This document shows positions 1 through 64,000 of a DNA stretch of 64,000 nucleotides, piece by piece. How positions within the stretch are numbered: the first letter of the stretch is position 1; the number at the start of each line of letters is the position of its first letter. Source of the DNA: a virus. The stretch spans positions 35,658 to 99,657 of the IMG/VR virus record IMGVR_UViG_3300044825_002608; one strand, given 5' to 3'. The translations under genes and the position numbers were made by a program. The notes under the pieces are model-generated. The model was not told where the DNA came from and made no database searches. It saw nothing but the letters and a program-made list of their open reading frames with translations.

Positions 1-845
1 TTGATCCAACATCTAAGAAGTTTTCAAAATATTTCAAAGATCATGTGAAATATACTCCAAACTTTTTTTCCGAAGATTTGTATAGACAGAATTTTGGTAA
101 TGAAAAGGCAAAGTTGGTCACATCATTTTCTATGTTTTATGACTTAGAAAATCCTTGTCAGTTTGCAAAAGAAGTTAACAACATTCTTGATCCAGAAAAA
201 GGAATCTGGGTGTTGGAGCAAAGTTATATGCCAACTATGGTAGATAAAAATTCCTTTGACACCATATGCCATGAGCATCTTTCTTATTATGGAATGAAGC
301 AAATGAAATACATATTTGATCATTCTAATTTTAAGATTGTGGATTTTGAATTTAATGATGTGAATGGAGGAAGTGTATCCATTGTAGTTGCTAATAAAAA
401 TAGTCAGTATGTTGAATGTAGTGAAAAACTTAATTCAATTTTAAAATTTGAAATAGACGACGGATATAATACCGTTGAATTGTGGAAAAAATTTGAAGAT
501 AATATTAATTCCTGTAAAATTAAATTTTTTGAAATTGTTAATCAACTAAAGACTGATGGTCTAAGAATTGCTGCCTTGGGTGCTAGTACAAAGGGTAATA
601 TAACACTTCAAACTTGGAATCTAAGTGAATGTATAGAAGTAATAGGAGATGTAAATCCTGAAAAAAATGGATCATTTACCCCAGGTACATGGATTCCAAT
701 TAAAGATGAAAATAGTGTAATTGATCAGTACGATGTTTTTGTCATTCTTCCTTGGCATTTTAGAAACTTCTTCATGAATGCCGAAAAATTTAAAGGTAAA
801 AAACTTTTATTTCCTTTGCCAAATCCTGAACTTATCACGGTGTAA
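1..845 (+). CDS. NDP-sugar C-methyltransferase family (class I SAM methyltransferase), 5'-truncated by the window
   Basis: Frame is open from position 3 (DPTSKKF...). Motifs FDTICHEHLSYY, GASTKGN and ILPWHF are typical of NDP-hexose 3-C-methyltransferases. Confidence 0.85.
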   Translation, partial: DPTSKKFSKYFKDHVKYTPNFFSEDLYRQNFGNEKAKLVTSFSMFYDLENPCQFAKEVNNILDPEKGIWVLEQSYMPTMVDKNSFDTICHEHLSYYGMKQMKYIFDHSNFKIVDFEFNDVNGGSVSIVVANKNSQYVECSEKLNSILKFEIDDGYNTVELWKKFEDNINSCKIKFFEIVNQLKTDGLRIAALGASTKGNITLQTWNLSECIEVIGDVNPEKNGSFTPGTWIPIKDENSVIDQYDVFVILPWHFRNFFMNAEKFKGKKLLFPLPNPELITV

Positions 846-848
846 ATT

Positions 849-1790
849 ATGAAAATGAATAAAGATTCTAAAATTTTTGTAGCTGGTCATAGAGGATTAG
901 TTGGATCAGCAATCGTGAGATCTCTAAACGAAAGGGGATACACTAATATAGTAACAAGAACCAGGTCAGAGGTTGATTTGTTAAATCAATCGCAAGTCGA
1001 AGAATTTTTTAAAACAGAAAACATTGACTACGTTTTTGATGCAGCTGCCCGTGTTGGGGGAATTAATGCAAATAATAAATATTCTGCTGAATTTGTATAT
1101 GAGAATATTCAGATTCAAACTAATTTAATTCATTTCTCATGGAAATACGGTGTCAAAAAGTTTCTCTTTATTGGATCTGTTTGCATCTATCCAAAATATG
1201 CAGAAGTCCCTGTAAAAGAAGAATCTTTAATGACTGGTTATCTAGAACCTACAAATGATGCTTATGCCGTCGCTAAAATTTCGGGAATCAAAATGCTTCA
1301 GGCATACCATAAACAGTATGGATTTAAAAGCGTGTCTTTGATGCCATCTAACATCTATGGACCGGGGGACAATTTTCATCCAGAAAATGGGCACGTAATT
1401 CCTGCTATGATAACGAAATTTACCAATTCGAATGGAAAAAACGTTACATTCTGGGGCGATGGAACTCCAATGAGAGAATTTCTGTATTCTGATGATCTTG
1501 CAGATGCTTGTTTGTTTGCAATGGATAGATTTGAAAATGCAGAATTAATTAATGTAGGATCTGGCAATAACGTGAGCATCAAAGAACTATCGCAAATGGT
1601 AGCGTCAGTTGTTGGATATTCTGGTAAAATAGATTGGGACACTTCCAAACCAAATGGCACACCAAATAGACCTTTAGATTATTCCAAAATTAAAGAACTT
1701 GGTTGGCAACCAAAACACACTCTTCATGAGGGACTTAAAAAATCATATAAATGGTTTTTTGAAAACACTTGCTATGATTCATTAAAATAA
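849..1790 (+). CDS. fcl: GDP-L-fucose synthase
   Basis: GHRGLVGSA Rossmann motif, AARVGGI, GSVCIYPK, YAVAK catalytic motif, WGDGTPMREFLY. Confidence 0.96.
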   Translation: MKMNKDSKIFVAGHRGLVGSAIVRSLNERGYTNIVTRTRSEVDLLNQSQVEEFFKTENIDYVFDAAARVGGINANNKYSAEFVYENIQIQTNLIHFSWKYGVKKFLFIGSVCIYPKYAEVPVKEESLMTGYLEPTNDAYAVAKISGIKMLQAYHKQYGFKSVSLMPSNIYGPGDNFHPENGHVIPAMITKFTNSNGKNVTFWGDGTPMREFLYSDDLADACLFAMDRFENAELINVGSGNNVSIKELSQMVASVVGYSGKIDWDTSKPNGTPNRPLDYSKIKELGWQPKHTLHEGLKKSYKWFFENTCYDSLK

Positions 1791-1794
1791 AAAA

Positions 1795-2472
1795 ATGTAT
1801 AATAAAGTTTTTAATTTACAGGATTTTGAGATTTTTAATAAAATTCTATTAGAAAATCAGTGGAATTGTTTTCCACCTCAGCATCAATGGGAACACAGTA
1901 CTCATGTTTGTAAAGTTGTAAGTTTACTTGAAATAGTAAAGCAATTTGATAAACCACAAAAAATCGTAGACATAGGATCTGCTGCTGGAGCCTTTCCACA
2001 CTTAGCACAAAAAATGGGACATGATGTAACTGCTATTGATCTGGAGGGGTATAAGTACTTTTCTCAACTTGGAACAAATGCACTTTCTAAACTAATTACT
2101 GGAGATATTTTTGTAGAACTTGATAAACTGGAAGACAATAGCGTAGATATTTTTTCTGATGTCTGCTCAGTTACTCATTTTAATCACGAATCATTTACAA
2201 ACAAAGTTCATGATTTAAATCAATGGGAAAGAGTTTCTCAAAAAATTCACAGACCTTTGAAAAAGAATGGGCACTTTATAGTTTCAACAGATTGTAATGT
2301 TAGTAATACAAATGGTGAATTTATTTCACCATCCAAAATTATTGAATATGTTGAAAAAAATGGATTTGCTCTAAATGGTGAGTACAAAAAAGAATATGAA
2401 AATACAGATTGTTATATTGTATATAATGGTCAAAAACTTTCAGTAGTGTGCTTGGACTTCATAAAGTTATGA
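1795..2472 (+). CDS. class I SAM-dependent methyltransferase
   Basis: IVDIGSAAG motif I, VTAIDL, LKKNGHFIVS. Confidence 0.75.
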   Translation: MYNKVFNLQDFEIFNKILLENQWNCFPPQHQWEHSTHVCKVVSLLEIVKQFDKPQKIVDIGSAAGAFPHLAQKMGHDVTAIDLEGYKYFSQLGTNALSKLITGDIFVELDKLEDNSVDIFSDVCSVTHFNHESFTNKVHDLNQWERVSQKIHRPLKKNGHFIVSTDCNVSNTNGEFISPSKIIEYVEKNGFALNGEYKKEYENTDCYIVYNGQKLSVVCLDFIKL

Positions 2473-3179
2473 AAAAAAAATTTGCTGTATGTTTTTCTGG
2501 ATATCCTAGATTTGTCAAAAAAACATTTCCTGGGATATCTGAAAATTTATTAAAAGGACTGGGTGATTATGACATATATGCACACTTTCAATGGACTGAT
2601 GATTGGAAAAATAAAAAAATCCATCATTGTTTTGATAAAACATTCGAATCAAATGAATTAGAAGATTTTATTGAAGTATATACTCCATTTAATCTAAAAA
2701 AAATAAATGTAATTAAACCATATAATTTTGACGTATCAAATTACAATGGACTATCGTTATATCCTGGAATGAATTTAACGATTGAACAGAGTAGAGATCA
2801 ATTTTATAGAAGTAAGTGTCAATATCAGGGAATAGTTGATTGTATTAATTTAATTGATAATTTGGAAGATTATGAATACTTTATCAGGATTAGATCTGAT
2901 TTGATTTTTGAAAAGAAGTTAGAACTTAAAAATTTTGATAGCGATTGTATTGTAAATCAAAATGGATATATTGCTGGTTGGGATAGGAAATTTTGCGATT
3001 GGTTTTTTATCTGTCCGCGAAATCAATTAAACTTTTTTAAAGAACTTTCTAATATTGAACACCATTATAAAGACGGAATAGTTGCAATGCATTCTTTAGT
3101 AGAAGAATTGGGTATTCCATATAATATGAAAATTGACGAATTTAATATTCAATTACCATTTAAATTTTACTCTGAATAA
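2469..3179 (+). CDS. putative glycosyltransferase-like protein (AxxxSG[QY]PR...RxD family), paralog 1
   Basis: ATG overlaps the upstream TGA. FAVCFSGYPR...IRIRSD...DWF, similar to ORFs 3185 and 8371. Confidence 0.6.
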   Translation: MKKKFAVCFSGYPRFVKKTFPGISENLLKGLGDYDIYAHFQWTDDWKNKKIHHCFDKTFESNELEDFIEVYTPFNLKKINVIKPYNFDVSNYNGLSLYPGMNLTIEQSRDQFYRSKCQYQGIVDCINLIDNLEDYEYFIRIRSDLIFEKKLELKNFDSDCIVNQNGYIAGWDRKFCDWFFICPRNQLNFFKELSNIEHHYKDGIVAMHSLVEELGIPYNMKIDEFNIQLPFKFYSE

Positions 3180-3184
3180 ACTGT

Positions 3185-3961
3185 ATGAAAGTAGCATTAA
3201 TTTTATCTGGTCAACCCAGATTTGTAAGAGAATCTTTTCCATATCTGCATCAAAATATTATCAATCAATATGATGTTGATATTTTTGCACATTTATGGTT
3301 TGATGAAAATCTAACTAAAAATCCATATAAAGTTGAAGGTAATTGGACTTCTCAAACAATTGATCAAAATGCTGTAGAATATTTCAAAGAACTTTATAGA
3401 CCAAAATTAATTGAAGTTGAAGAAAGTATTCTTTTTAGAAATAAAAATTTAAACTTTGAACCTAGTTTAAAAAAGTATGTGAATTGGCCTACACCAAATG
3501 CTCCTGAAAATATGAAAAATGGAACCGAAGGGTTTTCAAATTTGATTAAATCAAATCAGATATCATATTTTTATAGTTTGAATAAGGCAAATAATTTAAA
3601 AAGAAAATATGAATATACTCATGATTTTAAGTATGATTGGGTAATTAGAACAAGAACAGATATTCAGTTGCATAATGCATTAAGACTAGAAACCTATGAT
3701 TCAAACTTTGTTCATTACACTGACATTAATAATCAAGAGTCTGTAACTCCTGGTTTGATATGTGATTGGATAAATTTTGGAAATTCTTATGTGATGGATA
3801 TATTTAATAGTTGTTTTTCGGTTTATGACCATCTCATAAATATGTGCATAGAAACTAACGAAGGATCCTGGTGTCCAGAATTAGTTCACCGAAAAATGAT
3901 TGAATTGCACGGTATTAAAGCACAAGGGCACTTCATTTCAGCATCTTTACCTAGATTTTAA
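3185..3961 (+). CDS. putative glycosyltransferase-like protein (SGQPR...RxD family), paralog 2
   Basis: KVALILSGQPR, FAHLW, YDWVIRTRTD, DWINFG, PE motif. Confidence 0.6.
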   Translation: MKVALILSGQPRFVRESFPYLHQNIINQYDVDIFAHLWFDENLTKNPYKVEGNWTSQTIDQNAVEYFKELYRPKLIEVEESILFRNKNLNFEPSLKKYVNWPTPNAPENMKNGTEGFSNLIKSNQISYFYSLNKANNLKRKYEYTHDFKYDWVIRTRTDIQLHNALRLETYDSNFVHYTDINNQESVTPGLICDWINFGNSYVMDIFNSCFSVYDHLINMCIETNEGSWCPELVHRKMIELHGIKAQGHFISASLPRF

Positions 3962-3962
3962 T

Positions 3963-4703
3963 ATGAATATAGTAATACCCATGGCAGGAGAGGGAACTAG
4001 ATTTCCCCGAGATCAGTATAAAATACCCAAGCCACTAATAGAGATTAATGGTAAACCAATGATTCAATGTGCTGTTGAATCTCTTGGAATAATAGGAACT
4101 TATCATTTTCTGGTTAGAAAAGATAGTTATTATGATCAGGTATGTACCCTTCTTCACAAAATTCTTCCAGATCCAAAAATTATTAGTGTTGAGGAAACTA
4201 CCGAAGGTCCTGCTTCAAGTTGTCTCTTATTTAAAAACTACATTAATAACGAGGAAGAATTAATTATATGTAATTGTGATCAAATAATGTTATGGGATCC
4301 TGAATTATTCTTGTTAAACGCTAGGTACTATAAGTATGATGGTATGATCGTAACATATAGTACTAATACTCCAAAAAATAGTTTTGCCCGCGTTAACTTT
4401 GAAGGATTTGTGGAACAGATCAAAGAGAAGGAAGTTATTAGTAATATATCTTTAAATGGAATACATTATTGGAGAAAAGGTAAATATTTTGTACACAGTG
4501 CCGAAAATATGATACAATGTGATGATAGAGCTCCTAATGGTGAATTCTACGTTGGTCCAACCTATAACTATATGATAAAGGATGGACTGAAAGTAGGTGT
4601 TCATCATATTCCAAACTACCAACACAATCCAGTGGGAGTTCCAGAAGATCTACAACTTTATATTGAAAAAGTAAAAAACAATGCAAATTACAAAAATCAC
4701 TGA
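3963..4703 (+). CDS. sugar-phosphate nucleotidyltransferase (NTP_transferase family)
   Basis: NIVIPMAGEGTRF...PKPLIEING, ICNCDQ, NGEFYV. ATG at 3963. Confidence 0.85.
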   Translation: MNIVIPMAGEGTRFPRDQYKIPKPLIEINGKPMIQCAVESLGIIGTYHFLVRKDSYYDQVCTLLHKILPDPKIISVEETTEGPASSCLLFKNYINNEEELIICNCDQIMLWDPELFLLNARYYKYDGMIVTYSTNTPKNSFARVNFEGFVEQIKEKEVISNISLNGIHYWRKGKYFVHSAENMIQCDDRAPNGEFYVGPTYNYMIKDGLKVGVHHIPNYQHNPVGVPEDLQLYIEKVKNNANYKNH

Positions 4704-5007
4704 TTATGTTAGGGGGTGGTTTATTGGAAACTTTGAACCTTCGGTATTAAAAACATCAGATTTTGAAGTCGGTGTTTTAACACATAAAAAGGGAGAATAC
4801 TGGGCACCACATTATCATAAAGAAAGTATCGAATATAATGTCCTGATAACTGGTAAAATGGTTGTTCAGGGAAATGAGTTAAATAGTGGTGATGTATTCG
4901 TATTTTCCAAGGGAGAGATTGCTGATCCAATTTTTCTTGAAGATTGTACATTAGTTGTTGTAAAAGTACCTTCTATTCCATCTGATAAATTTGAGGTTGA
5001 AAAATGA
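4681..5007 (+). CDS. cupin-fold protein
   Basis: PHYHKESIEYNVLITG metal-binding cupin motif, GDVFVF. Confidence 0.7.
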   Translation: MQITKITDYVRGWFIGNFEPSVLKTSDFEVGVLTHKKGEYWAPHYHKESIEYNVLITGKMVVQGNELNSGDVFVFSKGEIADPIFLEDCTLVVVKVPSIPSDKFEVEK

Positions 5008-6242
5008 AATTTTTTAGAGAATTAACTGAACAAGAAAAAAATCGCTGTGTAGTTGCAACATATTATATTGAATCTTATGAACAAATTGGTTCACTGAGAG
5101 ATGCTGCTTGGAATCTCGCAATTGGACAAAGTGTAGGTAATCCAAAAGTTCGTAACCGCTGGGAAAGTGATGAACTTTTTGAACTGGCATCTTGCGTCAT
5201 TTATGAAGATGAGCAGGAACTCTCCCAAAAATTTTCTGGAAAAGTTAAAATTGGTTTTCCTAAGGTTAATACTGATTGGGAAGGTGACGGTATTTCTCAT
5301 CTTCTTTGTCAAGTAATGGGTGGGCAGTTAGACATTGATGTTTTTAAAGTTTGTCGTCTTCAGAAACTAGAATTTCCTGCAGATGTAGAATCATTTTTTC
5401 TTGGACCCAAGAATGGTATTGATGGTATCCGTCAGTTTGTTAATCGCTATGACAAACCACTTTCGGGTGCAATTGTAAAACCAAAGACCGGTATTTCACC
5501 ACAAACTCTTGCTGAAATGGTCAAGGAACTTCTTGATGGTGGTGTAGATTTTATTAAGGAAGATGAGATTCTTTCCAATCCTTCATTCTGCCGTCTAGAG
5601 GATCGTGTAGAGTTGATTTCCAATATTGTGAATAACTGTGGAAGAAATGTAATTTATACATTTTGCATTAATGGTGATCACCATACTATTCTTGATCGTG
5701 CTAAGTTTGTTGCAGATAATGGTGGTAATGGAATTCATATCAACTTCTGGTCTGGTCTTGGAGTTTACAACTCCGTAAGAAAAATGAATCTTCCTTTGTT
5801 CATGCATTATCAAAAAAGTGGTGACAAGATTTTGACTGATAAGAGGCACGCATTTGGTATTGATTGGGATGTTCTATGCGATCTTGCTGGACTTTGTGGT
5901 GTGGATACTATTCATGCTGGAATGTGGGGTGGTTATCTGAGTGATGACGAAGATGAACTACGTCAAACTATGGCAACACTTCACAAGAGAAATGTTCTCC
6001 CGGCACTGAGTTGTGGAATGCATCCAGGTATCGTGAATACTACTGCAGAGAAATTTGGAACTGACTTCCTTGCAAATTGTGGTGGTGCAATTCATGGACA
6101 TCCTGGTGGAACTCTATCTGGTGCGTTGGCGATGAGGCAGGCAATTGATAAAACTCCTGGTCCAGAATTCCGTTCCGCTATCGATAAATGGGGTTATGAA
6201 ACTGGTGGTGGATCTTTGCCTGAGTGGGTACTAGATTTTTGA
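5004..6242 (+). CDS. RuBisCO-like protein (form IV RLP; RuBisCO large-subunit fold)
   Basis: KPKTG, GGVDFIKEDE (carbamylation motif), DTIHAG, LSCG, GGAIHGHPGG. Lacks the carboxylase residues E60, H294/R295 and K334. Confidence 0.92.
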   Translation: MKFFRELTEQEKNRCVVATYYIESYEQIGSLRDAAWNLAIGQSVGNPKVRNRWESDELFELASCVIYEDEQELSQKFSGKVKIGFPKVNTDWEGDGISHLLCQVMGGQLDIDVFKVCRLQKLEFPADVESFFLGPKNGIDGIRQFVNRYDKPLSGAIVKPKTGISPQTLAEMVKELLDGGVDFIKEDEILSNPSFCRLEDRVELISNIVNNCGRNVIYTFCINGDHHTILDRAKFVADNGGNGIHINFWSGLGVYNSVRKMNLPLFMHYQKSGDKILTDKRHAFGIDWDVLCDLAGLCGVDTIHAGMWGGYLSDDEDELRQTMATLHKRNVLPALSCGMHPGIVNTTAEKFGTDFLANCGGAIHGHPGGTLSGALAMRQAIDKTPGPEFRSAIDKWGYETGGGSLPEWVLDF

Positions 6243-6243
6243 T

Positions 6244-6738
6244 ATGAAAATTATTTCTCATCGAGGCAATTTAACTGGCATTAATCCAATTAGAGAAAAT
6301 AGTATCGATTATATTGAAGAGGCTATTGCTGAAGGATTTGATGTTGAAATTGATTTGAGAGTTGAGGATCATCAGTGTTATCTTGGTCACGACGATCCTC
6401 AATATTATGTGACCATGGAATGGCTGAGAAAATATAAAGATGTTCTTTGGATTCATTGTAAGAATCGTGAGGCACTTGAAAAAATATCTAGTTCTGTGGT
6501 AGAATTTAACTACTTTTGGCATGAGAGTGATCGATACACTTTAACCAGCAAGGGAATTGGGTGGGTTTTAGTCGGACAACTACCATATTCAAAATCTGTG
6601 ATTGTCTTGCCTGAAAATAGTGAATTGTTCTCTCAAAATCCAGAATACATACAAGAAGGATACGGTATTTGTACTGATAATCCAATTTTTTATAAAAAAA
6701 TAGTAAAAGAGATTAAACCTTATGAAGTGGCAAACTGA
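6244..6738 (+). CDS. glycerophosphodiester phosphodiesterase / PI-PLC-like protein
   Basis: IISHRGN, GFDVEIDL, LGHD, WIHCKN, GICTD. Confidence 0.75.
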   Translation: MKIISHRGNLTGINPIRENSIDYIEEAIAEGFDVEIDLRVEDHQCYLGHDDPQYYVTMEWLRKYKDVLWIHCKNREALEKISSSVVEFNYFWHESDRYTLTSKGIGWVLVGQLPYSKSVIVLPENSELFSQNPEYIQEGYGICTDNPIFYKKIVKEIKPYEVAN

Positions 6739-7363
6739 TCTTATCAAAGATATTAGAAGCAATACCCCATATGATGATACCGAAGCAGGTATCAATCATT
6801 TTCTACATATCTGGCCTGGTATTGAAGAAGATCCTGGTGTTCTAAATCCTTTTGATGGTGTTGAGTGTAGTGAGTGTAACAAAGCAGCTTTGTTGGAGCA
6901 ATTTTTAAAAGTTCGTGATAATTGTGAAGCAATTCTTGAAATTGGAATTGGTAGAAATGGTGAAAATTCTTTTGCTCACGTTTTCTTTAAAAATAAAAAA
7001 GAAGAAACTAAGTATGTAGGAATTGACATTGAAGACCGTAGTTGGCTGATTGATTGTGGTGAAAACATCTACACAATTCAAGGTAGTAGTTCAAACTATG
7101 AGGAAAATGTAGAAATCTTCAAAACTATGGGGATTGAAAAGTTTGATTTTATTTTTATTGATGGCGACCATAGTGTAAATCAAGTTCTTAGAGATTGGGA
7201 ATATTCAAATCTTCTTAATGAAGGTGGTATTGTTGGATTCCATGATACTAGTCATCATACTGGACCTTATCTATTCGTTAGAAATTTAAATAAGGATGTT
7301 TGGGATGTAATTGAAAATGCTTGCCCACAAGACTATGGAATTGGATTTGCTAGAAAAAAATAA
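6722..7363 (+). CDS. SAM-dependent methyltransferase (Methyltransf_24-like)
   Basis: ILEIGIG, FIFIDGDHS, GGIVGFHD. Confidence 0.8.
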   Translation: MKWQTDLIKDIRSNTPYDDTEAGINHFLHIWPGIEEDPGVLNPFDGVECSECNKAALLEQFLKVRDNCEAILEIGIGRNGENSFAHVFFKNKKEETKYVGIDIEDRSWLIDCGENIYTIQGSSSNYEENVEIFKTMGIEKFDFIFIDGDHSVNQVLRDWEYSNLLNEGGIVGFHDTSHHTGPYLFVRNLNKDVWDVIENACPQDYGIGFARKK

Positions 7364-7366
7364 ATC

Positions 7367-8374
7367 ATGAATCACATTGAAAAACTAAAGTCAAAGTATA
7401 AAGTTATTGTTTGGGGATTTAAACCTAATTCCCAAGGAATTTATAAAAATACTGTAGGATATGTTTGGAATGGATTTTATAGAGGTTTCAAATCATTAGG
7501 GTTTGAAACCTATTGGTTTTCTGATGATGATTATGATGAAACAATAGATTATTCTAATTGTATCTTCATCGCTGAAGCCTGGGATAGTAATAAGATACCC
7601 ATTAATGATACTTCTATTTACTATGTGCATTGTGCATACGATCCTGCCAAATATATTGGAAAGGTGAAGAAGTTCGTTGACATGCGTTATAATCAAAAAT
7701 ATATGCGTAATCCAAATTATATTTTTGATCGAAATAAAGATGAAGACGTTAAATTGGGACCATGTTGCTATTATCAACAGTCTACAAATAAAACCATTCA
7801 TCTTAAGAATGGATATGTTGACTATGATATTGAAGACTTTGATAAAATTTACACAAACTGGGCAACCGATTTACTTCCCGAAGAAATGAATGAAAATGAC
7901 ATTTATTTGGAAAGGGAAAATCTAATTGTATTTCTTGGGACAGTCTATTCTGATCAATACACAAATATTCCAGAATTACAGGAATTTGCACAGGTTTGTG
8001 AAAAAAATAATGTCAATTTCTTAGTTAATCCTTACTCTTATGGATCTGACCAAATTTCTGTCAGTGATTACATATCAAATTACAAAAGATCATTATTTGG
8101 ATTGGATTTAAGGGGTAAGGATAATAGAGAAACTGGATATATCCCATGTAGGGTATTCAAAAATGCAAGTTATGGTCTTTTAAGTACAACGAATTCTGAA
8201 GAAGTTTATAAAGAAATGGAAGGTTATTGTGTTTATAATCCTTCCGTGACTCAATTATTTTATGATGCTATGCAAAAAAGAACAGATTTTGAATTCATTA
8301 AAGACTCTTTTTATTATGTAAAAGAAAATCATACTTATATCAATAGATGTTCTGACCTACTGAAAATTTTATGA
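7367..8374 (+). CDS. putative GT-B glycosyltransferase
   Basis: C-terminal RVFKNASYG...VKENHTYINR resembles CgeB/GT1-like C-termini; cluster context agrees. Confidence 0.55.
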   Translation: MNHIEKLKSKYKVIVWGFKPNSQGIYKNTVGYVWNGFYRGFKSLGFETYWFSDDDYDETIDYSNCIFIAEAWDSNKIPINDTSIYYVHCAYDPAKYIGKVKKFVDMRYNQKYMRNPNYIFDRNKDEDVKLGPCCYYQQSTNKTIHLKNGYVDYDIEDFDKIYTNWATDLLPEEMNENDIYLERENLIVFLGTVYSDQYTNIPELQEFAQVCEKNNVNFLVNPYSYGSDQISVSDYISNYKRSLFGLDLRGKDNRETGYIPCRVFKNASYGLLSTTNSEEVYKEMEGYCVYNPSVTQLFYDAMQKRTDFEFIKDSFYYVKENHTYINRCSDLLKIL

Positions 8375-9093
8375 AAGTAGCATTTTGTTTTTGTGGACAA
8401 CCTAGAAATGTTGTTAAAACTCTTGATAACATTAAGGAATCGTGGGGAACTAATCAAGAATTAGATTTTTTCTTCCATACATGGAAACCTGACGGCACAA
8501 CTCCTTATCGGATTGATACGCCGTCTGATTTTTATTTTAAGGGTATTGAGCAATACTTACTGAAAAAATTAAATCCAGTTATGTATGAAATTCAGGAGCA
8601 AATAATCTTCGAAAATCAATATGAAGATTCTCCTCACTGGCCTACCCGTAGTGTTTTTATTCCAAATCCATCTCAAAATATTCAATCATTTTTTTACTCT
8701 TTAAAAAAATCTAATGATTTAAAGAGGCAATATGAAATCGAAAACAATTTTCGTTACGATTGTGTAATTAGATGTAGATTTGATTATATCTTTACAAAGA
8801 AATACAATGTTAAAGATTTTGACTTAAATTATTTAAATGTAAAAAATGATTGTAAGCATACTGAATATGCAATTAATGATCATATTGCAGTATCAAATAG
8901 TGAAAATATAGATGCTTATTGTTCTGTATTTGATAATCTTGAAAAATATTATAATCAGGGTATTGAGTTCAATGCTGAAGTAATGCTAGGATATAATGCT
9001 ATGATGCATGGATTAAAATATCACAAAACTCTTGGTGATGGTAAAGAGTCTTATGTATCAACTCAATTTGAAAGAGCGAAGGTTTTCTCATGA
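8371..9093 (+). CDS. putative glycosyltransferase-like protein (GQPR...RxD family), paralog 3
   Basis: KVAFCFCGQPR, FFHTW, YDCVIRCRFD, INDH. Confidence 0.6.
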   Translation: MKVAFCFCGQPRNVVKTLDNIKESWGTNQELDFFFHTWKPDGTTPYRIDTPSDFYFKGIEQYLLKKLNPVMYEIQEQIIFENQYEDSPHWPTRSVFIPNPSQNIQSFFYSLKKSNDLKRQYEIENNFRYDCVIRCRFDYIFTKKYNVKDFDLNYLNVKNDCKHTEYAINDHIAVSNSENIDAYCSVFDNLEKYYNQGIEFNAEVMLGYNAMMHGLKYHKTLGDGKESYVSTQFERAKVFS

Positions 9094-10049
9094 ATATTGC
9101 TTTTATTGGTCCTGGTGTAATGCCAATCCCACCAGATGGTTGGGGTGCAGTGGAAATGATGATTTGGGATTATGCTACAATTATGGGTGATCTTGGTCAC
9201 ACTGGTGCAATCATTAATACTCCAGATAGGAATGAAATTATTAATGAATTGATGCAGGATAAATTTGATGTGGTTCACTTACATTATGATGTGTTCCATG
9301 ACATAATCCCAATTATACTTGAAACTATAGATACAAAACTAATCGTTTCTAGTCATTATCCATATATTAACAATCCTAGTATGTGGAATCGTGATAATTA
9401 TCATCCAATAATGAATTCTTATGCGAGAAACGATAATTTTTATATCTTTGCATCTAGTCAAAATGACATCAATACATTTATAAACCATGGTGCAAAAGAA
9501 GAAAATTGTTGGATGAGTAGACTAGGAGTTCTTTCTAGTTCTTACAAGTTTGATCAGAATCATACATATGAAAAAACTCTGTGCTTCTCTCAAATTTGTG
9601 ACCGTAAGCGACAGTATTTAATTCAAGATTTTGATGATGTTGATTTTGTTGGTCGTATAGAATATGGTAAATTTAATAATCGAAAAAATTATAAAGGAGA
9701 ATATACTAGAGATACTTTAAATTCTGAAATTACAAAGTATGGTAATTTTACACTATTAAGTTCTATTGAAAATACAACTCCTCTTGCAGTAAAAGAAGCT
9801 CTAGTTTGTGGGTTGGGTGTAGTTGTTTCTGAAGCAGTTTCTTTAGAATTAGATTGCACTCAAAAATTTATTGATGTAATTCCTGAAAATAAGATCAATG
9901 ATTTATCTTTTCTACATGATGTGATTAAATCTAATCGAGAGTATTCTATTTCTCATAGAGAGGAAATAAAACAATATGGTGATAATGTTTTTGGATTGCA
10001 GAGTATCATTGAAAATGAATATATTCCAAAATTAGAATCTCTACTATGA
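9090..10049 (+). CDS. GT4-like glycosyltransferase
   Basis: IPPDGWGAVE N-terminus; ENTTPLAVKEA (EX7E-like). Confidence 0.75.
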   Translation: MNIAFIGPGVMPIPPDGWGAVEMMIWDYATIMGDLGHTGAIINTPDRNEIINELMQDKFDVVHLHYDVFHDIIPIILETIDTKLIVSSHYPYINNPSMWNRDNYHPIMNSYARNDNFYIFASSQNDINTFINHGAKEENCWMSRLGVLSSSYKFDQNHTYEKTLCFSQICDRKRQYLIQDFDDVDFVGRIEYGKFNNRKNYKGEYTRDTLNSEITKYGNFTLLSSIENTTPLAVKEALVCGLGVVVSEAVSLELDCTQKFIDVIPENKINDLSFLHDVIKSNREYSISHREEIKQYGDNVFGLQSIIENEYIPKLESLL

Positions 10050-10990
10050 AAATAAGTATTATTGGTCCAAATACTCCCATCCCTCCTATTGGATGGGGTG
10101 CTGTTGAGAGTTTGATATGGGATGTCAAACTAACATTAGATGAATTGGGACACAATGTTCAGATCATCAACGTTGGAGATCCTTATAAGATCATTCAAAT
10201 GATTAACGAGTATCGTCCAGATTTTGTTCACATCAATTATGATGATTGGATTAGTATCTATCCATATGTTCAATATCCATGTGCGGTAACAACACACTTT
10301 GCATATATTGAACGACCAGAAATGATGGGCGATTATCGCCAAAGAATTTTCGATCAGTTTAAAAAAATTAAACCAAATGTATTTGGATTGTCTGAAGGGA
10401 TTAATCACATCTACGAAAATCTTTCAAATATTCCTAAAAGCAAACTTTATTTGAACCACAATGGTGTTGCCTTAAAAAATTTTAGAGTAACTTCAAATCC
10501 AAAGTATTCTGATAGATCAATCTATCTTGCAAAAATCGATTACAGAAAACGGCAACATATGTTTCAAAAAATTGATTCTCTTTGGTATGCTGGGAATATT
10601 GCAGATTATAGATTTGACTCTAATAAAAATTATCTTGGTGAGTGGCAAAAAAATTATCTTTATGAAAACTTGACTGAGTATGGTAACTTAGTTCTATTGA
10701 GTGATGGTGAGGCACATCCTCTAGTTTGTATGGAAGCATTTGCTGCTGGACTGGGGGTAGTTATTAGTCAGTGGGCAGCGGCAAATTTAGATCTTAAAAA
10801 AGAGTTTATTACGGTTATACCTGAAGATAAAATAAATGATATTGAGTTCGTCGATGAATGTATTAAACGTAATAGGGAATATTCTATTCAAAATAGGAGT
10901 GAGATATTAGAATATGCAAAACAGTTTGATTGGAAAAATGTAATCAGCAATTATTACATACCAAATATTAAAAAGGTTATTGAATTATGA
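10046..10990 (+). CDS. GT4-like glycosyltransferase (paralog of 9090)
   Basis: IPPIGWGAVE; EAHPLVCMEAFAAG EX7E motif. Confidence 0.8.
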   Translation: MKISIIGPNTPIPPIGWGAVESLIWDVKLTLDELGHNVQIINVGDPYKIIQMINEYRPDFVHINYDDWISIYPYVQYPCAVTTHFAYIERPEMMGDYRQRIFDQFKKIKPNVFGLSEGINHIYENLSNIPKSKLYLNHNGVALKNFRVTSNPKYSDRSIYLAKIDYRKRQHMFQKIDSLWYAGNIADYRFDSNKNYLGEWQKNYLYENLTEYGNLVLLSDGEAHPLVCMEAFAAGLGVVISQWAAANLDLKKEFITVIPEDKINDIEFVDECIKRNREYSIQNRSEILEYAKQFDWKNVISNYYIPNIKKVIEL

Positions 10991-11778
10991 TAGGATTTAA
11001 TTCTTTAGGAAAACTTGGAAGATTTGGAAATCAAATGTTTCAATATGCTGCTCTCAAAGGAATCGCTAGTAATCGAGGATATGAAATTTGCATACCAATA
11101 TCTGAGAGTAAAAATGAATGGACTGATCATCAACTTAACTGTGCATTTAAGATGTCAACTTTAAATCAGTTGAACTATCAATACATTGACTATGATCGTC
11201 CTACTGTAGTTGAAAGTGGATTTTCTTTTGATGAAAAATTATTTAATGAGTGTCCTGATTGGGTAACTATTCAAGGGTTTTTTCAAACAGAAAAATACTT
11301 TAAACATATTCGCAATCAACTCTTAATTGATTTTCAATTTCATGATGATATTTTAGAACCTGCAAAAGAAGTTATTCTAAATTGGAAAAATCCAGTTGCT
11401 CTTCATATACGCAGAACGGATTACATTACAAATCCAAATCACAGTGTATTACCTATTGAGTATTACGAAAAATCTTTGAAAGAATTTGATGAAAATTGTG
11501 AAATAATTATATTCTCTGATGATCCTCAGTGGTGTGCAGAGCAAAAACTTTTTGAATCTGATAGATTTATGATTTCTGAAACAGATAATAACTACTTAGA
11601 CATGTGCCTTATGTCTCTTTGCTCTGGGCATATTATTGCCAATAGTTCTTTTAGTTGGTGGGGTGCGTGGTTGTCGAATAGTAAAAAAGTTATTGCCCCA
11701 TCAAATTGGTTTGGTGAGTCTCATAATAAACACCTAGATACTAAAGATCTTATACCGGAAAATTGGATGGTGATTTGA
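10987..11778 (+). CDS. alpha-1,2-fucosyltransferase (GT11)
   Basis: GRFGNQMFQYA, GFFQTEKYF, HIRRTDY, IFSDD, IIANSSFSWWGAWL. Confidence 0.93.
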   Translation: MIGFNSLGKLGRFGNQMFQYAALKGIASNRGYEICIPISESKNEWTDHQLNCAFKMSTLNQLNYQYIDYDRPTVVESGFSFDEKLFNECPDWVTIQGFFQTEKYFKHIRNQLLIDFQFHDDILEPAKEVILNWKNPVALHIRRTDYITNPNHSVLPIEYYEKSLKEFDENCEIIIFSDDPQWCAEQKLFESDRFMISETDNNYLDMCLMSLCSGHIIANSSFSWWGAWLSNSKKVIAPSNWFGESHNKHLDTKDLIPENWMVI

Positions 11779-12494
11779 TGAAAGTTGCAATTGTATTCAT
11801 TGGTACTTCAAAGTATTTAAATTTTCTTCCAAAATACTATGACAATATCCATGAAAATTTTCTTCCCAATTCAGAAAAAACATTTTTAGTTTTTACCGAT
11901 GGTGAGGGAGATTTTCCTGAAGATATTAAAGTCTACCCTCAGGAACATCTTGAGTGGCCTTATATTACATTAACTCGTTTTGAGATTATTAATAGGGCAA
12001 GGGAAGAAATTCTTAAAAATGATTGGTTAGTATTTTTGGATGCCGATACTCTTGTTGTAGATAAAGTATCTGAAGAAGAATTTTTTACAGACAAGCATTT
12101 ATTTGGAGTTTGGCATCCTTGCCATTACTTACAAATGCCTCCGCATAATAAATTGCCTGGAGCATTTGAAACTAATTCAAAATCTTTATCTTATGTTGAC
12201 GTTGAAAAGGAAATGCCATCCATTTACTATCAGGGATGTTTATGGGGAGGAAAAGTTCCTTATGTGCTAGAAATGATTGATGAACTTCAAGATAGGGTAA
12301 ATAAAGATCTTGATAATGATGTTGTTGCTATTTGGCATGATGAAAGTCATTTGAACAAATATTTTATAGAACATAACAACGATGTTCATACTTTAAATTC
12401 TGAATATGCTTATCCTGAAGTATTTTCTGAATATTGTAACTTTGAACCAAAAATTATTCACCTTGCAAAAGATAATTCTAAGTATCAAACTTAA
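11778..12494 (+). CDS. GT6 family glycosyltransferase (alpha-1,3-Gal/GalNAc transferase)
   Basis: VFTD, DAD (DXD) motif, YYQGCLWGG, WHDESHLNKYF. Confidence 0.92.
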   Translation: MKVAIVFIGTSKYLNFLPKYYDNIHENFLPNSEKTFLVFTDGEGDFPEDIKVYPQEHLEWPYITLTRFEIINRAREEILKNDWLVFLDADTLVVDKVSEEEFFTDKHLFGVWHPCHYLQMPPHNKLPGAFETNSKSLSYVDVEKEMPSIYYQGCLWGGKVPYVLEMIDELQDRVNKDLDNDVVAIWHDESHLNKYFIEHNNDVHTLNSEYAYPEVFSEYCNFEPKIIHLAKDNSKYQT

Positions 12495-12497
12495 AAA

Positions 12498-13292
12498 ATG
12501 GACAAAAATAAATCTGCATATAAACTAAAAAACATTGCTCCAATTTATTATCTTAATCTTGATGGGCAACCTGAGAGAATGGAGTACATGGAGGAGCAAT
12601 TTAAATATTGGGAAATAGAAAATTACACTCGCATTTCTGCTTATGATGGACGTGAAGATGATCTAAGCGATATTGTCAAGGGACGTTATCCAGAAAATAT
12701 GACTTCTGGAGAAATTGGATGTACAACTTCTCATCTAAAAGCAATTAAACACTGGTATGAAACTAGTGACTCTCCCTATGCAATTTTCATGGAAGATGAT
12801 GTGGACTTGCAACTTGTTAAATTTTGGAATTTTACATGGAAGGATTTTGCATCTAAATTGCCTTATGATTGGGATGTTATTCAACTTGCAATTATCTGCA
12901 CAGGAAACCTACACGTAAAACTTCACAAAAGGTTTGTAAATGATTTTTCTACCGCTGCATACATGATTACGCGACATCATGCAGAAAAACTCATAAAATT
13001 TCATATTCGTGATGATAAGTACAAATTAGATCAAGGTGTAAAACCTAGAGCAGTTGCAGATGATCTAATTTATAACTCTGGTAATACGTATTCAATACCT
13101 CTATTTCTGTATCGTATTGAACTTGGGTCATCAATTCATCCAGAACATATTGATGTTTTTCATCGAGGTAGTCATGATGGACTGCTTCAATTTTGGGAAA
13201 AGCAGGGGTATGAAATGAATATTGATGATCTGATGGACTATGATCCATATTTGGGAAGAATCACGGAGTCTTCCCAACCGCACGGTCAGTGA
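12498..13292 (+). CDS. GT25 family glycosyltransferase
   Basis: YYLNLD...ER, GEIGCTTSHL, IFMEDD. Confidence 0.88.
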   Translation: MDKNKSAYKLKNIAPIYYLNLDGQPERMEYMEEQFKYWEIENYTRISAYDGREDDLSDIVKGRYPENMTSGEIGCTTSHLKAIKHWYETSDSPYAIFMEDDVDLQLVKFWNFTWKDFASKLPYDWDVIQLAIICTGNLHVKLHKRFVNDFSTAAYMITRHHAEKLIKFHIRDDKYKLDQGVKPRAVADDLIYNSGNTYSIPLFLYRIELGSSIHPEHIDVFHRGSHDGLLQFWEKQGYEMNIDDLMDYDPYLGRITESSQPHGQ

Positions 13293-13308
13293 ATCCTTAC
13301 AAAATCGC

Positions 13309-13337
13309 TTGACAGCAACTCCTCTCTCATATATAAT
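13309..13337 (+). promoter_or_regulatory. sigma70-type (early) promoter for hli
   Basis: TTGACA-17 nt-TATAAT, a perfect consensus. Confidence 0.85.
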
Positions 13338-13361
13338 GTTGTTACAATTCGTAATAAAAAA

Positions 13362-13556
13362 ATGACCGTTACAACTAATGAACGTGGGCAGCAAAATATT
13401 TTTGCTAAAGAACCCACGATGTATTATGAAAATTATGGAATGTATTCCCCTAACGAAATTAAGGAGCGGACTAATGGACGCTGGGCAATGCTCGGCATTA
13501 TTGCTGGGTTTATTTCTTATTCTATCACTGGCAACTTCTTCTTCGGTATCTTCTGA
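13362..13556 (+). CDS. hli: high-light-inducible protein
   Basis: ERTNGRWAMLG chlorophyll-binding motif followed by a TM helix. Confidence 0.93.
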   Translation: MTVTTNERGQQNIFAKEPTMYYENYGMYSPNEIKERTNGRWAMLGIIAGFISYSITGNFFFGIF

Positions 13557-13642
13557 TGACTGAAGTAATCTTTACTTTCACCTCAGTTGCATTTTTTGTG
13601 CTTTTGGGGTATGCTGTTAATCAACTCTCTGAGACATATTGA
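13556..13642 (+). CDS. small membrane peptide (28 aa)
   Basis: MTEVIFTFTSVAFFVLLGYAVNQLSETY; TGATG overlaps at both ends. Confidence 0.6.
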   Translation: MTEVIFTFTSVAFFVLLGYAVNQLSETY

Positions 13643-13899
13643 TGACTGCTGAAATGCTTGAGAAACTTACTATTGCCCTCCAAGAACTTGGTTGGGATGT
13701 TGATGATGAACTTTCTGTAGACATTGGTGGTGTGGCTGTCACAGGAACTGCCACTAACCCTGAAGCAAATCCAAAATGGGCAAAACCATTTGGAACTGTC
13801 TCTTATCAAAATGATGCTTTCATTGTAATTAAAAATAAGAACAGGAACCCAGTTGTTCCTTCAGTTCCAAATCCTGATCTCAAACAAAAACATTCTTAA
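13642..13899 (+). CDS. hypothetical cyanophage protein
   Basis: Translationally coupled ORF with phage-like codon usage. Confidence 0.7.
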   Translation: MTAEMLEKLTIALQELGWDVDDELSVDIGGVAVTGTATNPEANPKWAKPFGTVSYQNDAFIVIKNKNRNPVVPSVPNPDLKQKHS

Positions 13900-13913
13900 T
13901 AAGGAGTAAACTA

Positions 13914-14033
13914 ATGGAAAAAATCTTTACTGAAAAAGCAGAACGCTGGAATGGTCGTCTTGCAATGCTAGGATTCGTCGCCGCTGTTGGTGCATATCTT
14001 ATTACTGGTCAAGTAATTCCTGGAGTATGGTGA
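13914..14033 (+). CDS. hli: high-light-inducible protein (39 aa; absent from the ORF track)
   Basis: AAGGAG RBS; MEKIFTEKAERWNGRLAMLGFVAAVGAYLITGQVIPGVW. Confidence 0.95.
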   Translation: MEKIFTEKAERWNGRLAMLGFVAAVGAYLITGQVIPGVW

Positions 14034-14047
14034 ATCCATAATAATTG

Positions 14048-14083
14048 AAGACCCTCTCTATATAAAGGAGAGGGTCTTTTTTT
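14048..14083 (+). terminator. rho-independent terminator
   Basis: AAGACCCTCTC / GAGAGGGTCTT stem followed by a T tract. Confidence 0.85.
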
Positions 14084-14245
14084 ATGCCTAGAAATATTTT
14101 GACTAAAGATGAAATTCGAGTCCATGTTGAAAAATTGAAAAAAGAGTTGTATAATAGTGAGGTCTCTTGGACTTCGGATCCCAAATCTCTTGCTCACCAG
14201 TATCTCAATCGAGTCTTAGATAAGATCGCTGAGTACAGGGGTTGA
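14084..14245 (+). CDS. hypothetical protein (53 aa)
   Basis: MPRNILTKDEIRVHVEKLKKELY...AHQYLNRVLDKIAEYRG; fills the gap before the psbA promoter. Confidence 0.65.
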   Translation: MPRNILTKDEIRVHVEKLKKELYNSEVSWTSDPKSLAHQYLNRVLDKIAEYRG

Positions 14246-14270
14246 CGGGAAACGAACCAAGTGCTATACT
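14242..14270 (+). promoter_or_regulatory. sigma70-type promoter of psbA
   Basis: TTGACG-17 nt-TATACT. Confidence 0.75.
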
Positions 14271-14347
14271 AAATAAGTGTTAAGGAATGTTAGCAAATAC
14301 TAACAAACCTTAACAATTCATGTAAACCTAACGTTCTTTTTAAAACT

Positions 14348-16597
14348 ATGACTGCTACTATCGCTCGTCAGCGTGGTGGAAGTAACACTTGGGAACAATT
14401 CTGTGAGTGGGTAACTTCTACCAATAACCGTCTTTATGTCGGTTGGTTTGGAACTCTAATGATTCCTACCCTTCTCGCTGCTACTATTTGTTTCATTGTT
14501 GCTTTCATTGCCGCCCCTCCCGTAGACATACTGCTTTAATCTGTGTCCTTCATCCGTAAGGGTGATGTTAAAACTGGGTGAATTGCTGGAAACCGAAAGG
14601 CAATCAGCAGCCAAGCCTTAGGTACACCTAAGGAAGGTTCAGAGACTACCTGAGGGGTTTAGTCCCCTTAATAACAGGCAAGAGTGCCCAGCCCCTTTAA
14701 TAACTTATAAAGGGTGAAGATATAGTCCAAACTTCACAGAGTAATCTGTAACAACCTAAGTCTTATGATATGGTTGTTTATATGAAGTTGAGACGGGATT
14801 CGTGAACCAGTCGCTGGTTCTCTAATGTATGGAAACAACATCATTTCTGGTGCTGTTGTTCCTAGTTCAAATGCGATTGGATTGCATTCGTAAAGGAGTG
14901 CCTTATATCAGAAATGGTATAAGAAAATCGGGTGAATTGCTGGAAACCTAACCCAGTAAAAGGATAAAAATGTATAAATAATAATATGGAATACACTTTT
15001 ATCCTAATGACTATCTACGAACAGTTTATTGAGTATTGTAAATCAAACAACTTTGATAGTGAGTATTATGAAAAACACCATATTGTCCCAAAACATAATG
15101 GTGGAACTGACGAAAAAGAAAATCTGATTTACTTACCTCCTCATATTCATACACTCGCACATTATTATCGTTGGTTGTCATTTCAGGAAATAGGTGACAA
15201 AGTTGCTTATGAAATGAGATGGAACCAAGATATTAAAAGTGTAAAACTTCGTTCTCAACTTGCTGTTAAAAGTAATAAAGAAAAAGGTAATCTTTTTTGG
15301 AATACTGAATGGCAAAGAGAACAAGGATTAAAGGGTGGAAAAAAAGGAGGTTCTGCTAATACTCAAAACCAGTTTCTTGCCAGACAAAAAGTTGGTAAAA
15401 CTTATGGAAAGCAAGTTGGACTTTCAAGACAAAAAGGTGATTTAGTAGAAATGCTAAAAAACTCAACGACTTGGAAACATAAAACTGGAAAAACTGTTAC
15501 TCTTCCTCCACAAGAAAGTATTACTAAACTTTGTGAGAAACTTCAAAGTATTGAATATTTTGAAACTCCTAACAAAGCTCTTATAGGAAAACTTCTTCGT
15601 GCAGAAAAGAAACAACTTTATGGATGGTCTTTTACTGGTATGGCAATCAGCAGCCAAGTCCCAAGTACACTTGGGAAAGGTTCAGAGACTACCTGAGGAG
15701 TTCAGTCTCCTTAATAACAGGTTTAAGTGCCCGACACCCTCAATTTAGGGTGATGATATAGTCCACACCATATGGAAACTTATGGGTTATGTGTTCTATC
15801 CAATCTGGGAAGCTGCTTCCCTTGATGAATGGCTCTACAACGGTGGTCCTTACCAACTTGTAGTCTTCCACTTCCTTATTGGTATCTATACCTATATGGG
15901 TCGTGAATGGGAACTTTCATACCGTCTAGGTATGCGTCCTTGGATCTGTGTTGCTTACAGTGCTCCCGTCGCTGCTGCTTCTGCTGTGTTCCTGGTCTAT
16001 CCTTTCGGTCAAGGTTCTTTCTCTGATGGTATGCCTCTGGGTATCTCTGGTACTTTCAACTTCATGCTTGTGTTCCAGGCAGAGCACAACATTCTGATGC
16101 ACCCATTCCATATGATGGGCGTGGCTGGCGTATTTGGTGGTTCTCTATTCAGTGCTATGCACGGTTCTCTAGTAACTTCAAGCCTAGTACGAGAAACTAC
16201 CGAAAATGAAAGTCAAAATTATGGTTACAAGTTCGGTCAAGAAGAAGAGACCTACAACATCGTAGCTGCACATGGTTATTTTGGTCGTCTTATCTTCCAA
16301 TATGCTTCGTTCAACAACTCTCGTTCACTGCACTTCTTCCTTGCTGCTTGGCCAGTTGTAGGTATCTGGTTCACTGCTCTTGGTGTAAGCACCATGGCCT
16401 TCAATTTGAACGGAATTAATCTAAATCAGTCTATCCTTGATAGTCAGAATCGTGTTATTAATTCTTGGGCAGATGTGCTAAATCGTGCCAACCTCGGGAT
16501 CGAAGTAATGCACGAAAGGAACGCACATAATTTTCCTCTAGATTTGGCTGCTGTTGAGCACACTCCTGTTGCTCTAACTGCACCTTCTATTGGTTGA
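14348..16597 (+). CDS. psbA: photosystem II D1 protein, three exons: join(14348..14529,14791..14887,15794..16597), 360 aa
   Basis: Spliced length 182+97+804=1083 nt restores AAPPVD-I-DGIREP and IGLH-FYPIWE. D1 motifs are clear throughout. Confidence 0.97.
14530..14790 (+). mobile_element. group I intron 1 in psbA (261 nt, no ORF)
   Basis: Exon ends in U and intron ends in G. P1 GACAU/GUGUC has the U.G wobble. P/Q/R/S cores GAATTGCTGGAAAC, AATCAGCAGCCAAG, GTTCAGAGACTA, GAAGATATAGTCC. Confidence 0.93.
14888..15793 (+). mobile_element. group I intron 2 in psbA, carrying an HNH homing endonuclease
   Basis: P1 GCAUUC/GAGUGC with U.G at the splice site; same P/Q/R/S cores; terminal G precedes TTC TAT CCA. 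Confidence 0.93.
14986..15696 (+). CDS. intron-encoded HNH homing endonuclease (true start may be the ATG at 15007)
   Basis: [12 protein letters not shown]...NLIYL...HTLAH. T4 late promoter TATAAATA at 14973-14980. Confidence 0.88.
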   Translation: MEYTFILMTIYEQFIEYCKSNNFDSEYYEKHHIVPKHNGGTDEKENLIYLPPHIHTLAHYYRWLSFQEIGDKVAYEMRWNQDIKSVKLRSQLAVKSNKEKGNLFWNTEWQREQGLKGGKKGGSANTQNQFLARQKVGKTYGKQVGLSRQKGDLVEMLKNSTTWKHKTGKTVTLPPQESITKLCEKLQSIEYFETPNKALIGKLLRAEKKQLYGWSFTGMAISSQVPSTLGKGSETT

Positions 16598-16616
16598 TAA
16601 AAACTTAATAGTTTTT

Positions 16617-16643
16617 AAGACCTCCTTCGGGAGGTCTTTTTTT
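16617..16643 (+). terminator. psbA terminator
   Basis: AAGACCTCC-TTCG-GGAGGTCTT followed by a T tract. Confidence 0.9.
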
Positions 16644-16691
16644 ATGTCTAATTGACTAAATAGTTAAATCTATGGTATAATAAGTTTAACT

Positions 16692-17159
16692 ATGAATATC
16701 CAAACCATGAAAACATGCAATGTATGTGGTAAAATAAAATCACTTTCGGAATATTATCCGACAAGATTTAAAAGTAAAGAGTTTCCTGACAAAACTTATT
16801 ATCATGGAAAATGCAAATCTTGTTTTATTAAGGCAAAACAAAAAGACTATACTCCAGATAAAGGAAGAGATAAAAATCTAAGGCATAAGTATGGAATATC
16901 ATTAGAAGATTATAATATTCTTTTAGAAAAACAGAATAATTGCTGTGCTATTTGTAGAAGCACAGATCCAAAAGGTAGAAAATCTGGCAGGGGAGGAGCA
17001 GTAGAAGTTTTTTATGTTGATCACGACCATAAAACTGGAAATGTGAGAGGATTGCTTTGTAACATTTGTAATAGAACTATGGGGTATATTGGAGAAAATT
17101 CTGGTGTATTAGAAGAAATGATTAAATACCTCGAACAACATAAATCAAATGTCTCATAA
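16692..17159 (+). CDS. free-standing endonuclease VII-type homing endonuclease (F-CphI-like)
   Basis: CNVC N-terminus; YGISLEDY...QNNCCAIC...VDHDHKTGNVRGLLCNICN. Directly downstream of psbA, with a TTGACT..TATAAT promoter at 16652-16681. Confidence 0.88.
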   Translation: MNIQTMKTCNVCGKIKSLSEYYPTRFKSKEFPDKTYYHGKCKSCFIKAKQKDYTPDKGRDKNLRHKYGISLEDYNILLEKQNNCCAICRSTDPKGRKSGRGGAVEVFYVDHDHKTGNVRGLLCNICNRTMGYIGENSGVLEEMIKYLEQHKSNVS

Positions 17160-17271
17160 TAATCAACACGAACCCATGGAAGATTGGGTAATCTGGGCAG
17201 GAGTAGGTATTATGATGTTTACAGTTATTATTTTTGTCGTATTTACTCTATCAATGATGTATTGGGGATAA
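17149..17271 (+). CDS. small membrane protein (40 aa)
   Basis: MSHNNQHEPMEDWVIWAGVGIMMFTVIIFVVFTLSMMYWG. Confidence 0.6.
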   Translation: MSHNNQHEPMEDWVIWAGVGIMMFTVIIFVVFTLSMMYWG

Positions 17272-17303
17272 GATATAACTATTAATGGTTTCTATTAAAA
17301 ACC

Positions 17304-17852
17304 ATGAAGAAAGTAGCAATCTTTGGTTCAGCAAGAACAAATTCCGAATCCGGACTTTATAAGGCAGTAGAAAAACTTGGTAGAAATATCGCAGCAGAAG
17401 GATGGATAGTAGTTACTGGTGGTGGTCCAGGAACTATGGAAGCAGCAAATAAAGGAGCAATGAGTGCTTGTATTGGAAATTCTCTTTGTTCTGTTGCGGA
17501 AGCGATTTATTTGCCCTTCGAGGAAAATGTAAATCCATATGTTCAAGAATATGAGCAGCATCAAACTTTTTATTCGAGGTTGAAAACTTTTGCAGACTGT
17601 GATGCCTTTATTGTAACTCCTGGAGGTATTGGAACACTTCTTGAGATGGCAATGATTTATCAATTGGTTCAAGTGAATCATATCGACAAAAAACCAATTA
17701 TTTGTGTTGGTAAAATGTGGAGAACATTTAAAACTTGGTTAGAAGACGAAATGTTAGATAATGGATTTCTCAATAATGAAGAAATGAAACTCATACATTA
17801 TGTGGATAGATTTTCTGAAGCAACTCATTTACTCAAAGGATTGTTGACTTGA
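17304..17852 (+). CDS. LOG-family (SLOG) nucleotide phosphoribohydrolase
   Basis: VAIFGSAR, TGGGPGTMEAANKGA, PGGIGTLLE signature. Confidence 0.9.
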   Translation: MKKVAIFGSARTNSESGLYKAVEKLGRNIAAEGWIVVTGGGPGTMEAANKGAMSACIGNSLCSVAEAIYLPFEENVNPYVQEYEQHQTFYSRLKTFADCDAFIVTPGGIGTLLEMAMIYQLVQVNHIDKKPIICVGKMWRTFKTWLEDEMLDNGFLNNEEMKLIHYVDRFSEATHLLKGLLT

Positions 17853-17865
17853 GTAATATTACTTA

Positions 17866-17894
17866 TTGACTCTTATGTTAAGAAATGCTAACAT
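17866..17894 (+). promoter_or_regulatory. sigma70-type promoter of psbD
   Basis: TTGACT-17 nt-TAACAT with an extended -10 TG. Confidence 0.6.
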
Positions 17895-17920
17895 AAATAT
17901 GAGAAATTACATTGGAGTCT

Positions 17921-18982
17921 ATGGTATCTTCAACACTTTCACAACCAATTCAACAACGAGGATGGTTTGATGTACTTGACGATTGGCTTAAGCGTGATAG
18001 GTTTGTTTTTGTCGGTTGGTCTGGTTTACTATTATTCCCGACTGCTTATCTCGCTCTGGGTGGTTGGCTTACGGGAACTACGTTCGCAACCAGTTGGTAT
18101 ACTCATGGTATTGCGAGTTCTTACCTTGAGGGTTGCAATTTCCTTACCGCTGCTGTTTCTACTCCTGCTGATGCTCTCGGACATTCCCTTCTACTTCTTT
18201 GGGGTCCAGAAGCTCAGGGAGATTTCGTCCGTTGGATCCAACTTGGGGGACTCTGGACTTTTGTGGCACTACACGGATCTTTCGCTTTAATTGGATTTAT
18301 GCTTCGCCAGTTTGAGATTGCTCGACTGGTTGGTATCCGCCCTTACAACGCAATTGCATTCTCTGGTCCGATTGCGGTGTTTGTGAGTGTGTTTCTGATG
18401 TATCCACTGGGTCAATCCAGTTGGTTCTTTGCTCCCTCCTTTGGAGTTGCTGCTATCTTCCGATTTCTTCTGTTTATTCAAGGATTTCATAATTATCTGT
18501 TAAATCCGTTTCATATGATGGGAGTTGCTGGTATACTAGGTGGAGCACTTCTCTGTGCTATTCATGGTGCAACAGTTGAAAATACTCTATTTGAAGATGG
18601 TGATAAAGCAAATACTTTCAAAGCATTTGAACCGACTCAAGAAGAAGAAACCTATTCTATGGTCACAGCTAATCGTTTTTGGTCACAAATTTTTGGCATT
18701 GCTTTCAGTAACAAGCGTTGGTTGCATTTCTTTATGCTTTTTGTTCCTGTCATGGGTCTTTGGACATCTTCTATTGGGATTATTGGTCTTGCTCTCAATC
18801 TACGTGCTTATGATTTTGTAAGTCAGGAGATTCGTGCAGCAGAAGATCCAGAATTTGAGACTTTCTACACAAAAAATATACTGCTTAACGAAGGTCTTCG
18901 TGCTTGGATGGCACCAGTAGATCAACCTCATGAGAACTTTGTGTTTCCAGAAGAGGTGTTGCCTCGCGGTAATGCTCTATGA
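17921..18982 (+). CDS. psbD: photosystem II D2 protein
   Basis: [23 protein letters not shown] ... [12 protein letters not shown]. Confidence 0.98.
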
Positions 18983-18988
18983 TATAAT

Positions 18989-19011
18989 GGAGGGGAAACC
19001 CTCCTTTTTTT
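18989..19011 (+). terminator. psbD terminator
   Basis: GGAGGG-GAAA-CCCTCC followed by a T tract. Confidence 0.85.
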
Positions 19012-19134
19012 ATGATATCTTCAACAACTCCATATAAACTCGCAGACATACTTAGAGATACCTGGCCACAACTTTACAGGAAACCACAAGTACCGTATAA
19101 TAAGGAAAAGACTTCTAAAAATGAGAAAGTATAA
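19012..19134 (+). CDS. small hypothetical protein (40 aa)
   Basis: MISSTTPYKLADILRDTWPQLY...; overlaps the next start codon. Confidence 0.5.
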   Translation: MISSTTPYKLADILRDTWPQLYRKPQVPYNKEKTSKNEKV

Positions 19135-19414
19135 TGAAGAATATTTTTCAGTAATTAATAGAAATACTGGAAAAAAGATTTGCGATTGTGCCGAGTATTC
19201 AGACGCGATGATGATGTTGGATATTGACCCACATAATCGGCAAATCAAAAGAAATCGATTTCTTATGAGTCCAGTAGTTGATATTGAGATGCCAAAATCA
19301 CTACCGACTAATGAGATTGTAGTCAATATGGATGGTGGTGTTGGTGGTTCTTGGAAAGTAGAAGAACCAGAAAAACTACCAGAAGGGCAAGGTAAACCTG
19401 TGATTGTCAACTAA
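19121..19414 (+). CDS. hypothetical protein
   Basis: Co-oriented ORF with typical codon usage. Confidence 0.7.
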   Translation: MRKYNEEYFSVINRNTGKKICDCAEYSDAMMMLDIDPHNRQIKRNRFLMSPVVDIEMPKSLPTNEIVVNMDGGVGGSWKVEEPEKLPEGQGKPVIVN

Positions 19415-19437
19415 ATAATCACAAGTCGCAGGTACTT

Positions 19438-19809
19438 ATGGTTCCTCTTCATTCTTCAAGAGAATATTTGTTTCAATTACAGGCAACAAGTTCAGGAGAA
19501 GCACGAAGATTATGGAGAAAGCACATTAAAGAAAGTTGGGAAAATAAGTGTGCTTATTGTGGATCAGAAGAAAACCTAACAATTGATCACATTATTCCTC
19601 AGTCAAAAGGTGGTCTAGATACAACTAAAAATGTAGTTTGTTGCTGCCATTCTTGTAATCAAGATAAAGGTCATACTCCTTGGGAAGATTGGTATTCTTC
19701 TCAGGAGTTTTTTAGTATAGAAAATTATGAGAAAGTAAAGAATTGGATGAAACCAGAAGCACCTGCAAATCTTTATGTTTATCGTCCAAGGAGAAATAAT
19801 TTAACATAA
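19438..19809 (+). CDS. HNH endonuclease
   Basis: CAYCG...LTIDHIIPQSKGG...NVVCCCHSCNQDK. Confidence 0.9.
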   Translation: MVPLHSSREYLFQLQATSSGEARRLWRKHIKESWENKCAYCGSEENLTIDHIIPQSKGGLDTTKNVVCCCHSCNQDKGHTPWEDWYSSQEFFSIENYEKVKNWMKPEAPANLYVYRPRRNNLT

Positions 19810-19868
19810 TAAATAGATAAAAGGCGGCAGTAGATACTGTCATTTAAGGTATATACCGAATGTAATAA

Positions 19869-22800
19869 ATGGCAACTCCAATTCGGATTAAAAGATCCGC
19901 AGTACCTAACAAAAGACCAACACTAGCAGATTTGCAGTTAGGCGAACCCGCGATTAATACTTTTGATGGTCGTATCTATTTAAGAAGAGATACCGGAGTT
20001 GCAAGCACAATCACGCTAGTTACTCCTTGGACGGAGAATACGGGAGGATCAATTTATTATAATGACGGTAATATTGGAGTTGGAACAACGAACCCAACTT
20101 CAAAATTAACTGTTTTTGGTGATGCATTATTGGATGGTGTAGTTACAGCAACAACATTTAGCGGGCAGATTAATGCTGGTGTTGCGACTGTTACATCTCT
20201 TAGTATTGGGTCCACACAAGTCATTAGTTCTGGAAGACAACTACAAAATATTCTTTCGCTTGATTCAATTACTGTTGCGACAATTGAATCGGCAATTTCT
20301 AATGCTCCAAATACGTTTAGTGACATTACCGTAACTGGTATTAGTACATTAGGAGTTACAAGTGCCACTAGTTTAAGAGCACAACAACTTAATGTATCGG
20401 GAATTACAACTCTTGGTGTAGTTACTGCGGGTAATATATTCTCTACTGGGATTATAACTGCCAATACTTTTGTAGGAAATTTAACTGGTAATGTAACTGG
20501 AAATCTAAACTCTTCTGGCGTTAATACCGCAACAACATTAAGTGGTACTACTGCTACTTATACAACAGGTAACTTTACTACTGCTAATATAACAACTGGC
20601 ATCGTAACTACTTTAATCGGTACTAATCTCAATTATAGTGGTATAGGCACTATTACAACACTGAATAGTACTAATGCTATATTAACCAATATTAATTCAA
20701 GCGGTATTAGCACTCTTGGAGTTACGAGTGTAACCCGTTTAACATCACAAAGCATTAATTCTTCTGGAATTGTAACTGGATCAACATTTAGACCTTCGAC
20801 TGGTTACATTCAAGCAGCAGATGGAACTAATTCCTTCTACATTTATAATTCAACTGGAAATGTAGCGTTTCAGGGAACAATTGGTGCGTCTCAGATTAAT
20901 AATGCTCAGGGATATAAGGTAATTGGATTCGCTGGAACAAATAACACTACTTTTGAAAATCACGTTTATATTTCTGGTGTTACTACATCTATTGGTGGTT
21001 TTGTAGGAAATCTAACAGGAACTGCAACCACAGCAACTAATCTTTCTGATGCTGCAAATATTACCACTGGCATAATTAGTACTTCTAGATTATCTGGAAC
21101 TTATAACATTAACATAAGTGGTAATGCAGCAACGGCAACTTATGCTACTAATGCTGGCATAGCAACTTATGCTACTTCAAGTGGTATTGCTACTTATGCT
21201 TCAACATCTGGCATTGCTACTTATGCTACTTCAAGTGGTATTGCTACTTATGCTTCAATAGCAGGTATAGCAACTTATGCTACTAATGCTGGCATTGCTA
21301 CTTATTCCGAAACAGCAGGTATAGCAACTTATGCTACTAATGCAGGTATAGCAACTTATGCTACTAATGCTGGTATAGCAACTTATGCAACTTCAAGTGG
21401 TATTGCTACTTATGCTTCAATATCAGGTATTGCTACTTATGCAACTTCACTTCAAAACGTAAGGACTTTTGAAATCACTGGTGATATTATTGCATCTCCA
21501 ATTTCTTTTGATGGAACTGGTAATGTATCTTTGGCAGCAACAATTCAACCAAATTCAGTTGGACTTGGAACTGATACTTTTGGTGATTATGTTAAGGATA
21601 TTTCGGGAACTGCAAATCAAATTACAGTTACTTCTGGGACTGGTGAGGGATCAACTCCTATTATTTCAATTCCCGACAGTCCAATACTTCCTGGAAATGT
21701 TACAATTTCAAATGATTTACAAGTCAATAATAATCTTAATGTAAGCGGAAACATTACAATTGGTGGAACTTCTGCTGTCATTTTCGTAAATGAACTTAAT
21801 GTAAAGGATAAAGAAATTGTATTAGGAATTACTACAATAAATGGCGGCGTAGATAGGTCTACTGATACTACTGCTAATCACGGTGGTATTGCAATTGCTT
21901 CAACTGAGGGAAGTCCCCTAGTTAGTATGAAAGTATCTGGTATTAATACTTTACCAGATACTTATAAACAATTAATGTGGGTTAAGTCTGGCACTATGGG
22001 TGCTGGGACCACTGGTGCTTGGATATTTAATTATGCTGTTGGAGTTGGATCAACACAAGTTCCAAACGGTATAAGATTTGCTGCTGGGTCCGTTCAATTT
22101 ACGGAAAATGATCTATTGGTTATAAGAAATATTAATGCTTCTGGTATTATAACGGCATCAAGTTTTAGTGGTAATGCTTCTAGTGCTACCTATGCTACTA
22201 GTGCTGGTATTGCTACTTATGCAACTTCAAGTGGTATAGCAACTTATTCCGAAACATCAGGCATAGCAACTTATGCTACTTCAAGTGGTATTGCTACTTA
22301 TGCTACTACTGCTGGCATTGCGACTTATGCTTCAACAGCAGGAATTGCCACTTATGCTACTAGTGTTGGTATTGCGACTTATGCTACTTCAAGTGGCATA
22401 GCAACTTATTCCGAAACATCAGGAATATCAACAAATGTTATAGGTGGTATAGGATCTCTTGCACAATTAAGTGTATCAGGTATTGCAACTATCATCACTG
22501 AACTTGATGTAGGTGTTGGTGGAACTATTTTCAATGCACTTCCTACCGGATTTATTGGCATAGGAACCACAAATCCAACATCAAAACTTTATATTGTTGG
22601 TGATACTTTTGTAACAGGTGTTATCACATCTACTGATTACAATTCCGCATCAGACATAAAACTCAAAACTAATATCTCCACAATTTTAAATCCCCTTGAT
22701 AAGGTTTCCAAATTAAATGGTGTAGAGTTTACTTGGAAAGAGACTGGCAAAAAGTCTGCCGGAGTAATTGCACAAGAAGTTGAAAAAGTTCTTCCAAATC

Positions 22801-22919
22801 TTGTAAATGGTGATGAAACTAAAACTGTAAATTATAATGGATTGATTGGGTTACTGATTGAATGTATTAAAGAACAACAAAAAGAAATTGATTTTCTTAA
22901 GCAAAATATATTATCATAA
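19869..22919 (+). CDS. tail fibre protein with C-terminal intramolecular chaperone (peptidase S74-like)
   Basis: IRIKRS...LGEPAIN anchor, GIGTTNP repeats, Ser/Thr/Gly-rich shaft, SDIKLKTNI autocleavage motif and coiled-coil end. Confidence 0.85.
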   Translation: MATPIRIKRSAVPNKRPTLADLQLGEPAINTFDGRIYLRRDTGVASTITLVTPWTENTGGSIYYNDGNIGVGTTNPTSKLTVFGDALLDGVVTATTFSGQINAGVATVTSLSIGSTQVISSGRQLQNILSLDSITVATIESAISNAPNTFSDITVTGISTLGVTSATSLRAQQLNVSGITTLGVVTAGNIFSTGIITANTFVGNLTGNVTGNLNSSGVNTATTLSGTTATYTTGNFTTANITTGIVTTLIGTNLNYSGIGTITTLNSTNAILTNINSSGISTLGVTSVTRLTSQSINSSGIVTGSTFRPSTGYIQAADGTNSFYIYNSTGNVAFQGTIGASQINNAQGYKVIGFAGTNNTTFENHVYISGVTTSIGGFVGNLTGTATTATNLSDAANITTGIISTSRLSGTYNINISGNAATATYATNAGIATYATSSGIATYASTSGIATYATSSGIATYASIAGIATYATNAGIATYSETAGIATYATNAGIATYATNAGIATYATSSGIATYASISGIATYATSLQNVRTFEITGDIIASPISFDGTGNVSLAATIQPNSVGLGTDTFGDYVKDISGTANQITVTSGTGEGSTPIISIPDSPILPGNVTISNDLQVNNNLNVSGNITIGGTSAVIFVNELNVKDKEIVLGITTINGGVDRSTDTTANHGGIAIASTEGSPLVSMKVSGINTLPDTYKQLMWVKSGTMGAGTTGAWIFNYAVGVGSTQVPNGIRFAAGSVQFTENDLLVIRNINASGIITASSFSGNASSATYATSAGIATYATSSGIATYSETSGIATYATSSGIATYATTAGIATYASTAGIATYATSVGIATYATSSGIATYSETSGISTNVIGGIGSLAQLSVSGIATIITELDVGVGGTIFNALPTGFIGIGTTNPTSKLYIVGDTFVTGVITSTDYNSASDIKLKTNISTILNPLDKVSKLNGVEFTWKETGKKSAGVIAQEVEKVLPNLVNGDETKTVNYNGLIGLLIECIKEQQKEIDFLKQNILS
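21130..21450 (+). repeat. 27-bp coding tandem repeat (GIATYAxxx), second block at about 22185-22430
   Basis: ggYatWgcWacttatgc recurs every 27 nt. Confidence 0.9.
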
Positions 22920-22955
22920 ATACTAAAAACTACCTAGTGTAAACGAGGACGGTAG

Positions 22956-25352
22956 ATGGCAATTAAGATTTCTAATTCTACTATTATTGATGATAGTAGA
23001 AATATTGTTAATGCAGGTATTGCAACATTAACCTCAGTAAGCATCGGTAATACTCAGGTTATTAGTTCTGAAAGACAACTGCAAAATATTTCTTCTCTTG
23101 ATGCTGTAACCACAGCAACAATTGAAAGTGCCATCGCAAATGCTCCTAACACTTTTAGTGATCTCAATGTAACTGGAGTTAGTACTCTTGGAATTACTAG
23201 TGCAACAAGTTTAAGATCACAACAACTTAATGTTTCTGGCATTACAACTCTTGGTATAGTTACTTCTGGTAATATATTCTCTACTGGTATTATAACTGCC
23301 ACTACTTTTGCAGGGAATTTAACTGGCAATGTAACTGGAAACTTAAACTCTTCAGGTGTTAATACTGCAACAACATTAAGTGGTACTACTGCTACTTATA
23401 CAACAGGTAACTTTACAACTGGAAACATAGTTACTGGTGTTGTAACTACTTTAAGTGGAACTAATTTAAATTACAGTGGTATAGGTACTATCACAACACT
23501 GAATAGTACTAATGCTACCTTAACAAATATTAATTCTTCTGGCATTTCAACATTAGGAATTACTAGTGCAACAAGTTTAATATCACAACAACTTAGTGTT
23601 TCTGGACTCACCACGACAGCATCATTTAATGTAGGAACTGGTGGAACTATTATTACCACAACTTCCGATGGTAGAATTGGTATAGGAACCACAAATCCAA
23701 CGGCAAAAGTTTATATAGAAGGTGATACTTACATTGCAGGAATTTTAACTGCAAATAGAATTTTCAGCAATGTTTATGGTGAATTTACTGGAGGTGGAAT
23801 TAGTGGAACTAATATAGTTGGAACTGCATTAAGTATTTCTGGAATTTCTACATTCACAAGTGGTCCAGTTCGTATAGGGACTGCATCATCTACTGGAACT
23901 GCAAACCAAGCACTTCAAATTGGAACAGCAACATCTCAATTGGGTGCTTATATTTCTGGTAATCTTGGAATTGGAACCACAAATCCAACAGCAGAATTAC
24001 AAGTAGTCGGAAATACTTTAATACAACCAACAACAGCATTTACTGTTCGAGGTGATACCAACATTAATAATACTTTACCAACAAAAGTTTCTTATGCTTC
24101 ATCATTTAGTGTAGCATCCCAAGAAACTGAACCAAGAGACGTTTTCTTCTCTAATGATGGTAAGACTATGTATGTATTAGGTAATATTGGAAATGATATT
24201 ACCTACTACACTTTGAGTACTCCTTGGTCTATTACATCAGCATCTCATGTAAGTCAATTTAGTGTTAATGGCCAATTAACTAATCCATTAGGTTTTTATT
24301 TTAAACCTGATGGAACTAAATTTTATGTTGTAGGAACTACTGGAGTTGGTGCTGCTGCCACATCAGTCAATCAATACACTTGCTCTACTCCTTGGGACTT
24401 AACTACTGCTTCATATGATTCAGTTGCTTATAGTGTCATAGCACAAGATACAGTTCCACAGGCGGTTGAATTCAAACCTGATGGAACCAGAATGTATATT
24501 GTTGGTTCTACTAATGATAGGGTCTATCAATATTCATTATCAACTCCTTGGAACCTATTAACAGTATCTTATGGTTCTTCATTTAGTGTAACAAGTCAAG
24601 AAACAACAGCAGAAGGAATAAGATTTAGTCTTGATGGAACTAAATTGTTACTTACTGGTTCCACTGGTGATGACGTAAATTATTATACCTTATCTACTCC
24701 TTGGGACATTACAACTACTTCTTTTGTTGGTATTATTACTACTGTTGAGGAACCTCCCTTTAATGAAAAATCACCATCAGGACTTTATTGGAAACCTGAT
24801 GGAACTAAGTTATATCTAAGTGGTTATACAAACGATGCCATATATGAATTCAACATGACTTCTGATGCTGATTTAGAAGTTACAGGTAAAACAAGTCTTT
24901 ATGGTAACTTAGATGTTTATGAGAATACTACTGCTTATGGTGAATTAAGTGCTTATGAGAATGCTTATTTTTATAATAGAATTGGAATAGGAACCACAAA
25001 TCCTTCACAAAAATTAGACGTTGTAGGAAATATAAATGCATCAGGAAATATAAATGCATCAGGAACAGTTACAGCAAACTCAGACCGAAGATTAAAAGAA
25101 AATATAAAAACTATTCCAGATGCACTTTCAAAAGTCTTATCGTTAAGAGGTGTAGAGTACGATAAGATTGATAATGGAGACCATCAAATTGGTGTCATTG
25201 CACAAGAAGTTGAAGCAATTATACCAGAAGTTGTCTATGGTGAAGACATTAAATCAGTTGCTTATGCTAACTTAGTTGGACTCTTAATTGAAGCAATTAA
25301 GGAACAAAATCAAAGAATTGATGAGTTAGAAAGAAGATTAGGAGAACAATAA
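22956..25352 (+). CDS. tail fibre protein with a 5-repeat beta-propeller insert and peptidase S74-like chaperone
   Basis: N-terminal half is homologous to the preceding fibre; five xxDGTK/R.Y...LSTPW repeats; SDRRLKENI. Confidence 0.85.
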   Translation: MAIKISNSTIIDDSRNIVNAGIATLTSVSIGNTQVISSERQLQNISSLDAVTTATIESAIANAPNTFSDLNVTGVSTLGITSATSLRSQQLNVSGITTLGIVTSGNIFSTGIITATTFAGNLTGNVTGNLNSSGVNTATTLSGTTATYTTGNFTTGNIVTGVVTTLSGTNLNYSGIGTITTLNSTNATLTNINSSGISTLGITSATSLISQQLSVSGLTTTASFNVGTGGTIITTTSDGRIGIGTTNPTAKVYIEGDTYIAGILTANRIFSNVYGEFTGGGISGTNIVGTALSISGISTFTSGPVRIGTASSTGTANQALQIGTATSQLGAYISGNLGIGTTNPTAELQVVGNTLIQPTTAFTVRGDTNINNTLPTKVSYASSFSVASQETEPRDVFFSNDGKTMYVLGNIGNDITYYTLSTPWSITSASHVSQFSVNGQLTNPLGFYFKPDGTKFYVVGTTGVGAAATSVNQYTCSTPWDLTTASYDSVAYSVIAQDTVPQAVEFKPDGTRMYIVGSTNDRVYQYSLSTPWNLLTVSYGSSFSVTSQETTAEGIRFSLDGTKLLLTGSTGDDVNYYTLSTPWDITTTSFVGIITTVEEPPFNEKSPSGLYWKPDGTKLYLSGYTNDAIYEFNMTSDADLEVTGKTSLYGNLDVYENTTAYGELSAYENAYFYNRIGIGTTNPSQKLDVVGNINASGNINASGTVTANSDRRLKENIKTIPDALSKVLSLRGVEYDKIDNGDHQIGVIAQEVEAIIPEVVYGEDIKSVAYANLVGLLIEAIKEQNQRIDELERRLGEQ

Positions 25353-25353
25353 G

Positions 25354-28077
25354 ATGCCTGTACAGATTGGTTCTAATCAAATTACTGGAATTACAACAAC
25401 ATCAAACTCAACTGATGCTGCAAGTAAACAGTATGTTGATAATTACTTTCAATCACAAGCACCAAATCCTGATACTTCACAAAATAAGTTTCTAGTAACT
25501 GATGGTTCTACAACTTCTTGGGCAGCAATTGATGGATATAATGAATACACAGCAGCAGGGAATTATACTTTTAATGTTCCAAGTACTGCAAGTGAGTTTC
25601 TAATTGAAGCAACAGGTGCAGGAGGTGGTGGAGGTTCTGCAACAACCGATGGAACTTCTTATCAACCTGCAAGTGCTTGGAGACAAAGAACTTCTGGGTT
25701 TGGTGGAACTCAAATATGGACTTTTACTTATGCAAACAATCTTTATGTTGCTGGTGGTCTTAATGGAGTTTTAACAACATCAACAGATGCAATCACTTGG
25801 ACTCAAAGAACTTCTGGATTTGGTTCAAGTATTATAACAATACTTACTTATGCAAACAATACTTATGTTGCTGGTGGCACTGGTGGAATATTAAACATAT
25901 CAACAGATGCAATTAATTGGACTTTAAGAACTTCTGGATTTGGTACTACTTCAATATTAACAATTGCTTATGGTACAACACCAATTGCAACATATGTTTC
26001 TGGTGGTAATGGTGGAACATTATTTACATCAACAGATACAATCACTTGGACACAAAGAACACCTGGATTTGGTTCAAGTGTAGTTTATGGAATAATATAT
26101 GCAAACAATACTTATGTTGCTGGTGGTACTGGTGGTGTTTTAAATACTTCAACAGATGCAATCACCTGGACTTTAAGAACTTCTGGATTTGGTACAAGTG
26201 GTATATTTTCTCTTACTTATGGAACATCACCAATCACAACTTATGTTGCTGGGGGAAGTGTTGGAATTTTAAATACCTCAACGGATGCAATCACTTGGAC
26301 TTTAAGAACTTCTGGATTTGGTACAAGACCTATAAATCAACAAGCACTTGCTTTTGGAAACAATCTTTATCTTGCTGGTGGTACTGGTGGTGTTTTAAAT
26401 ACTTCAACAGATGCAATCACTTGGGAATTAAGAACTTCTGGATTTGGTTCAAGTCAAATAATTGGCATCTCCTATGCAAGTAACCTTTATCTTGCTGGAG
26501 GAGATAATGGTGTTCTCACAACATCACCAACAACAGTATCAGGATTCTCAGGTGCAGGAGGTGGTGGTGGAGCATCAGCATCCTGGAAGATTTCAAGAGC
26601 ATACATTACTGGTTCTACAATCAATCTAAGTGTTGGTGCTGGTGGTACTGCAAACACAGCAGGAGCAGCAACCACAATATCTTGGACTGGACCATCAGGG
26701 ACTTATACCTTAACTGCAAATGGTGGAGGTGCTGGAAGTAGCACAAGTACCTTTGGTTTTCCTGCTGGTGGTTCTGGTGGAACATTACCAGCAGCAAATA
26801 CAAACTATCTTTCAGCATCTTCTGGAACTAATGGTGGTTCTGGAAGTGTTTTTGAACCAATTGTTGGTGCTGCAACAAACTCAACAATATCAAGTCAAAC
26901 AACAGGTGGTGGTGGTGGAAGAGTGAGTGAAGGAACAGGAAATGTTGGTGGTTCTGGTGGTACAATCAACTATTATGGGCAGACTTATACCAATAACTTT
27001 GCAGCAGTAAATGCGTTAAATTCTCAAAGTATTGCTGGACTTTCTTATGGTGCTGGTGGTGCTGGTGGTGGTGTTCAAAGTTCTGGTGCTGTTGTTTGGA
27101 CTTTAAGAACTTCTGGATTTGGAACAACTACTCCTTATTTACTTACGTATGGGTCTCATAATTCCACCTATGTTGCTGCTGGTGATGTAGGAGTTCTAAA
27201 CACTTCAACAGACGCAATCACTTGGACACAGAGAACATCAGGATTTGGTATTAATCTAAGAAGTTTATTTTATTCAAATAATTTATATCTTGTTGGAGGT
27301 AATAATGGTGCATTAGGAACTTCAACAGATGGAATTACTTGGACTGCAAGAACTTCTGGTGGAGGAGTTACCAGTATAAGGTCATTTACATACGGAAATA
27401 ATCTTTATCTTCTTTCAGGAGGAGATTTAGATCCTGAATCTTCATTATTATCGACTTCAACAGATGGAATTACTTGGACTTTAAGAACTTCTGGTTTTGG
27501 TACAAGTATTATTTGGACACTTGAATTTGGAAATAATATTTATATTGTTGGTGGATACGGTGGAACTCTATCCACTTCAACAGATGCAATTACTTGGACA
27601 CAAAGAACTTCTGGGTTTGGTATTAATGATATCAGAGCATTTCTTTTTGCAAATAATCTTTATGTTGCTGGTGGCACTGCTGGAACTTTAACAGTTTCTA
27701 CTGATGCAATTAACTGGACTCAAAGAACTTCTGGATTTGGTTCAACGCAAATTAATAATCTCAATTTTGGTAATACAAATTATATTTGTATTGGTAATAC
27801 TGGAAGATTAACAACTTCAACAGATGCAATCACTTGGACACTAAGAACTTCTGGTTTACCATTCACTTTAACTTCATCTACTTTTGCGAACAATACTTTT
27901 GTTGTTTGTGGTTCTGGTGCAGTTATTCACACCTCACCAGACTCAGCACTCATAGGTTCAGGAGCATCAGGAGTCAAAGGTGGTGGAGGCGGTGGCGGTG
28001 CATTTGATACCACAACACTTGCAACAGGTACTGGTGGTACTGGTGGTGATGGTTATGTTCGTATCAGTTGGTGGTAA
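25354..28077 (+). CDS. glycine-rich virion/adhesin protein with two 7-repeat beta-propeller units
   Basis: DAASKQYVD anchor, IEATGAGGGG scaffold, 2x7 WTxRTSGFG...STDAIT repeats, GGDGYVRISWW end. Confidence 0.75.
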   Translation: MPVQIGSNQITGITTTSNSTDAASKQYVDNYFQSQAPNPDTSQNKFLVTDGSTTSWAAIDGYNEYTAAGNYTFNVPSTASEFLIEATGAGGGGGSATTDGTSYQPASAWRQRTSGFGGTQIWTFTYANNLYVAGGLNGVLTTSTDAITWTQRTSGFGSSIITILTYANNTYVAGGTGGILNISTDAINWTLRTSGFGTTSILTIAYGTTPIATYVSGGNGGTLFTSTDTITWTQRTPGFGSSVVYGIIYANNTYVAGGTGGVLNTSTDAITWTLRTSGFGTSGIFSLTYGTSPITTYVAGGSVGILNTSTDAITWTLRTSGFGTRPINQQALAFGNNLYLAGGTGGVLNTSTDAITWELRTSGFGSSQIIGISYASNLYLAGGDNGVLTTSPTTVSGFSGAGGGGGASASWKISRAYITGSTINLSVGAGGTANTAGAATTISWTGPSGTYTLTANGGGAGSSTSTFGFPAGGSGGTLPAANTNYLSASSGTNGGSGSVFEPIVGAATNSTISSQTTGGGGGRVSEGTGNVGGSGGTINYYGQTYTNNFAAVNALNSQSIAGLSYGAGGAGGGVQSSGAVVWTLRTSGFGTTTPYLLTYGSHNSTYVAAGDVGVLNTSTDAITWTQRTSGFGINLRSLFYSNNLYLVGGNNGALGTSTDGITWTARTSGGGVTSIRSFTYGNNLYLLSGGDLDPESSLLSTSTDGITWTLRTSGFGTSIIWTLEFGNNIYIVGGYGGTLSTSTDAITWTQRTSGFGINDIRAFLFANNLYVAGGTAGTLTVSTDAINWTQRTSGFGSTQINNLNFGNTNYICIGNTGRLTTSTDAITWTLRTSGLPFTLTSSTFANNTFVVCGSGAVIHTSPDSALIGSGASGVKGGGGGGGAFDTTTLATGTGGTGGDGYVRISWW

Positions 28078-28089
28078 GGAGGAACTCAA

Positions 28090-29889
28090 ATGTCACAAGC
28101 AACAGGTAATTCAATCACAGGGATTTCAACAGTTGTTTCCAATACTGATGTAGTCAATAAGTCTTATGCAGAGAGTGGTATTGGAACACTACCATCACAG
28201 ACTGGTAATGCTGGAAAGGTCTTAACCACAACTGATGGAACCACAGCATCTTGGGATTATGTTTCCAACTATCAGGAGTTTACAAGTACCACACCACAGT
28301 CTTTTACAGTACCAAATCAAGCAAATCTTTTATACATTGAAGCAGTAGGTGCTGGTGGTGGAGGAAGTGCAGGACAGACAACAGCACAGGCAACAGTGAC
28401 TTGGACTTTAAGAACTTCTGGTTTTGGTACAACTCAAATTGTTACAATTACTTATGGAAACAATCTTTATGTTGCTGGTGGTAATGGTGGAATTCTAAAC
28501 ACTTCAACGGATGCAATCATTTGGACTCAAAGAACTTCTGGTTTTGGTACTAATAGTATTCTTGCTCTTGGTTTTGTAAATAACACTTATGTTGCTGGTG
28601 GTACTAATGGAGTAGTAAATACATCAACAGATGCAATCACTTGGACTTTAAGAACTTCTGGTTTTGGTGCTAATACAATCAATGCTTTTACTTTTGGGAC
28701 AGTACCAGTAAATACTTATGCTTTTGGTGGTACTTTAGGAAGAATAATTACTTCAACAGATACAATCACTTGGACTTTAAGAACTACTGGTTTTAGTGGT
28801 ACTGCTATTAGTGCTCTTACTTTTGGAAACAACCTTTATCTTGCTGGTGGTGGTTCTGGAATATTAAATACCTCAACAGATGCAATCACTTGGACTTTAA
28901 GAACTTCTGGTTTTGGTTCTACTATTATTCGTTCATTTAATTTTACAAATAATACTTATATTGCATCTGGTGATAGTGGGGTATTAAATACCTCAACAGA
29001 TACAATAATTTGGACCGCAAGAACTTCAGGAACTACTAGTGCTATTAATGCTCTTACTTTTGGAAATAATACTTATATTGCTGGGGGTGATAGTGGAATC
29101 TTAAATACCTCAACAGATGCAATCACTTGGACTTTAAGAACTTCAAATACCACTAATTCACTTAGATCTCTTATTTTTATAAACAATACTTATGTTGCTG
29201 GTGGTGGTTCTGGAATAGTAGCAACCTCATACACACAAGCATCAGGACAAGGAGGAGCATCAGGTTCTTACACTTCCTGGTATGTTCCAAAATCAATTAT
29301 ATCTTCAAACATCACAGTCAATCCTGGTGTTGGTGGAGCAGGAGGAACTACAGACGCAGCAGCAGGTTCAGCAGGAGCAGGAACCACAGTATCTTGGACT
29401 GGACCTGGGGGAACTTACACAATCACAGCATCTGGGGGAGGTGCTGGTGGTGTAGCAGGAGCAGCACAACTTACAAGTCAATCAAGTTCTTTTTATACCA
29501 CTGCTGGACTTTCTGGAGCAAGTCAAACACCAATAAATGCTGGGGTCACAGCAACATCACAAACCAATCAATTCCAACCAACAGGTGGTGGAAGTGGTGC
29601 TGGTTCTGCTACAAATGCTGGTGGTGCTGGTGGTGCAATTAATGTTTATGGAATCTCAACATCAGCATCTGGTGGAACTGCATCAGGAACAAATGGAACC
29701 ACAGCAGTAGCAATCTCTGGACTTCCTTATGGTTATGGTGGAGGTGGTGGTGGAGCAAGTGTTTCAATCGCAGCAACTGGTGGTAATGGAGTTCGTGGAG
29801 GTGGTGGAGGTGGTGGTGCTTCTATTGGTTCCACTTTTGGTAATGGTGGTAATGGTGGTAATGGTTATGTAAAGATTACCTGGTTCTAA
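28090..29889 (+). CDS. glycine-rich virion/adhesin protein with one 7-repeat beta-propeller unit
   Basis: Same scaffold (DVVNKSYAE, IEAVGAGGGG, GNGYVKITWF) with 7 repeats. Confidence 0.75.
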   Translation: MSQATGNSITGISTVVSNTDVVNKSYAESGIGTLPSQTGNAGKVLTTTDGTTASWDYVSNYQEFTSTTPQSFTVPNQANLLYIEAVGAGGGGSAGQTTAQATVTWTLRTSGFGTTQIVTITYGNNLYVAGGNGGILNTSTDAIIWTQRTSGFGTNSILALGFVNNTYVAGGTNGVVNTSTDAITWTLRTSGFGANTINAFTFGTVPVNTYAFGGTLGRIITSTDTITWTLRTTGFSGTAISALTFGNNLYLAGGGSGILNTSTDAITWTLRTSGFGSTIIRSFNFTNNTYIASGDSGVLNTSTDTIIWTARTSGTTSAINALTFGNNTYIAGGDSGILNTSTDAITWTLRTSNTTNSLRSLIFINNTYVAGGGSGIVATSYTQASGQGGASGSYTSWYVPKSIISSNITVNPGVGGAGGTTDAAAGSAGAGTTVSWTGPGGTYTITASGGGAGGVAGAAQLTSQSSSFYTTAGLSGASQTPINAGVTATSQTNQFQPTGGGSGAGSATNAGGAGGAINVYGISTSASGGTASGTNGTTAVAISGLPYGYGGGGGGASVSIAATGGNGVRGGGGGGGASIGSTFGNGGNGGNGYVKITWF

Positions 29890-29922
29890 TAAATAACTTT
29901 AAGAAAAAAGTATACAAAATAG

Positions 29923-32900
29923 ATGGCGACACTAGACAGTAATAAAGTCACAGGTGTAAGTGTAGTATCTAATTCCACAGATGCTGCAAATAAGTCTTAT
30001 GTTGATGATAGAAGCCTTAAAACAACAGGAATACCTGGAACTTTTTTAAGTGTTTATCCAGAGTCTGGTGTCTATTGGTTTGCAAGAACTTCTGGAATTG
30101 ATGGAAGTTCTGTAAATGCAATTACTTATGATAATAATGTCTTTCTTGCTGCGGGTGGTTCTGCATCTTTAATCTCTTCAACAGATGCAGTCACCTGGTC
30201 TTTAAGAACTTCTGGTGCTCGTGGTGATTTATATAGTGTTTTATATGCAAATAATCAATATCTTTTAGGTGGTGCGACTCCGCCAACAAACTCTTGGACT
30301 TTAAGAACTTCTGGTTTTGGTTCCACAGATGTTAATGATGTAACATTCGGAAATGGATTCTTTGTTGCTGGTGGATTTATTGAAACAGTCACCTGGACTT
30401 CAAGAACTTCTGGATTTGGTGATGCTGATATTAATGATGTAACTTTTGGTCAGGGATATTTTCTTGCTGGTGGTCTTTATGATCCTCTTGCAACTTGGAC
30501 TCAAAGAACTTCTGGATTTGGTTCAACTAATATACTTGGACTTACTTATGCAAATAATCTTTATATTGTTTCTGGTGATACTGGAATCTTAAACACTTCA
30601 ACAGATGCAATTGCTTGGACACAAAGAACTTCTGGGTTTGGTGCAAGTGGTATATTTGCACTTACTTATGCAAACAATCTTTATGTTGCTGGTGGTTCTG
30701 GTGGTGCATTAAACACTTCAACAGACGCAATCACTTGGACACAAAGAACTTCTGGGTTTGGTACAAGTGAAATAAGAACACTTATATATGCATTAAGTCA
30801 AACAAATGCTTATGTTGCTGGTGGTGTCGGTGGAACTCTAACCACTTCAACAGACGCAATCACCTGGACTTCAAGAACTTCTGGATTTGGTACAACTAGA
30901 ATATTACAACTTCTTTATATACCAACAACACCAACAGTAACTTATCTTGCTGTTGGTGATACTGGAACTCTAACTACTTCAACAGACGCAATCACTTGGA
31001 CTCAAAGAACTTCTGGGTTTGGTACTTCTATTATTATTGGACTTACCTATGGGAACAATCTTTATGTTGCTGGTGGTGTTGCTGGAACTTTAACTACCTC
31101 AACAGATTCAGTAACTTGGACACAAAGAACTTCTGGGTTTGGTACAAATAATGTACAAACACTTTTTTATGAAAATAATCTTTATATTGCTGGTTCAAAC
31201 TTTGGTAACTTGGCAATTTCAACAGATGCAGTTACTTGGACTCAAAGAACTTCTGGATTTGGTACGAGTCAAATAAGAGCATTTACATTTGGAAACAATA
31301 TTTATGTTGCTGGTGGTTCTGGTGGAACTCTAACCACAGCATCAGCACTCATAGACACAGGAGCACTTCTTACAGTATCAACAGACGCAGTATCCTGGAC
31401 TACAAGAACCACAACATCTAGTATTTCACAGATTGATTATCTTGCTTCTAATTCTTCTTATTATCTTGCATCAAACAGTACTTATGCTGGTGTAGATGGT
31501 GCGATTTCTGTTTCTACCAATAACATCACCTGGACTTTAAGAACTGCTGGTGTTTATGGAAATACAATTACTTCACTTTATGCTGATGATAATGGATATT
31601 TGGTTGGTGGTTTTATACCAGTCGTGAGTTGGACTCAAAGAACTTCTGGGTTTGGTACAAGTGTTATACTTGGACTTATCTATGCAAATAATACTTATTA
31701 TGCTGGTGGTACTGGTGGAACTTTAACTACTTCAACTGATGCAGTCACCTGGGAATTAAGAACTTCTGGATTTGGTACAAGTCAAATAGGAGCACTTCTT
31801 TATGCAAACAATACTTATGTTGCTTGTGGTAATGGTGGAATCTTATCAACTTCAACTGATGGAATTGCTTGGACTCAAAGAACATCAGGATATGGTACAA
31901 CAAATATTAGATATCTAACTTATGGTACTTCTCCAACAAGTACTTTTGTTGCAGTTTCTCAGGATTTGTCTTCAAACATTATTATCACTTCAACAGATGC
32001 AATTAGTTGGACACAAGTACCATTAGTATATGGAACTAATGGATTTCGTGGACTTGGTTATGGAAACAACCTTTATCTTATTGGTTCTGGTGCTGCAAAT
32101 AATGGGCATTTAGCAACTTCAACTGATGCAATTTCTTGGACTTTAAGAACATCAGGATTTGGTACAGGAACAATTTATTCATTTAATTATATTAACGGCA
32201 CTTATTATGCTGGTGGTTCTATGAGTGGTAGTGTTATTGGTGGTATTCTAAACACTTCAACAGATGCAATTACTTGGACTTTAAGAACTGCTGGATTTAA
32301 TGCTCTTCAAATTAATAATATTTCCTATGAAAATAACCTTTATGTTATTTCTGGTTCTGGTGGAACTTTAAACACTTCAACAGATGCAATCACTTGGACT
32401 CAAAGAACATCAGGATTTGGTACAAGCAGTACATCTAATGGTTCATTTACCTTTGGTAATAATCTTTATGTTGCTGGTGGTTTTGGTGGAACTCTAACCA
32501 CAGCAACCTATGAATCTTTAACCAATCTAGGTAATGGAGCACTTCTATCAACTTCTACTGATACCATCACCTGGAATATAAGAACTTCAATACCAAATGT
32601 TCAACAAGTAGATTCAATTGTATCCACACCAGGACTTTATCTTGCTGCTTTGAGTGATTATAATTCCAATACAACACTTGCAGTTTCGACTGATACTATT
32701 AACTGGGTTGCAAGAACTGCTGCAACTAGTATGCCTTTTAGAGTTGTATTAGGTACGAATGGTTCTAATCTTTATCTTGCTGCTTCTAGAACTGGTGCTT
32801 CTAATACAGTACAAACCTCAACAGATACAATCACTTGGACTTTAAGAACTGCTGGTATTGCTGCAAATTACGTTGATATTTCTTATGGAAATAATGTTTA

Positions 32901-35900
32901 TGTTTTAGCATCAAATGGTGGTTCAACAAGAACTTCAACTGATGCAATTGTTTGGACTTTAAGAACAAGCAATTTCGGTCTTATTTCTAATGCTCAAAGA
33001 AGTTCTGCATTTGGTAATAATACTTTTATTACTGCTGGAAGAATAGGACAACTTCAATCAACAACTTCAAGTATTCTATCCTCACTTGGAAATGGTGCTC
33101 GTTTAAATGTTTCTACGAATGGTATTTCTTGGTCGATAAGAACCACAGGACAAGGATTAGTTAGAATCAATAAACTCACTGCTGGTTCTTCTTATCTTGC
33201 TGCTGGTAGTGATTATATTTCAAATCCTGGTGTGATAATTGCTTCAACAGATAACATCACCTGGACTTTAAGAACTGCTGGTGTTTATGGAAATAGCATT
33301 ACTTCACTTTATGCTGATAGTTCTAGGTATTTGATTGGTGGTTTAAGTCCTGTTGTGAGTTGGACTTTAAGAACTTCTGGTTTTGGTGCAAGTCTTATAC
33401 TTGGACTAACTTATGGGAATAATCTTTATGTTGCTGGTGGTAATGGTGGAGTTCTAAACACTTCAACAGACGCAATCACTTGGACTCAAAGAACTTCTGG
33501 ATTTGGAGTAAGTCAAATAAGAGGACTTACTTATGGAAACAATCTTTATATTGCTGTTGGTGATAGTGGAACTTTAAACACTTCAACAGACTCTATTAGT
33601 TGGACACAAAGAACATCAGGATTTGGTTCAAGTCAAATTGTTACAATTGCTTATGGAAATAATCTTTATGTTGCTAGTGGTTTTAATGGAGCACTAACAA
33701 CTTCAACAGATGCAATTACTTGGGAATTAAGAACTTCTGGTACAACAGTAGGATTATATGGATTAAATTATCTAAACAATCTTTATCTTGTAGGTTCTAC
33801 TACTAGAGTATTTGCATCAACAGACGCAATTACTTGGGAAGCAAGAACATCTGGAATATCTTCTGGAATTGTTCGTTCTTTTGTTTATGCAAATGGTAGA
33901 TATCTTTATGCTGCTGGTGCCCTTGCTGTTGGAGGTGGAATTGCATCTTCAACAGACTCTATTACTTGGGAATTAAGAACATCAGGTCTTGGTACTAGTG
34001 GTCCTATTGCACTTACTTATGCAAACAATCTTTATGTTGCTGGTGGTATTGCTGGTGTCTTAGCAACTTCAACAGACTCCATTACTTGGAGTTCAAGAAC
34101 TTCTGGATTTGGTACAAGTGTTATATATTCACTTCTTTATGCAAACAATCTCTATGTTGCTGGTGGTGATAATGGAACTCTAACCACAGCAACCTACTCA
34201 CAACTCACCAATCTAGGTAATGGAGCACTTCTATCAACCTCTACTGATACCATCACCTGGAATATAAGAACTTCAATACCAAATGTTCAACAAGTAGATT
34301 CAATTACTTCAAGTCCTTCACTTTATCTTGCTGCATTTAGTGATTATAATTCCAATAGTACCTTAGCAGTTTCCACGGATACGATTTCTTGGACTGCAAG
34401 AACATCAGGATTTGGACTTACAACCATTCGTACAGTCACTTTCGGTAATAATCTTTATGTTGTTGCTGGTGATACTGGTATTCTTAACACTTCCACAGAT
34501 ACCATCACCTGGACATTAAGAACTTCAAGTCTCTCAACATCCATTACAGCACTTGATTTTGGCAATAATCTTTATAGTGCTTCTGATACTTCTGGTACAA
34601 ATCTTATTTCCACAGATGGAATTACTTGGATTGCAAGAACATCAGGTATTCCAGCAACAATTAATAATGTTGCATATGGAAATAATACTTATGTTGCAGC
34701 AGCAAACTCTGGATATACCGCATCAGGAACTTATGCATCTCTTACAAATCTTGGAGATGGTGCAACACTTCTCACTTCAACAAATGGTATTGCTTGGACT
34801 TTAAGAACCACAGGAACCAACACTCAAAGTATCAATCGAAAAGGATTGGTTTATGGTGGTAACTCTTACCTCACTTATGGTACTGATTATCTTAACCAAT
34901 TCTTCTTATCAGCATCCACAGATAGTATCACTTGGACTTTAAGAACCTCTGGTATTGATAGTCTCACAACTCTACAATCAGTTTCTTATGGAAACAATCT
35001 TTATATTCTTGGAGCAAATAATGGAATTATCAGCACTTCCACAGATACAATCACTTGGACTTTAAGAACATCAGGATTTGGTGGAGTAAATGTAAATGAT
35101 GTTGAATACTTAAATGGTACTTATGTTGCTGTTGGTGATGTTGGAACGATTACAACATCAACAGATTCTATTGCTTGGACTTATCGAATTAATCCAACCA
35201 ATCTTAACTATCAGTCTGTTAGATATTTGAATGACTTATATGTTGTTATGGGTGATAGTGGTTTATTAGTTACTTCAACGGATGCAGTTGTTTGGTCGAT
35301 TCGTACTTCAAATCTTTCACAAACGATTTGGACATCAGGATTTGGTGCAAGTACTTATGTTCTTGGTGGTGGTTTAGGACAGATTGCAACCTCACAATAT
35401 GTAAGTAAGAAATCAAACTGGACTTCTTTAACTTCTACCAATAGTACTGCAATCACTTATAAAGGAACACAAGAGTTTACATTACCAATTCCACAAACCT
35501 TCTATGTTCCACCAACTGCATCAACTTTTTATATTGAAGCAATTGGTGCAGGTGGTGGTGGAGCATCAGGAAGAGATAGTGGAACATTAGGTTCTGGTGG
35601 TGGTGGAGGTTCTGGTGCTTATAATGCTTGGTTAATACGAAGACCCGAACTTGGTGATGCAACAACACTTACAGTGACTCCTGGTTCTGCTGGAAGTGGC
35701 GGAAGAAGCACTAAACCTTTATGGACAAGTACTGATGCAATCACTTGGACTTTAAGAACTTCTGCTGGATTTGGTACAACAGGTGTTCTTGCACTTACTT
35801 ATGGAAACAATCTTTATGTTGCTGCTGGTGATACTATAAACACTTCAACAGATGGAATTACTTGGACTTTAAGAACTTCTGGATTTGGCACAAGTTTAAT

Positions 35901-38900
35901 TAGAGATATTATCTACGCAAATAATCTTTATGTTGCTGGTGGTTATGGTACTCCTTCTGCACCATTAGCAACCTCAACCGACGCAATCACTTGGACTCAA
36001 AGAACATCAGGATTTGGTTCAAGTCAAATTGTTACAATTGCTTATGGAAATAATCTTTATGTTGCTAGTGGTTTTAATGGAGCACTAACAACTTCAACAG
36101 ATGCAATTACTTGGACTCAAAGAACTTCTGGATTTGGTTCATCAATCATTTATTCTTTACTTTATGCAAATAATCTTTATGTAGCGGGTGGTAGAGATGG
36201 AACTCTAACCACTTCAACAGATGCAATTACCTGGACATTAAGAACATCAGGATTTGGTTCAAGTCAAATTGTTGCAATTACTTATGCCAATAATCTTTAT
36301 GTTGCTGGTGGTAATGGTGGAACTCTAGCAACTTCAACAGATGCAATTACCTGGACATTAAGAACATCAGGATTTGGCACAACTCAAATTGTTACAATTA
36401 CTTATGGAAACAATCTTTATGTTGCTGGTGGTAATGGTGGAATTCTAAACACTTCAACGGATGCAATCATTTGGACTCAAAGAACTTCTGGCGTGATATC
36501 CGGCAGCATTTATGATTTACTCTATCAAAATAATCTTTATATTGCTGGTGCTGGTTTTGCACAATCATCAGGTCTTTCAGGAACCAACACCACAATCACT
36601 TGGAGTTCTAATCTTCTTGATGGAAGAGCAACATATACTTTAAGTGCTGCTGCTGGTGGTGGTGCTTCTGGTACTGCTGTTACAGGAGGAACCGCAGGAA
36701 CCTCAGCAGCATCAACACTCAATCCACTCATTTCAGTTTCTGGTGTTGCAGGTGGTAATGGACTTTCAGCACTTGCAAGTTCTAATAACATCACACAAAC
36801 ACTTCCATTCCAAGTGACTGGTGGTGCTGGTGGTGCTTATAATACCAATACTGGTGGTAATGTTGTTTCTTACTATTACGGAAACACTTATACTGCAACT
36901 GGTGGAACAAATGCAGGTGGTAATGGTGCAAATGGAATTCCTACTTCTTATACTGGAAATATTGGTGGTGGTGGTGGTGCAGGTGGTGGTGCATTATCCA
37001 CAGGTATTAGCAGTTGGTATTTAAGAACTGCTGGTACAACATTAGGTATGAATGCTCTGGGTTCTTTGGGAACCTCATTCTTCGGTGGTGGTCTTGCAAC
37101 AACTGTAAGTTGGACTTTAAGAACTTCTGGGTTTGGTACATCTACAATTCAAGCAGTTACTTTTGGAAACAATCTTTATGTTGCTGGTGGTGGTGGAGGA
37201 GCATTAACAGTTTCTACTGATGCTATTAACTGGACTCAAAGAACATCAGGATTTGGTGCAAGTATTATAAGAGCAGTTACTTTTGGTAACAATCTTTATG
37301 TTGCTGGTGGTATTGGTGGAACTCTAACAACTTCAACAGATACAATCTCTTGGACAGTACAAAATGCAGGATTTGGTACAACCGAAATCTTTTCAGTTGC
37401 TTATGGAGCATTACCAACACCAACTTATGTTGCTGGTAGTAATGGCGGAAGATTAAATACCTCAACCGATGGAATTACTTGGACTTTAAGAACAGCAAGA
37501 TTTGGTACGAATACTATATATGCACTTCTTTATGCACCAACAACACCAACACCAATTTATCTTGCAGGTAGTACTACTTTCCTTAATGCTTCGACAGATG
37601 CAATTATTTGGGAATTAAGAACTTCTGGATTTGGTTCAAGTACTGTACTTGCATTTGCTTATGCATCAGGTCAAACAAATGCCTATGTTGCTGGTGGTCT
37701 TGCTGGATTATTAGTAACTTCAACAGATACAATTACTTGGACTCAAAGAACTTCTGGGTTTGGTGGATCTTCTATAAATGCATTAACATATGCAAACAAT
37801 CTTTATGTTGCTGGTGGTCTTCCTGGAACCTTAACAATCTCAACAGATGCAATCACTTGGACACAAAGAACTTCTAGTACTGGTGGAAATACTATAAACG
37901 CACTTATCTCTGTTGGTAATACTTATGTTCTTGGTGGTGGTTCATTTATAAACACCTCATCAACAGCAATACTTTCTTCTTATGGTAATGGTGCTTATTA
38001 TACCTTCTCAACTGATAGTATCACCTGGTCTATAAGAACCACAGCATCTAATTCACAGCAGATTAATGCTGTTTATGCAGATAATAACTTCTATCTTGCT
38101 GCTGGTGTGAATTATATTAATGAAGCATCCTTAATGGTTTCTACTGATAGTATCAACTGGGTACAAAGAACCTCAGGAGCACAGAGAGGATTGAATGCTC
38201 TGATTAAACAAGGTTCAACTTATGTTCTTGGTGGTGAAGCAATTACCACAACTTGGTTCCAGAGAACATCAGGATTTGGTACGACTGCAATTACTCAATT
38301 AGCATCCAGTGGAACGACTTATGTTGCTGTTGGTAATGCTGGTACTTTAACTGCTTCTACTGATGGTATTAACTGGGTTTCAAGTGTATCAGGATTTGGT
38401 GCAACAAATATTGCTGGTGTAACTTACTTCAATGGTGAGTATTTAATTGGTGGTACTGGTTCTGCTGTTATGTGGACTCAAAGAACATCAGGTACTGCAT
38501 CAGCAATTTATACTTCAATGTATGATGGTACTAATTTCTTTGCTGCTGGTGCATCTGGTATTTTAAGAGTATCCACAGATTCAATTAACTGGACTGCAAG
38601 AACTTCTGGAACAACAGTACAGATTGGTCAAACTACTGGTGGTAATGGACTTCTTTATGTTTCTGGAAAATCTGGCACTGCAACAACAGGTAATGAACCT
38701 TATGTATTAGCAGGTGCTTCTGGTATTTTAAGAACTTCTACTGATGGAATTGCTTGGACTACAAGAACTGCTACCGCTAGTAGCAATATGCAAGCAATTA
38801 CTTATGGCGATTTGCCAACATCAACTTATGTTGTTACTGGGACTGGTGCATTATTTACTTCAACTGATAATATTCGTTGGACTGCAAGAACAACAGGGAA

Positions 38901-40692
38901 TATTACAAACTCCATAGTCAGTCTTTTATATTCATCTTCACCAACAACGACTTATCTTAATGCTCGTCTTAACGGCGTCATACAAACTTCTACTGATGCA
39001 ATTTCTTGGGAAACAAGAACTTCTGGTACTCCAAATAATTTCTTTTCATCTCTTTATGGAAATGTTTATGTTGTTGGTGGTGCTTCTGGAACACTTTTAA
39101 CCTCTACTGATGCAGTTGCTTGGACTTTAAGAACTGCTGGTGTTCTACAAGCTTTTTATGGTCTTGCATATAACAATAATGTTTATGTTGCTTCTGGTTC
39201 TGCTGGTGCAAGTATCAGTTCCACAGATGCAATCACTTGGACTTTAAGAACATCAGGATTTGGTACTTCTGTAATTCAAGCAGTTACTTATGGAAACAAC
39301 ATTTATGTAAATGGTGGTATTGCAGGTCTCATTACGACTTCAACACAAGACACTTTATCTTCTCTTGGTAACGGAGCACTTCTAAATGCTTCTACTGATG
39401 GTTTAACTTGGATTACAAGAACTGCACCACTCAATACTCAAACGATTACTGCAATTGGTTCTGGTGGTTCTTATTCCTTTGCACACGGAACTAATTATAG
39501 AAGTGAAGTTGGTTTCTTAATGACTTCAACCAATAATATCACTTGGTTATTAAGAACATCAGGATTTGGTGCAACAGCAATCACAACCTTTGCGTTTGGT
39601 AATGGTGTTTATCTTGCTGGTGCGAATGCTGGTTTATTAAGAACTTCCACGGATACTATTACTTGGACATTAAGAACATCAGGATTTGGTACTTCTAATA
39701 TCTCTGGTTTAACTTATGGAGGTGTTTATGTTGCTGTTGCAGGTGGTGTCACAAGAACTTCAACTGATGCAATTGCTTGGACGGTAAGAACTGCTACTTG
39801 GGGCACGGCGGCAGTTTATCTTTTATATGGGAATAATCTTTATATTGGTGGAGGTAATACTGGTGGATTTACAAGAACTTCCACGGATGCAATTGTTTGG
39901 ATTGCAAGAACATCAGGTTTCGGTACTTCCAACACTAATACACTAACTTATGGTAATAATCTTTATGTTGCTGGTGGTGCTGGTGGAACACTTACAACTG
40001 CAACTCAAAGTGTTCTTGCTGCTCTTGGAGAAGGTGCATATCTAAGCACTTCAACTGATACAATCACTTGGACTTTAAGAACCACTACAAATAATATGAT
40101 TTCGGTGGTTGCTCTTACTTCTAATAGTTCATTCTATGTTGCAGCAACAACTAACTATGCTGGTGTAGGTCCTGCTTTAATTACCTCCACAGATACAATT
40201 TCTTGGGTAATGAGAACATCAGGATTTGGAACAACTTTAATTAGAGCACTTTCTTATGGTTCAGTCTTTGTTGCTGCTGGTGATGCTGGAATCATTACAA
40301 CATCCACAGATAGAATCACCTGGACTTTACAGACATCAGGATTTGGTGCAACTGCGATTAATGAAATTGGTTATGTAAATAATCTTTATGTTGCTGCTGG
40401 TAATGGTGGAAGAATTATTACTTCTACTGACGCGATTGTGTGGTCTTCAAGGTCATCCAATACAATTGCAAACCTATTAGCAACAACTGCATATGCAAAC
40501 AATTTATATGTAATTGGTGGTGCTTTTGGTGCAATCACTTATGCTTCTGGAACTTCATCAGGAAACGCAGGAAATGGTGGTTCCGGAACTTATGGCGGTG
40601 GAGGTGGTGGAGGTGGATACTCTGCCGAAACCAATACCTATGGAGACGGTGGTGATGGTGGAAATGGATATGTGAAAATTACCTGGTGGTAA
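29923..40692 (+). CDS. giant (3589 aa) glycine-rich virion/adhesin protein with 77 BNR/Asp-box-like repeats (11 nested 7-repeat propeller units)
   Basis: Same scaffold as the two preceding genes; repeats of about 40 aa, W-x-x-R-T-S-G...Y.AGG..G.L..STD; late-promoter-like AATAAATA upstream. Confidence 0.8.
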   Translation: MATLDSNKVTGVSVVSNSTDAANKSYVDDRSLKTTGIPGTFLSVYPESGVYWFARTSGIDGSSVNAITYDNNVFLAAGGSASLISSTDAVTWSLRTSGARGDLYSVLYANNQYLLGGATPPTNSWTLRTSGFGSTDVNDVTFGNGFFVAGGFIETVTWTSRTSGFGDADINDVTFGQGYFLAGGLYDPLATWTQRTSGFGSTNILGLTYANNLYIVSGDTGILNTSTDAIAWTQRTSGFGASGIFALTYANNLYVAGGSGGALNTSTDAITWTQRTSGFGTSEIRTLIYALSQTNAYVAGGVGGTLTTSTDAITWTSRTSGFGTTRILQLLYIPTTPTVTYLAVGDTGTLTTSTDAITWTQRTSGFGTSIIIGLTYGNNLYVAGGVAGTLTTSTDSVTWTQRTSGFGTNNVQTLFYENNLYIAGSNFGNLAISTDAVTWTQRTSGFGTSQIRAFTFGNNIYVAGGSGGTLTTASALIDTGALLTVSTDAVSWTTRTTTSSISQIDYLASNSSYYLASNSTYAGVDGAISVSTNNITWTLRTAGVYGNTITSLYADDNGYLVGGFIPVVSWTQRTSGFGTSVILGLIYANNTYYAGGTGGTLTTSTDAVTWELRTSGFGTSQIGALLYANNTYVACGNGGILSTSTDGIAWTQRTSGYGTTNIRYLTYGTSPTSTFVAVSQDLSSNIIITSTDAISWTQVPLVYGTNGFRGLGYGNNLYLIGSGAANNGHLATSTDAISWTLRTSGFGTGTIYSFNYINGTYYAGGSMSGSVIGGILNTSTDAITWTLRTAGFNALQINNISYENNLYVISGSGGTLNTSTDAITWTQRTSGFGTSSTSNGSFTFGNNLYVAGGFGGTLTTATYESLTNLGNGALLSTSTDTITWNIRTSIPNVQQVDSIVSTPGLYLAALSDYNSNTTLAVSTDTINWVARTAATSMPFRVVLGTNGSNLYLAASRTGASNTVQTSTDTITWTLRTAGIAANYVDISYGNNVYVLASNGGSTRTSTDAIVWTLRTSNFGLISNAQRSSAFGNNTFITAGRIGQLQSTTSSILSSLGNGARLNVSTNGISWSIRTTGQGLVRINKLTAGSSYLAAGSDYISNPGVIIASTDNITWTLRTAGVYGNSITSLYADSSRYLIGGLSPVVSWTLRTSGFGASLILGLTYGNNLYVAGGNGGVLNTSTDAITWTQRTSGFGVSQIRGLTYGNNLYIAVGDSGTLNTSTDSISWTQRTSGFGSSQIVTIAYGNNLYVASGFNGALTTSTDAITWELRTSGTTVGLYGLNYLNNLYLVGSTTRVFASTDAITWEARTSGISSGIVRSFVYANGRYLYAAGALAVGGGIASSTDSITWELRTSGLGTSGPIALTYANNLYVAGGIAGVLATSTDSITWSSRTSGFGTSVIYSLLYANNLYVAGGDNGTLTTATYSQLTNLGNGALLSTSTDTITWNIRTSIPNVQQVDSITSSPSLYLAAFSDYNSNSTLAVSTDTISWTARTSGFGLTTIRTVTFGNNLYVVAGDTGILNTSTDTITWTLRTSSLSTSITALDFGNNLYSASDTSGTNLISTDGITWIARTSGIPATINNVAYGNNTYVAAANSGYTASGTYASLTNLGDGATLLTSTNGIAWTLRTTGTNTQSINRKGLVYGGNSYLTYGTDYLNQFFLSASTDSITWTLRTSGIDSLTTLQSVSYGNNLYILGANNGIISTSTDTITWTLRTSGFGGVNVNDVEYLNGTYVAVGDVGTITTSTDSIAWTYRINPTNLNYQSVRYLNDLYVVMGDSGLLVTSTDAVVWSIRTSNLSQTIWTSGFGASTYVLGGGLGQIATSQYVSKKSNWTSLTSTNSTAITYKGTQEFTLPIPQTFYVPPTASTFYIEAIGAGGGGASGRDSGTLGSGGGGGSGAYNAWLIRRPELGDATTLTVTPGSAGSGGRSTKPLWTSTDAITWTLRTSAGFGTTGVLALTYGNNLYVAAGDTINTSTDGITWTLRTSGFGTSLIRDIIYANNLYVAGGYGTPSAPLATSTDAITWTQRTSGFGSSQIVTIAYGNNLYVASGFNGALTTSTDAITWTQRTSGFGSSIIYSLLYANNLYVAGGRDGTLTTSTDAITWTLRTSGFGSSQIVAITYANNLYVAGGNGGTLATSTDAITWTLRTSGFGTTQIVTITYGNNLYVAGGNGGILNTSTDAIIWTQRTSGVISGSIYDLLYQNNLYIAGAGFAQSSGLSGTNTTITWSSNLLDGRATYTLSAAAGGGASGTAVTGGTAGTSAASTLNPLISVSGVAGGNGLSALASSNNITQTLPFQVTGGAGGAYNTNTGGNVVSYYYGNTYTATGGTNAGGNGANGIPTSYTGNIGGGGGAGGGALSTGISSWYLRTAGTTLGMNALGSLGTSFFGGGLATTVSWTLRTSGFGTSTIQAVTFGNNLYVAGGGGGALTVSTDAINWTQRTSGFGASIIRAVTFGNNLYVAGGIGGTLTTSTDTISWTVQNAGFGTTEIFSVAYGALPTPTYVAGSNGGRLNTSTDGITWTLRTARFGTNTIYALLYAPTTPTPIYLAGSTTFLNASTDAIIWELRTSGFGSSTVLAFAYASGQTNAYVAGGLAGLLVTSTDTITWTQRTSGFGGSSINALTYANNLYVAGGLPGTLTISTDAITWTQRTSSTGGNTINALISVGNTYVLGGGSFINTSSTAILSSYGNGAYYTFSTDSITWSIRTTASNSQQINAVYADNNFYLAAGVNYINEASLMVSTDSINWVQRTSGAQRGLNALIKQGSTYVLGGEAITTTWFQRTSGFGTTAITQLASSGTTYVAVGNAGTLTASTDGINWVSSVSGFGATNIAGVTYFNGEYLIGGTGSAVMWTQRTSGTASAIYTSMYDGTNFFAAGASGILRVSTDSINWTARTSGTTVQIGQTTGGNGLLYVSGKSGTATTGNEPYVLAGASGILRTSTDGIAWTTRTATASSNMQAITYGDLPTSTYVVTGTGALFTSTDNIRWTARTTGNITNSIVSLLYSSSPTTTYLNARLNGVIQTSTDAISWETRTSGTPNNFFSSLYGNVYVVGGASGTLLTSTDAVAWTLRTAGVLQAFYGLAYNNNVYVASGSAGASISSTDAITWTLRTSGFGTSVIQAVTYGNNIYVNGGIAGLITTSTQDTLSSLGNGALLNASTDGLTWITRTAPLNTQTITAIGSGGSYSFAHGTNYRSEVGFLMTSTNNITWLLRTSGFGATAITTFAFGNGVYLAGANAGLLRTSTDTITWTLRTSGFGTSNISGLTYGGVYVAVAGGVTRTSTDAIAWTVRTATWGTAAVYLLYGNNLYIGGGNTGGFTRTSTDAIVWIARTSGFGTSNTNTLTYGNNLYVAGGAGGTLTTATQSVLAALGEGAYLSTSTDTITWTLRTTTNNMISVVALTSNSSFYVAATTNYAGVGPALITSTDTISWVMRTSGFGTTLIRALSYGSVFVAAGDAGIITTSTDRITWTLQTSGFGATAINEIGYVNNLYVAAGNGGRIITSTDAIVWSSRSSNTIANLLATTAYANNLYVIGGAFGAITYASGTSSGNAGNGGSGTYGGGGGGGGYSAETNTYGDGGDGGNGYVKITWW

Positions 40693-40736
40693 AAGTCACC
40701 TAGATATGATATAATGAGTTTGTATGACTTTATCTT

Positions 40737-41453
40737 ATGTTGAATTATTCAAATCAACCGAAGAATGATTTTAAAGGAAAAACAATTGCTTTCTGCCTTC
40801 CGGGTCGTTCATATTCAGGAACATTTCTCACACAGTTTATACGATTGGTTTTTGATTTAAATCAACTAGGTATTAACTTTTATATCTCACAAAAATACAG
40901 TTCAATGGTAAACTTTGCCAGAACTGATTGTTTGCAAGCAGATAATTTTGCAGGTACGATGCTGACTCCTTGGAGAGGTCAGGTCAATTATGATTATATT
41001 ATGTGGATTGATAGTGATATTGTTTTCAATACACAAAATGTTCTAGACCTTCTTGAAATGGATAAGGATATCGCAACTGGTTGGTATGTCCAATCAAATG
41101 GAACTGCAACATCCAATCAATCCACTGTCGTTGTGAATATGGATAAAGAACTTCTTCTTAAATCTGGTTCTTATTATTTTGAAACTGTTGAAGATATGCA
41201 AAGACGACCAGGACCTTTTAAAATTGATTACTGTGGATTTGGTTGGGTTCTGATGAAGAAAGGTGTCTTTGAGAAGATTCCTTACCCTTGGTTTGCACCA
41301 AAGAGAGTACAACTGACCAGAGAAGATGGTGTTCTTCTTGAAGATATGTGCTCCGAAGACGTTGCAATGTGTGAAGATTTTAGAGAATATGGATTTGAGA
41401 TTTGGTGTAATCCAAAAGTTAGAGTTGGTCACGAAAAAACTATTGTACTATGA
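40737..41453 (+). CDS. GT-A fold glycosyltransferase-like protein
   Basis: YIMWIDSDI (DXD), GFGWVLMKKGVFE, SEDVAMC, VGHEK. Confidence 0.75.
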   Translation: MLNYSNQPKNDFKGKTIAFCLPGRSYSGTFLTQFIRLVFDLNQLGINFYISQKYSSMVNFARTDCLQADNFAGTMLTPWRGQVNYDYIMWIDSDIVFNTQNVLDLLEMDKDIATGWYVQSNGTATSNQSTVVVNMDKELLLKSGSYYFETVEDMQRRPGPFKIDYCGFGWVLMKKGVFEKIPYPWFAPKRVQLTREDGVLLEDMCSEDVAMCEDFREYGFEIWCNPKVRVGHEKTIVL

Positions 41454-42133
41454 TGAACTATCAAAATACACAAAAACCACACTTTAATGTGGTCATTACG
41501 ACTCCTGGACGTACATTGGCAGCAGAGTATGTAAAGTCTCTGCTTGTTACTGTTCAAGTTTTAAATGCAAATGGAATTACCTGGCATTATCAAAATGAGT
41601 ATGCTTCAATTGTTACAAATGCAAGAGAAGCAACAATTACTGGTTCAAGAAATCTAGAAATTGTTAATTCTCAACCAGGAAAAGGTCAATATACTTATGA
41701 TAAAATCTTTTGTATTGATAGTGATATTGTTTGGAATCCAGAGCATTTTTTGAAACTTTGTAACACCGATTATGATGTTGTATCAGGCGTGTACTTTGAA
41801 GCACAAGGTGCTGATGTAATGATACACCGAAACAAGAATGATTTTAGACCAATGAGTCGTGATGAGATTTCATTATTGCAACAACTTGGAGAACCATTTG
41901 AAGTTTATGGCGTTGGTCTTGGATTTATGTGCATCAAGCAAGGTGTCTTTGAGTCGCTTAAAAGACCTTGGTATGGACTTGGTAAAGTCGAACAAGAGAT
42001 TGATGGAGTCACTTATTATCTTCCATTAGGCGAAGACCTAGATTGGTGCGAACGAGTTGCACAAAATGGACATAAAGTTTATGTAGACCCGACTGTTGTT
42101 GTAGGTCATATGAAGACAAATCTTGTTTGTTGA
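41450..42133 (+). CDS. GT-A fold glycosyltransferase-like protein (paralog of 40737)
   Basis: IFCIDSDI, GLGFMCIKQGVFE, GEDLDWC, VGHMK. Confidence 0.75.
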   Translation: MMNYQNTQKPHFNVVITTPGRTLAAEYVKSLLVTVQVLNANGITWHYQNEYASIVTNAREATITGSRNLEIVNSQPGKGQYTYDKIFCIDSDIVWNPEHFLKLCNTDYDVVSGVYFEAQGADVMIHRNKNDFRPMSRDEISLLQQLGEPFEVYGVGLGFMCIKQGVFESLKRPWYGLGKVEQEIDGVTYYLPLGEDLDWCERVAQNGHKVYVDPTVVVGHMKTNLVC

Positions 42134-42134
42134 T

Positions 42135-42830
42135 ATGAAAAAACTTGCTGTCTTTTATCATCTAGGTGCGATGAATAGTGCCTGGGATAAAATTGTAAAT
42201 GAACAACTATCTCTGGTTAAATCAAGTGGATTAGCAGATGCAGCAACAGTCAATATGTGTTTTGCTGCTCCTGACTTTGCAATTAATGAAATTAAAATCT
42301 ATATCAAACAAAAGTTTCCTTTCGTTAATCTTTTAACTTCCAGAGTGATGTCTGGAAAAGGTGAACAAGAAAATCTTTTTGAAGGACAAACACTCAAAGA
42401 ACTTCAAACATATTCTAAAACAAATGATGGATATGTTCTTTATGTTCACTCCAAAGGTATGTTGCAATTTGGTTCTCAACCAGTAAATGATTGGAGAGAA
42501 TATATGGACTACTGGATGATTGAGAGGTGGAAAGATTGTATTCAAAAGATTGAAGATGATCAAGTTGATGCAGTCGGCACCAACTGGACTTATGAGTTCT
42601 ATCCACATTTCTCTGGAAACTTTTGGTGGGCAACAACTGATTATATCAAGACACTTCCAAATGTTCTAGATAGGTCTTTATATTATGATGAATCACTAAC
42701 TGAGAAACTAGGTGGGCATAGATTTTGTTATGAAATGTGGTTAGCAACCAACAAACCAAAGGTAAGGTCAATTCATTATAGTGCTGTTGACCATTATCAC
42801 GCACTTTATCCAAGAGAACGTTATGCTTAA
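42135..42830 (+). CDS. putative glycan-modifying protein (HxKG...WR...GNFWW family)
   Basis: YVHSKG, WREYM, HFSGNFWWA; paralogous to the N-terminal half of the next gene. Confidence 0.6.
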   Translation: MKKLAVFYHLGAMNSAWDKIVNEQLSLVKSSGLADAATVNMCFAAPDFAINEIKIYIKQKFPFVNLLTSRVMSGKGEQENLFEGQTLKELQTYSKTNDGYVLYVHSKGMLQFGSQPVNDWREYMDYWMIERWKDCIQKIEDDQVDAVGTNWTYEFYPHFSGNFWWATTDYIKTLPNVLDRSLYYDESLTEKLGGHRFCYEMWLATNKPKVRSIHYSAVDHYHALYPRERYA

Positions 42831-44256
42831 TTATAAAAACGAAAAGAAAGTACAGAAAACTATCACCGTTTTTTATCACCTCTTCATTCCTGATACACAA
42901 AATATGTGGATTTGGTGGGTGGATGAACAAATGGGATTGCTTAAATCCACTGGTCTTGCAGATAAAGCAACAGTGAATATGTGTGTGACTCTACCTTTGG
43001 GTCTTCATAATTCCAAGACTGGACATTCTTATGATGATATGGTTCTTGGATACATCAAAGAAAGATTTCCTTTTGTGAATATTATTGATGTAAGAAATAT
43101 AGGTGAGCAACCAAATCTTTATGAAGGACAGACACTTGCAAAGATTTATGAACACGCATTAGAAGATAATGGATATGTCTTCTACTTTCATAATAAAGGA
43201 ATGAGTTCTTATACAACACATATTCCTGGTGCGATTAAAGATTGGAGACACTATATGCAGTACTTCAATATTGAAAAGTGGGAAGACTGCATTCAAAAAC
43301 TAGATGAAGGATATGATTGTTGTGGTGTTGATTGGGTAGAACGACACGATATTAAACTTGATTTTGTGGTTCAACACTATGCAGGAAACTTCTGGTGGGC
43401 ACGAAATGATTATATTCGTAAACTGAAACATCCATTAAAGATTGAAGAGTATATGGATGTAGAAGCAATGATGAGAGAACTACAAAACTATCGTTATTGC
43501 TTTGAACTTTGGATGGCAACTGGTATTCCAAAACAATATTGCTTCCATTATCGTCGGCATCATCAATACGACAATCAAGGTCTGGAACGATATTTTATCT
43601 ACTATCCAAGAGAGATGTATGATGAAAGTTGTAAGAGTGAAGAAGAAGTTCGTCGATACAATAAAATTCACACACTTACAGAGGTTGGTACAAGAAGTAA
43701 TATGAATTGGAGAGACCATCGGCAGTTTGCTGATTGGTTGGTTCGCAGAAAGAAACCAGAGACTGTTGTAGACCTTGGAGTGGATTATGGATACTCAACT
43801 TTCTGTTTTGCACTTCCAGAAATAGGTCACGTTTATGGTGTGGATAGTTTTGAAGGTGATGACCAAGCAGGTATTAGAAATACTTATGACTATGTTCTAG
43901 AAAAGCAAAAAGAACTTGAACTATCTAATATTACACTCATTAAAGGTTTCTTTGATGATGTAGCAAAGACTTGGAATAAACCAATTGATATTCTTCATAT
44001 TGATGGATATCATACATATGAAGCAGTCAAGAATGACTTTGAAACTTGGTCTAAGTTTGTAAAGGATGATGGTATCATTCTGATGCACGATACTTGCGTT
44101 GATAAAGCAGGTTATGGTGTTGCACAATTTTTTAAGGAAATTAATTTACCAAAAACAAACTTCCACCATTCAAATGGTTTAGGCATTGTTTCAAAGGATA
44201 TAAATCTTATTAATGAAATTAAAAAGAACTTTGGAGAGTTTATCTATGAAATTTAA
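42823..44256 (+). CDS. fusion of an HxKG/GNFWW domain and a Methyltransf_24-like methyltransferase
   Basis: YFHNKG...HYAGNFWWA, then VDLGVDYGYS, ILHIDGYHTYEAV, LMHD. Confidence 0.75.
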   Translation: MLNYKNEKKVQKTITVFYHLFIPDTQNMWIWWVDEQMGLLKSTGLADKATVNMCVTLPLGLHNSKTGHSYDDMVLGYIKERFPFVNIIDVRNIGEQPNLYEGQTLAKIYEHALEDNGYVFYFHNKGMSSYTTHIPGAIKDWRHYMQYFNIEKWEDCIQKLDEGYDCCGVDWVERHDIKLDFVVQHYAGNFWWARNDYIRKLKHPLKIEEYMDVEAMMRELQNYRYCFELWMATGIPKQYCFHYRRHHQYDNQGLERYFIYYPREMYDESCKSEEEVRRYNKIHTLTEVGTRSNMNWRDHRQFADWLVRRKKPETVVDLGVDYGYSTFCFALPEIGHVYGVDSFEGDDQAGIRNTYDYVLEKQKELELSNITLIKGFFDDVAKTWNKPIDILHIDGYHTYEAVKNDFETWSKFVKDDGIILMHDTCVDKAGYGVAQFFKEINLPKTNFHHSNGLGIVSKDINLINEIKKNFGEFIYEI

Positions 44257-45088
44257 TCTTGTAAGAATTGTACCTGATAATGGATTTTATATTCATTCAA
44301 ATGTCTTTCACGAAATCGAAGCAGCAGTCTTCTTTACTTTAAAAAGACTAGGGCACGATGTAACCAATAGTGTAAATGACTTTGCACCAGATTGTAGGAA
44401 TATTGTATTTGGAATGCATCATATTCCTGTGGATGTTGTAAGACACGACCTTCCAAAGAATACAATTGTTTATTCTTTGGAACAGATGCGTGACTCACCA
44501 GAGTGTTTGCGTTGGTGTCGTAAGTATCGTGGTCTTGAAGTCTGGGATTATTCAAAAAGAAATGTAGAAGTTCTTGAAAAGGCAGGTGTAGAAAATATCA
44601 AACACGTCCAAATTGGATACGTTCCTGAGATTTCATATTTTGAAAGAAACAAACCAGAAGAAAGAGATATAGATATTCTTGCTTATATGTCTCCAAGTCC
44701 AAGAAGACTTGAAATTATGAATCAATTTGCGGAAGATAAGAATATTAATTTTGTTGCAGTTCAAAGTACTTACGGTGATGACAGAGACAATTTGATTAAA
44801 AGAGCAAAACTTGTGATGAATCTCCATAATCACGATAATCAAATCTTTGAGATGGTTAGAGTCACACATTTGATTCAAAATAAAGTTCCAGTTCTTGCAG
44901 AAAGAAATGCAACCACAGACTTTCCTGATTATATGGAAGGTACAGTCAATACTGCAACTTATGAAGATTATGTAAAGACTGCTTATGAACTTCTTAAAGA
45001 TACTAAGAAACTTGATGAACAGGCAGAACAAGGACTAGAAATATTCAAAAAATCACCAATGGAAAACTTTTTAAAGGAGGTACTATGA
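44246..45088 (+). CDS. putative glycosyltransferase
   Basis: YSLEQ, VWDYS, RAKLVMNLH...FEMVRV, resembling GT-B C-termini. Confidence 0.55.
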   Translation: MKFNLVRIVPDNGFYIHSNVFHEIEAAVFFTLKRLGHDVTNSVNDFAPDCRNIVFGMHHIPVDVVRHDLPKNTIVYSLEQMRDSPECLRWCRKYRGLEVWDYSKRNVEVLEKAGVENIKHVQIGYVPEISYFERNKPEERDIDILAYMSPSPRRLEIMNQFAEDKNINFVAVQSTYGDDRDNLIKRAKLVMNLHNHDNQIFEMVRVTHLIQNKVPVLAERNATTDFPDYMEGTVNTATYEDYVKTAYELLKDTKKLDEQAEQGLEIFKKSPMENFLKEVL

Positions 45089-46068
45089 CTTTACTTGAAT
45101 CATCTCTGAATAAAGACGGTACAGGCGGCACTGAGATTATGGGTCGTGCGTGGCAAGACCTTGTACTTCCTGCTGCTCCTGACCTTGCTGACTGGCACTG
45201 GTGTGTGATTCCCGGCGATAATGTAATTTCGCCAGATAGTTCTAATATTGTTTGGTTACATCCTCATCATCTAGAAGCAAATCTAGAACAACTGATGGAC
45301 AAACAATTCCAGAAACATTTTAAGGCATATGTCTTTGTTTCTGATTGGCAGTATGAAAGATTTGGTGAACGATTCCAATTACCAATGGAAAAATGTTATG
45401 TGATTAAAAATGCAATTCATACATTTGAACCTCATAAGAAACCAGAAGGTAAATTACAACTAATGTTCCATCCAAATCCTATTCGTGGATTGGATGTTCT
45501 TCTAGAAGCAATTAAATTAATTCCAGAAGAAGATTTTGACCTTCATATCTTTCACGAATTAGATCCTGATGAAAGAAAGAAACAATATGAACAAGGACTT
45601 CAAACTTATGAGTATTCATATGTTGTACCACAAGAAGAACAGTTCCTTCGTTATTGTTTAAAACTTGCAAATGATGATAAAAGAGTTGTTCGTCATACTA
45701 GAACAAACAATTCAAAGATTCGTGAGCAATTAATGAACACTCATATCTTTGCTTATCCTGCATATTTCCAGGAAACATCCTGTATTTGTATGATTGAAGC
45801 ACTTGCTGCTGGATGCTCTGTGCTTACTAGTAATCTTGCCGTTCTTCCTGAAACTGGATTGGGATTTTCTAGACATTATGGATTTATTCCTGATCGTCAA
45901 AAACACATTGAGAGATTTGCAAGAGAACTTAAAAAAACGATTACTGAATATCGAAATGGTGAGTTTGATAATACTCGACAAGTAGAAATCGTAAATAAAT
46001 ATTATGGATGGGATACCCGAGTACAAGATTGGGTACAATTTTCAAAAGAACTTTGGAGGAAAGGTTGA
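45085..46068 (+). CDS. GT4 glycosyltransferase
   Basis: GGTE, RGLDVLL, ETSCICMIEALAAG EX7E motif. Confidence 0.85.
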   Translation: MTLLESSLNKDGTGGTEIMGRAWQDLVLPAAPDLADWHWCVIPGDNVISPDSSNIVWLHPHHLEANLEQLMDKQFQKHFKAYVFVSDWQYERFGERFQLPMEKCYVIKNAIHTFEPHKKPEGKLQLMFHPNPIRGLDVLLEAIKLIPEEDFDLHIFHELDPDERKKQYEQGLQTYEYSYVVPQEEQFLRYCLKLANDDKRVVRHTRTNNSKIREQLMNTHIFAYPAYFQETSCICMIEALAAGCSVLTSNLAVLPETGLGFSRHYGFIPDRQKHIERFARELKKTITEYRNGEFDNTRQVEIVNKYYGWDTRVQDWVQFSKELWRKG

Positions 46069-46286
46069 TGGAAACTAAAACACTTACTTTAAACTTAATG
46101 AGTCTTTATCATTTGACTTATGATCCAAATAATGATACTGGTTATACTCTGGATCAAGTAAGACAGATGATTGAAGAACACGGTGCAGATCATGAAGTAG
46201 AAGCAACTGTAACAGTTGGTCTTAATCCTGTGAATGTTGATGCTACCGAAGTAGTTGAACCTGCACAACTTGAAGAATCTGTATAA
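46068..46286 (+). CDS. hypothetical protein
   Basis: TGATG-coupled start; acidic 72-aa ORF. Confidence 0.6.
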   Translation: METKTLTLNLMSLYHLTYDPNNDTGYTLDQVRQMIEEHGADHEVEATVTVGLNPVNVDATEVVEPAQLEESV

Positions 46287-46304
46287 TCTATTTTAGGTGA
46301 AAAA

Positions 46305-46541
46305 ATGAACTTTACCGTATATTCAAAAGATAGTTGCCCATACTGCTACAAAATTAAACAAGTCTTAGAGTTGACTGGAAGCAACTTTGTAGTGTATAAT
46401 TTGGGAGAACATTTTACCAAAGATGAGTTTTATTCTGAGTTTGGTGAAGGTTCAACATTTCCTCAAGTCCTTTGCGATGATCAAAAACTTGGTGGATGCA
46501 CTGACACAATTGAATACTTAAAAGAGAAGAAAATTGTCTAA
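46305..46541 (+). CDS. nrdC: glutaredoxin
   Basis: CPYC active site, TFPQV, LGGC. Confidence 0.92.
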   Translation: MNFTVYSKDSCPYCYKIKQVLELTGSNFVVYNLGEHFTKDEFYSEFGEGSTFPQVLCDDQKLGGCTDTIEYLKEKKIV

Positions 46542-46713
46542 TACGAATATAAATAATGATAGCCACAAAAATCGTGGTGTTGATTTTATTTTATATGGAG
46601 GAAAAAGGAAGCAAACCTATCCATTTCACATAATATTTCAAAAGGTGGTTTGCTTTCTTAAACGGGAAGTAACCATTTATTTTGAATTTTCCTTTAAATT
46701 GAGGAAAAAATAA
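46534..46713 (+). CDS. hypothetical protein (59 aa, TTG start)
   Basis: Open frame filling the gap: ...NRGVDFILYGGKRK...REVTIYFEFS. Confidence 0.45.
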   Translation: MSNTNINNDSHKNRGVDFILYGGKRKQTYPFHIIFQKVVCFLKREVTIYFEFSFKLRKK

Positions 46714-46734
46714 GTAGTTTCCCGGAGAAAAGAA

Positions 46735-46965
46735 ATGTTGGCAACTAGTTTAGTTTTTGGTTGTTTTTTAACAATCCTATTTCTCATAGTAGGACTTTTA
46801 ACTGGTTGGGTTGCTAGAGAATATATGATGAATTATCAGGATAAACCAAAACTTCATCCAGAATTTTTTGACGACAATGGAAATGTAATACCTGATGAAG
46901 TTTTAGCAGTTAGTTTTAATCCTGATTATTTCGATGACGATGAACTTGATGATGAAGAGGACTAA
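46735..46965 (+). CDS. small membrane protein
   Basis: N-terminal TM helix, HPEFFD motif, acidic tail; GGAG RBS. Confidence 0.7.
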   Translation: MLATSLVFGCFLTILFLIVGLLTGWVAREYMMNYQDKPKLHPEFFDDNGNVIPDEVLAVSFNPDYFDDDELDDEED

Positions 46966-46998
46966 ATAACATACAATCATTTTGGAATTTGATTTTTT

Positions 46999-47604
46999 AT
47001 GACTACAACAACGCAAAAGAAACCCGCAAGTAATTCTAAGAAAGTTGCGGATAAGAAAACTGATAATGCCATTACAGAATTACCTGCAAATCCATTTATT
47101 TTTGAAATTCTTCAACTTACATCTAAGCAACGATCTAATGCAAAGAAAGTAGAAGTTCTTCAAAAATATAATCATCCATCTTTAAAGTCTATTTTTATTT
47201 GGAATTTTGATGAAAGTATAATTTCTATGCTTCCTCCTGGAGAAGTTCCATACGCTAGTGTAGGCGAACAAAATTCTTTTGGTGGAACCATTAGTGGTAA
47301 AATTGAGGATGCTGTAACTAAAATGCAAGAAATTGGATCAAATTCCTTAGGATCTCAAGATCAAGGATTTTCTTCCATTCGTAAAGAATATACTAAGTTT
47401 TATAATTTTGTGAAAGGTGGTAATGATGGACTAAGTTCTCTTCGTAGAGAGACAATGTTCATTAATATTCTTCAGGGACTTCACCCACTTGAGGCTGAAA
47501 TTTTATGTCTTGTGAAAGATAAGCAACTTGAAACAAAGTATAAAATTACAAAAGAAATCGTATCTGAAGCTTATCCTGATATTCAGTGGGGAGGTCGTTC
47601 TTGA
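46999..47604 (+). CDS. conserved T4-like cyanophage hypothetical protein
   Basis: LPPGEVPY, RRETMFINILQGLHPLEAE motifs. Confidence 0.75.
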   Translation: MTTTTQKKPASNSKKVADKKTDNAITELPANPFIFEILQLTSKQRSNAKKVEVLQKYNHPSLKSIFIWNFDESIISMLPPGEVPYASVGEQNSFGGTISGKIEDAVTKMQEIGSNSLGSQDQGFSSIRKEYTKFYNFVKGGNDGLSSLRRETMFINILQGLHPLEAEILCLVKDKQLETKYKITKEIVSEAYPDIQWGGRS

Positions 47605-47954
47605 GTAAACTTCATGATGTAATTAAAAAAGTACAAAATACCGAAGATAAGATGGAATCTTGGACACCTGCAGAAAAAGAAACTTGTAAATCAAAATATG
47701 GATGTGATATTTTGATTCAAAATGGTTCCTATGCTGAAGTGTGTACTAAAGATGCACCAAGTGACGCATATATTGTTAAATATTTTCTTGATGATAAAAT
47801 TTGTTTTGATTTGACACGAGGTTCACGAGTTCGTTTATTTGATATGTATTGGGACAAGTTTCGTGATAATTTGAAGAGTATTAGTTTTGGATATGGTAGA
47901 ATAGGTCCAAAACTTTGGGGATATAAGGCACCTGAAAAGAAAAAGAGAAAGTGA
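47601..47954 (+). CDS. hypothetical protein
   Basis: Co-oriented ORF; start codon uncertain. Confidence 0.65.
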   Translation: MSKLHDVIKKVQNTEDKMESWTPAEKETCKSKYGCDILIQNGSYAEVCTKDAPSDAYIVKYFLDDKICFDLTRGSRVRLFDMYWDKFRDNLKSISFGYGRIGPKLWGYKAPEKKKRK

Positions 47955-48107
47955 TTTCCCAGGGAGTCTAAAAAATTTCCCCAAAAATTTCTCACGCGAT
48001 AGTTTTTATATATAGTAATGCTCTAATAAGGTCGCACTTTTAGAGAAGGGTGGAGAAATCCACCCTATTTTATTATAAATACTATTGCGACCTTAATTTA
48101 GAAGCGG

Positions 48108-48710
48108 ATGAGAAAGTTTTATGTCTACGCATATTTGCGTGAGGATAAATATACACCCTATTATATTGGGAAGGGATGTGGTAAAAGATGCTATCATAAA
48201 AGGGGAAAAAATTGCAATCCTCCAAAAGATAGAAGTAGGGTAATTATTGTAAAAGATGATTTGTTAGAAGAAGATGCGTTTAGTCTTGAAAAGATATTAA
48301 TAAATTTTTGGGGAAGAAAATGTGATGGTGGAATTCTTTTAAATATTTCTCCCGGAGGAAGTGCTCCTCCAATTGGTAATGGTAGCAATCTTTTTTTATA
48401 TAGTAAAGAAAGAAAAATAAAAGGAAGTAAAATTCATCCAGCAAAAAAAGTTATTATTGGCGGGGTTGAATATATTTCTTTAAAACAAGCATCTGAAATT
48501 TTAAATATTAATCATTCAACTTTATCTAAAAGAGTTAGAATGGGAAAAGATTTGGATGTTCCAATTAAAAAAGTAAGTAAAATTTTAGTTTTAATTAACG
48601 ATGAAGAATATTCCGTTAAAGATGCTGCTCAAATTTTAAATATTTCTTCTCATACTTTGAGGGCAAAAATATCAAGAAATCATCCATCGATTAAATATAA
48701 AAAAATTTAA
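48108..48710 (+). CDS. free-standing GIY-YIG-like homing endonuclease with C-terminal HTH repeats
   Basis: FYVYAYLRED..PYYIGKG..R, E...N motifs; two SLKQA/SVKDAA HTH units. Confidence 0.8.
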   Translation: MRKFYVYAYLREDKYTPYYIGKGCGKRCYHKRGKNCNPPKDRSRVIIVKDDLLEEDAFSLEKILINFWGRKCDGGILLNISPGGSAPPIGNGSNLFLYSKERKIKGSKIHPAKKVIIGGVEYISLKQASEILNINHSTLSKRVRMGKDLDVPIKKVSKILVLINDEEYSVKDAAQILNISSHTLRAKISRNHPSIKYKKI

Positions 48711-48742
48711 TAATATACATTTTAGTGTAAATTAATACACTA

Positions 48743-48772
48743 TTGACTAAATATTATTAGGTGTGTTATATT
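48743..48772 (+). promoter_or_regulatory. sigma70-type promoter upstream of the riboswitch-like leader
   Basis: TTGACT-18 nt-TATATT. Confidence 0.55.
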
Positions 48773-48778
48773 ACCACC

Positions 48779-48883
48779 ATCGTTCATCCTCATTAAACAG
48801 GACGCAAGTAGGACGACGCGGAACGCAATATCGTTCATTCGCTATTTCAGAATAGCGAACGGAAACGCCGCCCAAAGGAACGG
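48779..48883 (+). ncRNA. tandem glutamine riboswitch-like elements (glnA / Downstream-peptide class)
   Basis: Two units, each ATCGTTCA...GGAACG (closing stem CGTTC/GAACG) with an internal hairpin, upstream of a YRGV DUF4278-like ORF. Confidence 0.75.
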
Positions 48884-48917
48884 GAATTAAAAATCTCATT
48901 TCTTTAGGAGAATTTCA

Positions 48918-49052
48918 ATGAATAAAACCGTTTATAGAGGTGTCCCCTACGACACCGAAGTTCGTCGCCAGCAACAACAGCAGGCACAGCAACAACCTCA
49001 ACAATACAACGAAACCTATCGCGGTGTTAAGTTTGTAAAGGAGGCAAAGTGA
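48918..49052 (+). CDS. DUF4278-like peptide with a poly-Gln tract (44 aa)
   Basis: AGGAG RBS; MNKTVYRGVPYDTEVRRQQQQQAQQQPQQYNETYRGVKFVKEAK, with two YRGV motifs. Confidence 0.8.
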   Translation: MNKTVYRGVPYDTEVRRQQQQQAQQQPQQYNETYRGVKFVKEAK

Positions 49053-49147
49053 TGAAAAAACTTAATGTTCTTCAACTGATCAAAGATCAAAAACAAAAAG
49101 AAGATCGTCGTCATAAAGCACTCCTTGTAAATGCAGGAGCAAAATAA
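49052..49147 (+). CDS. small basic peptide (31 aa)
   Basis: GGAGG RBS, TGATG coupling; MKKLNVLQLIKDQKQKEDRRHKALLVNAGAK. Confidence 0.6.
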   Translation: MKKLNVLQLIKDQKQKEDRRHKALLVNAGAK

Positions 49148-49230
49148 TGCTAGTTATGGCACAAATAGCAGTATCATCTGCAGCTTTAATTGCACTTTTG
49201 TCATTGTACATACAGTTTATTTACAAGTAA
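49147..49230 (+). CDS. small hydrophobic peptide (27 aa)
   Basis: AGGAG RBS, TAATG coupling; single TM-like segment. Confidence 0.5.
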   Translation: MLVMAQIAVSSAALIALLSLYIQFIYK

Positions 49231-49241
49231 ATTAAACTTTG

Positions 49242-49279
49242 AGGGGGGGATTGACTTCCCCCCTTTTTTTATGTAAAAT
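49242..49279 (+). terminator. terminator overlapping a sigma70 promoter
   Basis: G-rich/C-rich stem plus T tract; TTGACT in the loop, then 17 nt, then TAAAAT. Confidence 0.75.
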
Positions 49280-49302
49280 ACTGGAAACCCTCACATGTAT
49301 GG

Positions 49303-49461
49303 ATGGATAGAGAAAAAGTAAAACTAATTGTTCGCAATCTTGAATTGCTTGTAGATTCTCTAAAGGCAGAAATCTATTCTGATGTTAAATCATGCAAATA
49401 TGATGACATCAAACCAAAATACCTTGATTACGACGAAATTTTTGAAGAGGATAATGACTAA
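49303..49461 (+). CDS. hypothetical protein (52 aa)
   Basis: MDREKVKLIVRNLELLVDSLKAEIYSD...DYDEIFEEDND. Confidence 0.65.
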   Translation: MDREKVKLIVRNLELLVDSLKAEIYSDVKSCKYDDIKPKYLDYDEIFEEDND

Positions 49462-49621
49462 TAGAGCAAAGGAACTTGTAAAACTGCTTGAGAGACTTAC
49501 TAAACAAGATCATCTTTATAGTGGAGAACAACTCAAGGAAATGAAATCACAATTGCGAGTAGTTAAGCAAGAACTCGCAGAACTGGAAGCAAAAACAACA
49601 AAAGGATTTGGAAAGAAATGA
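49454..49621 (+). CDS. hypothetical coiled-coil protein
   Basis: MTNRAKELVKLLERL...KGFGKK; overlaps the thyX start. Confidence 0.65.
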   Translation: MTNRAKELVKLLERLTKQDHLYSGEQLKEMKSQLRVVKQELAELEAKTTKGFGKK

Positions 49622-50370
49622 AACCAATTAAATCAAAGGATCTTCTTGAACTTGACAAGCATCTTGAAGTAGTAAAACTTCAAGGTTATCCAATCCCAGA
49701 GCAAGTTATTTGGCAAGCGGGAAAGGGGGATTATTCTGAAGTTCCCATTCACCATGTAAAAGTTCCTTCTAATCAGGAATGTGGTGAATGGATTGTTGAG
49801 CAACTACTTGCAAATGAGCGTGGTCATTGGGGTCCTATTGAACACCCTGCCATTACTTTTTCAGTAGCGGGTTTTGTTCATAATGTAATTGTTCAGGCAC
49901 GAACTCATCGTATTGGTACTTCTTGGGATGTTCAATCCCAGCGTTATACTGGTAAGCGTGTAGTAAAGGTTTCTAAAGGTGAACTTCCTATTGAAGAAGT
50001 CTTCTACGTGCGTCCTGTAGGGTTCTATACCAATCGTAAGGGTAAGAAGTATGAATGGACTGAAGAACACCGTCAACGCAAACTAGAGCGTATTCTAAAT
50101 GAGTGTGAGGAGTATGCTGAGTATTATGAACAGGGAATGTGTGAAGAACATATCCGTGACTACCTACCACAAGCAATTCGTCAGAACTTTGTAGTAACTT
50201 TTAATCTACGCTCTGTTCTTCACTTCATGGACCTTCGTTCAAAACTTGATGCTCAAATTGAGATTCAAGCATTGTGTGATGCTTTCATTCCCGAACTTCA
50301 GAAGTGGGCACCAAACGTTTGGAAATATTATGAAGAAAAAAGGTTGAAGAAAGCAAAACTGTCTCCATAA
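49618..50370 (+). CDS. thyX: FAD-dependent thymidylate synthase
   Basis: GHWGPIEH, RTHR...SQRY ThyX motif, NLRSVLHF, AQIEI. Confidence 0.95.
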   Translation: MKPIKSKDLLELDKHLEVVKLQGYPIPEQVIWQAGKGDYSEVPIHHVKVPSNQECGEWIVEQLLANERGHWGPIEHPAITFSVAGFVHNVIVQARTHRIGTSWDVQSQRYTGKRVVKVSKGELPIEEVFYVRPVGFYTNRKGKKYEWTEEHRQRKLERILNECEEYAEYYEQGMCEEHIRDYLPQAIRQNFVVTFNLRSVLHFMDLRSKLDAQIEIQALCDAFIPELQKWAPNVWKYYEEKRLKKAKLSP

Positions 50371-50469
50371 ATAATTCCGCCTGAAGTTGACTGCAATCTC
50401 TACGGGTAGGAGAGTAGAAATACTCTCCTTTAAATTATAAATATTAATGCAGTCAACTAAAGAGCAGTT

Positions 50470-51216
50470 ATGGTAAATCCTAACAGATTTTATACTTACG
50501 CTTATTTAAGAGAGGATAGAACTCCTTATTACATAGGTAAAGGTAATGGAGATAGAGTTTATAGAAAAAGACAAAAGGGAGTTAACCCACCAAAAGACAA
50601 ATTCAGAATAATCTTATTAAAACAAAATATTTCAGAAGAAGAAGCATTCAAGCACGAAATCTATATGATTGCTGTTTTTGGTAGAAAAGATTTAGGAACT
50701 GGTATTCTTCATAATAGAACTGATGGGGGTGAGGGAATGTGTGGATATAAACATTCCGAAGAAACTAGAAAAAAAATTGGAGAAATTGGTAAAGGTAGAA
50801 AATGTAAAGATGAAACTAGAAAAAAATTAAGTAAAGCAAGTAAAAATAGAGTTTGTAGTGAGGAAACTAGAAAAAAATTAAGTGCATCGAAGACTGGCAA
50901 AAATAATCCTATGTATGGAAAAACTCCATCCAAAGAAACTAAAATAAAAGCAAGTAAAGCGAATAAAGGAAATAGTGCTTGTGGTTGGAATAAAGGTAAA
51001 AAAATGAAACCCTTTAGTGAAGATCATAAAAGAAAAATAAGTGAATATGCTAAAAATAAAAGTGAGGAACATAGAAAAAAATTGAGCGAATCTTCAAAAG
51101 GTAGAATATCTCCTAATAAAGGTAAAAAAATGAGTGAAGAACATAAAAGAAAAATAGGTGAAGCAAATAAAAAGAGATGGGAAGAAAAAACAACCTATTT
51201 AAATCTTAATAAATAA
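50470..51216 (+). CDS. free-standing GIY-YIG-like homing endonuclease with NUMOD3 repeats
   Basis: FYTYAYLREDRTPYYIGKG...LHNRTDGGEG; repeated SEETRKK/SEEHKRKI. Confidence 0.85.
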   Translation: MVNPNRFYTYAYLREDRTPYYIGKGNGDRVYRKRQKGVNPPKDKFRIILLKQNISEEEAFKHEIYMIAVFGRKDLGTGILHNRTDGGEGMCGYKHSEETRKKIGEIGKGRKCKDETRKKLSKASKNRVCSEETRKKLSASKTGKNNPMYGKTPSKETKIKASKANKGNSACGWNKGKKMKPFSEDHKRKISEYAKNKSEEHRKKLSESSKGRISPNKGKKMSEEHKRKIGEANKKRWEEKTTYLNLNK

Positions 51217-51238
51217 ATTATCTTGAATTCGTAACTTT

Positions 51239-51478
51239 ATGCCTACATATCGCTTTGAAAATACGGAAACTGGAGAAATATTTGAGAAATGGATGCTTAT
51301 GGCAGAAAAAGAACCATATCTCAAAGAAAATCCTCATCTTAAACCACTTATACCAACACAAATGAATGTTGGTGAAGTGGGCGATTGGAAAAATAAATTA
51401 ATTAATAAGCACCCAGATTGGAATACTGTTCTGGATCGTGCAAGTAAAGCACCAAAATCAACCGTAAAGAAAATTTAA
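51239..51478 (+). CDS. conserved T4-like hypothetical protein (FmdB-like MPTY start)
   Basis: MPTYRFEN...YLKENPH; lies directly before phoH. Confidence 0.7.
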   Translation: MPTYRFENTETGEIFEKWMLMAEKEPYLKENPHLKPLIPTQMNVGEVGDWKNKLINKHPDWNTVLDRASKAPKSTVKKI

Positions 51479-52233
51479 TGGCAAGAAAAAACAGAAGAGC
51501 AGATCAACCAATTGGGGTTGGTCTTACTACTCGTCAAATGAAGCGTAGAAAACCATTAAGTAGTGAGTATCTGATAGATATCGATCCTCTTACAGAAAAT
51601 CAAAGAAAACTTTTTAATTCGTATTCTGAAGGTAAGCATCTTGTTGCTTATGGGTGTGCTGGAACTGGTAAAACATTCATCACGCTCTACAATGCACTAA
51701 GAGACGTTCTTGATGAAAGAAGTCCTTATGAAAAGGTTTATATTGTAAGATCTTTAGTTGCTACTAGAGAGATTGGTTTTCTTCCAGGTTCTCATGATGA
51801 CAAGGCAGACATTTACCAAATTCCTTATAAGAATATGGTAAAGTATATGTTCCAAATGCCTAGTGATGCTGACTTTGAAATGCTCTATGGAAATCTGAAA
51901 TCTCAAGAAACAGTTAAGTTTTGGAGTACTTCATTCCTTAGAGGAACAACTCTTGATAACGCAATCGTAATTGTTGATGAGTTCCAAAACGCAAATTTTC
52001 ACGAATTATGTTCTATCATTACTCGTGTTGGTGAAAACTGTAAAATTATGTTTTGTGGAGACGCAACTCAAAGTGATCTTATAAAGACAAATGAAAGAAA
52101 TGGTGTTATTGACTTTATGAAAATTCTTAGATCTATGCCTTCTTTTGATATTATTGAATTTGGTATAGATGATATTGTTAGATCTGGGTTAGTTCGTGAA
52201 TTTATTATCGCCAAAGAAACTTTGGGTCTTTAA
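51478..52233 (+). CDS. phoH: PhoH-family ATPase
   Basis: GCAGTGKT, REIGFLPG, FLRGTTL, DEFQN, GDATQSD, IVRSGLV. Confidence 0.96.
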   Translation: MARKNRRADQPIGVGLTTRQMKRRKPLSSEYLIDIDPLTENQRKLFNSYSEGKHLVAYGCAGTGKTFITLYNALRDVLDERSPYEKVYIVRSLVATREIGFLPGSHDDKADIYQIPYKNMVKYMFQMPSDADFEMLYGNLKSQETVKFWSTSFLRGTTLDNAIVIVDEFQNANFHELCSIITRVGENCKIMFCGDATQSDLIKTNERNGVIDFMKILRSMPSFDIIEFGIDDIVRSGLVREFIIAKETLGL

Positions 52234-52311
52234 TAATGGTATTGATGAAAAACTTATAACAATTGACGAATCCATACCTATGGGATATAATAAAGGAAGA
52301 GTGAGGTCTTA

Positions 52312-52995
52312 ATGTTCAATCATATTGATATTGAATTACCCAAACTTGAAAGAACTACAATTGATGGGGTAAGATATTATGAAGTTCCTGATAATGGGGA
52401 ACTACTAAAATTAGTTTCAATTACTTCTGTAACTAGTCACAAAAATCGCCAGTTTTTTGCAAACTGGCGTAAAAAAGTTGGGGAAGAAAAAGCAAATAAA
52501 ATAACCAAACAAGCAACTAGTCGCGGTACTGATATGCATAGTTTGGTTGAAAATTATCTTTATAACATTCCAAAACTTCCAGAAGTCCAGCCTTTGTCAG
52601 AATTCTTATTTAAAATCGCTAGACCAGAATTAAATAAGATAAATAATATTTACGCTCTCGAAGGTTCTCTATACAGTAAAGTTCTTGGAATAGCAGGAAC
52701 AGTAGATTGTATTGGAGAGTTTGATGGAGAATTGGCAATAATTGACTTTAAAACATCAAAAAAACCAAAGCCCAAAGAATGGATTGAACATTATTTTGTT
52801 CAATGTATGGCATACGGGGCAATGTTTTACGAATTAACTGGAATTCCAATTAAAAAACTTGTAGTTATTATGGCTTGCGAAAATGGAGAATGCGTCGTTT
52901 ATGAAGAAAAAGACAAATCAAAATACATCAAACTCCTCACTGAATACATTAGAGAGTTTGTTAGAGATAGACTGGAACTCTATGGAACAAAATAA
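52312..52995 (+). CDS. PD-(D/E)XK exonuclease (T4-like cyanophage exonuclease A)
   Basis: SITSV, RGTDMH, AGTVDC...IIDFKTS, QCMAY. Confidence 0.88.
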   Translation: MFNHIDIELPKLERTTIDGVRYYEVPDNGELLKLVSITSVTSHKNRQFFANWRKKVGEEKANKITKQATSRGTDMHSLVENYLYNIPKLPEVQPLSEFLFKIARPELNKINNIYALEGSLYSKVLGIAGTVDCIGEFDGELAIIDFKTSKKPKPKEWIEHYFVQCMAYGAMFYELTGIPIKKLVVIMACENGECVVYEEKDKSKYIKLLTEYIREFVRDRLELYGTK

Positions 52996-53242
52996 AGAAC
53001 TAGAACAAGTAATTCAGGATAAGTTTCTTACTCCATCAAGATTTGCGATGGAAATTGAAAAGATTGTAATTGAAGAAAATCTCAATTATATTGATAGCAT
53101 CGTGCATTATTGTGAAATCAATGGTCTTGAAATTGAATCCGTAACGAAACTCATTTCAAAACCATTGAAGGAAAGACTCAAAAATGATGCAATTAATTTG
53201 AACTTTATGAAGAAAACTTCCCGTGCTCGTTTGCCTATCTAA
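52982..53242 (+). CDS. gp33: late transcription coactivator gp33
   Basis: FAMEIE...NYIDSIVHYCE...ISKPLKERL; synteny with gp59-gp32. Confidence 0.85.
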   Translation: MEQNKELEQVIQDKFLTPSRFAMEIEKIVIEENLNYIDSIVHYCEINGLEIESVTKLISKPLKERLKNDAINLNFMKKTSRARLPI

Positions 53243-53838
53243 TGGTGACGCCTTATCAAGTTTATACGGAGTATCTCGCCTTAAAATCGCACTTTACTAA
53301 TAAAAACTACGATTATTTCAAATATAATAAAAAAGTTCGTGCTTCAATAACATCATTTAACCGCCGGACCGATAAATATTGGTTCGAAAAGACAAGTCGC
53401 AAATATAAGGATGAAGAAATTGTTGATTTCTTTGTCTCCAACTTCGTTCAATCAGAAAGTAACTCTAACATATGGATTGGTTCTTTAATAAACGAAGGAG
53501 AAAAAGTCTATTCGGAGTGGAAAAAACGCCAACAGAGTTTGAGTTACTTGTTCAAAGAACAGTCAACGGAATTATTCTCAGAAACAGAATTAGAGAATGT
53601 ATTCAAGTGTTGCAAAGGTCATCCACCAGTTCTCAAAAAGTTTCTAAGCGGGAAACTATCCTTAGAAACCTTCATAATTTACGAAAGAATCTTCCAATTT
53701 GCAAAAGATTTTGATAAGAAACTGATTGACCCAGTGTGGGAAACCGTAAGTATGAAGATCAAGAAGTATTCTCCATTTTTACTACATATTAATATACTCC
53801 AATACAAAAAAATTTTACGGGATATTATAAATGAGTAG
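53242..53838 (+). CDS. gp59: helicase loader gp59
   Basis: YLALKSHF...YDYFKY...RTDKYWF; lies upstream of gp32. Confidence 0.88.
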   Translation: MVTPYQVYTEYLALKSHFTNKNYDYFKYNKKVRASITSFNRRTDKYWFEKTSRKYKDEEIVDFFVSNFVQSESNSNIWIGSLINEGEKVYSEWKKRQQSLSYLFKEQSTELFSETELENVFKCCKGHPPVLKKFLSGKLSLETFIIYERIFQFAKDFDKKLIDPVWETVSMKIKKYSPFLLHINILQYKKILRDIINE

Positions 53839-54160
53839 ATTTTTTGACTCAGAATTGATTCAACAAGAACTTAAAGAAATTAATGAACTTCAAGAATTTC
53901 TTTATGGGAGTATCTTATCTTTCGGTATAATGTCCCGTGAAGATAAATTGGAGCATATTGAAAAAATGACTCAACTGCTTGAAAAACAGCAGATTATGTA
54001 TACTCGTCTTTCTCTTTCTGATGATCCACAAGCGATTGAAATGAAAGAGAACCTTAGGAAATCAATTGCCATTATGGGATTTCCGCCAGAAACTGATATT
54101 GGAATGTTATTTTCAAGTATGAGTAAAACTATTGAGTCTCTCAGAAAGTATCTTGACTGA
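53831..54160 (+). CDS. conserved cyanobacterial/cyanophage helical protein (DUF1825-like)
   Basis: FFDSELIQQE...KQQIMYTRLSLSDDP. Confidence 0.75.
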   Translation: MSRFFDSELIQQELKEINELQEFLYGSILSFGIMSREDKLEHIEKMTQLLEKQQIMYTRLSLSDDPQAIEMKENLRKSIAIMGFPPETDIGMLFSSMSKTIESLRKYLD

Positions 54161-54181
54161 TTGAGTCATCCTTGCTATAAT
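54153..54181 (+). promoter_or_regulatory. sigma70-type promoter of gp32
   Basis: TTGACT-17 nt-TATAAT with an extended TG. Confidence 0.8.
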
Positions 54182-54225
54182 ATCTAAGTCAATCCCCCGA
54201 ATCCAAAACTATCCGAGGTAATCTA

Positions 54226-56304
54226 ATGGGCTTTGCCGATCTTAAAAAACAATCAAAACTTGGTTCCTTGACTGCTAAACTAGTCAAGGAAGTAGAAAAA
54301 ATGAATACTACTGGAGGATCTTCTGATGATCGTCTCTGGAAACTAGAATGCGATAAAAGTGGCAATGGATATGCTGTAATTCGCTTCCTACCCGCACCTG
54401 AGGGAGAAGATCTACCTTTTGTAAAGGTATACTCTCATGCTTTCCAAGGTCCTGGTGGTTGGTATATTGAGAACAGTCTTACCACTCTGGGACAAAAAGA
54501 CCCTGTATCTGAGCACAATACTCTACTCTGGAACAATGGCACTGATGCAGGTAAAGAACAAGCACGTAAGCAGAAGCGTAAACTAACTTATGTTAGTAAT
54601 ATTTACGTTGTAAAAGATCCTGTCAATCCAGAGAACGAAGGTAAAGTATTCCTTTAATTTTTAAAGAGGCATATAGTAGTAATACTATATGAAAACCAAG
54701 TGAATTGCTGGAAACTCTTGTTAGGTAAACTGACTAAAACAGATTCACTGTGAAAGAAAACTGTTCTTTTATAAATAGTTTTATATAAAAGAACACATAT
54801 GAATAAATTGTACTGTGATTTAGATGGAAAATACTATTCTAAAGTGGGAATAGTTCGAATAATAAAAAAATTCGGATTAGAACCAAAAAATTATTATGAT
54901 GAACACTTTAAACTAAATTCTGAAGGCATATGTCCTAACTGTGGAAATTTTACAAAATTTACAAAATTTTCTTATCGTAAGTTTTGCAATTCTAAGTGTT
55001 CTTCTCAGTATAATAAAAATGCTGAGAAAATGTGGAAAAATTCTTCTGAGGAGGATAAGAAATCCATAGTAAGTAAAATGTTGAATACTCGGTTTTCAAA
55101 TAATTCAAAAGAAGATATTGAAAAGAAAAGAGTAGCAACTTTACTTAAAAATACAGGATTTTCCTCTTACTCTGAATTTATTTCGCATCATAAAAAAGAA
55201 TGGTACAAAAGTTTAACTGAAGAAGAATATAATCAATTCTTCGACAATATAACTAAGTCTAGAAATCAATACAAATATCATATGTATACACTGAATGGTA
55301 TACAGGTTCGCACTCAGGGATATGAAAAATATGTCCTTGATGTTCTAACCAAGTATTTTGACAATACAAAAATTAAAGTAGATAGTAAAATATCAATAAG
55401 ATATAAAGATACTAACGGAAAAACAAAACGTTATTATCCAGATATCATAATAGATAATTTACTTTTTGAAGTTAAATCTTCATATACTTTAAAAATACAT
55501 AAAAATAATGTATTGTTAAAAATGGAAGCATCTAAAAATGCAGGATACATACCATTTCTAGTTGTATGGGAACCTAAAGAATCTGAAATGTGTAAAAACA
55601 GTTTAATAGAGACAATCAGCAGCCAAGACCTATCACAGAAGGTAAGGTTCAACGACTATCCGTTTATCGGAGTAGGTTATAAGCAAATGATAACCGAAGT
55701 GCTTGGAATCCATTCAAATGGATTATGATATAGTCTGTTCTATATTGAGAAATATAGCTGAATAAGATCGGGATTGGACTTGCGAACCAATCTGAACATA
55801 AAGTTTAAATACGGTAAAAAAATCTTTGACAAACTTACTGCCGCAATGCAACCCGAGTTTGAGGATGAAGAAGCAATTGATCCCTTTGACTTCTGGAAGG
55901 GTGCTAACTTCAAACTGAAAGCGAAGAATGTTGCTGGTTATCGTAACTATGATTCTAGTGAGTTTGCTTCTGCTGGTGCTCTTCTTGATGATGACGATGA
56001 ACTTGAAGCAATCTGGAAGCGTCAATATTCTCTTGCTGAATTTGTTTCTCCCGATCAGTTCAAATCTTATGAAGAACTGAAAAAGCGTCTTGATTATGTT
56101 CTTGGTAACAAAGGTACTCCACGTTATCAAGATCCTGAAGTTGAAGATGAAGAGGACTATCGTGGTCCTGCTCCAAGTCTGGACGAAGACCTTCGCACTG
56201 AACTCAACAATCTTCAACCCACTCGTCGTGTTGCGGTTGATGAAGATGATGAGGACGCTGATGATACGTTGCAATATTTTGCTCGCCTTGCCTCAGACGA
56301 CTGA
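54226..56304 (+). CDS. gp32: single-stranded DNA-binding protein gp32, two exons: join(54226..54654,55804..56304), 309 aa
   Basis: DDRLW, GNGYAVIRFLP, and NEGKVFL|FKYGKKIFDK restored by splicing; acidic C-terminal tail. Confidence 0.93.
54655..55803 (+). mobile_element. group I intron in gp32 with an endonuclease ORF
   Basis: Exon ends CUU, P1 CCUU/GAGG, terminal G; cores GAATTGCTGGAAAC, AATCAGCAGCCAAG, GTTCAACGACTA, GATATAGTCT. Confidence 0.9.
54799..55728 (+). CDS. intron-encoded putative PD-(D/E)XK homing endonuclease with an N-terminal Cys cluster
   Basis: CPNCG...FCNSKCS; RYYPDIIIDNLLFEVKS. Late promoter TATAAATA at 54770-54777. Confidence 0.8.
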   Translation: MNKLYCDLDGKYYSKVGIVRIIKKFGLEPKNYYDEHFKLNSEGICPNCGNFTKFTKFSYRKFCNSKCSSQYNKNAEKMWKNSSEEDKKSIVSKMLNTRFSNNSKEDIEKKRVATLLKNTGFSSYSEFISHHKKEWYKSLTEEEYNQFFDNITKSRNQYKYHMYTLNGIQVRTQGYEKYVLDVLTKYFDNTKIKVDSKISIRYKDTNGKTKRYYPDIIIDNLLFEVKSSYTLKIHKNNVLLKMEASKNAGYIPFLVVWEPKESEMCKNSLIETISSQDLSQKVRFNDYPFIGVGYKQMITEVLGIHSNGL

Positions 56305-56321
56305 TTCTGTGCTATAATACT

Positions 56322-56348
56322 GGGGAGGCAATGGTCTCCCCCTTTTTT
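56322..56348 (+). terminator. gp32 terminator
   Basis: GGGGAGGC-AATG-GTCTCCCC followed by a T tract. Confidence 0.75.
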
Positions 56349-56939
56349 ATGAAATCTGATTATCATATTGACCGAATCACAAAGAAGCAGGCAGAAGAAC
56401 TTCTTTTAACCCATCATTATCTTAAAGATTTTTCTAAGGGATACAAATCTGGATATAACTATGGTTTGTTTAAAAAGAATGATTTTTCACCTTTGAATAT
56501 TGGTGGTCCTGTGGGGGTCGTAATTTTTACTGGATTGTCAGTCCCAGAAATCGCAAAAGGAGCATTTGGACTTGAAAGAAATCAACAATAAGGACTTTTT
56601 GAACTTTCACGACTTTGTATACACCCTGGAACTCAGCAAGAAGAATACAATATTACTTCCTGGTTTGTATCCCGTTGTATCAAACAACTACGCAAAGAAA
56701 CAATCGTTAGGGCTATTATTTCTTATGCTGATTCAGATTTTCACAATGGTACTATTTACCGTGCTTGTAACTTTAAATATTGTGGACTTACTGACCCCAA
56801 AAAAGATTTTTACTATTCTGATGGAACCAAACATTCAAGAGGTAAAGTAAAAGGTGCCGAGGGAGAATGGAAAGAACGCTCCCGCAAGCACCGTTATGTT
56901 ATGATGTTTGATAAAACTTTAAATCTTTTATGGATTTAG
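56349..56939 (+). pseudogene. Mom-like (GNAT-fold) DNA modification gene interrupted by an in-frame TAA at 56589-56591
   Basis: HHYL...GVVIF | stop | FELSRLC...ISYADSDFHNGTIYRACNF continues in the same frame to a TAG. Confidence 0.75.
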
Positions 56940-56952
56940 TGAATTTATATTT

Positions 56953-57576
56953 TTAATTTTTTATCAATTTATCGTTTATATATTGAGATGACTCACTATA
57001 AGTCATCTCTTTTTTTATGTCAGTTAAAACTTGTTGTAAGTATATTGGTTTTAGAACATAGATGACTCTTTTTTTATTATTTTTATCAACCTCATATTCA
57101 TAATTGGTAATTCCAACCACAGGGTTTAGTGTTTGCAATTTATCTAAAGGGTTAGGAATGGTAAAGTTAGAATCAACAACTTGACCCTTAGGGAGTATTA
57201 GTCTATCTTGAGAATCTTTTACCTCAATAGTTTCATAATGGTGAATTGAATTCAATTCATTACCATAGATATTTTCTGCGTAAAGATAAAGTTGTTGATC
57301 TGATAATGGCCATTGATCTCTGATTTTTGTGATTCCAGCAGTGACTAAGACAACCCAGTCATATTGGGAACTGCCATATAATTCTTCTGCGACCGTATCT
57401 GGTCTAGCACCATCTACTATTTCATACTTATTAAAAATAGTAAAAACATTTTTCAAATCATCACGAAGTTTAACTCTACGAAATAAATTTTTTACAAGTA
57501 AATATTCGTTAGAAGATTTTTTGCTTGATAAAAATGACTCATACTCTAAATTTGGTAACTCTCTGAAATAAGACAT
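56953..57576 (-). CDS. gp53: baseplate wedge subunit gp53
   Basis: YFRELPN, GARPDTVAEELYG, WVVL, QWPL, IHHYET. Confidence 0.88.
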   Translation of the reverse strand: MSYFRELPNLEYESFLSSKKSSNEYLLVKNLFRRVKLRDDLKNVFTIFNKYEIVDGARPDTVAEELYGSSQYDWVVLVTAGITKIRDQWPLSDQQLYLYAENIYGNELNSIHHYETIEVKDSQDRLILPKGQVVDSNFTIPNPLDKLQTLNPVVGITNYEYEVDKNNKKRVIYVLKPIYLQQVLTDIKKEMTYSESSQYINDKLIKN

Positions 57577-58481
57577 TAGTAACCTACTCCTTCTCTACCT
57601 TCTGTAGTATTATCATATTCTTCAGCATAAATTGGGGACAGTTCTTGGAATTGTAATGTCATCTGCATATGAACTGGTGTTGCATCTGGATAACTTGCAT
57701 ATTGAGCAGATCCATTATAATTAACACTCATCTGGGTTAAAGCACAAGGTTTAAATCGATGTAAAAATGGGTGTTGTTTTCCACCACTCATGTATTGTAA
57801 TTTAAAAATATTAGGTGCTTTAACGAAAAGTCCGTTACCATTTTTTTCTGGAGTTCCTTTTTTTGGAGTCATATTTTGCTTGAAAGTTCTGATTATTTTT
57901 TTAATCATATCACTTTCTGATTTTGATCTAGGAACCATATCAAAAGTAAATTGGAATGCAGGTCTCATGGTTACACCATTAAATAATAATTCAACATTTT
58001 GATTGAAAACTTGTCCAGTATTTCTAGAAATAATTTGATTTATGTCTCCTTGACCCAATGCTGCCTGTAATCCTGCGGCAGCTGCTCCTGCTGCCAGACC
58101 TTGTTGACCCTCTCCAGTTGCTACTGCAGATCCAACTTTTTCAAAAAACTTATTTCCAGATTGAAGTATAGATGCTACAATATTCGAACTTAAAACTGCA
58201 TCCGCTCCAGCAGATGTTAAACTAGCCGATATTGGATTCATATTTCCAGAAACCCAATCTGCAGCATTATTATCTTGAATATTCGCTGGCATTGGAAGTA
58301 TAATAGTTTCTATAACAGTTTTTACACTTGCCAATGCCTGCTCTGTTGTCCCTAATGCAAATCCTTCACCAATCAAATCAAGTCCGGGTGCTTTATATTC
58401 TAATATTTGGATTTTAAAATAATCATCTTGACTTCCAATATGTTTAATTGGATATCTCAAAGAAGATTGTTGGAGGGCCAT
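57576..58481 (-). CDS. gp48: baseplate tail-tube cap gp48
   Basis: LPMP...NQNVELLFNG...FQFTFDMVPRS...CALTQMSVNY. Confidence 0.85.
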   Translation of the reverse strand: MALQQSSLRYPIKHIGSQDDYFKIQILEYKAPGLDLIGEGFALGTTEQALASVKTVIETIILPMPANIQDNNAADWVSGNMNPISASLTSAGADAVLSSNIVASILQSGNKFFEKVGSAVATGEGQQGLAAGAAAAGLQAALGQGDINQIISRNTGQVFNQNVELLFNGVTMRPAFQFTFDMVPRSKSESDMIKKIIRTFKQNMTPKKGTPEKNGNGLFVKAPNIFKLQYMSGGKQHPFLHRFKPCALTQMSVNYNGSAQYASYPDATPVHMQMTLQFQELSPIYAEEYDNTTEGREGVGY

Positions 58482-58503
58482 TTATTTTTTTAACTATTTA
58501 TTG

Positions 58504-59100
58504 TTAGTTTTGTACTAATTTTCCGTATGGAATTCTTAGTAGAATTGAAAATTCATCTCTGCTTAATTCATACAATCCGCTAACTAATCGATCTCCATCT
58601 TGAGTATTATATTGTCTGTATTTTCCAAGATGAAAATTATAACCTTTAAATCCTCTTGGTAATAAACTATCAACAATAATTAATGGGTATCTATCATAAC
58701 GAATTCTTGGAGTTTTAGCATAATAAACATAAGTATAATATCTTCCAGGAACAGGAGGAAGAGGTACTTCACTTCCACTAAGTCTGGACAATATTTCATT
58801 CATGAGTTCATCGGGGTTTTCTACTCCTAGTAAAGATTCTTTTAATTCTGTAAGACTTTTTGATTTACTTTTGCTATAAGTAGGACCTTTAACTCTTCTA
58901 GGAAGTTTTGGATTTGCTTCAATATACTCAATATCAACTTTAATGATATTGATAAGTTGTTGCTTAGTTAATTTTTCATATCCTCCAAGTTTTCCTTTTC
59001 CACTTGCTGTCTGATAATAAGGATTATATTCCTTAGCAATTTCTGCTAATTCTTTTTGAGTATATTGATCTAATGGTTTTTCGTATCCTGTGAGTGCCAT
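58504..59100 (-). CDS. gp2: DNA end protector gp2-like protein
   Basis: PGRYYTYVYYAKT...YDRYPLI...GYNFH; synteny with gp4. Confidence 0.65.
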   Translation of the reverse strand: MALTGYEKPLDQYTQKELAEIAKEYNPYYQTASGKGKLGGYEKLTKQQLINIIKVDIEYIEANPKLPRRVKGPTYSKSKSKSLTELKESLLGVENPDELMNEILSRLSGSEVPLPPVPGRYYTYVYYAKTPRIRYDRYPLIIVDSLLPRGFKGYNFHLGKYRQYNTQDGDRLVSGLYELSRDEFSILLRIPYGKLVQN

Positions 59101-59729
59101 TACTTGATATCTTTGATAAATTTTCCACCTTTCTTAAGAATATAATATCTAGAAAGTCCCGTCTGGTTTATTGCTTCGGTCATAGACTTATATATTTTAT
59201 TATTGTATTCTATCGATTTAGCAGCATAAGATTGGTTTTTCATAAATTCACTATGTCTTTTATGCTTTTCTTTATCAGTTCTATTTCTTTCTGCCATTTT
59301 TTTTAAATTTTTACTATAGTAAGATTTTGGTCTTGGATTATTTTTTAATTTTTCTTTCCAAGTATTTGATTGCTTTTGTCTTACTTCTTCCGGAATTTTT
59401 TTTCCTTTTAAACTTATTTTATTTGCTTCTCCTATTTTTTTCTTTGTTTCTTCATTTAAAATTCTTCCAGAAACACCGTCACCACCATTGGTTTTATTGT
59501 GAAGAATACCTGTTTTTAAATCTTTTCTTCCAAATATAAAAATCATATAAATTTCGTGTTTGAATGCTTCTTCCTCTGTTAGATTTTGTTTTAAAAAGAT
59601 TATTCTTGATATATTTTTTGGTTGGTTTATATTTCTTTGTTTGGATTTAATTCTATCTTCTTTACCTTTACCAATATAATATGGAGTACCGTCTTCTCTT
59701 AGATAGGCATATGTATAATATATTTTTAT
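59100..59729 (-). CDS. GIY-YIG-like homing endonuclease lacking a canonical start (ATA at 59729-59727); possibly a pseudogene
   Basis: Frame extends 61 codons upstream of the ORF-track ATG and encodes IYYTYAYLREDGTPYYIGKG; late promoter at 59753-59760. Confidence 0.75.
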   Translation of the reverse strand: MKIYYTYAYLREDGTPYYIGKGKEDRIKSKQRNINQPKNISRIIFLKQNLTEEEAFKHEIYMIFIFGRKDLKTGILHNKTNGGDGVSGRILNEETKKKIGEANKISLKGKKIPEEVRQKQSNTWKEKLKNNPRPKSYYSKNLKKMAERNRTDKEKHKRHSEFMKNQSYAAKSIEYNNKIYKSMTEAINQTGLSRYYILKKGGKFIKDIK

Positions 59730-59761
59730 CTGGTTTTATTTTCAATTTTTATTATTTATAA

Positions 59762-60205
59762 CTAAAAAAGTTCATTCTCAGTAATGACTTTAAACTCATA
59801 TCCACGATCAGCACACCATTCTTTTGCTGCTCCCCATTTTGCTTGATTTTTGGCGTACTCATAGACTTCACTAATATATCTTTTTGTTTGTCTCTTGGGT
59901 TTGGATGGTGGAACAGTTTGTTTTGACGGTTTAATTTCAATCATATATTTTTTGATAGTACCATTAGATTCTCTGACTTTAATTAGAAAATCGGGGTAGT
60001 ACCGGTGGGGTTTCCCGTCCACTGGAGATTTATACCACACAAACATTTCTTCACTGGAATATTCTAAAATATTTTCGTTCATATCACAATAATAAAGAAA
60101 TTTTCTTTCCCAACTTGATCTATAATATATTTCGCAAATATTTCCTTTGTATTTTTCAGGATTTGCTGGTTTATATTTTCCCTGTAAAAATTTTTTTCTA
60201 CTCAT
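59762..60205 (-). CDS. gp4: head completion nuclease gp4
   Basis: GKYKPANPEKYKG, YRSSWE, RYYPDF, IEIKP, NQAKW. Confidence 0.92.
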   Translation of the reverse strand: MSRKKFLQGKYKPANPEKYKGNICEIYYRSSWERKFLYYCDMNENILEYSSEEMFVWYKSPVDGKPHRYYPDFLIKVRESNGTIKKYMIEIKPSKQTVPPSKPKRQTKRYISEVYEYAKNQAKWGAAKEWCADRGYEFKVITENELF

Positions 60206-60776
60206 ATTTTTTCCACCCTTTATGACTTTTATTTCTTCCAGCAACTACTTGTTGTAAGCAACCAATGCTTAAATTATTGTCTTTTGCAAATTTAGTAAGA
60301 TTTTTAATTTCCACTACTTTTCCAGTTGGATCTATTAACTTATATTCTTTACTATTTTTTTCAGATATTTTCTTTTTTATTTCATCTGAAATTTTTTTCC
60401 CTTTATTAGGACTTGTGTTATTTTCATAATATTTTTTTATATTTACACTCATTTTTTCTCTGGTTTCTTTATTGTGGGTTTTTCCATACATTGGATTTAG
60501 TTTTCCAAATCTAGCACTGCCATACATACCATTTTTTTCACCACAATTTATCCTAGAGTTTCTGAAATTTTCATCTGTTTCATGTAAAAATTTTGTCCGT
60601 TCACCTATCATTTTTCTAACTTCTTCTGTATGTGTTTTTCCATAGAACCCATTTTTATAACCACTACATCCACCATCATTATCACTTGTGAAAAACTCTT
60701 CAATAATTTGCTCACTTCCTAGATTGAAAATTTCATTAAGTTTTTTTGTGCTAAATTTATAATAAATTCTTTTCAT
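60198..60776 (-). CDS. NUMOD3/HTH DNA-binding protein (homing-endonuclease derived, no recognisable nuclease domain)
   Basis: NGFYGKTHTEE, NPMYGKTH, PNKGKK repeats; C-terminal NLTKFAKDNNL...HKGW. Confidence 0.7.
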   Translation of the reverse strand: MKRIYYKFSTKKLNEIFNLGSEQIIEEFFTSDNDGGCSGYKNGFYGKTHTEEVRKMIGERTKFLHETDENFRNSRINCGEKNGMYGSARFGKLNPMYGKTHNKETREKMSVNIKKYYENNTSPNKGKKISDEIKKKISEKNSKEYKLIDPTGKVVEIKNLTKFAKDNNLSIGCLQQVVAGRNKSHKGWKKYE

Positions 60777-60872
60777 ATTGAAGATATTTTTATTCCATAT
60801 TATTTATAATTAATATTTCCCCTTATAAGACATCTAAATAACTATACTAAACGCTCATAATAGGTATTTAGA

Positions 60873-61682
60873 GTGGCAACACCACGTAGAATATCGGATA
60901 TTAGACCACTATTTACTAATCTTGCACAAACTTCTCATTATGAAGTAAAGTTTGGAGGTTTACCAAATCAATTAAAATCATACTTAGGTCGAAGAGGAAT
61001 TACCGAAAGATTTATTACTGAAGATGCTGGGTTGCTATGCAATAATGCAGTTTTACCGACAACACAACTAGCAACTGCAGAAATATCAGGTAACTATATT
61101 GGTATTACTGAAACATTTGCACATCGTAGAGTATATCAAGATATAAGTCTTGAGTTCTATGTGGATAAAAATTATAAAACATTAAAGTTTTTAGAACATT
61201 GGATGGAATTCATTGCAAGTGGATCTACAAATCCAATTGATGGTATTAATCAACCAATTAATGGGAACGTTGATGTGGGATACTTTGCAAGAATGCAATA
61301 TCCTGAATACTATAAATCTAATCAAACTAGAATTATAAAATTCGATCGTGACTACCAACAAGAAATAGAATATACTTTTATAGGATTATATCCATACAGC
61401 ATTGCTTCTATCCCAGTTTCCTATACACAATCTGATGTGATGAAAATGCAAGCAACATTTAAAATAGATCGTTATGTAATTGGAAAATCTTATAGTATTG
61501 ATTACTACAGAGAAACTGCAAATAACATTCAACCTGCACAACCCAATCTACCTGTACAAAGTTCTGAAAAAGTTCAAAAACCATTATTAGTTCCAAGATC
61601 ACCTGGATCTATACCATCAAATGGAGTTGAATTTTTACCTAATAATAAATCATTATATGAGTCACTTTATGGTAATAAATAA
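60873..61682 (+). CDS. tail tube initiator / tail-tube-fold protein (gp54/gp19-like)
   Basis: LLCNNAVLP...ISLEFYVD...FLEHWMEFI...LYPYSI; precedes gp26. Confidence 0.7.
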   Translation: MATPRRISDIRPLFTNLAQTSHYEVKFGGLPNQLKSYLGRRGITERFITEDAGLLCNNAVLPTTQLATAEISGNYIGITETFAHRRVYQDISLEFYVDKNYKTLKFLEHWMEFIASGSTNPIDGINQPINGNVDVGYFARMQYPEYYKSNQTRIIKFDRDYQQEIEYTFIGLYPYSIASIPVSYTQSDVMKMQATFKIDRYVIGKSYSIDYYRETANNIQPAQPNLPVQSSEKVQKPLLVPRSPGSIPSNGVEFLPNNKSLYESLYGNK

Positions 61683-61705
61683 TCCTAACTGACTTATAGG
61701 TTGAT

Positions 61706-62425
61706 ATGCCATTACCAAAAATTGAAACTCCATCATATAGTTTAGAAATTCCATCTCTTAAAAAAGAAATTAAATATAGACCCTTTCTTGTTAAAGAAGA
61801 AAAGATTCTAATCATTGCACTGGAAAGTGAAGACTCTAAACAAATTGCTGATGCTGTTAAAAATGTTATTAGCAATTGCATCTTGACAAAAGGAGTAAAA
61901 GTAGATCAACTTGCTATTTTTGACATTGAGTATTTGTTTTTAAATATTCGTGGGAAATCTGTTGGAGAAACTGTTGACGTTTTAATTACCTGTCCAGATG
62001 ATCAAAATACTCAAGTTCCAGTTAGCATTAATCTTGATGATATAAAAATTAATATCAGTAAAGAACATTCTAGAGATATTAAAATAGATGATAATTTAAC
62101 TCTAAGAATGAAATATCCTTCAATGAAGGAATTTATTAAGACTAACTTTGAAAATAATTTTGATATAAGTGTTGATGATACTTTTGATTTGATTCTATCA
62201 TGTATCGAACAAATTTATAGTGAAGAAGAATCTTGGTCAGCATCAGATTGTACGAAAAAAGAACTTTCCGATTTCATTGAGCAATTAAGTCCAAAAAAAT
62301 TCAAAGAAGTTGAAAAATTCTTTGCAACGATGCCTAAACTTTCTCATAAAATCAAGATTAGAAATCCAAACACAGATGTTGAGAGTGAAGTTCTACTGGA
62401 GGGACTAACAAGTTTTTTCGCCTAG
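61706..62425 (+). CDS. gp26: baseplate hub assembly protein gp26
   Basis: MPLPKI.TP.Y, YRPFLVKEEKILI, FDIEYLFLNIRGKSVGE, LEGLTSFF. Confidence 0.9.
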   Translation: MPLPKIETPSYSLEIPSLKKEIKYRPFLVKEEKILIIALESEDSKQIADAVKNVISNCILTKGVKVDQLAIFDIEYLFLNIRGKSVGETVDVLITCPDDQNTQVPVSINLDDIKINISKEHSRDIKIDDNLTLRMKYPSMKEFIKTNFENNFDISVDDTFDLILSCIEQIYSEEESWSASDCTKKELSDFIEQLSPKKFKEVEKFFATMPKLSHKIKIRNPNTDVESEVLLEGLTSFFA

Positions 62426-62427
62426 CG

Positions 62428-62598
62428 ATGGCTCATGAAAATCTTGAGTCATACTATAAAACTAATTTTTCTCTCATTCAACATCATCACTGGTCTTTAA
62501 CTGAAATAGAAAATCTTGTACCATGGGAAAGAGAAGTTTATATTGCTCTTCTCAAACAATATATTGAGCAAGAAAATTTAAAAAATCAACAACAATAA
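62428..62598 (+). CDS. gp51: baseplate hub assembly catalyst gp51-like (56 aa; absent from the ORF track)
   Basis: YYKTNFSLIQHHHWSLTEIENLVPWEREVYIALL. Confidence 0.85.
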   Translation: MAHENLESYYKTNFSLIQHHHWSLTEIENLVPWEREVYIALLKQYIEQENLKNQQQ

Positions 62599-62602
62599 AA
62601 TA

Positions 62603-63229
62603 TTATTTTATTTTTTCAACTTTCACAATATCTTTGTGTTTTTTTCTAATATCTTTATATACACTATGAATGTTTGCAACATTATAATTATTTTCTTTTG
62701 CCCAAGTATATAATCCACATATTGTAGTTATATTTCCATTAGAATGTGTAATTTTCCACCAATTAGAATGTGAATGTTTTTCTCCTAAATGTGATTTGCT
62801 CATTTTTTGCCTTGTTTCGAATGATACCAATTTTCCATATCTAGGATTATTTTTTCCAACATTTGCTTTTCTTAATTTTTCTTTATGTTCATTTGAAAGG
62901 ATTTTATTTTTGTTTACTTTACTCAAATTAGTTTTAAATTCTAAAGAACGAATGGATCCACTGGCACCCTCTCCACCATCAGTTTTATTAAGAAGGATAC
63001 CAGTTCCTAAGTCCTTCCTACCAAGAACAGCAATCATATAAATTTCATGCTTAAATGCTTTCTCTTCTGTTAAATTCTTTTTTAAAAAAATTATTCTACT
63101 TTTATCTTTTGGAGGTTTTACACCCTTTCTACTTTTATATAATCTGTTATTACTTCCCTTACCAATATAATAAGGAGTTTTATTTTCTCTTAAATATGCG
63201 TAAGTGTAAAACCTATTAGGATTTACCAT
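62603..63229 (-). CDS. free-standing GIY-YIG-like homing endonuclease with NUMOD3
   Basis: N-terminal ~90 aa closely match ORF 50470; inserted antisense between gp51 and the next gene. Confidence 0.85.
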   Translation of the reverse strand: MVNPNRFYTYAYLRENKTPYYIGKGSNNRLYKSRKGVKPPKDKSRIIFLKKNLTEEKAFKHEIYMIAVLGRKDLGTGILLNKTDGGEGASGSIRSLEFKTNLSKVNKNKILSNEHKEKLRKANVGKNNPRYGKLVSFETRQKMSKSHLGEKHSHSNWWKITHSNGNITTICGLYTWAKENNYNVANIHSVYKDIRKKHKDIVKVEKIK

Positions 63230-63383
63230 AACTGCTCTTTAGTTGACTGCATTAATATTTATATTGCAAAGGAGAGTATTTCTACCCTCCAAACCTGTAG
63301 AGATTGCAGTCAACTTCAGGCAATGTTATTTATATTGCAATAAATAAAGTATATTGAAGAAGAAAACTTAAAGAACAACGCAA

Positions 63384-64000
63384 ATGGCTGAATTAGATCC
63401 CGAAAAAGTTGGTACATCTGGATTTGATCCAGGAACGGGATCTCCCTTGTCTCAAGAAGTTAGAAATGCACTTTTAAAAAAATCAACAATTGATAGATCT
63501 ATTTTTAGAAATGAGTTACTAGAATCTGAAAATAGAAAAAGAGAAATTGATACACAAAATGTTATAGTGATTCAATCTCAAGAACAAGCACTCTTGGGAT
63601 TTAACTCTAATATTCAAGCACTAAGAAATGATATCGGAAAATTAGGTGTAGGATTATCTAACATTGCACTTTTACTCCGACAAGATAATGCTGAAGAAAC
63701 AGAAAGAATTAAAATTCAACAAGAAAAGGAAAGAAGACTTGTCGAGCAAAGAGTTAGGATTGGTAGAGAAAGTGAAATAGAGCAAAAGATACAAAGTGCT
63801 CTTGTTGCACCAGTTCAAAGACTAGTTCCACAAGTAAACGATGTATTTGGAAGAATAGGAGCAGCTCTTGGAATTTTATTTGGTGGATGGTTAACTAATC
63901 AAGTTGTTCAGGCAATAAAGGCATCTGAAGAAGGTAATACAAAATTATTCAATGATATTAGGTTTAATATTATTAAAAACTTAGCAATAGTTGGTGGAGG
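63384..64000 (+). CDS. long helical structural protein (tape-measure/baseplate-hub-like), 3'-truncated by the window
   Basis: Open from ATG 63384 to the window end; coiled-coil followed by an amphipathic/hydrophobic segment; follows gp26-gp51. Confidence 0.6.
   Translation, partial: MAELDPEKVGTSGFDPGTGSPLSQEVRNALLKKSTIDRSIFRNELLESENRKREIDTQNVIVIQSQEQALLGFNSNIQALRNDIGKLGVGLSNIALLLRQDNAEETERIKIQQEKERRLVEQRVRIGRESEIEQKIQSALVAPVQRLVPQVNDVFGRIGAALGILFGGWLTNQVVQAIKASEEGNTKLFNDIRFNIIKNLAIVGG

Follow-up and report, generated by a model that had tools for sequence, protein, structure and literature searches.

A group I intron with a predicted PD-(D/E)XK homing nuclease gene in gp32 of an uncultured T4-like cyanophage

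In an uncultured T4-like cyanophage, the gene for gp32, the protein that binds single-stranded DNA, is present in two parts (54226-54654 and 55804-56304), which are separated by an insert of 1149 nt (54655-55803). Sequence comparison gives good support to the assignment of this insert as a group I intron of the IA type. The intron is very probably mobile, with a homing nuclease gene of its own, and may have an expression timing like that of the T4 introns. Elements of this kind are familiar; gp32 as their host gene and DUF7487 as their enzyme family are undescribed in the literature searched. Positions refer to the window, the whole stretch of 64,000 nucleotides that was analysed, and the features are collected in Table 1.

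Table 1. Features of the split gp32 gene, its intron and the intron reading frame (ORF).
Feature	Position	Strand	Details
gp32 exon 1	54226-54654	+	143 codons, 3' end ...GTA TTC CTT; aligned with intact gp32
Group I intron	54655-55803	+	1149 nt; begins with U next to exon U54654, ends with G55803
P1	54651-54669	+	exon CCUU and intron U (54651-54655) against guide AGAGG (54665-54669); U54654.G54666 is the splice-site wobble
P10 (possible)	54660-54665	+	UUUAAA, a potential partner of exon 2's first six bases
P2 hairpin	54670-54691	+	9 bp, GUAA loop; both-side changes at 8/9 pairs; in the MFE fold of L011
P3, P4, P5, 5' strands	54696-54702, 54706-54711 (within AAUUGCUGGAAAC), 54715-54718	+	partners 55700-55706, 55616-55621, 55608-55611
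Hairpin upstream of ORF	54763-54794	+	holds TATAAATA; 3' strand carries a purine-rich stretch 5-11 nt before AUG
T4-type late-promoter motif (putative)	54770-54777	+	match to TATAAATA, inside the hairpin
Intron ORF	54799-55728	+	309 aa: four-Cys N-terminus, helical middle, PD-(D/E)XK domain (about residues 156-275), ribozyme-core tail
Dual-coding stretch	55603-55728	+	codons LIETISSQ...RFNDYPFIGVGYKQMITEVLGIHSNGL* are P5', P4', P6, P7 5' strand, P7.1, P7.2, P3', P8 and part of J8/7
P5', P4', P6	55608-55611, 55616-55621, 55622-55648	+	pairing with upstream strands; P6 outer and inner stems, inner-stem covariation
P7 5' strand, P7.1, P7.2, P3'	55654-55658, 55659-55671, 55675-55695, 55700-55706	+	P7 invariant; P7.1 and P7.2 with compensatory changes
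P8, J8/7, P7 3' strand	55709-55722, J8/7 holding ORF stop UGA 55726-55728, 55731-55735	+	GAUAUAGUC matches the Rfam consensus
P9, P9.1, 3' tail	55740-55757, 55768-55795, ...CAUAAAG to 55803	+	terminal G55803
gp32 exon 2	55804-56304	+	166 codons and stop, 5' end TTT AAA TAC GGT; aligned with intact gp32
Exon junction letters	54654/55804	+	exon 1 end GTATTCCTT, exon 2 start TTTAAATAC; read from the sequence
Intron-less gp32 site (predicted target)			around GGTAAAGTATTCCTTTTTAAATACGGTAAA

The split gp32 gene and its ribozyme

The exons match consecutive parts of the Pfam gp32 profile of 208 positions, exon 1 covering 1-108 (E 1.7e-21) and exon 2, in frame from 55804, covering 108-207 (E 2.3e-19). 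The 318 positions of PHROG 224 are likewise divided at 144 (exon 1, 1-144; exon 2, 144-317). Joined at CTT|TTT, the halves read NEGKVFL|FKYGKK(IFDK) with 0 gap and 0 overlap relative to intact gp32 of the cyanophages S-CREM1 and Sf-FS3. The frame, which once joined reads NEGKVFLFKYGKK, is thereby kept, and the product has the length of intact gp32. An earlier sequence-only reading had placed an interruption of gp32 at 54655-55803 with this junction, and both proposals are borne out by these alignments. At the junction, exon 2 has neither its own start codon nor its own ribosome-binding site. The split gene occupies its usual place in the gene order, after the helicase-loader gene, and is the only gp32 seen on the contig, which is about 47% complete; a second, intact copy may lie elsewhere. 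An intein was rejected as an explanation of the insert, the ORF being out of frame with gp32 and an in-frame TAA (54655-54657) following directly on exon 1.

The mark of subgroup IA is the presence of P7.1 and P7.2. Both helices were located between P7 and P3', and both show compensatory changes. Every helix of the model pairs in the window sequence. Among 17 relatives, 94.6% of cells were paired, versus 31-43% with slid partners, and 37 pairs had changed on both sides, versus 9-20 when slid and 18.9 +/- 2.6 when shuffled. The covariation score was 0.231, as compared with <=0.045 in controls. Apart from P2, P7.1 and P7.2, compensatory changes were found in P3 (3 pairs), the inner stem of P6 (3/4 pairs, 100% of cells paired), P8 (4/5), P9 (4/6) and P9.1 (6/9); P4 and P7 are invariant. 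The U.G pair of P1 at the 5' splice site is present in 11/11 sequences, and the intron closes with a terminal G (G55803) at its 3' splice site, the joined frame being preserved. P5 (4 bp) and a small P5a hairpin are weakly supported, with 0 compensatory changes and a register that is shifted in divergent relatives. The minimum free energy fold of a natural 516-nt version, L011, recovers P1-P6, P7.1, P7.2, P8, P9 and P9.1. Covariation and this independent thermodynamic fold agree, and the group I identity first suggested from the letters alone is upheld.

Against the Rfam model RF00028 the 3' core (55505-55757) reached an E of 1.5e-10 when searched locally and of 2.4e-12 in the contig; its score, 47.3 bits, is 2.7 bits below the gathering score of 50 bits. 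The score falls just under the cut-off because the ORF occupies the P5 loop and the 5' half of the model is misplaced. Relatives score 43.8-59.2 bits, L037 lying above the cut-off. The Rfam placement of the 5' half was rejected, as it put P3-P5 inside the ORF, where many positions fail to pair; the real strands are upstream of the ORF.

According to the splicing model, the gp32 pre-mRNA would fold so that P1 pairs CCUU with the guide GAGG, the cut being made at U54654.G54666. Two transesterifications would excise the intron after G55803 and join GTATTCCTT to TTTAAATAC, restoring full-length gp32. In three metatranscriptome runs, the share of sampled words was 0.05-0.07 only. Relatives on RNA-library contigs were mostly below 90% identity, with a few at 90-99%; one such contig contained the intron and one a partly deleted ORF (422-nt gap). 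In one RNA-library contig an exon-1-like end (...GTTTTCCTT) is joined straight to 55804, which could represent spliced RNA, an intron-less relative or DNA carry-over.

The intron reading frame, its predicted nuclease and its proposed expression

The ORF, located in the P5 loop, matches Pfam DUF7487 (PF24308) with 53.8 bits (E 3.3e-14; 54.3 bits in the genome search), passing the curated cut-off of 27 bits, and PHROG 3339, annotated 'homing endonuclease' (E 2.2e-5). TnsA_N (E 0.006) and PDDEXK_3 (E 0.084) are weak Pfam matches. The AF2 model has a mean pLDDT of 85. In VIA-align comparisons its nuclease domain matched Vsr (Z 9.0, 112 aa, rmsd 3.3), TnsA (8.2), I-Bth0305I (7.2) and Hjc (6.3), Z values of 7-9 indicating fold alone and not function. 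The Foldseek rows against the PDB were weak (E >= 0.009), yet enriched for PD-(D/E)XK nucleases. A family-profile search of PDB sequences gave no meaningful match at E <= 1, and tblastn of the ORF found no match in 50,697 isolate phage records. The Cys cluster (C45, C48, C63, C67) is followed downstream by YYPD...EVK; across 29 homologues, neither the four Cys nor E176, D215 (YYPD), E224 and K226 (EVK) vary. Judged by the modelled fold and by these invariant residues, the product is a PD-(D/E)XK-fold nuclease, neither GIY-YIG nor HNH, in agreement with the class, the Cys cluster and the PD...EVK motif read from the sequence at the outset. DUF7487 is a virus-only family of 6928 clusters at 50% identity (E <= 0.001), for which nothing relevant was found in the largely open-access literature searched.

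The P5-loop gene would give a two-part enzyme, with a four-Cys zinc-finger-like N-terminus and a DUF7487 PD-(D/E)XK C-terminus. By analogy with other endonucleases encoded in introns, this enzyme would cut the intron-less gp32 of co-infecting phages near the conserved motif, and repair off the intron-bearing copy would spread the intron.

The last ~42 codons of the ORF are at the same time the ribozyme core. As the sequence-only reading had noticed, they cross the core elements Q and R, here P4' and the 5' strand of P7. They end with the UGA in J8/7, and the overlap is conserved across the family. No part of the protein is better conserved than this ribozyme-encoded tail, even where overall identity is 40%, and the amino-acid changes in it track the compensatory changes of the RNA. 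Most of the wider DUF7487 relatives stop near profile position 263, without the tail. A tail with '..ISSQ..' and the P7-derived peptide in one fixed frame was found in 45 of the best 150 family representatives, and a same-frame tail of the ISSQ type also in an unrelated HNH gene in the psbA intron of the phage. Endonuclease genes often take the intron core as their distal coding region, and dual coding itself is a known habit of such genes (PMC2677866).

Since the tail is ribozyme core, a translating ribosome and a folded ribozyme exclude each other on one RNA. A timing of the T4 type is a likely solution of this conflict. The intron endonuclease genes of T4 have a late promoter and a hairpin hiding the ribosome-binding site (PMC2988022), and here too a late-promoter motif and a hairpin lie over the translation start of the ORF. 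The hairpin (54763-54794) has an MFE of -10.2 kcal/mol and a z of -3.3, none of 200 shuffles being as stable. Most relatives, some of them at about 40% identity, retain the motif TATAAATA upstream of the ORF; exceptions include L023, with ATTAAATA in its place, and L037, in which the motif is located elsewhere. Across the whole window the motif is not enriched (10 found, 7.7 expected), and no clear Shine-Dalgarno sequence was found before the ORF. Position and conservation, with I-TevI as the analogy, make TATAAATA a candidate late promoter. In early gp32 transcripts the hairpin might mask the ribosome-binding region of the ORF, and the RNA would splice. A late start at TATAAATA might give a transcript lacking P1-P5 and the 5' strand of the hairpin, on which splicing would be impossible and translation of the ORF might be freed.

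Relatives, spread and rival readings

The same intron was found at about 25 independent metagenomic loci, marine and freshwater, with 40-94% amino acid identity, and every homologue with readable context lies in gp32, a recurrence that speaks against a chance arrangement. Four of the fetched contigs (L040-L043) start or stop inside the gp32 intron. Among 2470 isolate phage records with gp32, none has the gene in two separated places or with a long insert. The whole intron, compared with 50,697 isolate records by blastn in a distant mode, gave only short generic core matches, none of them in cyanophage gp32; these belonged to introns of unrelated phages of Staphylococcus, Serratia, Bacillus and others. 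Patterns derived from the core also matched roughly 260 metagenome and 40 viral stretches in which no relative of the ORF is encoded. A survey of split gp32 genes had been proposed as a check, and its outcome was about 25 split metagenomic loci and 0/2470 isolate records. According to the sequence-only reading, gp32 is not known as a described intron host; this holds for the isolate records and for the largely open-access literature searched, in which no gp32 intron was found.

Homologous intron-nuclease units are inserted in three registers (-5, 0 and +6 nt), within an 11-nt stretch of the motif GKVFLFKYGKK. Their guides, GCAC, GAGG and GCGG(AA), are each tuned to their own exon end, GCAC fitting GUGU and GCGG(AA) fitting (UU)CCGU. 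As the guide tracks the exon in all three registers, RNA splicing in use is the only sensible reading. Some relatives carry a second gp32 intron (twin-intron alleles). We suggest only tentatively, as a somewhat doubtful extension, that the registers are a natural record of splice-site shift through a change of 4-6 nt in the guide, by reverse splicing or imprecise repair, and that the core overlap is a selected docking or regulatory arrangement which makes translation and splicing exclusive, not a first-stop accident.

In DNA, the intron reaches 95% identity against 70% for the exons on either side of it, a contrast that points to horizontal spread. Genes with the intron, genes without it and decayed versions all occur. 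The ORF lies within this mobile intron, and its cleavage activity is predicted. That the intron splices while its ORF product is no longer a homing nuclease, being a decaying gene or a maturase, is unlikely. Endonuclease genes often decay, and decayed versions are present here (L011/L012, 516 nt, and L042, nearly ORF-less); the C-terminal tail is dictated by the RNA, and homing cleavage is a prediction from sequence and model. However, the window ORF is of full length with its catalytic residues and Cys invariant, and its DNA identity of 94%, against 70% in the exons, speaks for recent spread and not decay. A dead, relict intron in a gp32 pseudogene, with the working gene in the half of the genome that was not sequenced, is very improbable. 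The incomplete contig and the Rfam score under the cut-off would fit such a relic, but neither exon is damaged, both are conserved and stand in the usual gene order, the helices are maintained by compensatory change across lineages, and relatives on other contigs carry the same single split gene. Also very improbable is a gp32 truly in pieces, with a nuclease gene inserted and the halves made separately and then assembled, like NrdA of Aeromonas phage Aeh1, which is split by mobE (a phenomenon that exists in T4-like phages; PMC2988022, PMC2677866): the in-frame TAA closes exon 1 and a TTG-started frame from 55774 in the ORF list spans exon 2, but this TTG lies inside P9.1 without a ribosome-binding site, the inserted sequence covaries as a ribozyme whose P1, P10 and terminal G all fit, the guide follows the exon in three registers, and ORF-less inserts retain the ribozyme.

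Under the preferred reading, a mobile group I intron with its own homing nuclease, the few genes known to host introns in T4-like phages would be joined by one for core replication, and DUF7487, a large family of unknown function, would gain a likely role, intron homing. Among homing enzymes with the PD-(D/E)XK fold, this one would represent another lineage, with a target that is conserved and easily synthesised. The three registers and the twin-intron alleles are natural material for the study of intron site change. In g32, which serves as a marker gene for phages, gene calls would be disrupted by introns of 0.3-1.2 kb at two sites, and assembly may be interrupted there as well.

Place among known phage introns and homing enzymes

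Phages need abundant gp32 protein to replicate, recombine and repair their DNA, and its supply would here depend on RNA splicing. In the T4 literature, gp32 is also required for intron homing (PMC2988022); the element therefore resides in the very gene on whose product its spread should depend. The SegG homing endonuclease of T4 targets gene 32 (PMC2988022, Table 1), and gp32 is thus already known prey of homing enzymes. The two systems would share this target, but SegG is encoded by a free-standing GIY-YIG gene adjoining gene 32, with no intron.

With the introns of T4-like phages the gp32 intron has in common the self-splicing type, a host gene of DNA metabolism and an endonuclease gene in a peripheral loop. 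It differs in the host, gp32 being unlisted in PMC2988022 and PMC2993671, and in its enzyme, a PD-(D/E)XK protein of DUF7487 instead of GIY-YIG or HNH, whose gene lies in the P5 loop with ~42 codons over the catalytic core. The group I intron in a cyanobacterial tRNA-fMet gene encodes I-Ssp6803I, cited as the first intron-encoded PD-(D/E)XK homing endonuclease in PMC2677866. Class, intron location and the cyanobacterial world are shared with the present enzyme, which differs in host gene, larger size and a four-Cys N-terminal region. I-Ssp6803I was absent from the PDB sequence matches of the ORF profile at E <= 1 and from the 50 structural matches listed.

I-Bth0305I and the Vsr-like 'EDxHD' enzymes resemble the ORF product in their nuclease-domain fold (3r3p, Z 7.2; Vsr, Z 9.0) and two-domain build, and both groups are found in marine metagenomes and in phage genes for recombination and replication. 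EDxHD ORFs also use the intron core as distal coding sequence, and lie in recA introns, within the P1 loop (PMC2677866). The present ORF, in contrast, lies in the P5 loop and has E...PD...ExK; its invariant columns do not contain EDxHD, and the profile search of the PDB misses 3r3p at E <= 1.

The psbA introns, that of the S-PM2 type and two in the window, belong to the same phage group and have a very similar core (AAUUGCUGGAAAC...AAUCAGCAGCCAAG...GGUUCA.AGACUA). Lacking an ORF, the S-PM2 psbA intron depends on an enzyme encoded by a free-standing gene (Zeng et al. 2009, cited by PMC2993671). In psbA intron 2 of the window, a nuclease ORF is likewise placed in the P5 loop behind TATAAATA and reads into P4'-P7; it differs from the gp32 intron in its host gene, psbA, and in its nuclease, which is HNH.

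A group I intron in a split gp32 gene

The split gp32 gene follows the late-transcription coactivator and helicase loader genes on an IMG/VR virus contig of 99.7 kb with a completeness of about 47%. T4-like Synechococcus phages are the nearest DNA matches of the window and resemble it in gene content. Aligned to uninterrupted gp32 from S-CREM1 and Sf-FS3, the two pieces meet with zero gap and zero overlap (...NEGKVFL/FKYGKKIFDK..., the slash marking the joint). No second gp32 was seen across this contig of a partial genome. Directly 3' of gp32 (56331-56850) lie two overlapping ORFs of 86 and 94 aa in different frames, which may be one frameshifted gene or two small genes.

The insert at 54655-55803 is a group I intron, as the sequence-only reading had proposed; the seamless exon joint, the Rfam match, the paired helices and their covariation all bear this out, and the intron is predicted to splice. 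The Rfam match (RF00028, 55505-55757) scores 47.3 bits, just below the gathering score of 50; its E value is 1.5e-10 in the local search and 2.4e-12 over the contig. Its alignment is good over the 3' half (P4', P6, GGUUCAACGACUA, GAUAUAGUC, P9). The placement of the model's 5' half was rejected, being pushed into the ORF with many non-pairs; on reading the sequence, the true 5' half lies upstream of the ORF. All proposed ribozyme pairs in the window are standard pairs, and the presence of P7.1 and P7.2 assigns the intron to subgroup IA.

In an alignment of 17 relatives, 94.6% of 1224 cells are paired, versus 31-43% with partners slid by 1-3 columns. Both sides change in 37 of the 89 pairs (9-20 when slid, 18.9 +/- 2.6 when shuffled), and the covariation score is 0.231 versus at most 0.045 for controls. 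Compensatory changes occur in each of P2, P3, P6, P7.1, P7.2, P8, P9, and P9.1, while P4 and P7 are invariant. The minimum free energy fold of L011, a related locus with a natural 516-nt version, independently recovered P1, P2, P3, P4, P5, P6, P7.1, P7.2, P8, P9, and P9.1.

Features of the gp32 and psbA introns (window positions; slash, splice site)
Feature	Position	Detail
gp32 piece one	54226-54654	143 codons; Pfam gp32 positions 1-108 of 208
gp32 piece two	55804-56304	in frame from 55804; Pfam gp32 positions 108-207
P1		CCUU/U with AGAGG; U54654.G54666 at splice site
P10	54660-54665	UUUAAA; can pair with first six bases of exon 2
P2		9 bp, GUAA loop
P3, 5' strand		CCAAGUG, upstream of ORF
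Hallmark AAUUGCUGGAAAC		after P3; contains J3/4, P4, J4/5; short P5 next
3' of ORF, in order	ends 55803	P5', P4', P6, P7, P7.1, P7.2, P3', P8, J8/7, P7', P9, P9.1, terminal G55803
Intron ORF	54799-55728	309 aa; Pfam DUF7487, 53.8 bits, above cut-off
Hairpin before ORF	54763-54794	-10.2 kcal/mol, z -3.3
TATAAATA within hairpin	54770-54777	T4-type late-promoter motif
psbA group I introns	14520-14751; 15510-15785	84.1 and 53.4 bits
psbA intron 2 HNH gene	14986-15696	in P5 loop, behind TATAAATA (14973-14980)

The intron-encoded protein

Besides DUF7487, the intron ORF has weak matches to TnsA_N, PDDEXK_3, and PHROG 3339 'homing endonuclease'. An AlphaFold model built from 29 homologues has a mean pLDDT of 85, and its residues ~156-300 resemble nucleases of the PD-(D/E)XK fold (Vsr, Z 9.0; TnsA, 8.2; I-Bth0305I catalytic domain, 7.2; Hjc, 6.3). 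A Foldseek search with the model gave weak rows only, and a PDB sequence search for the family found nothing. Across the 29 homologues an N-terminal cluster (C45, C48, C63, C67) is invariant, as are E176, D215 (YYPD), E224, and K226 (EVK); by sequence, these four constitute the classical PD-(D/E)XK signature. The earlier description of a PD-(D/E)XK-type ORF with a Cys cluster thus agrees with both the invariant residues and the fold matches. Two PD-(D/E)XK-type homing families are known, and the gp32 intron enzyme appears to resemble them in fold only; I-Bth0305I carries an EDxHD signature, whereas the gp32 intron ORF lacks it and has PD-(D/E)XK. The DUF7487 family is large, with 6928 representative clusters at an E cut-off of 0.001 and 3367 at one of 1e-10, and its taxa, where known, are viral.

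Overlap of the ORF with the ribozyme core

The ORF was also said to run through the ribozyme core, and it does: its last ~42 codons (from ~55603) form P5', P4', P6, P7, P7.1, P7.2, P3', and P8, and its stop UGA (55726-55728) lies inside J8/7. This tail, LIETISSQ..RFNDYPFIGVGYKQMI.EVLG, is the best-conserved part in protein alignments, even at 40% identity elsewhere. Its conservation is shown to be driven by RNA constraint, because the variable tail residues are those on covarying stems, most proteins of the wider family stop tail-less near profile position 263, and an ORF-less intron translates into a similar peptide. The latter (L026, 2313-2637; 83.7 bits) lies on an unrelated metagenome contig, and its core translation is 56% identical to the tail. 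The homologous proteins P0042 and P0049 end earlier, in the P7.2 loop, and a second gp32 intron has its stop in P7.1; the distal tail is therefore dispensable.

An ISSQ-type tail occurs in 45 of the best 150 DUF7487 representatives. The borrowing of the intron core as a distal coding region by endonuclease genes has already been noted (PMC2677866). The HNH protein of the psbA intron in the same window likewise ends inside the core ('..AISSQ...GSETT*', read from P4', P6, P7); the two genes enter the core in the same frame, but their nucleases are unrelated. About 260 metagenome and about 40 viral stretches match DNA patterns from the tail (DYPFIGV(G), LIETIS(SQ)) and encode no relative of the ORF; these probably represent additional introns that share the core but carry a different ORF or lack one.

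The overlap with the core would require early and late expression to be separated. The hairpin before the ORF ends 4 nt before its AUG. In early transcripts it would hide the translation start while the RNA splices; a late transcript, starting inside the hairpin and devoid of P1-P5, would be translated. The late-promoter reading is based on the position of TATAAATA and on its conservation, most lineages keeping it ahead of the ORF. Over the window as a whole the motif shows no enrichment (10 occurrences against 7.7 expected).

Insertion registers, spread, and decay

Related introns occupy three registers, splice sites in divergent relatives being assigned by the U.G rule, the terminal G, and the reading frame. 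The window type reads ...GTA TTC CTT/TTT AAA... (guide GAGG); four loci (L022, L039, L024, L025) are inserted 5 nt upstream (...GTG T/TT TTA TTC..., guide GCAC) and two (L023, L037) 6 nt downstream (...TTC CGT/TAC GGT..., guide GCGG(AA)). Each guide matches its own exon end, and all three registers yield GKVFLFKYGKK, a motif of unchanged length. ORFs in the shifted lineages are ~40% identical to that of the window, and the cores are clearly homologous. In four further loci (L008, L009, L016, L020) gp32 is interrupted a second time, after residue ~95, by another group I intron (L016, 1025-2212; RF00028, 30.7 bits), so that gp32 there is in three exons. The second intron contains a DUF7487 gene of its own (312 aa; 27-29% identity), which reads '..AISSQ..' into the core.

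The gp32 element would appear to work as mobile T4 introns do, with predicted splicing and homing. Gene 32 is already a target of free-standing homing enzymes, as with T4 SegG (PMC2988022). The kind of element is well known; within the literature and data searched, gp32 as host gene and DUF7487 as enzyme family are new for it. The suggestion that gp32 was an undescribed host accordingly stands for all that was searched: the 2470 gp32-matching records of isolate phages correspond to exactly 2470 places, none with two separated pieces, and none of the isolate phage records searched encodes the intron ORF. Two features may turn out to be less ordinary: the three registers and the shared frame of read-through.

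Homologues with readable context are all in gp32, in a set of 10 IMG/VR loci, 10 loci from metagenomes (among them freshwater contigs and two Global Ocean Sampling reads), and further IMG/VR loci. Between the window and L004/L005, DNA identity is 70% in the exons, 95% in the intron, and 94% in its ORF, a contrast of intron and exon predicted for recent horizontal transfer. Decay is also seen: L011 and L012, with introns of 516 nt, have lost ORF codons 1-192, L042 (1883-2121) holds a nearly ORF-less intron, and an RNA-library contig (run X2) has a 422-nt gap in the ORF, the ribozyme parts being retained throughout. Such RNA-library contigs come from relatives, and in them spliced RNA and an intron-less allele look alike. 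Four IMG/VR contigs (L040, L041, L042, L043) start or stop within the gp32 intron; the highly similar intron that related phages share may cause their assemblies to break at gp32.
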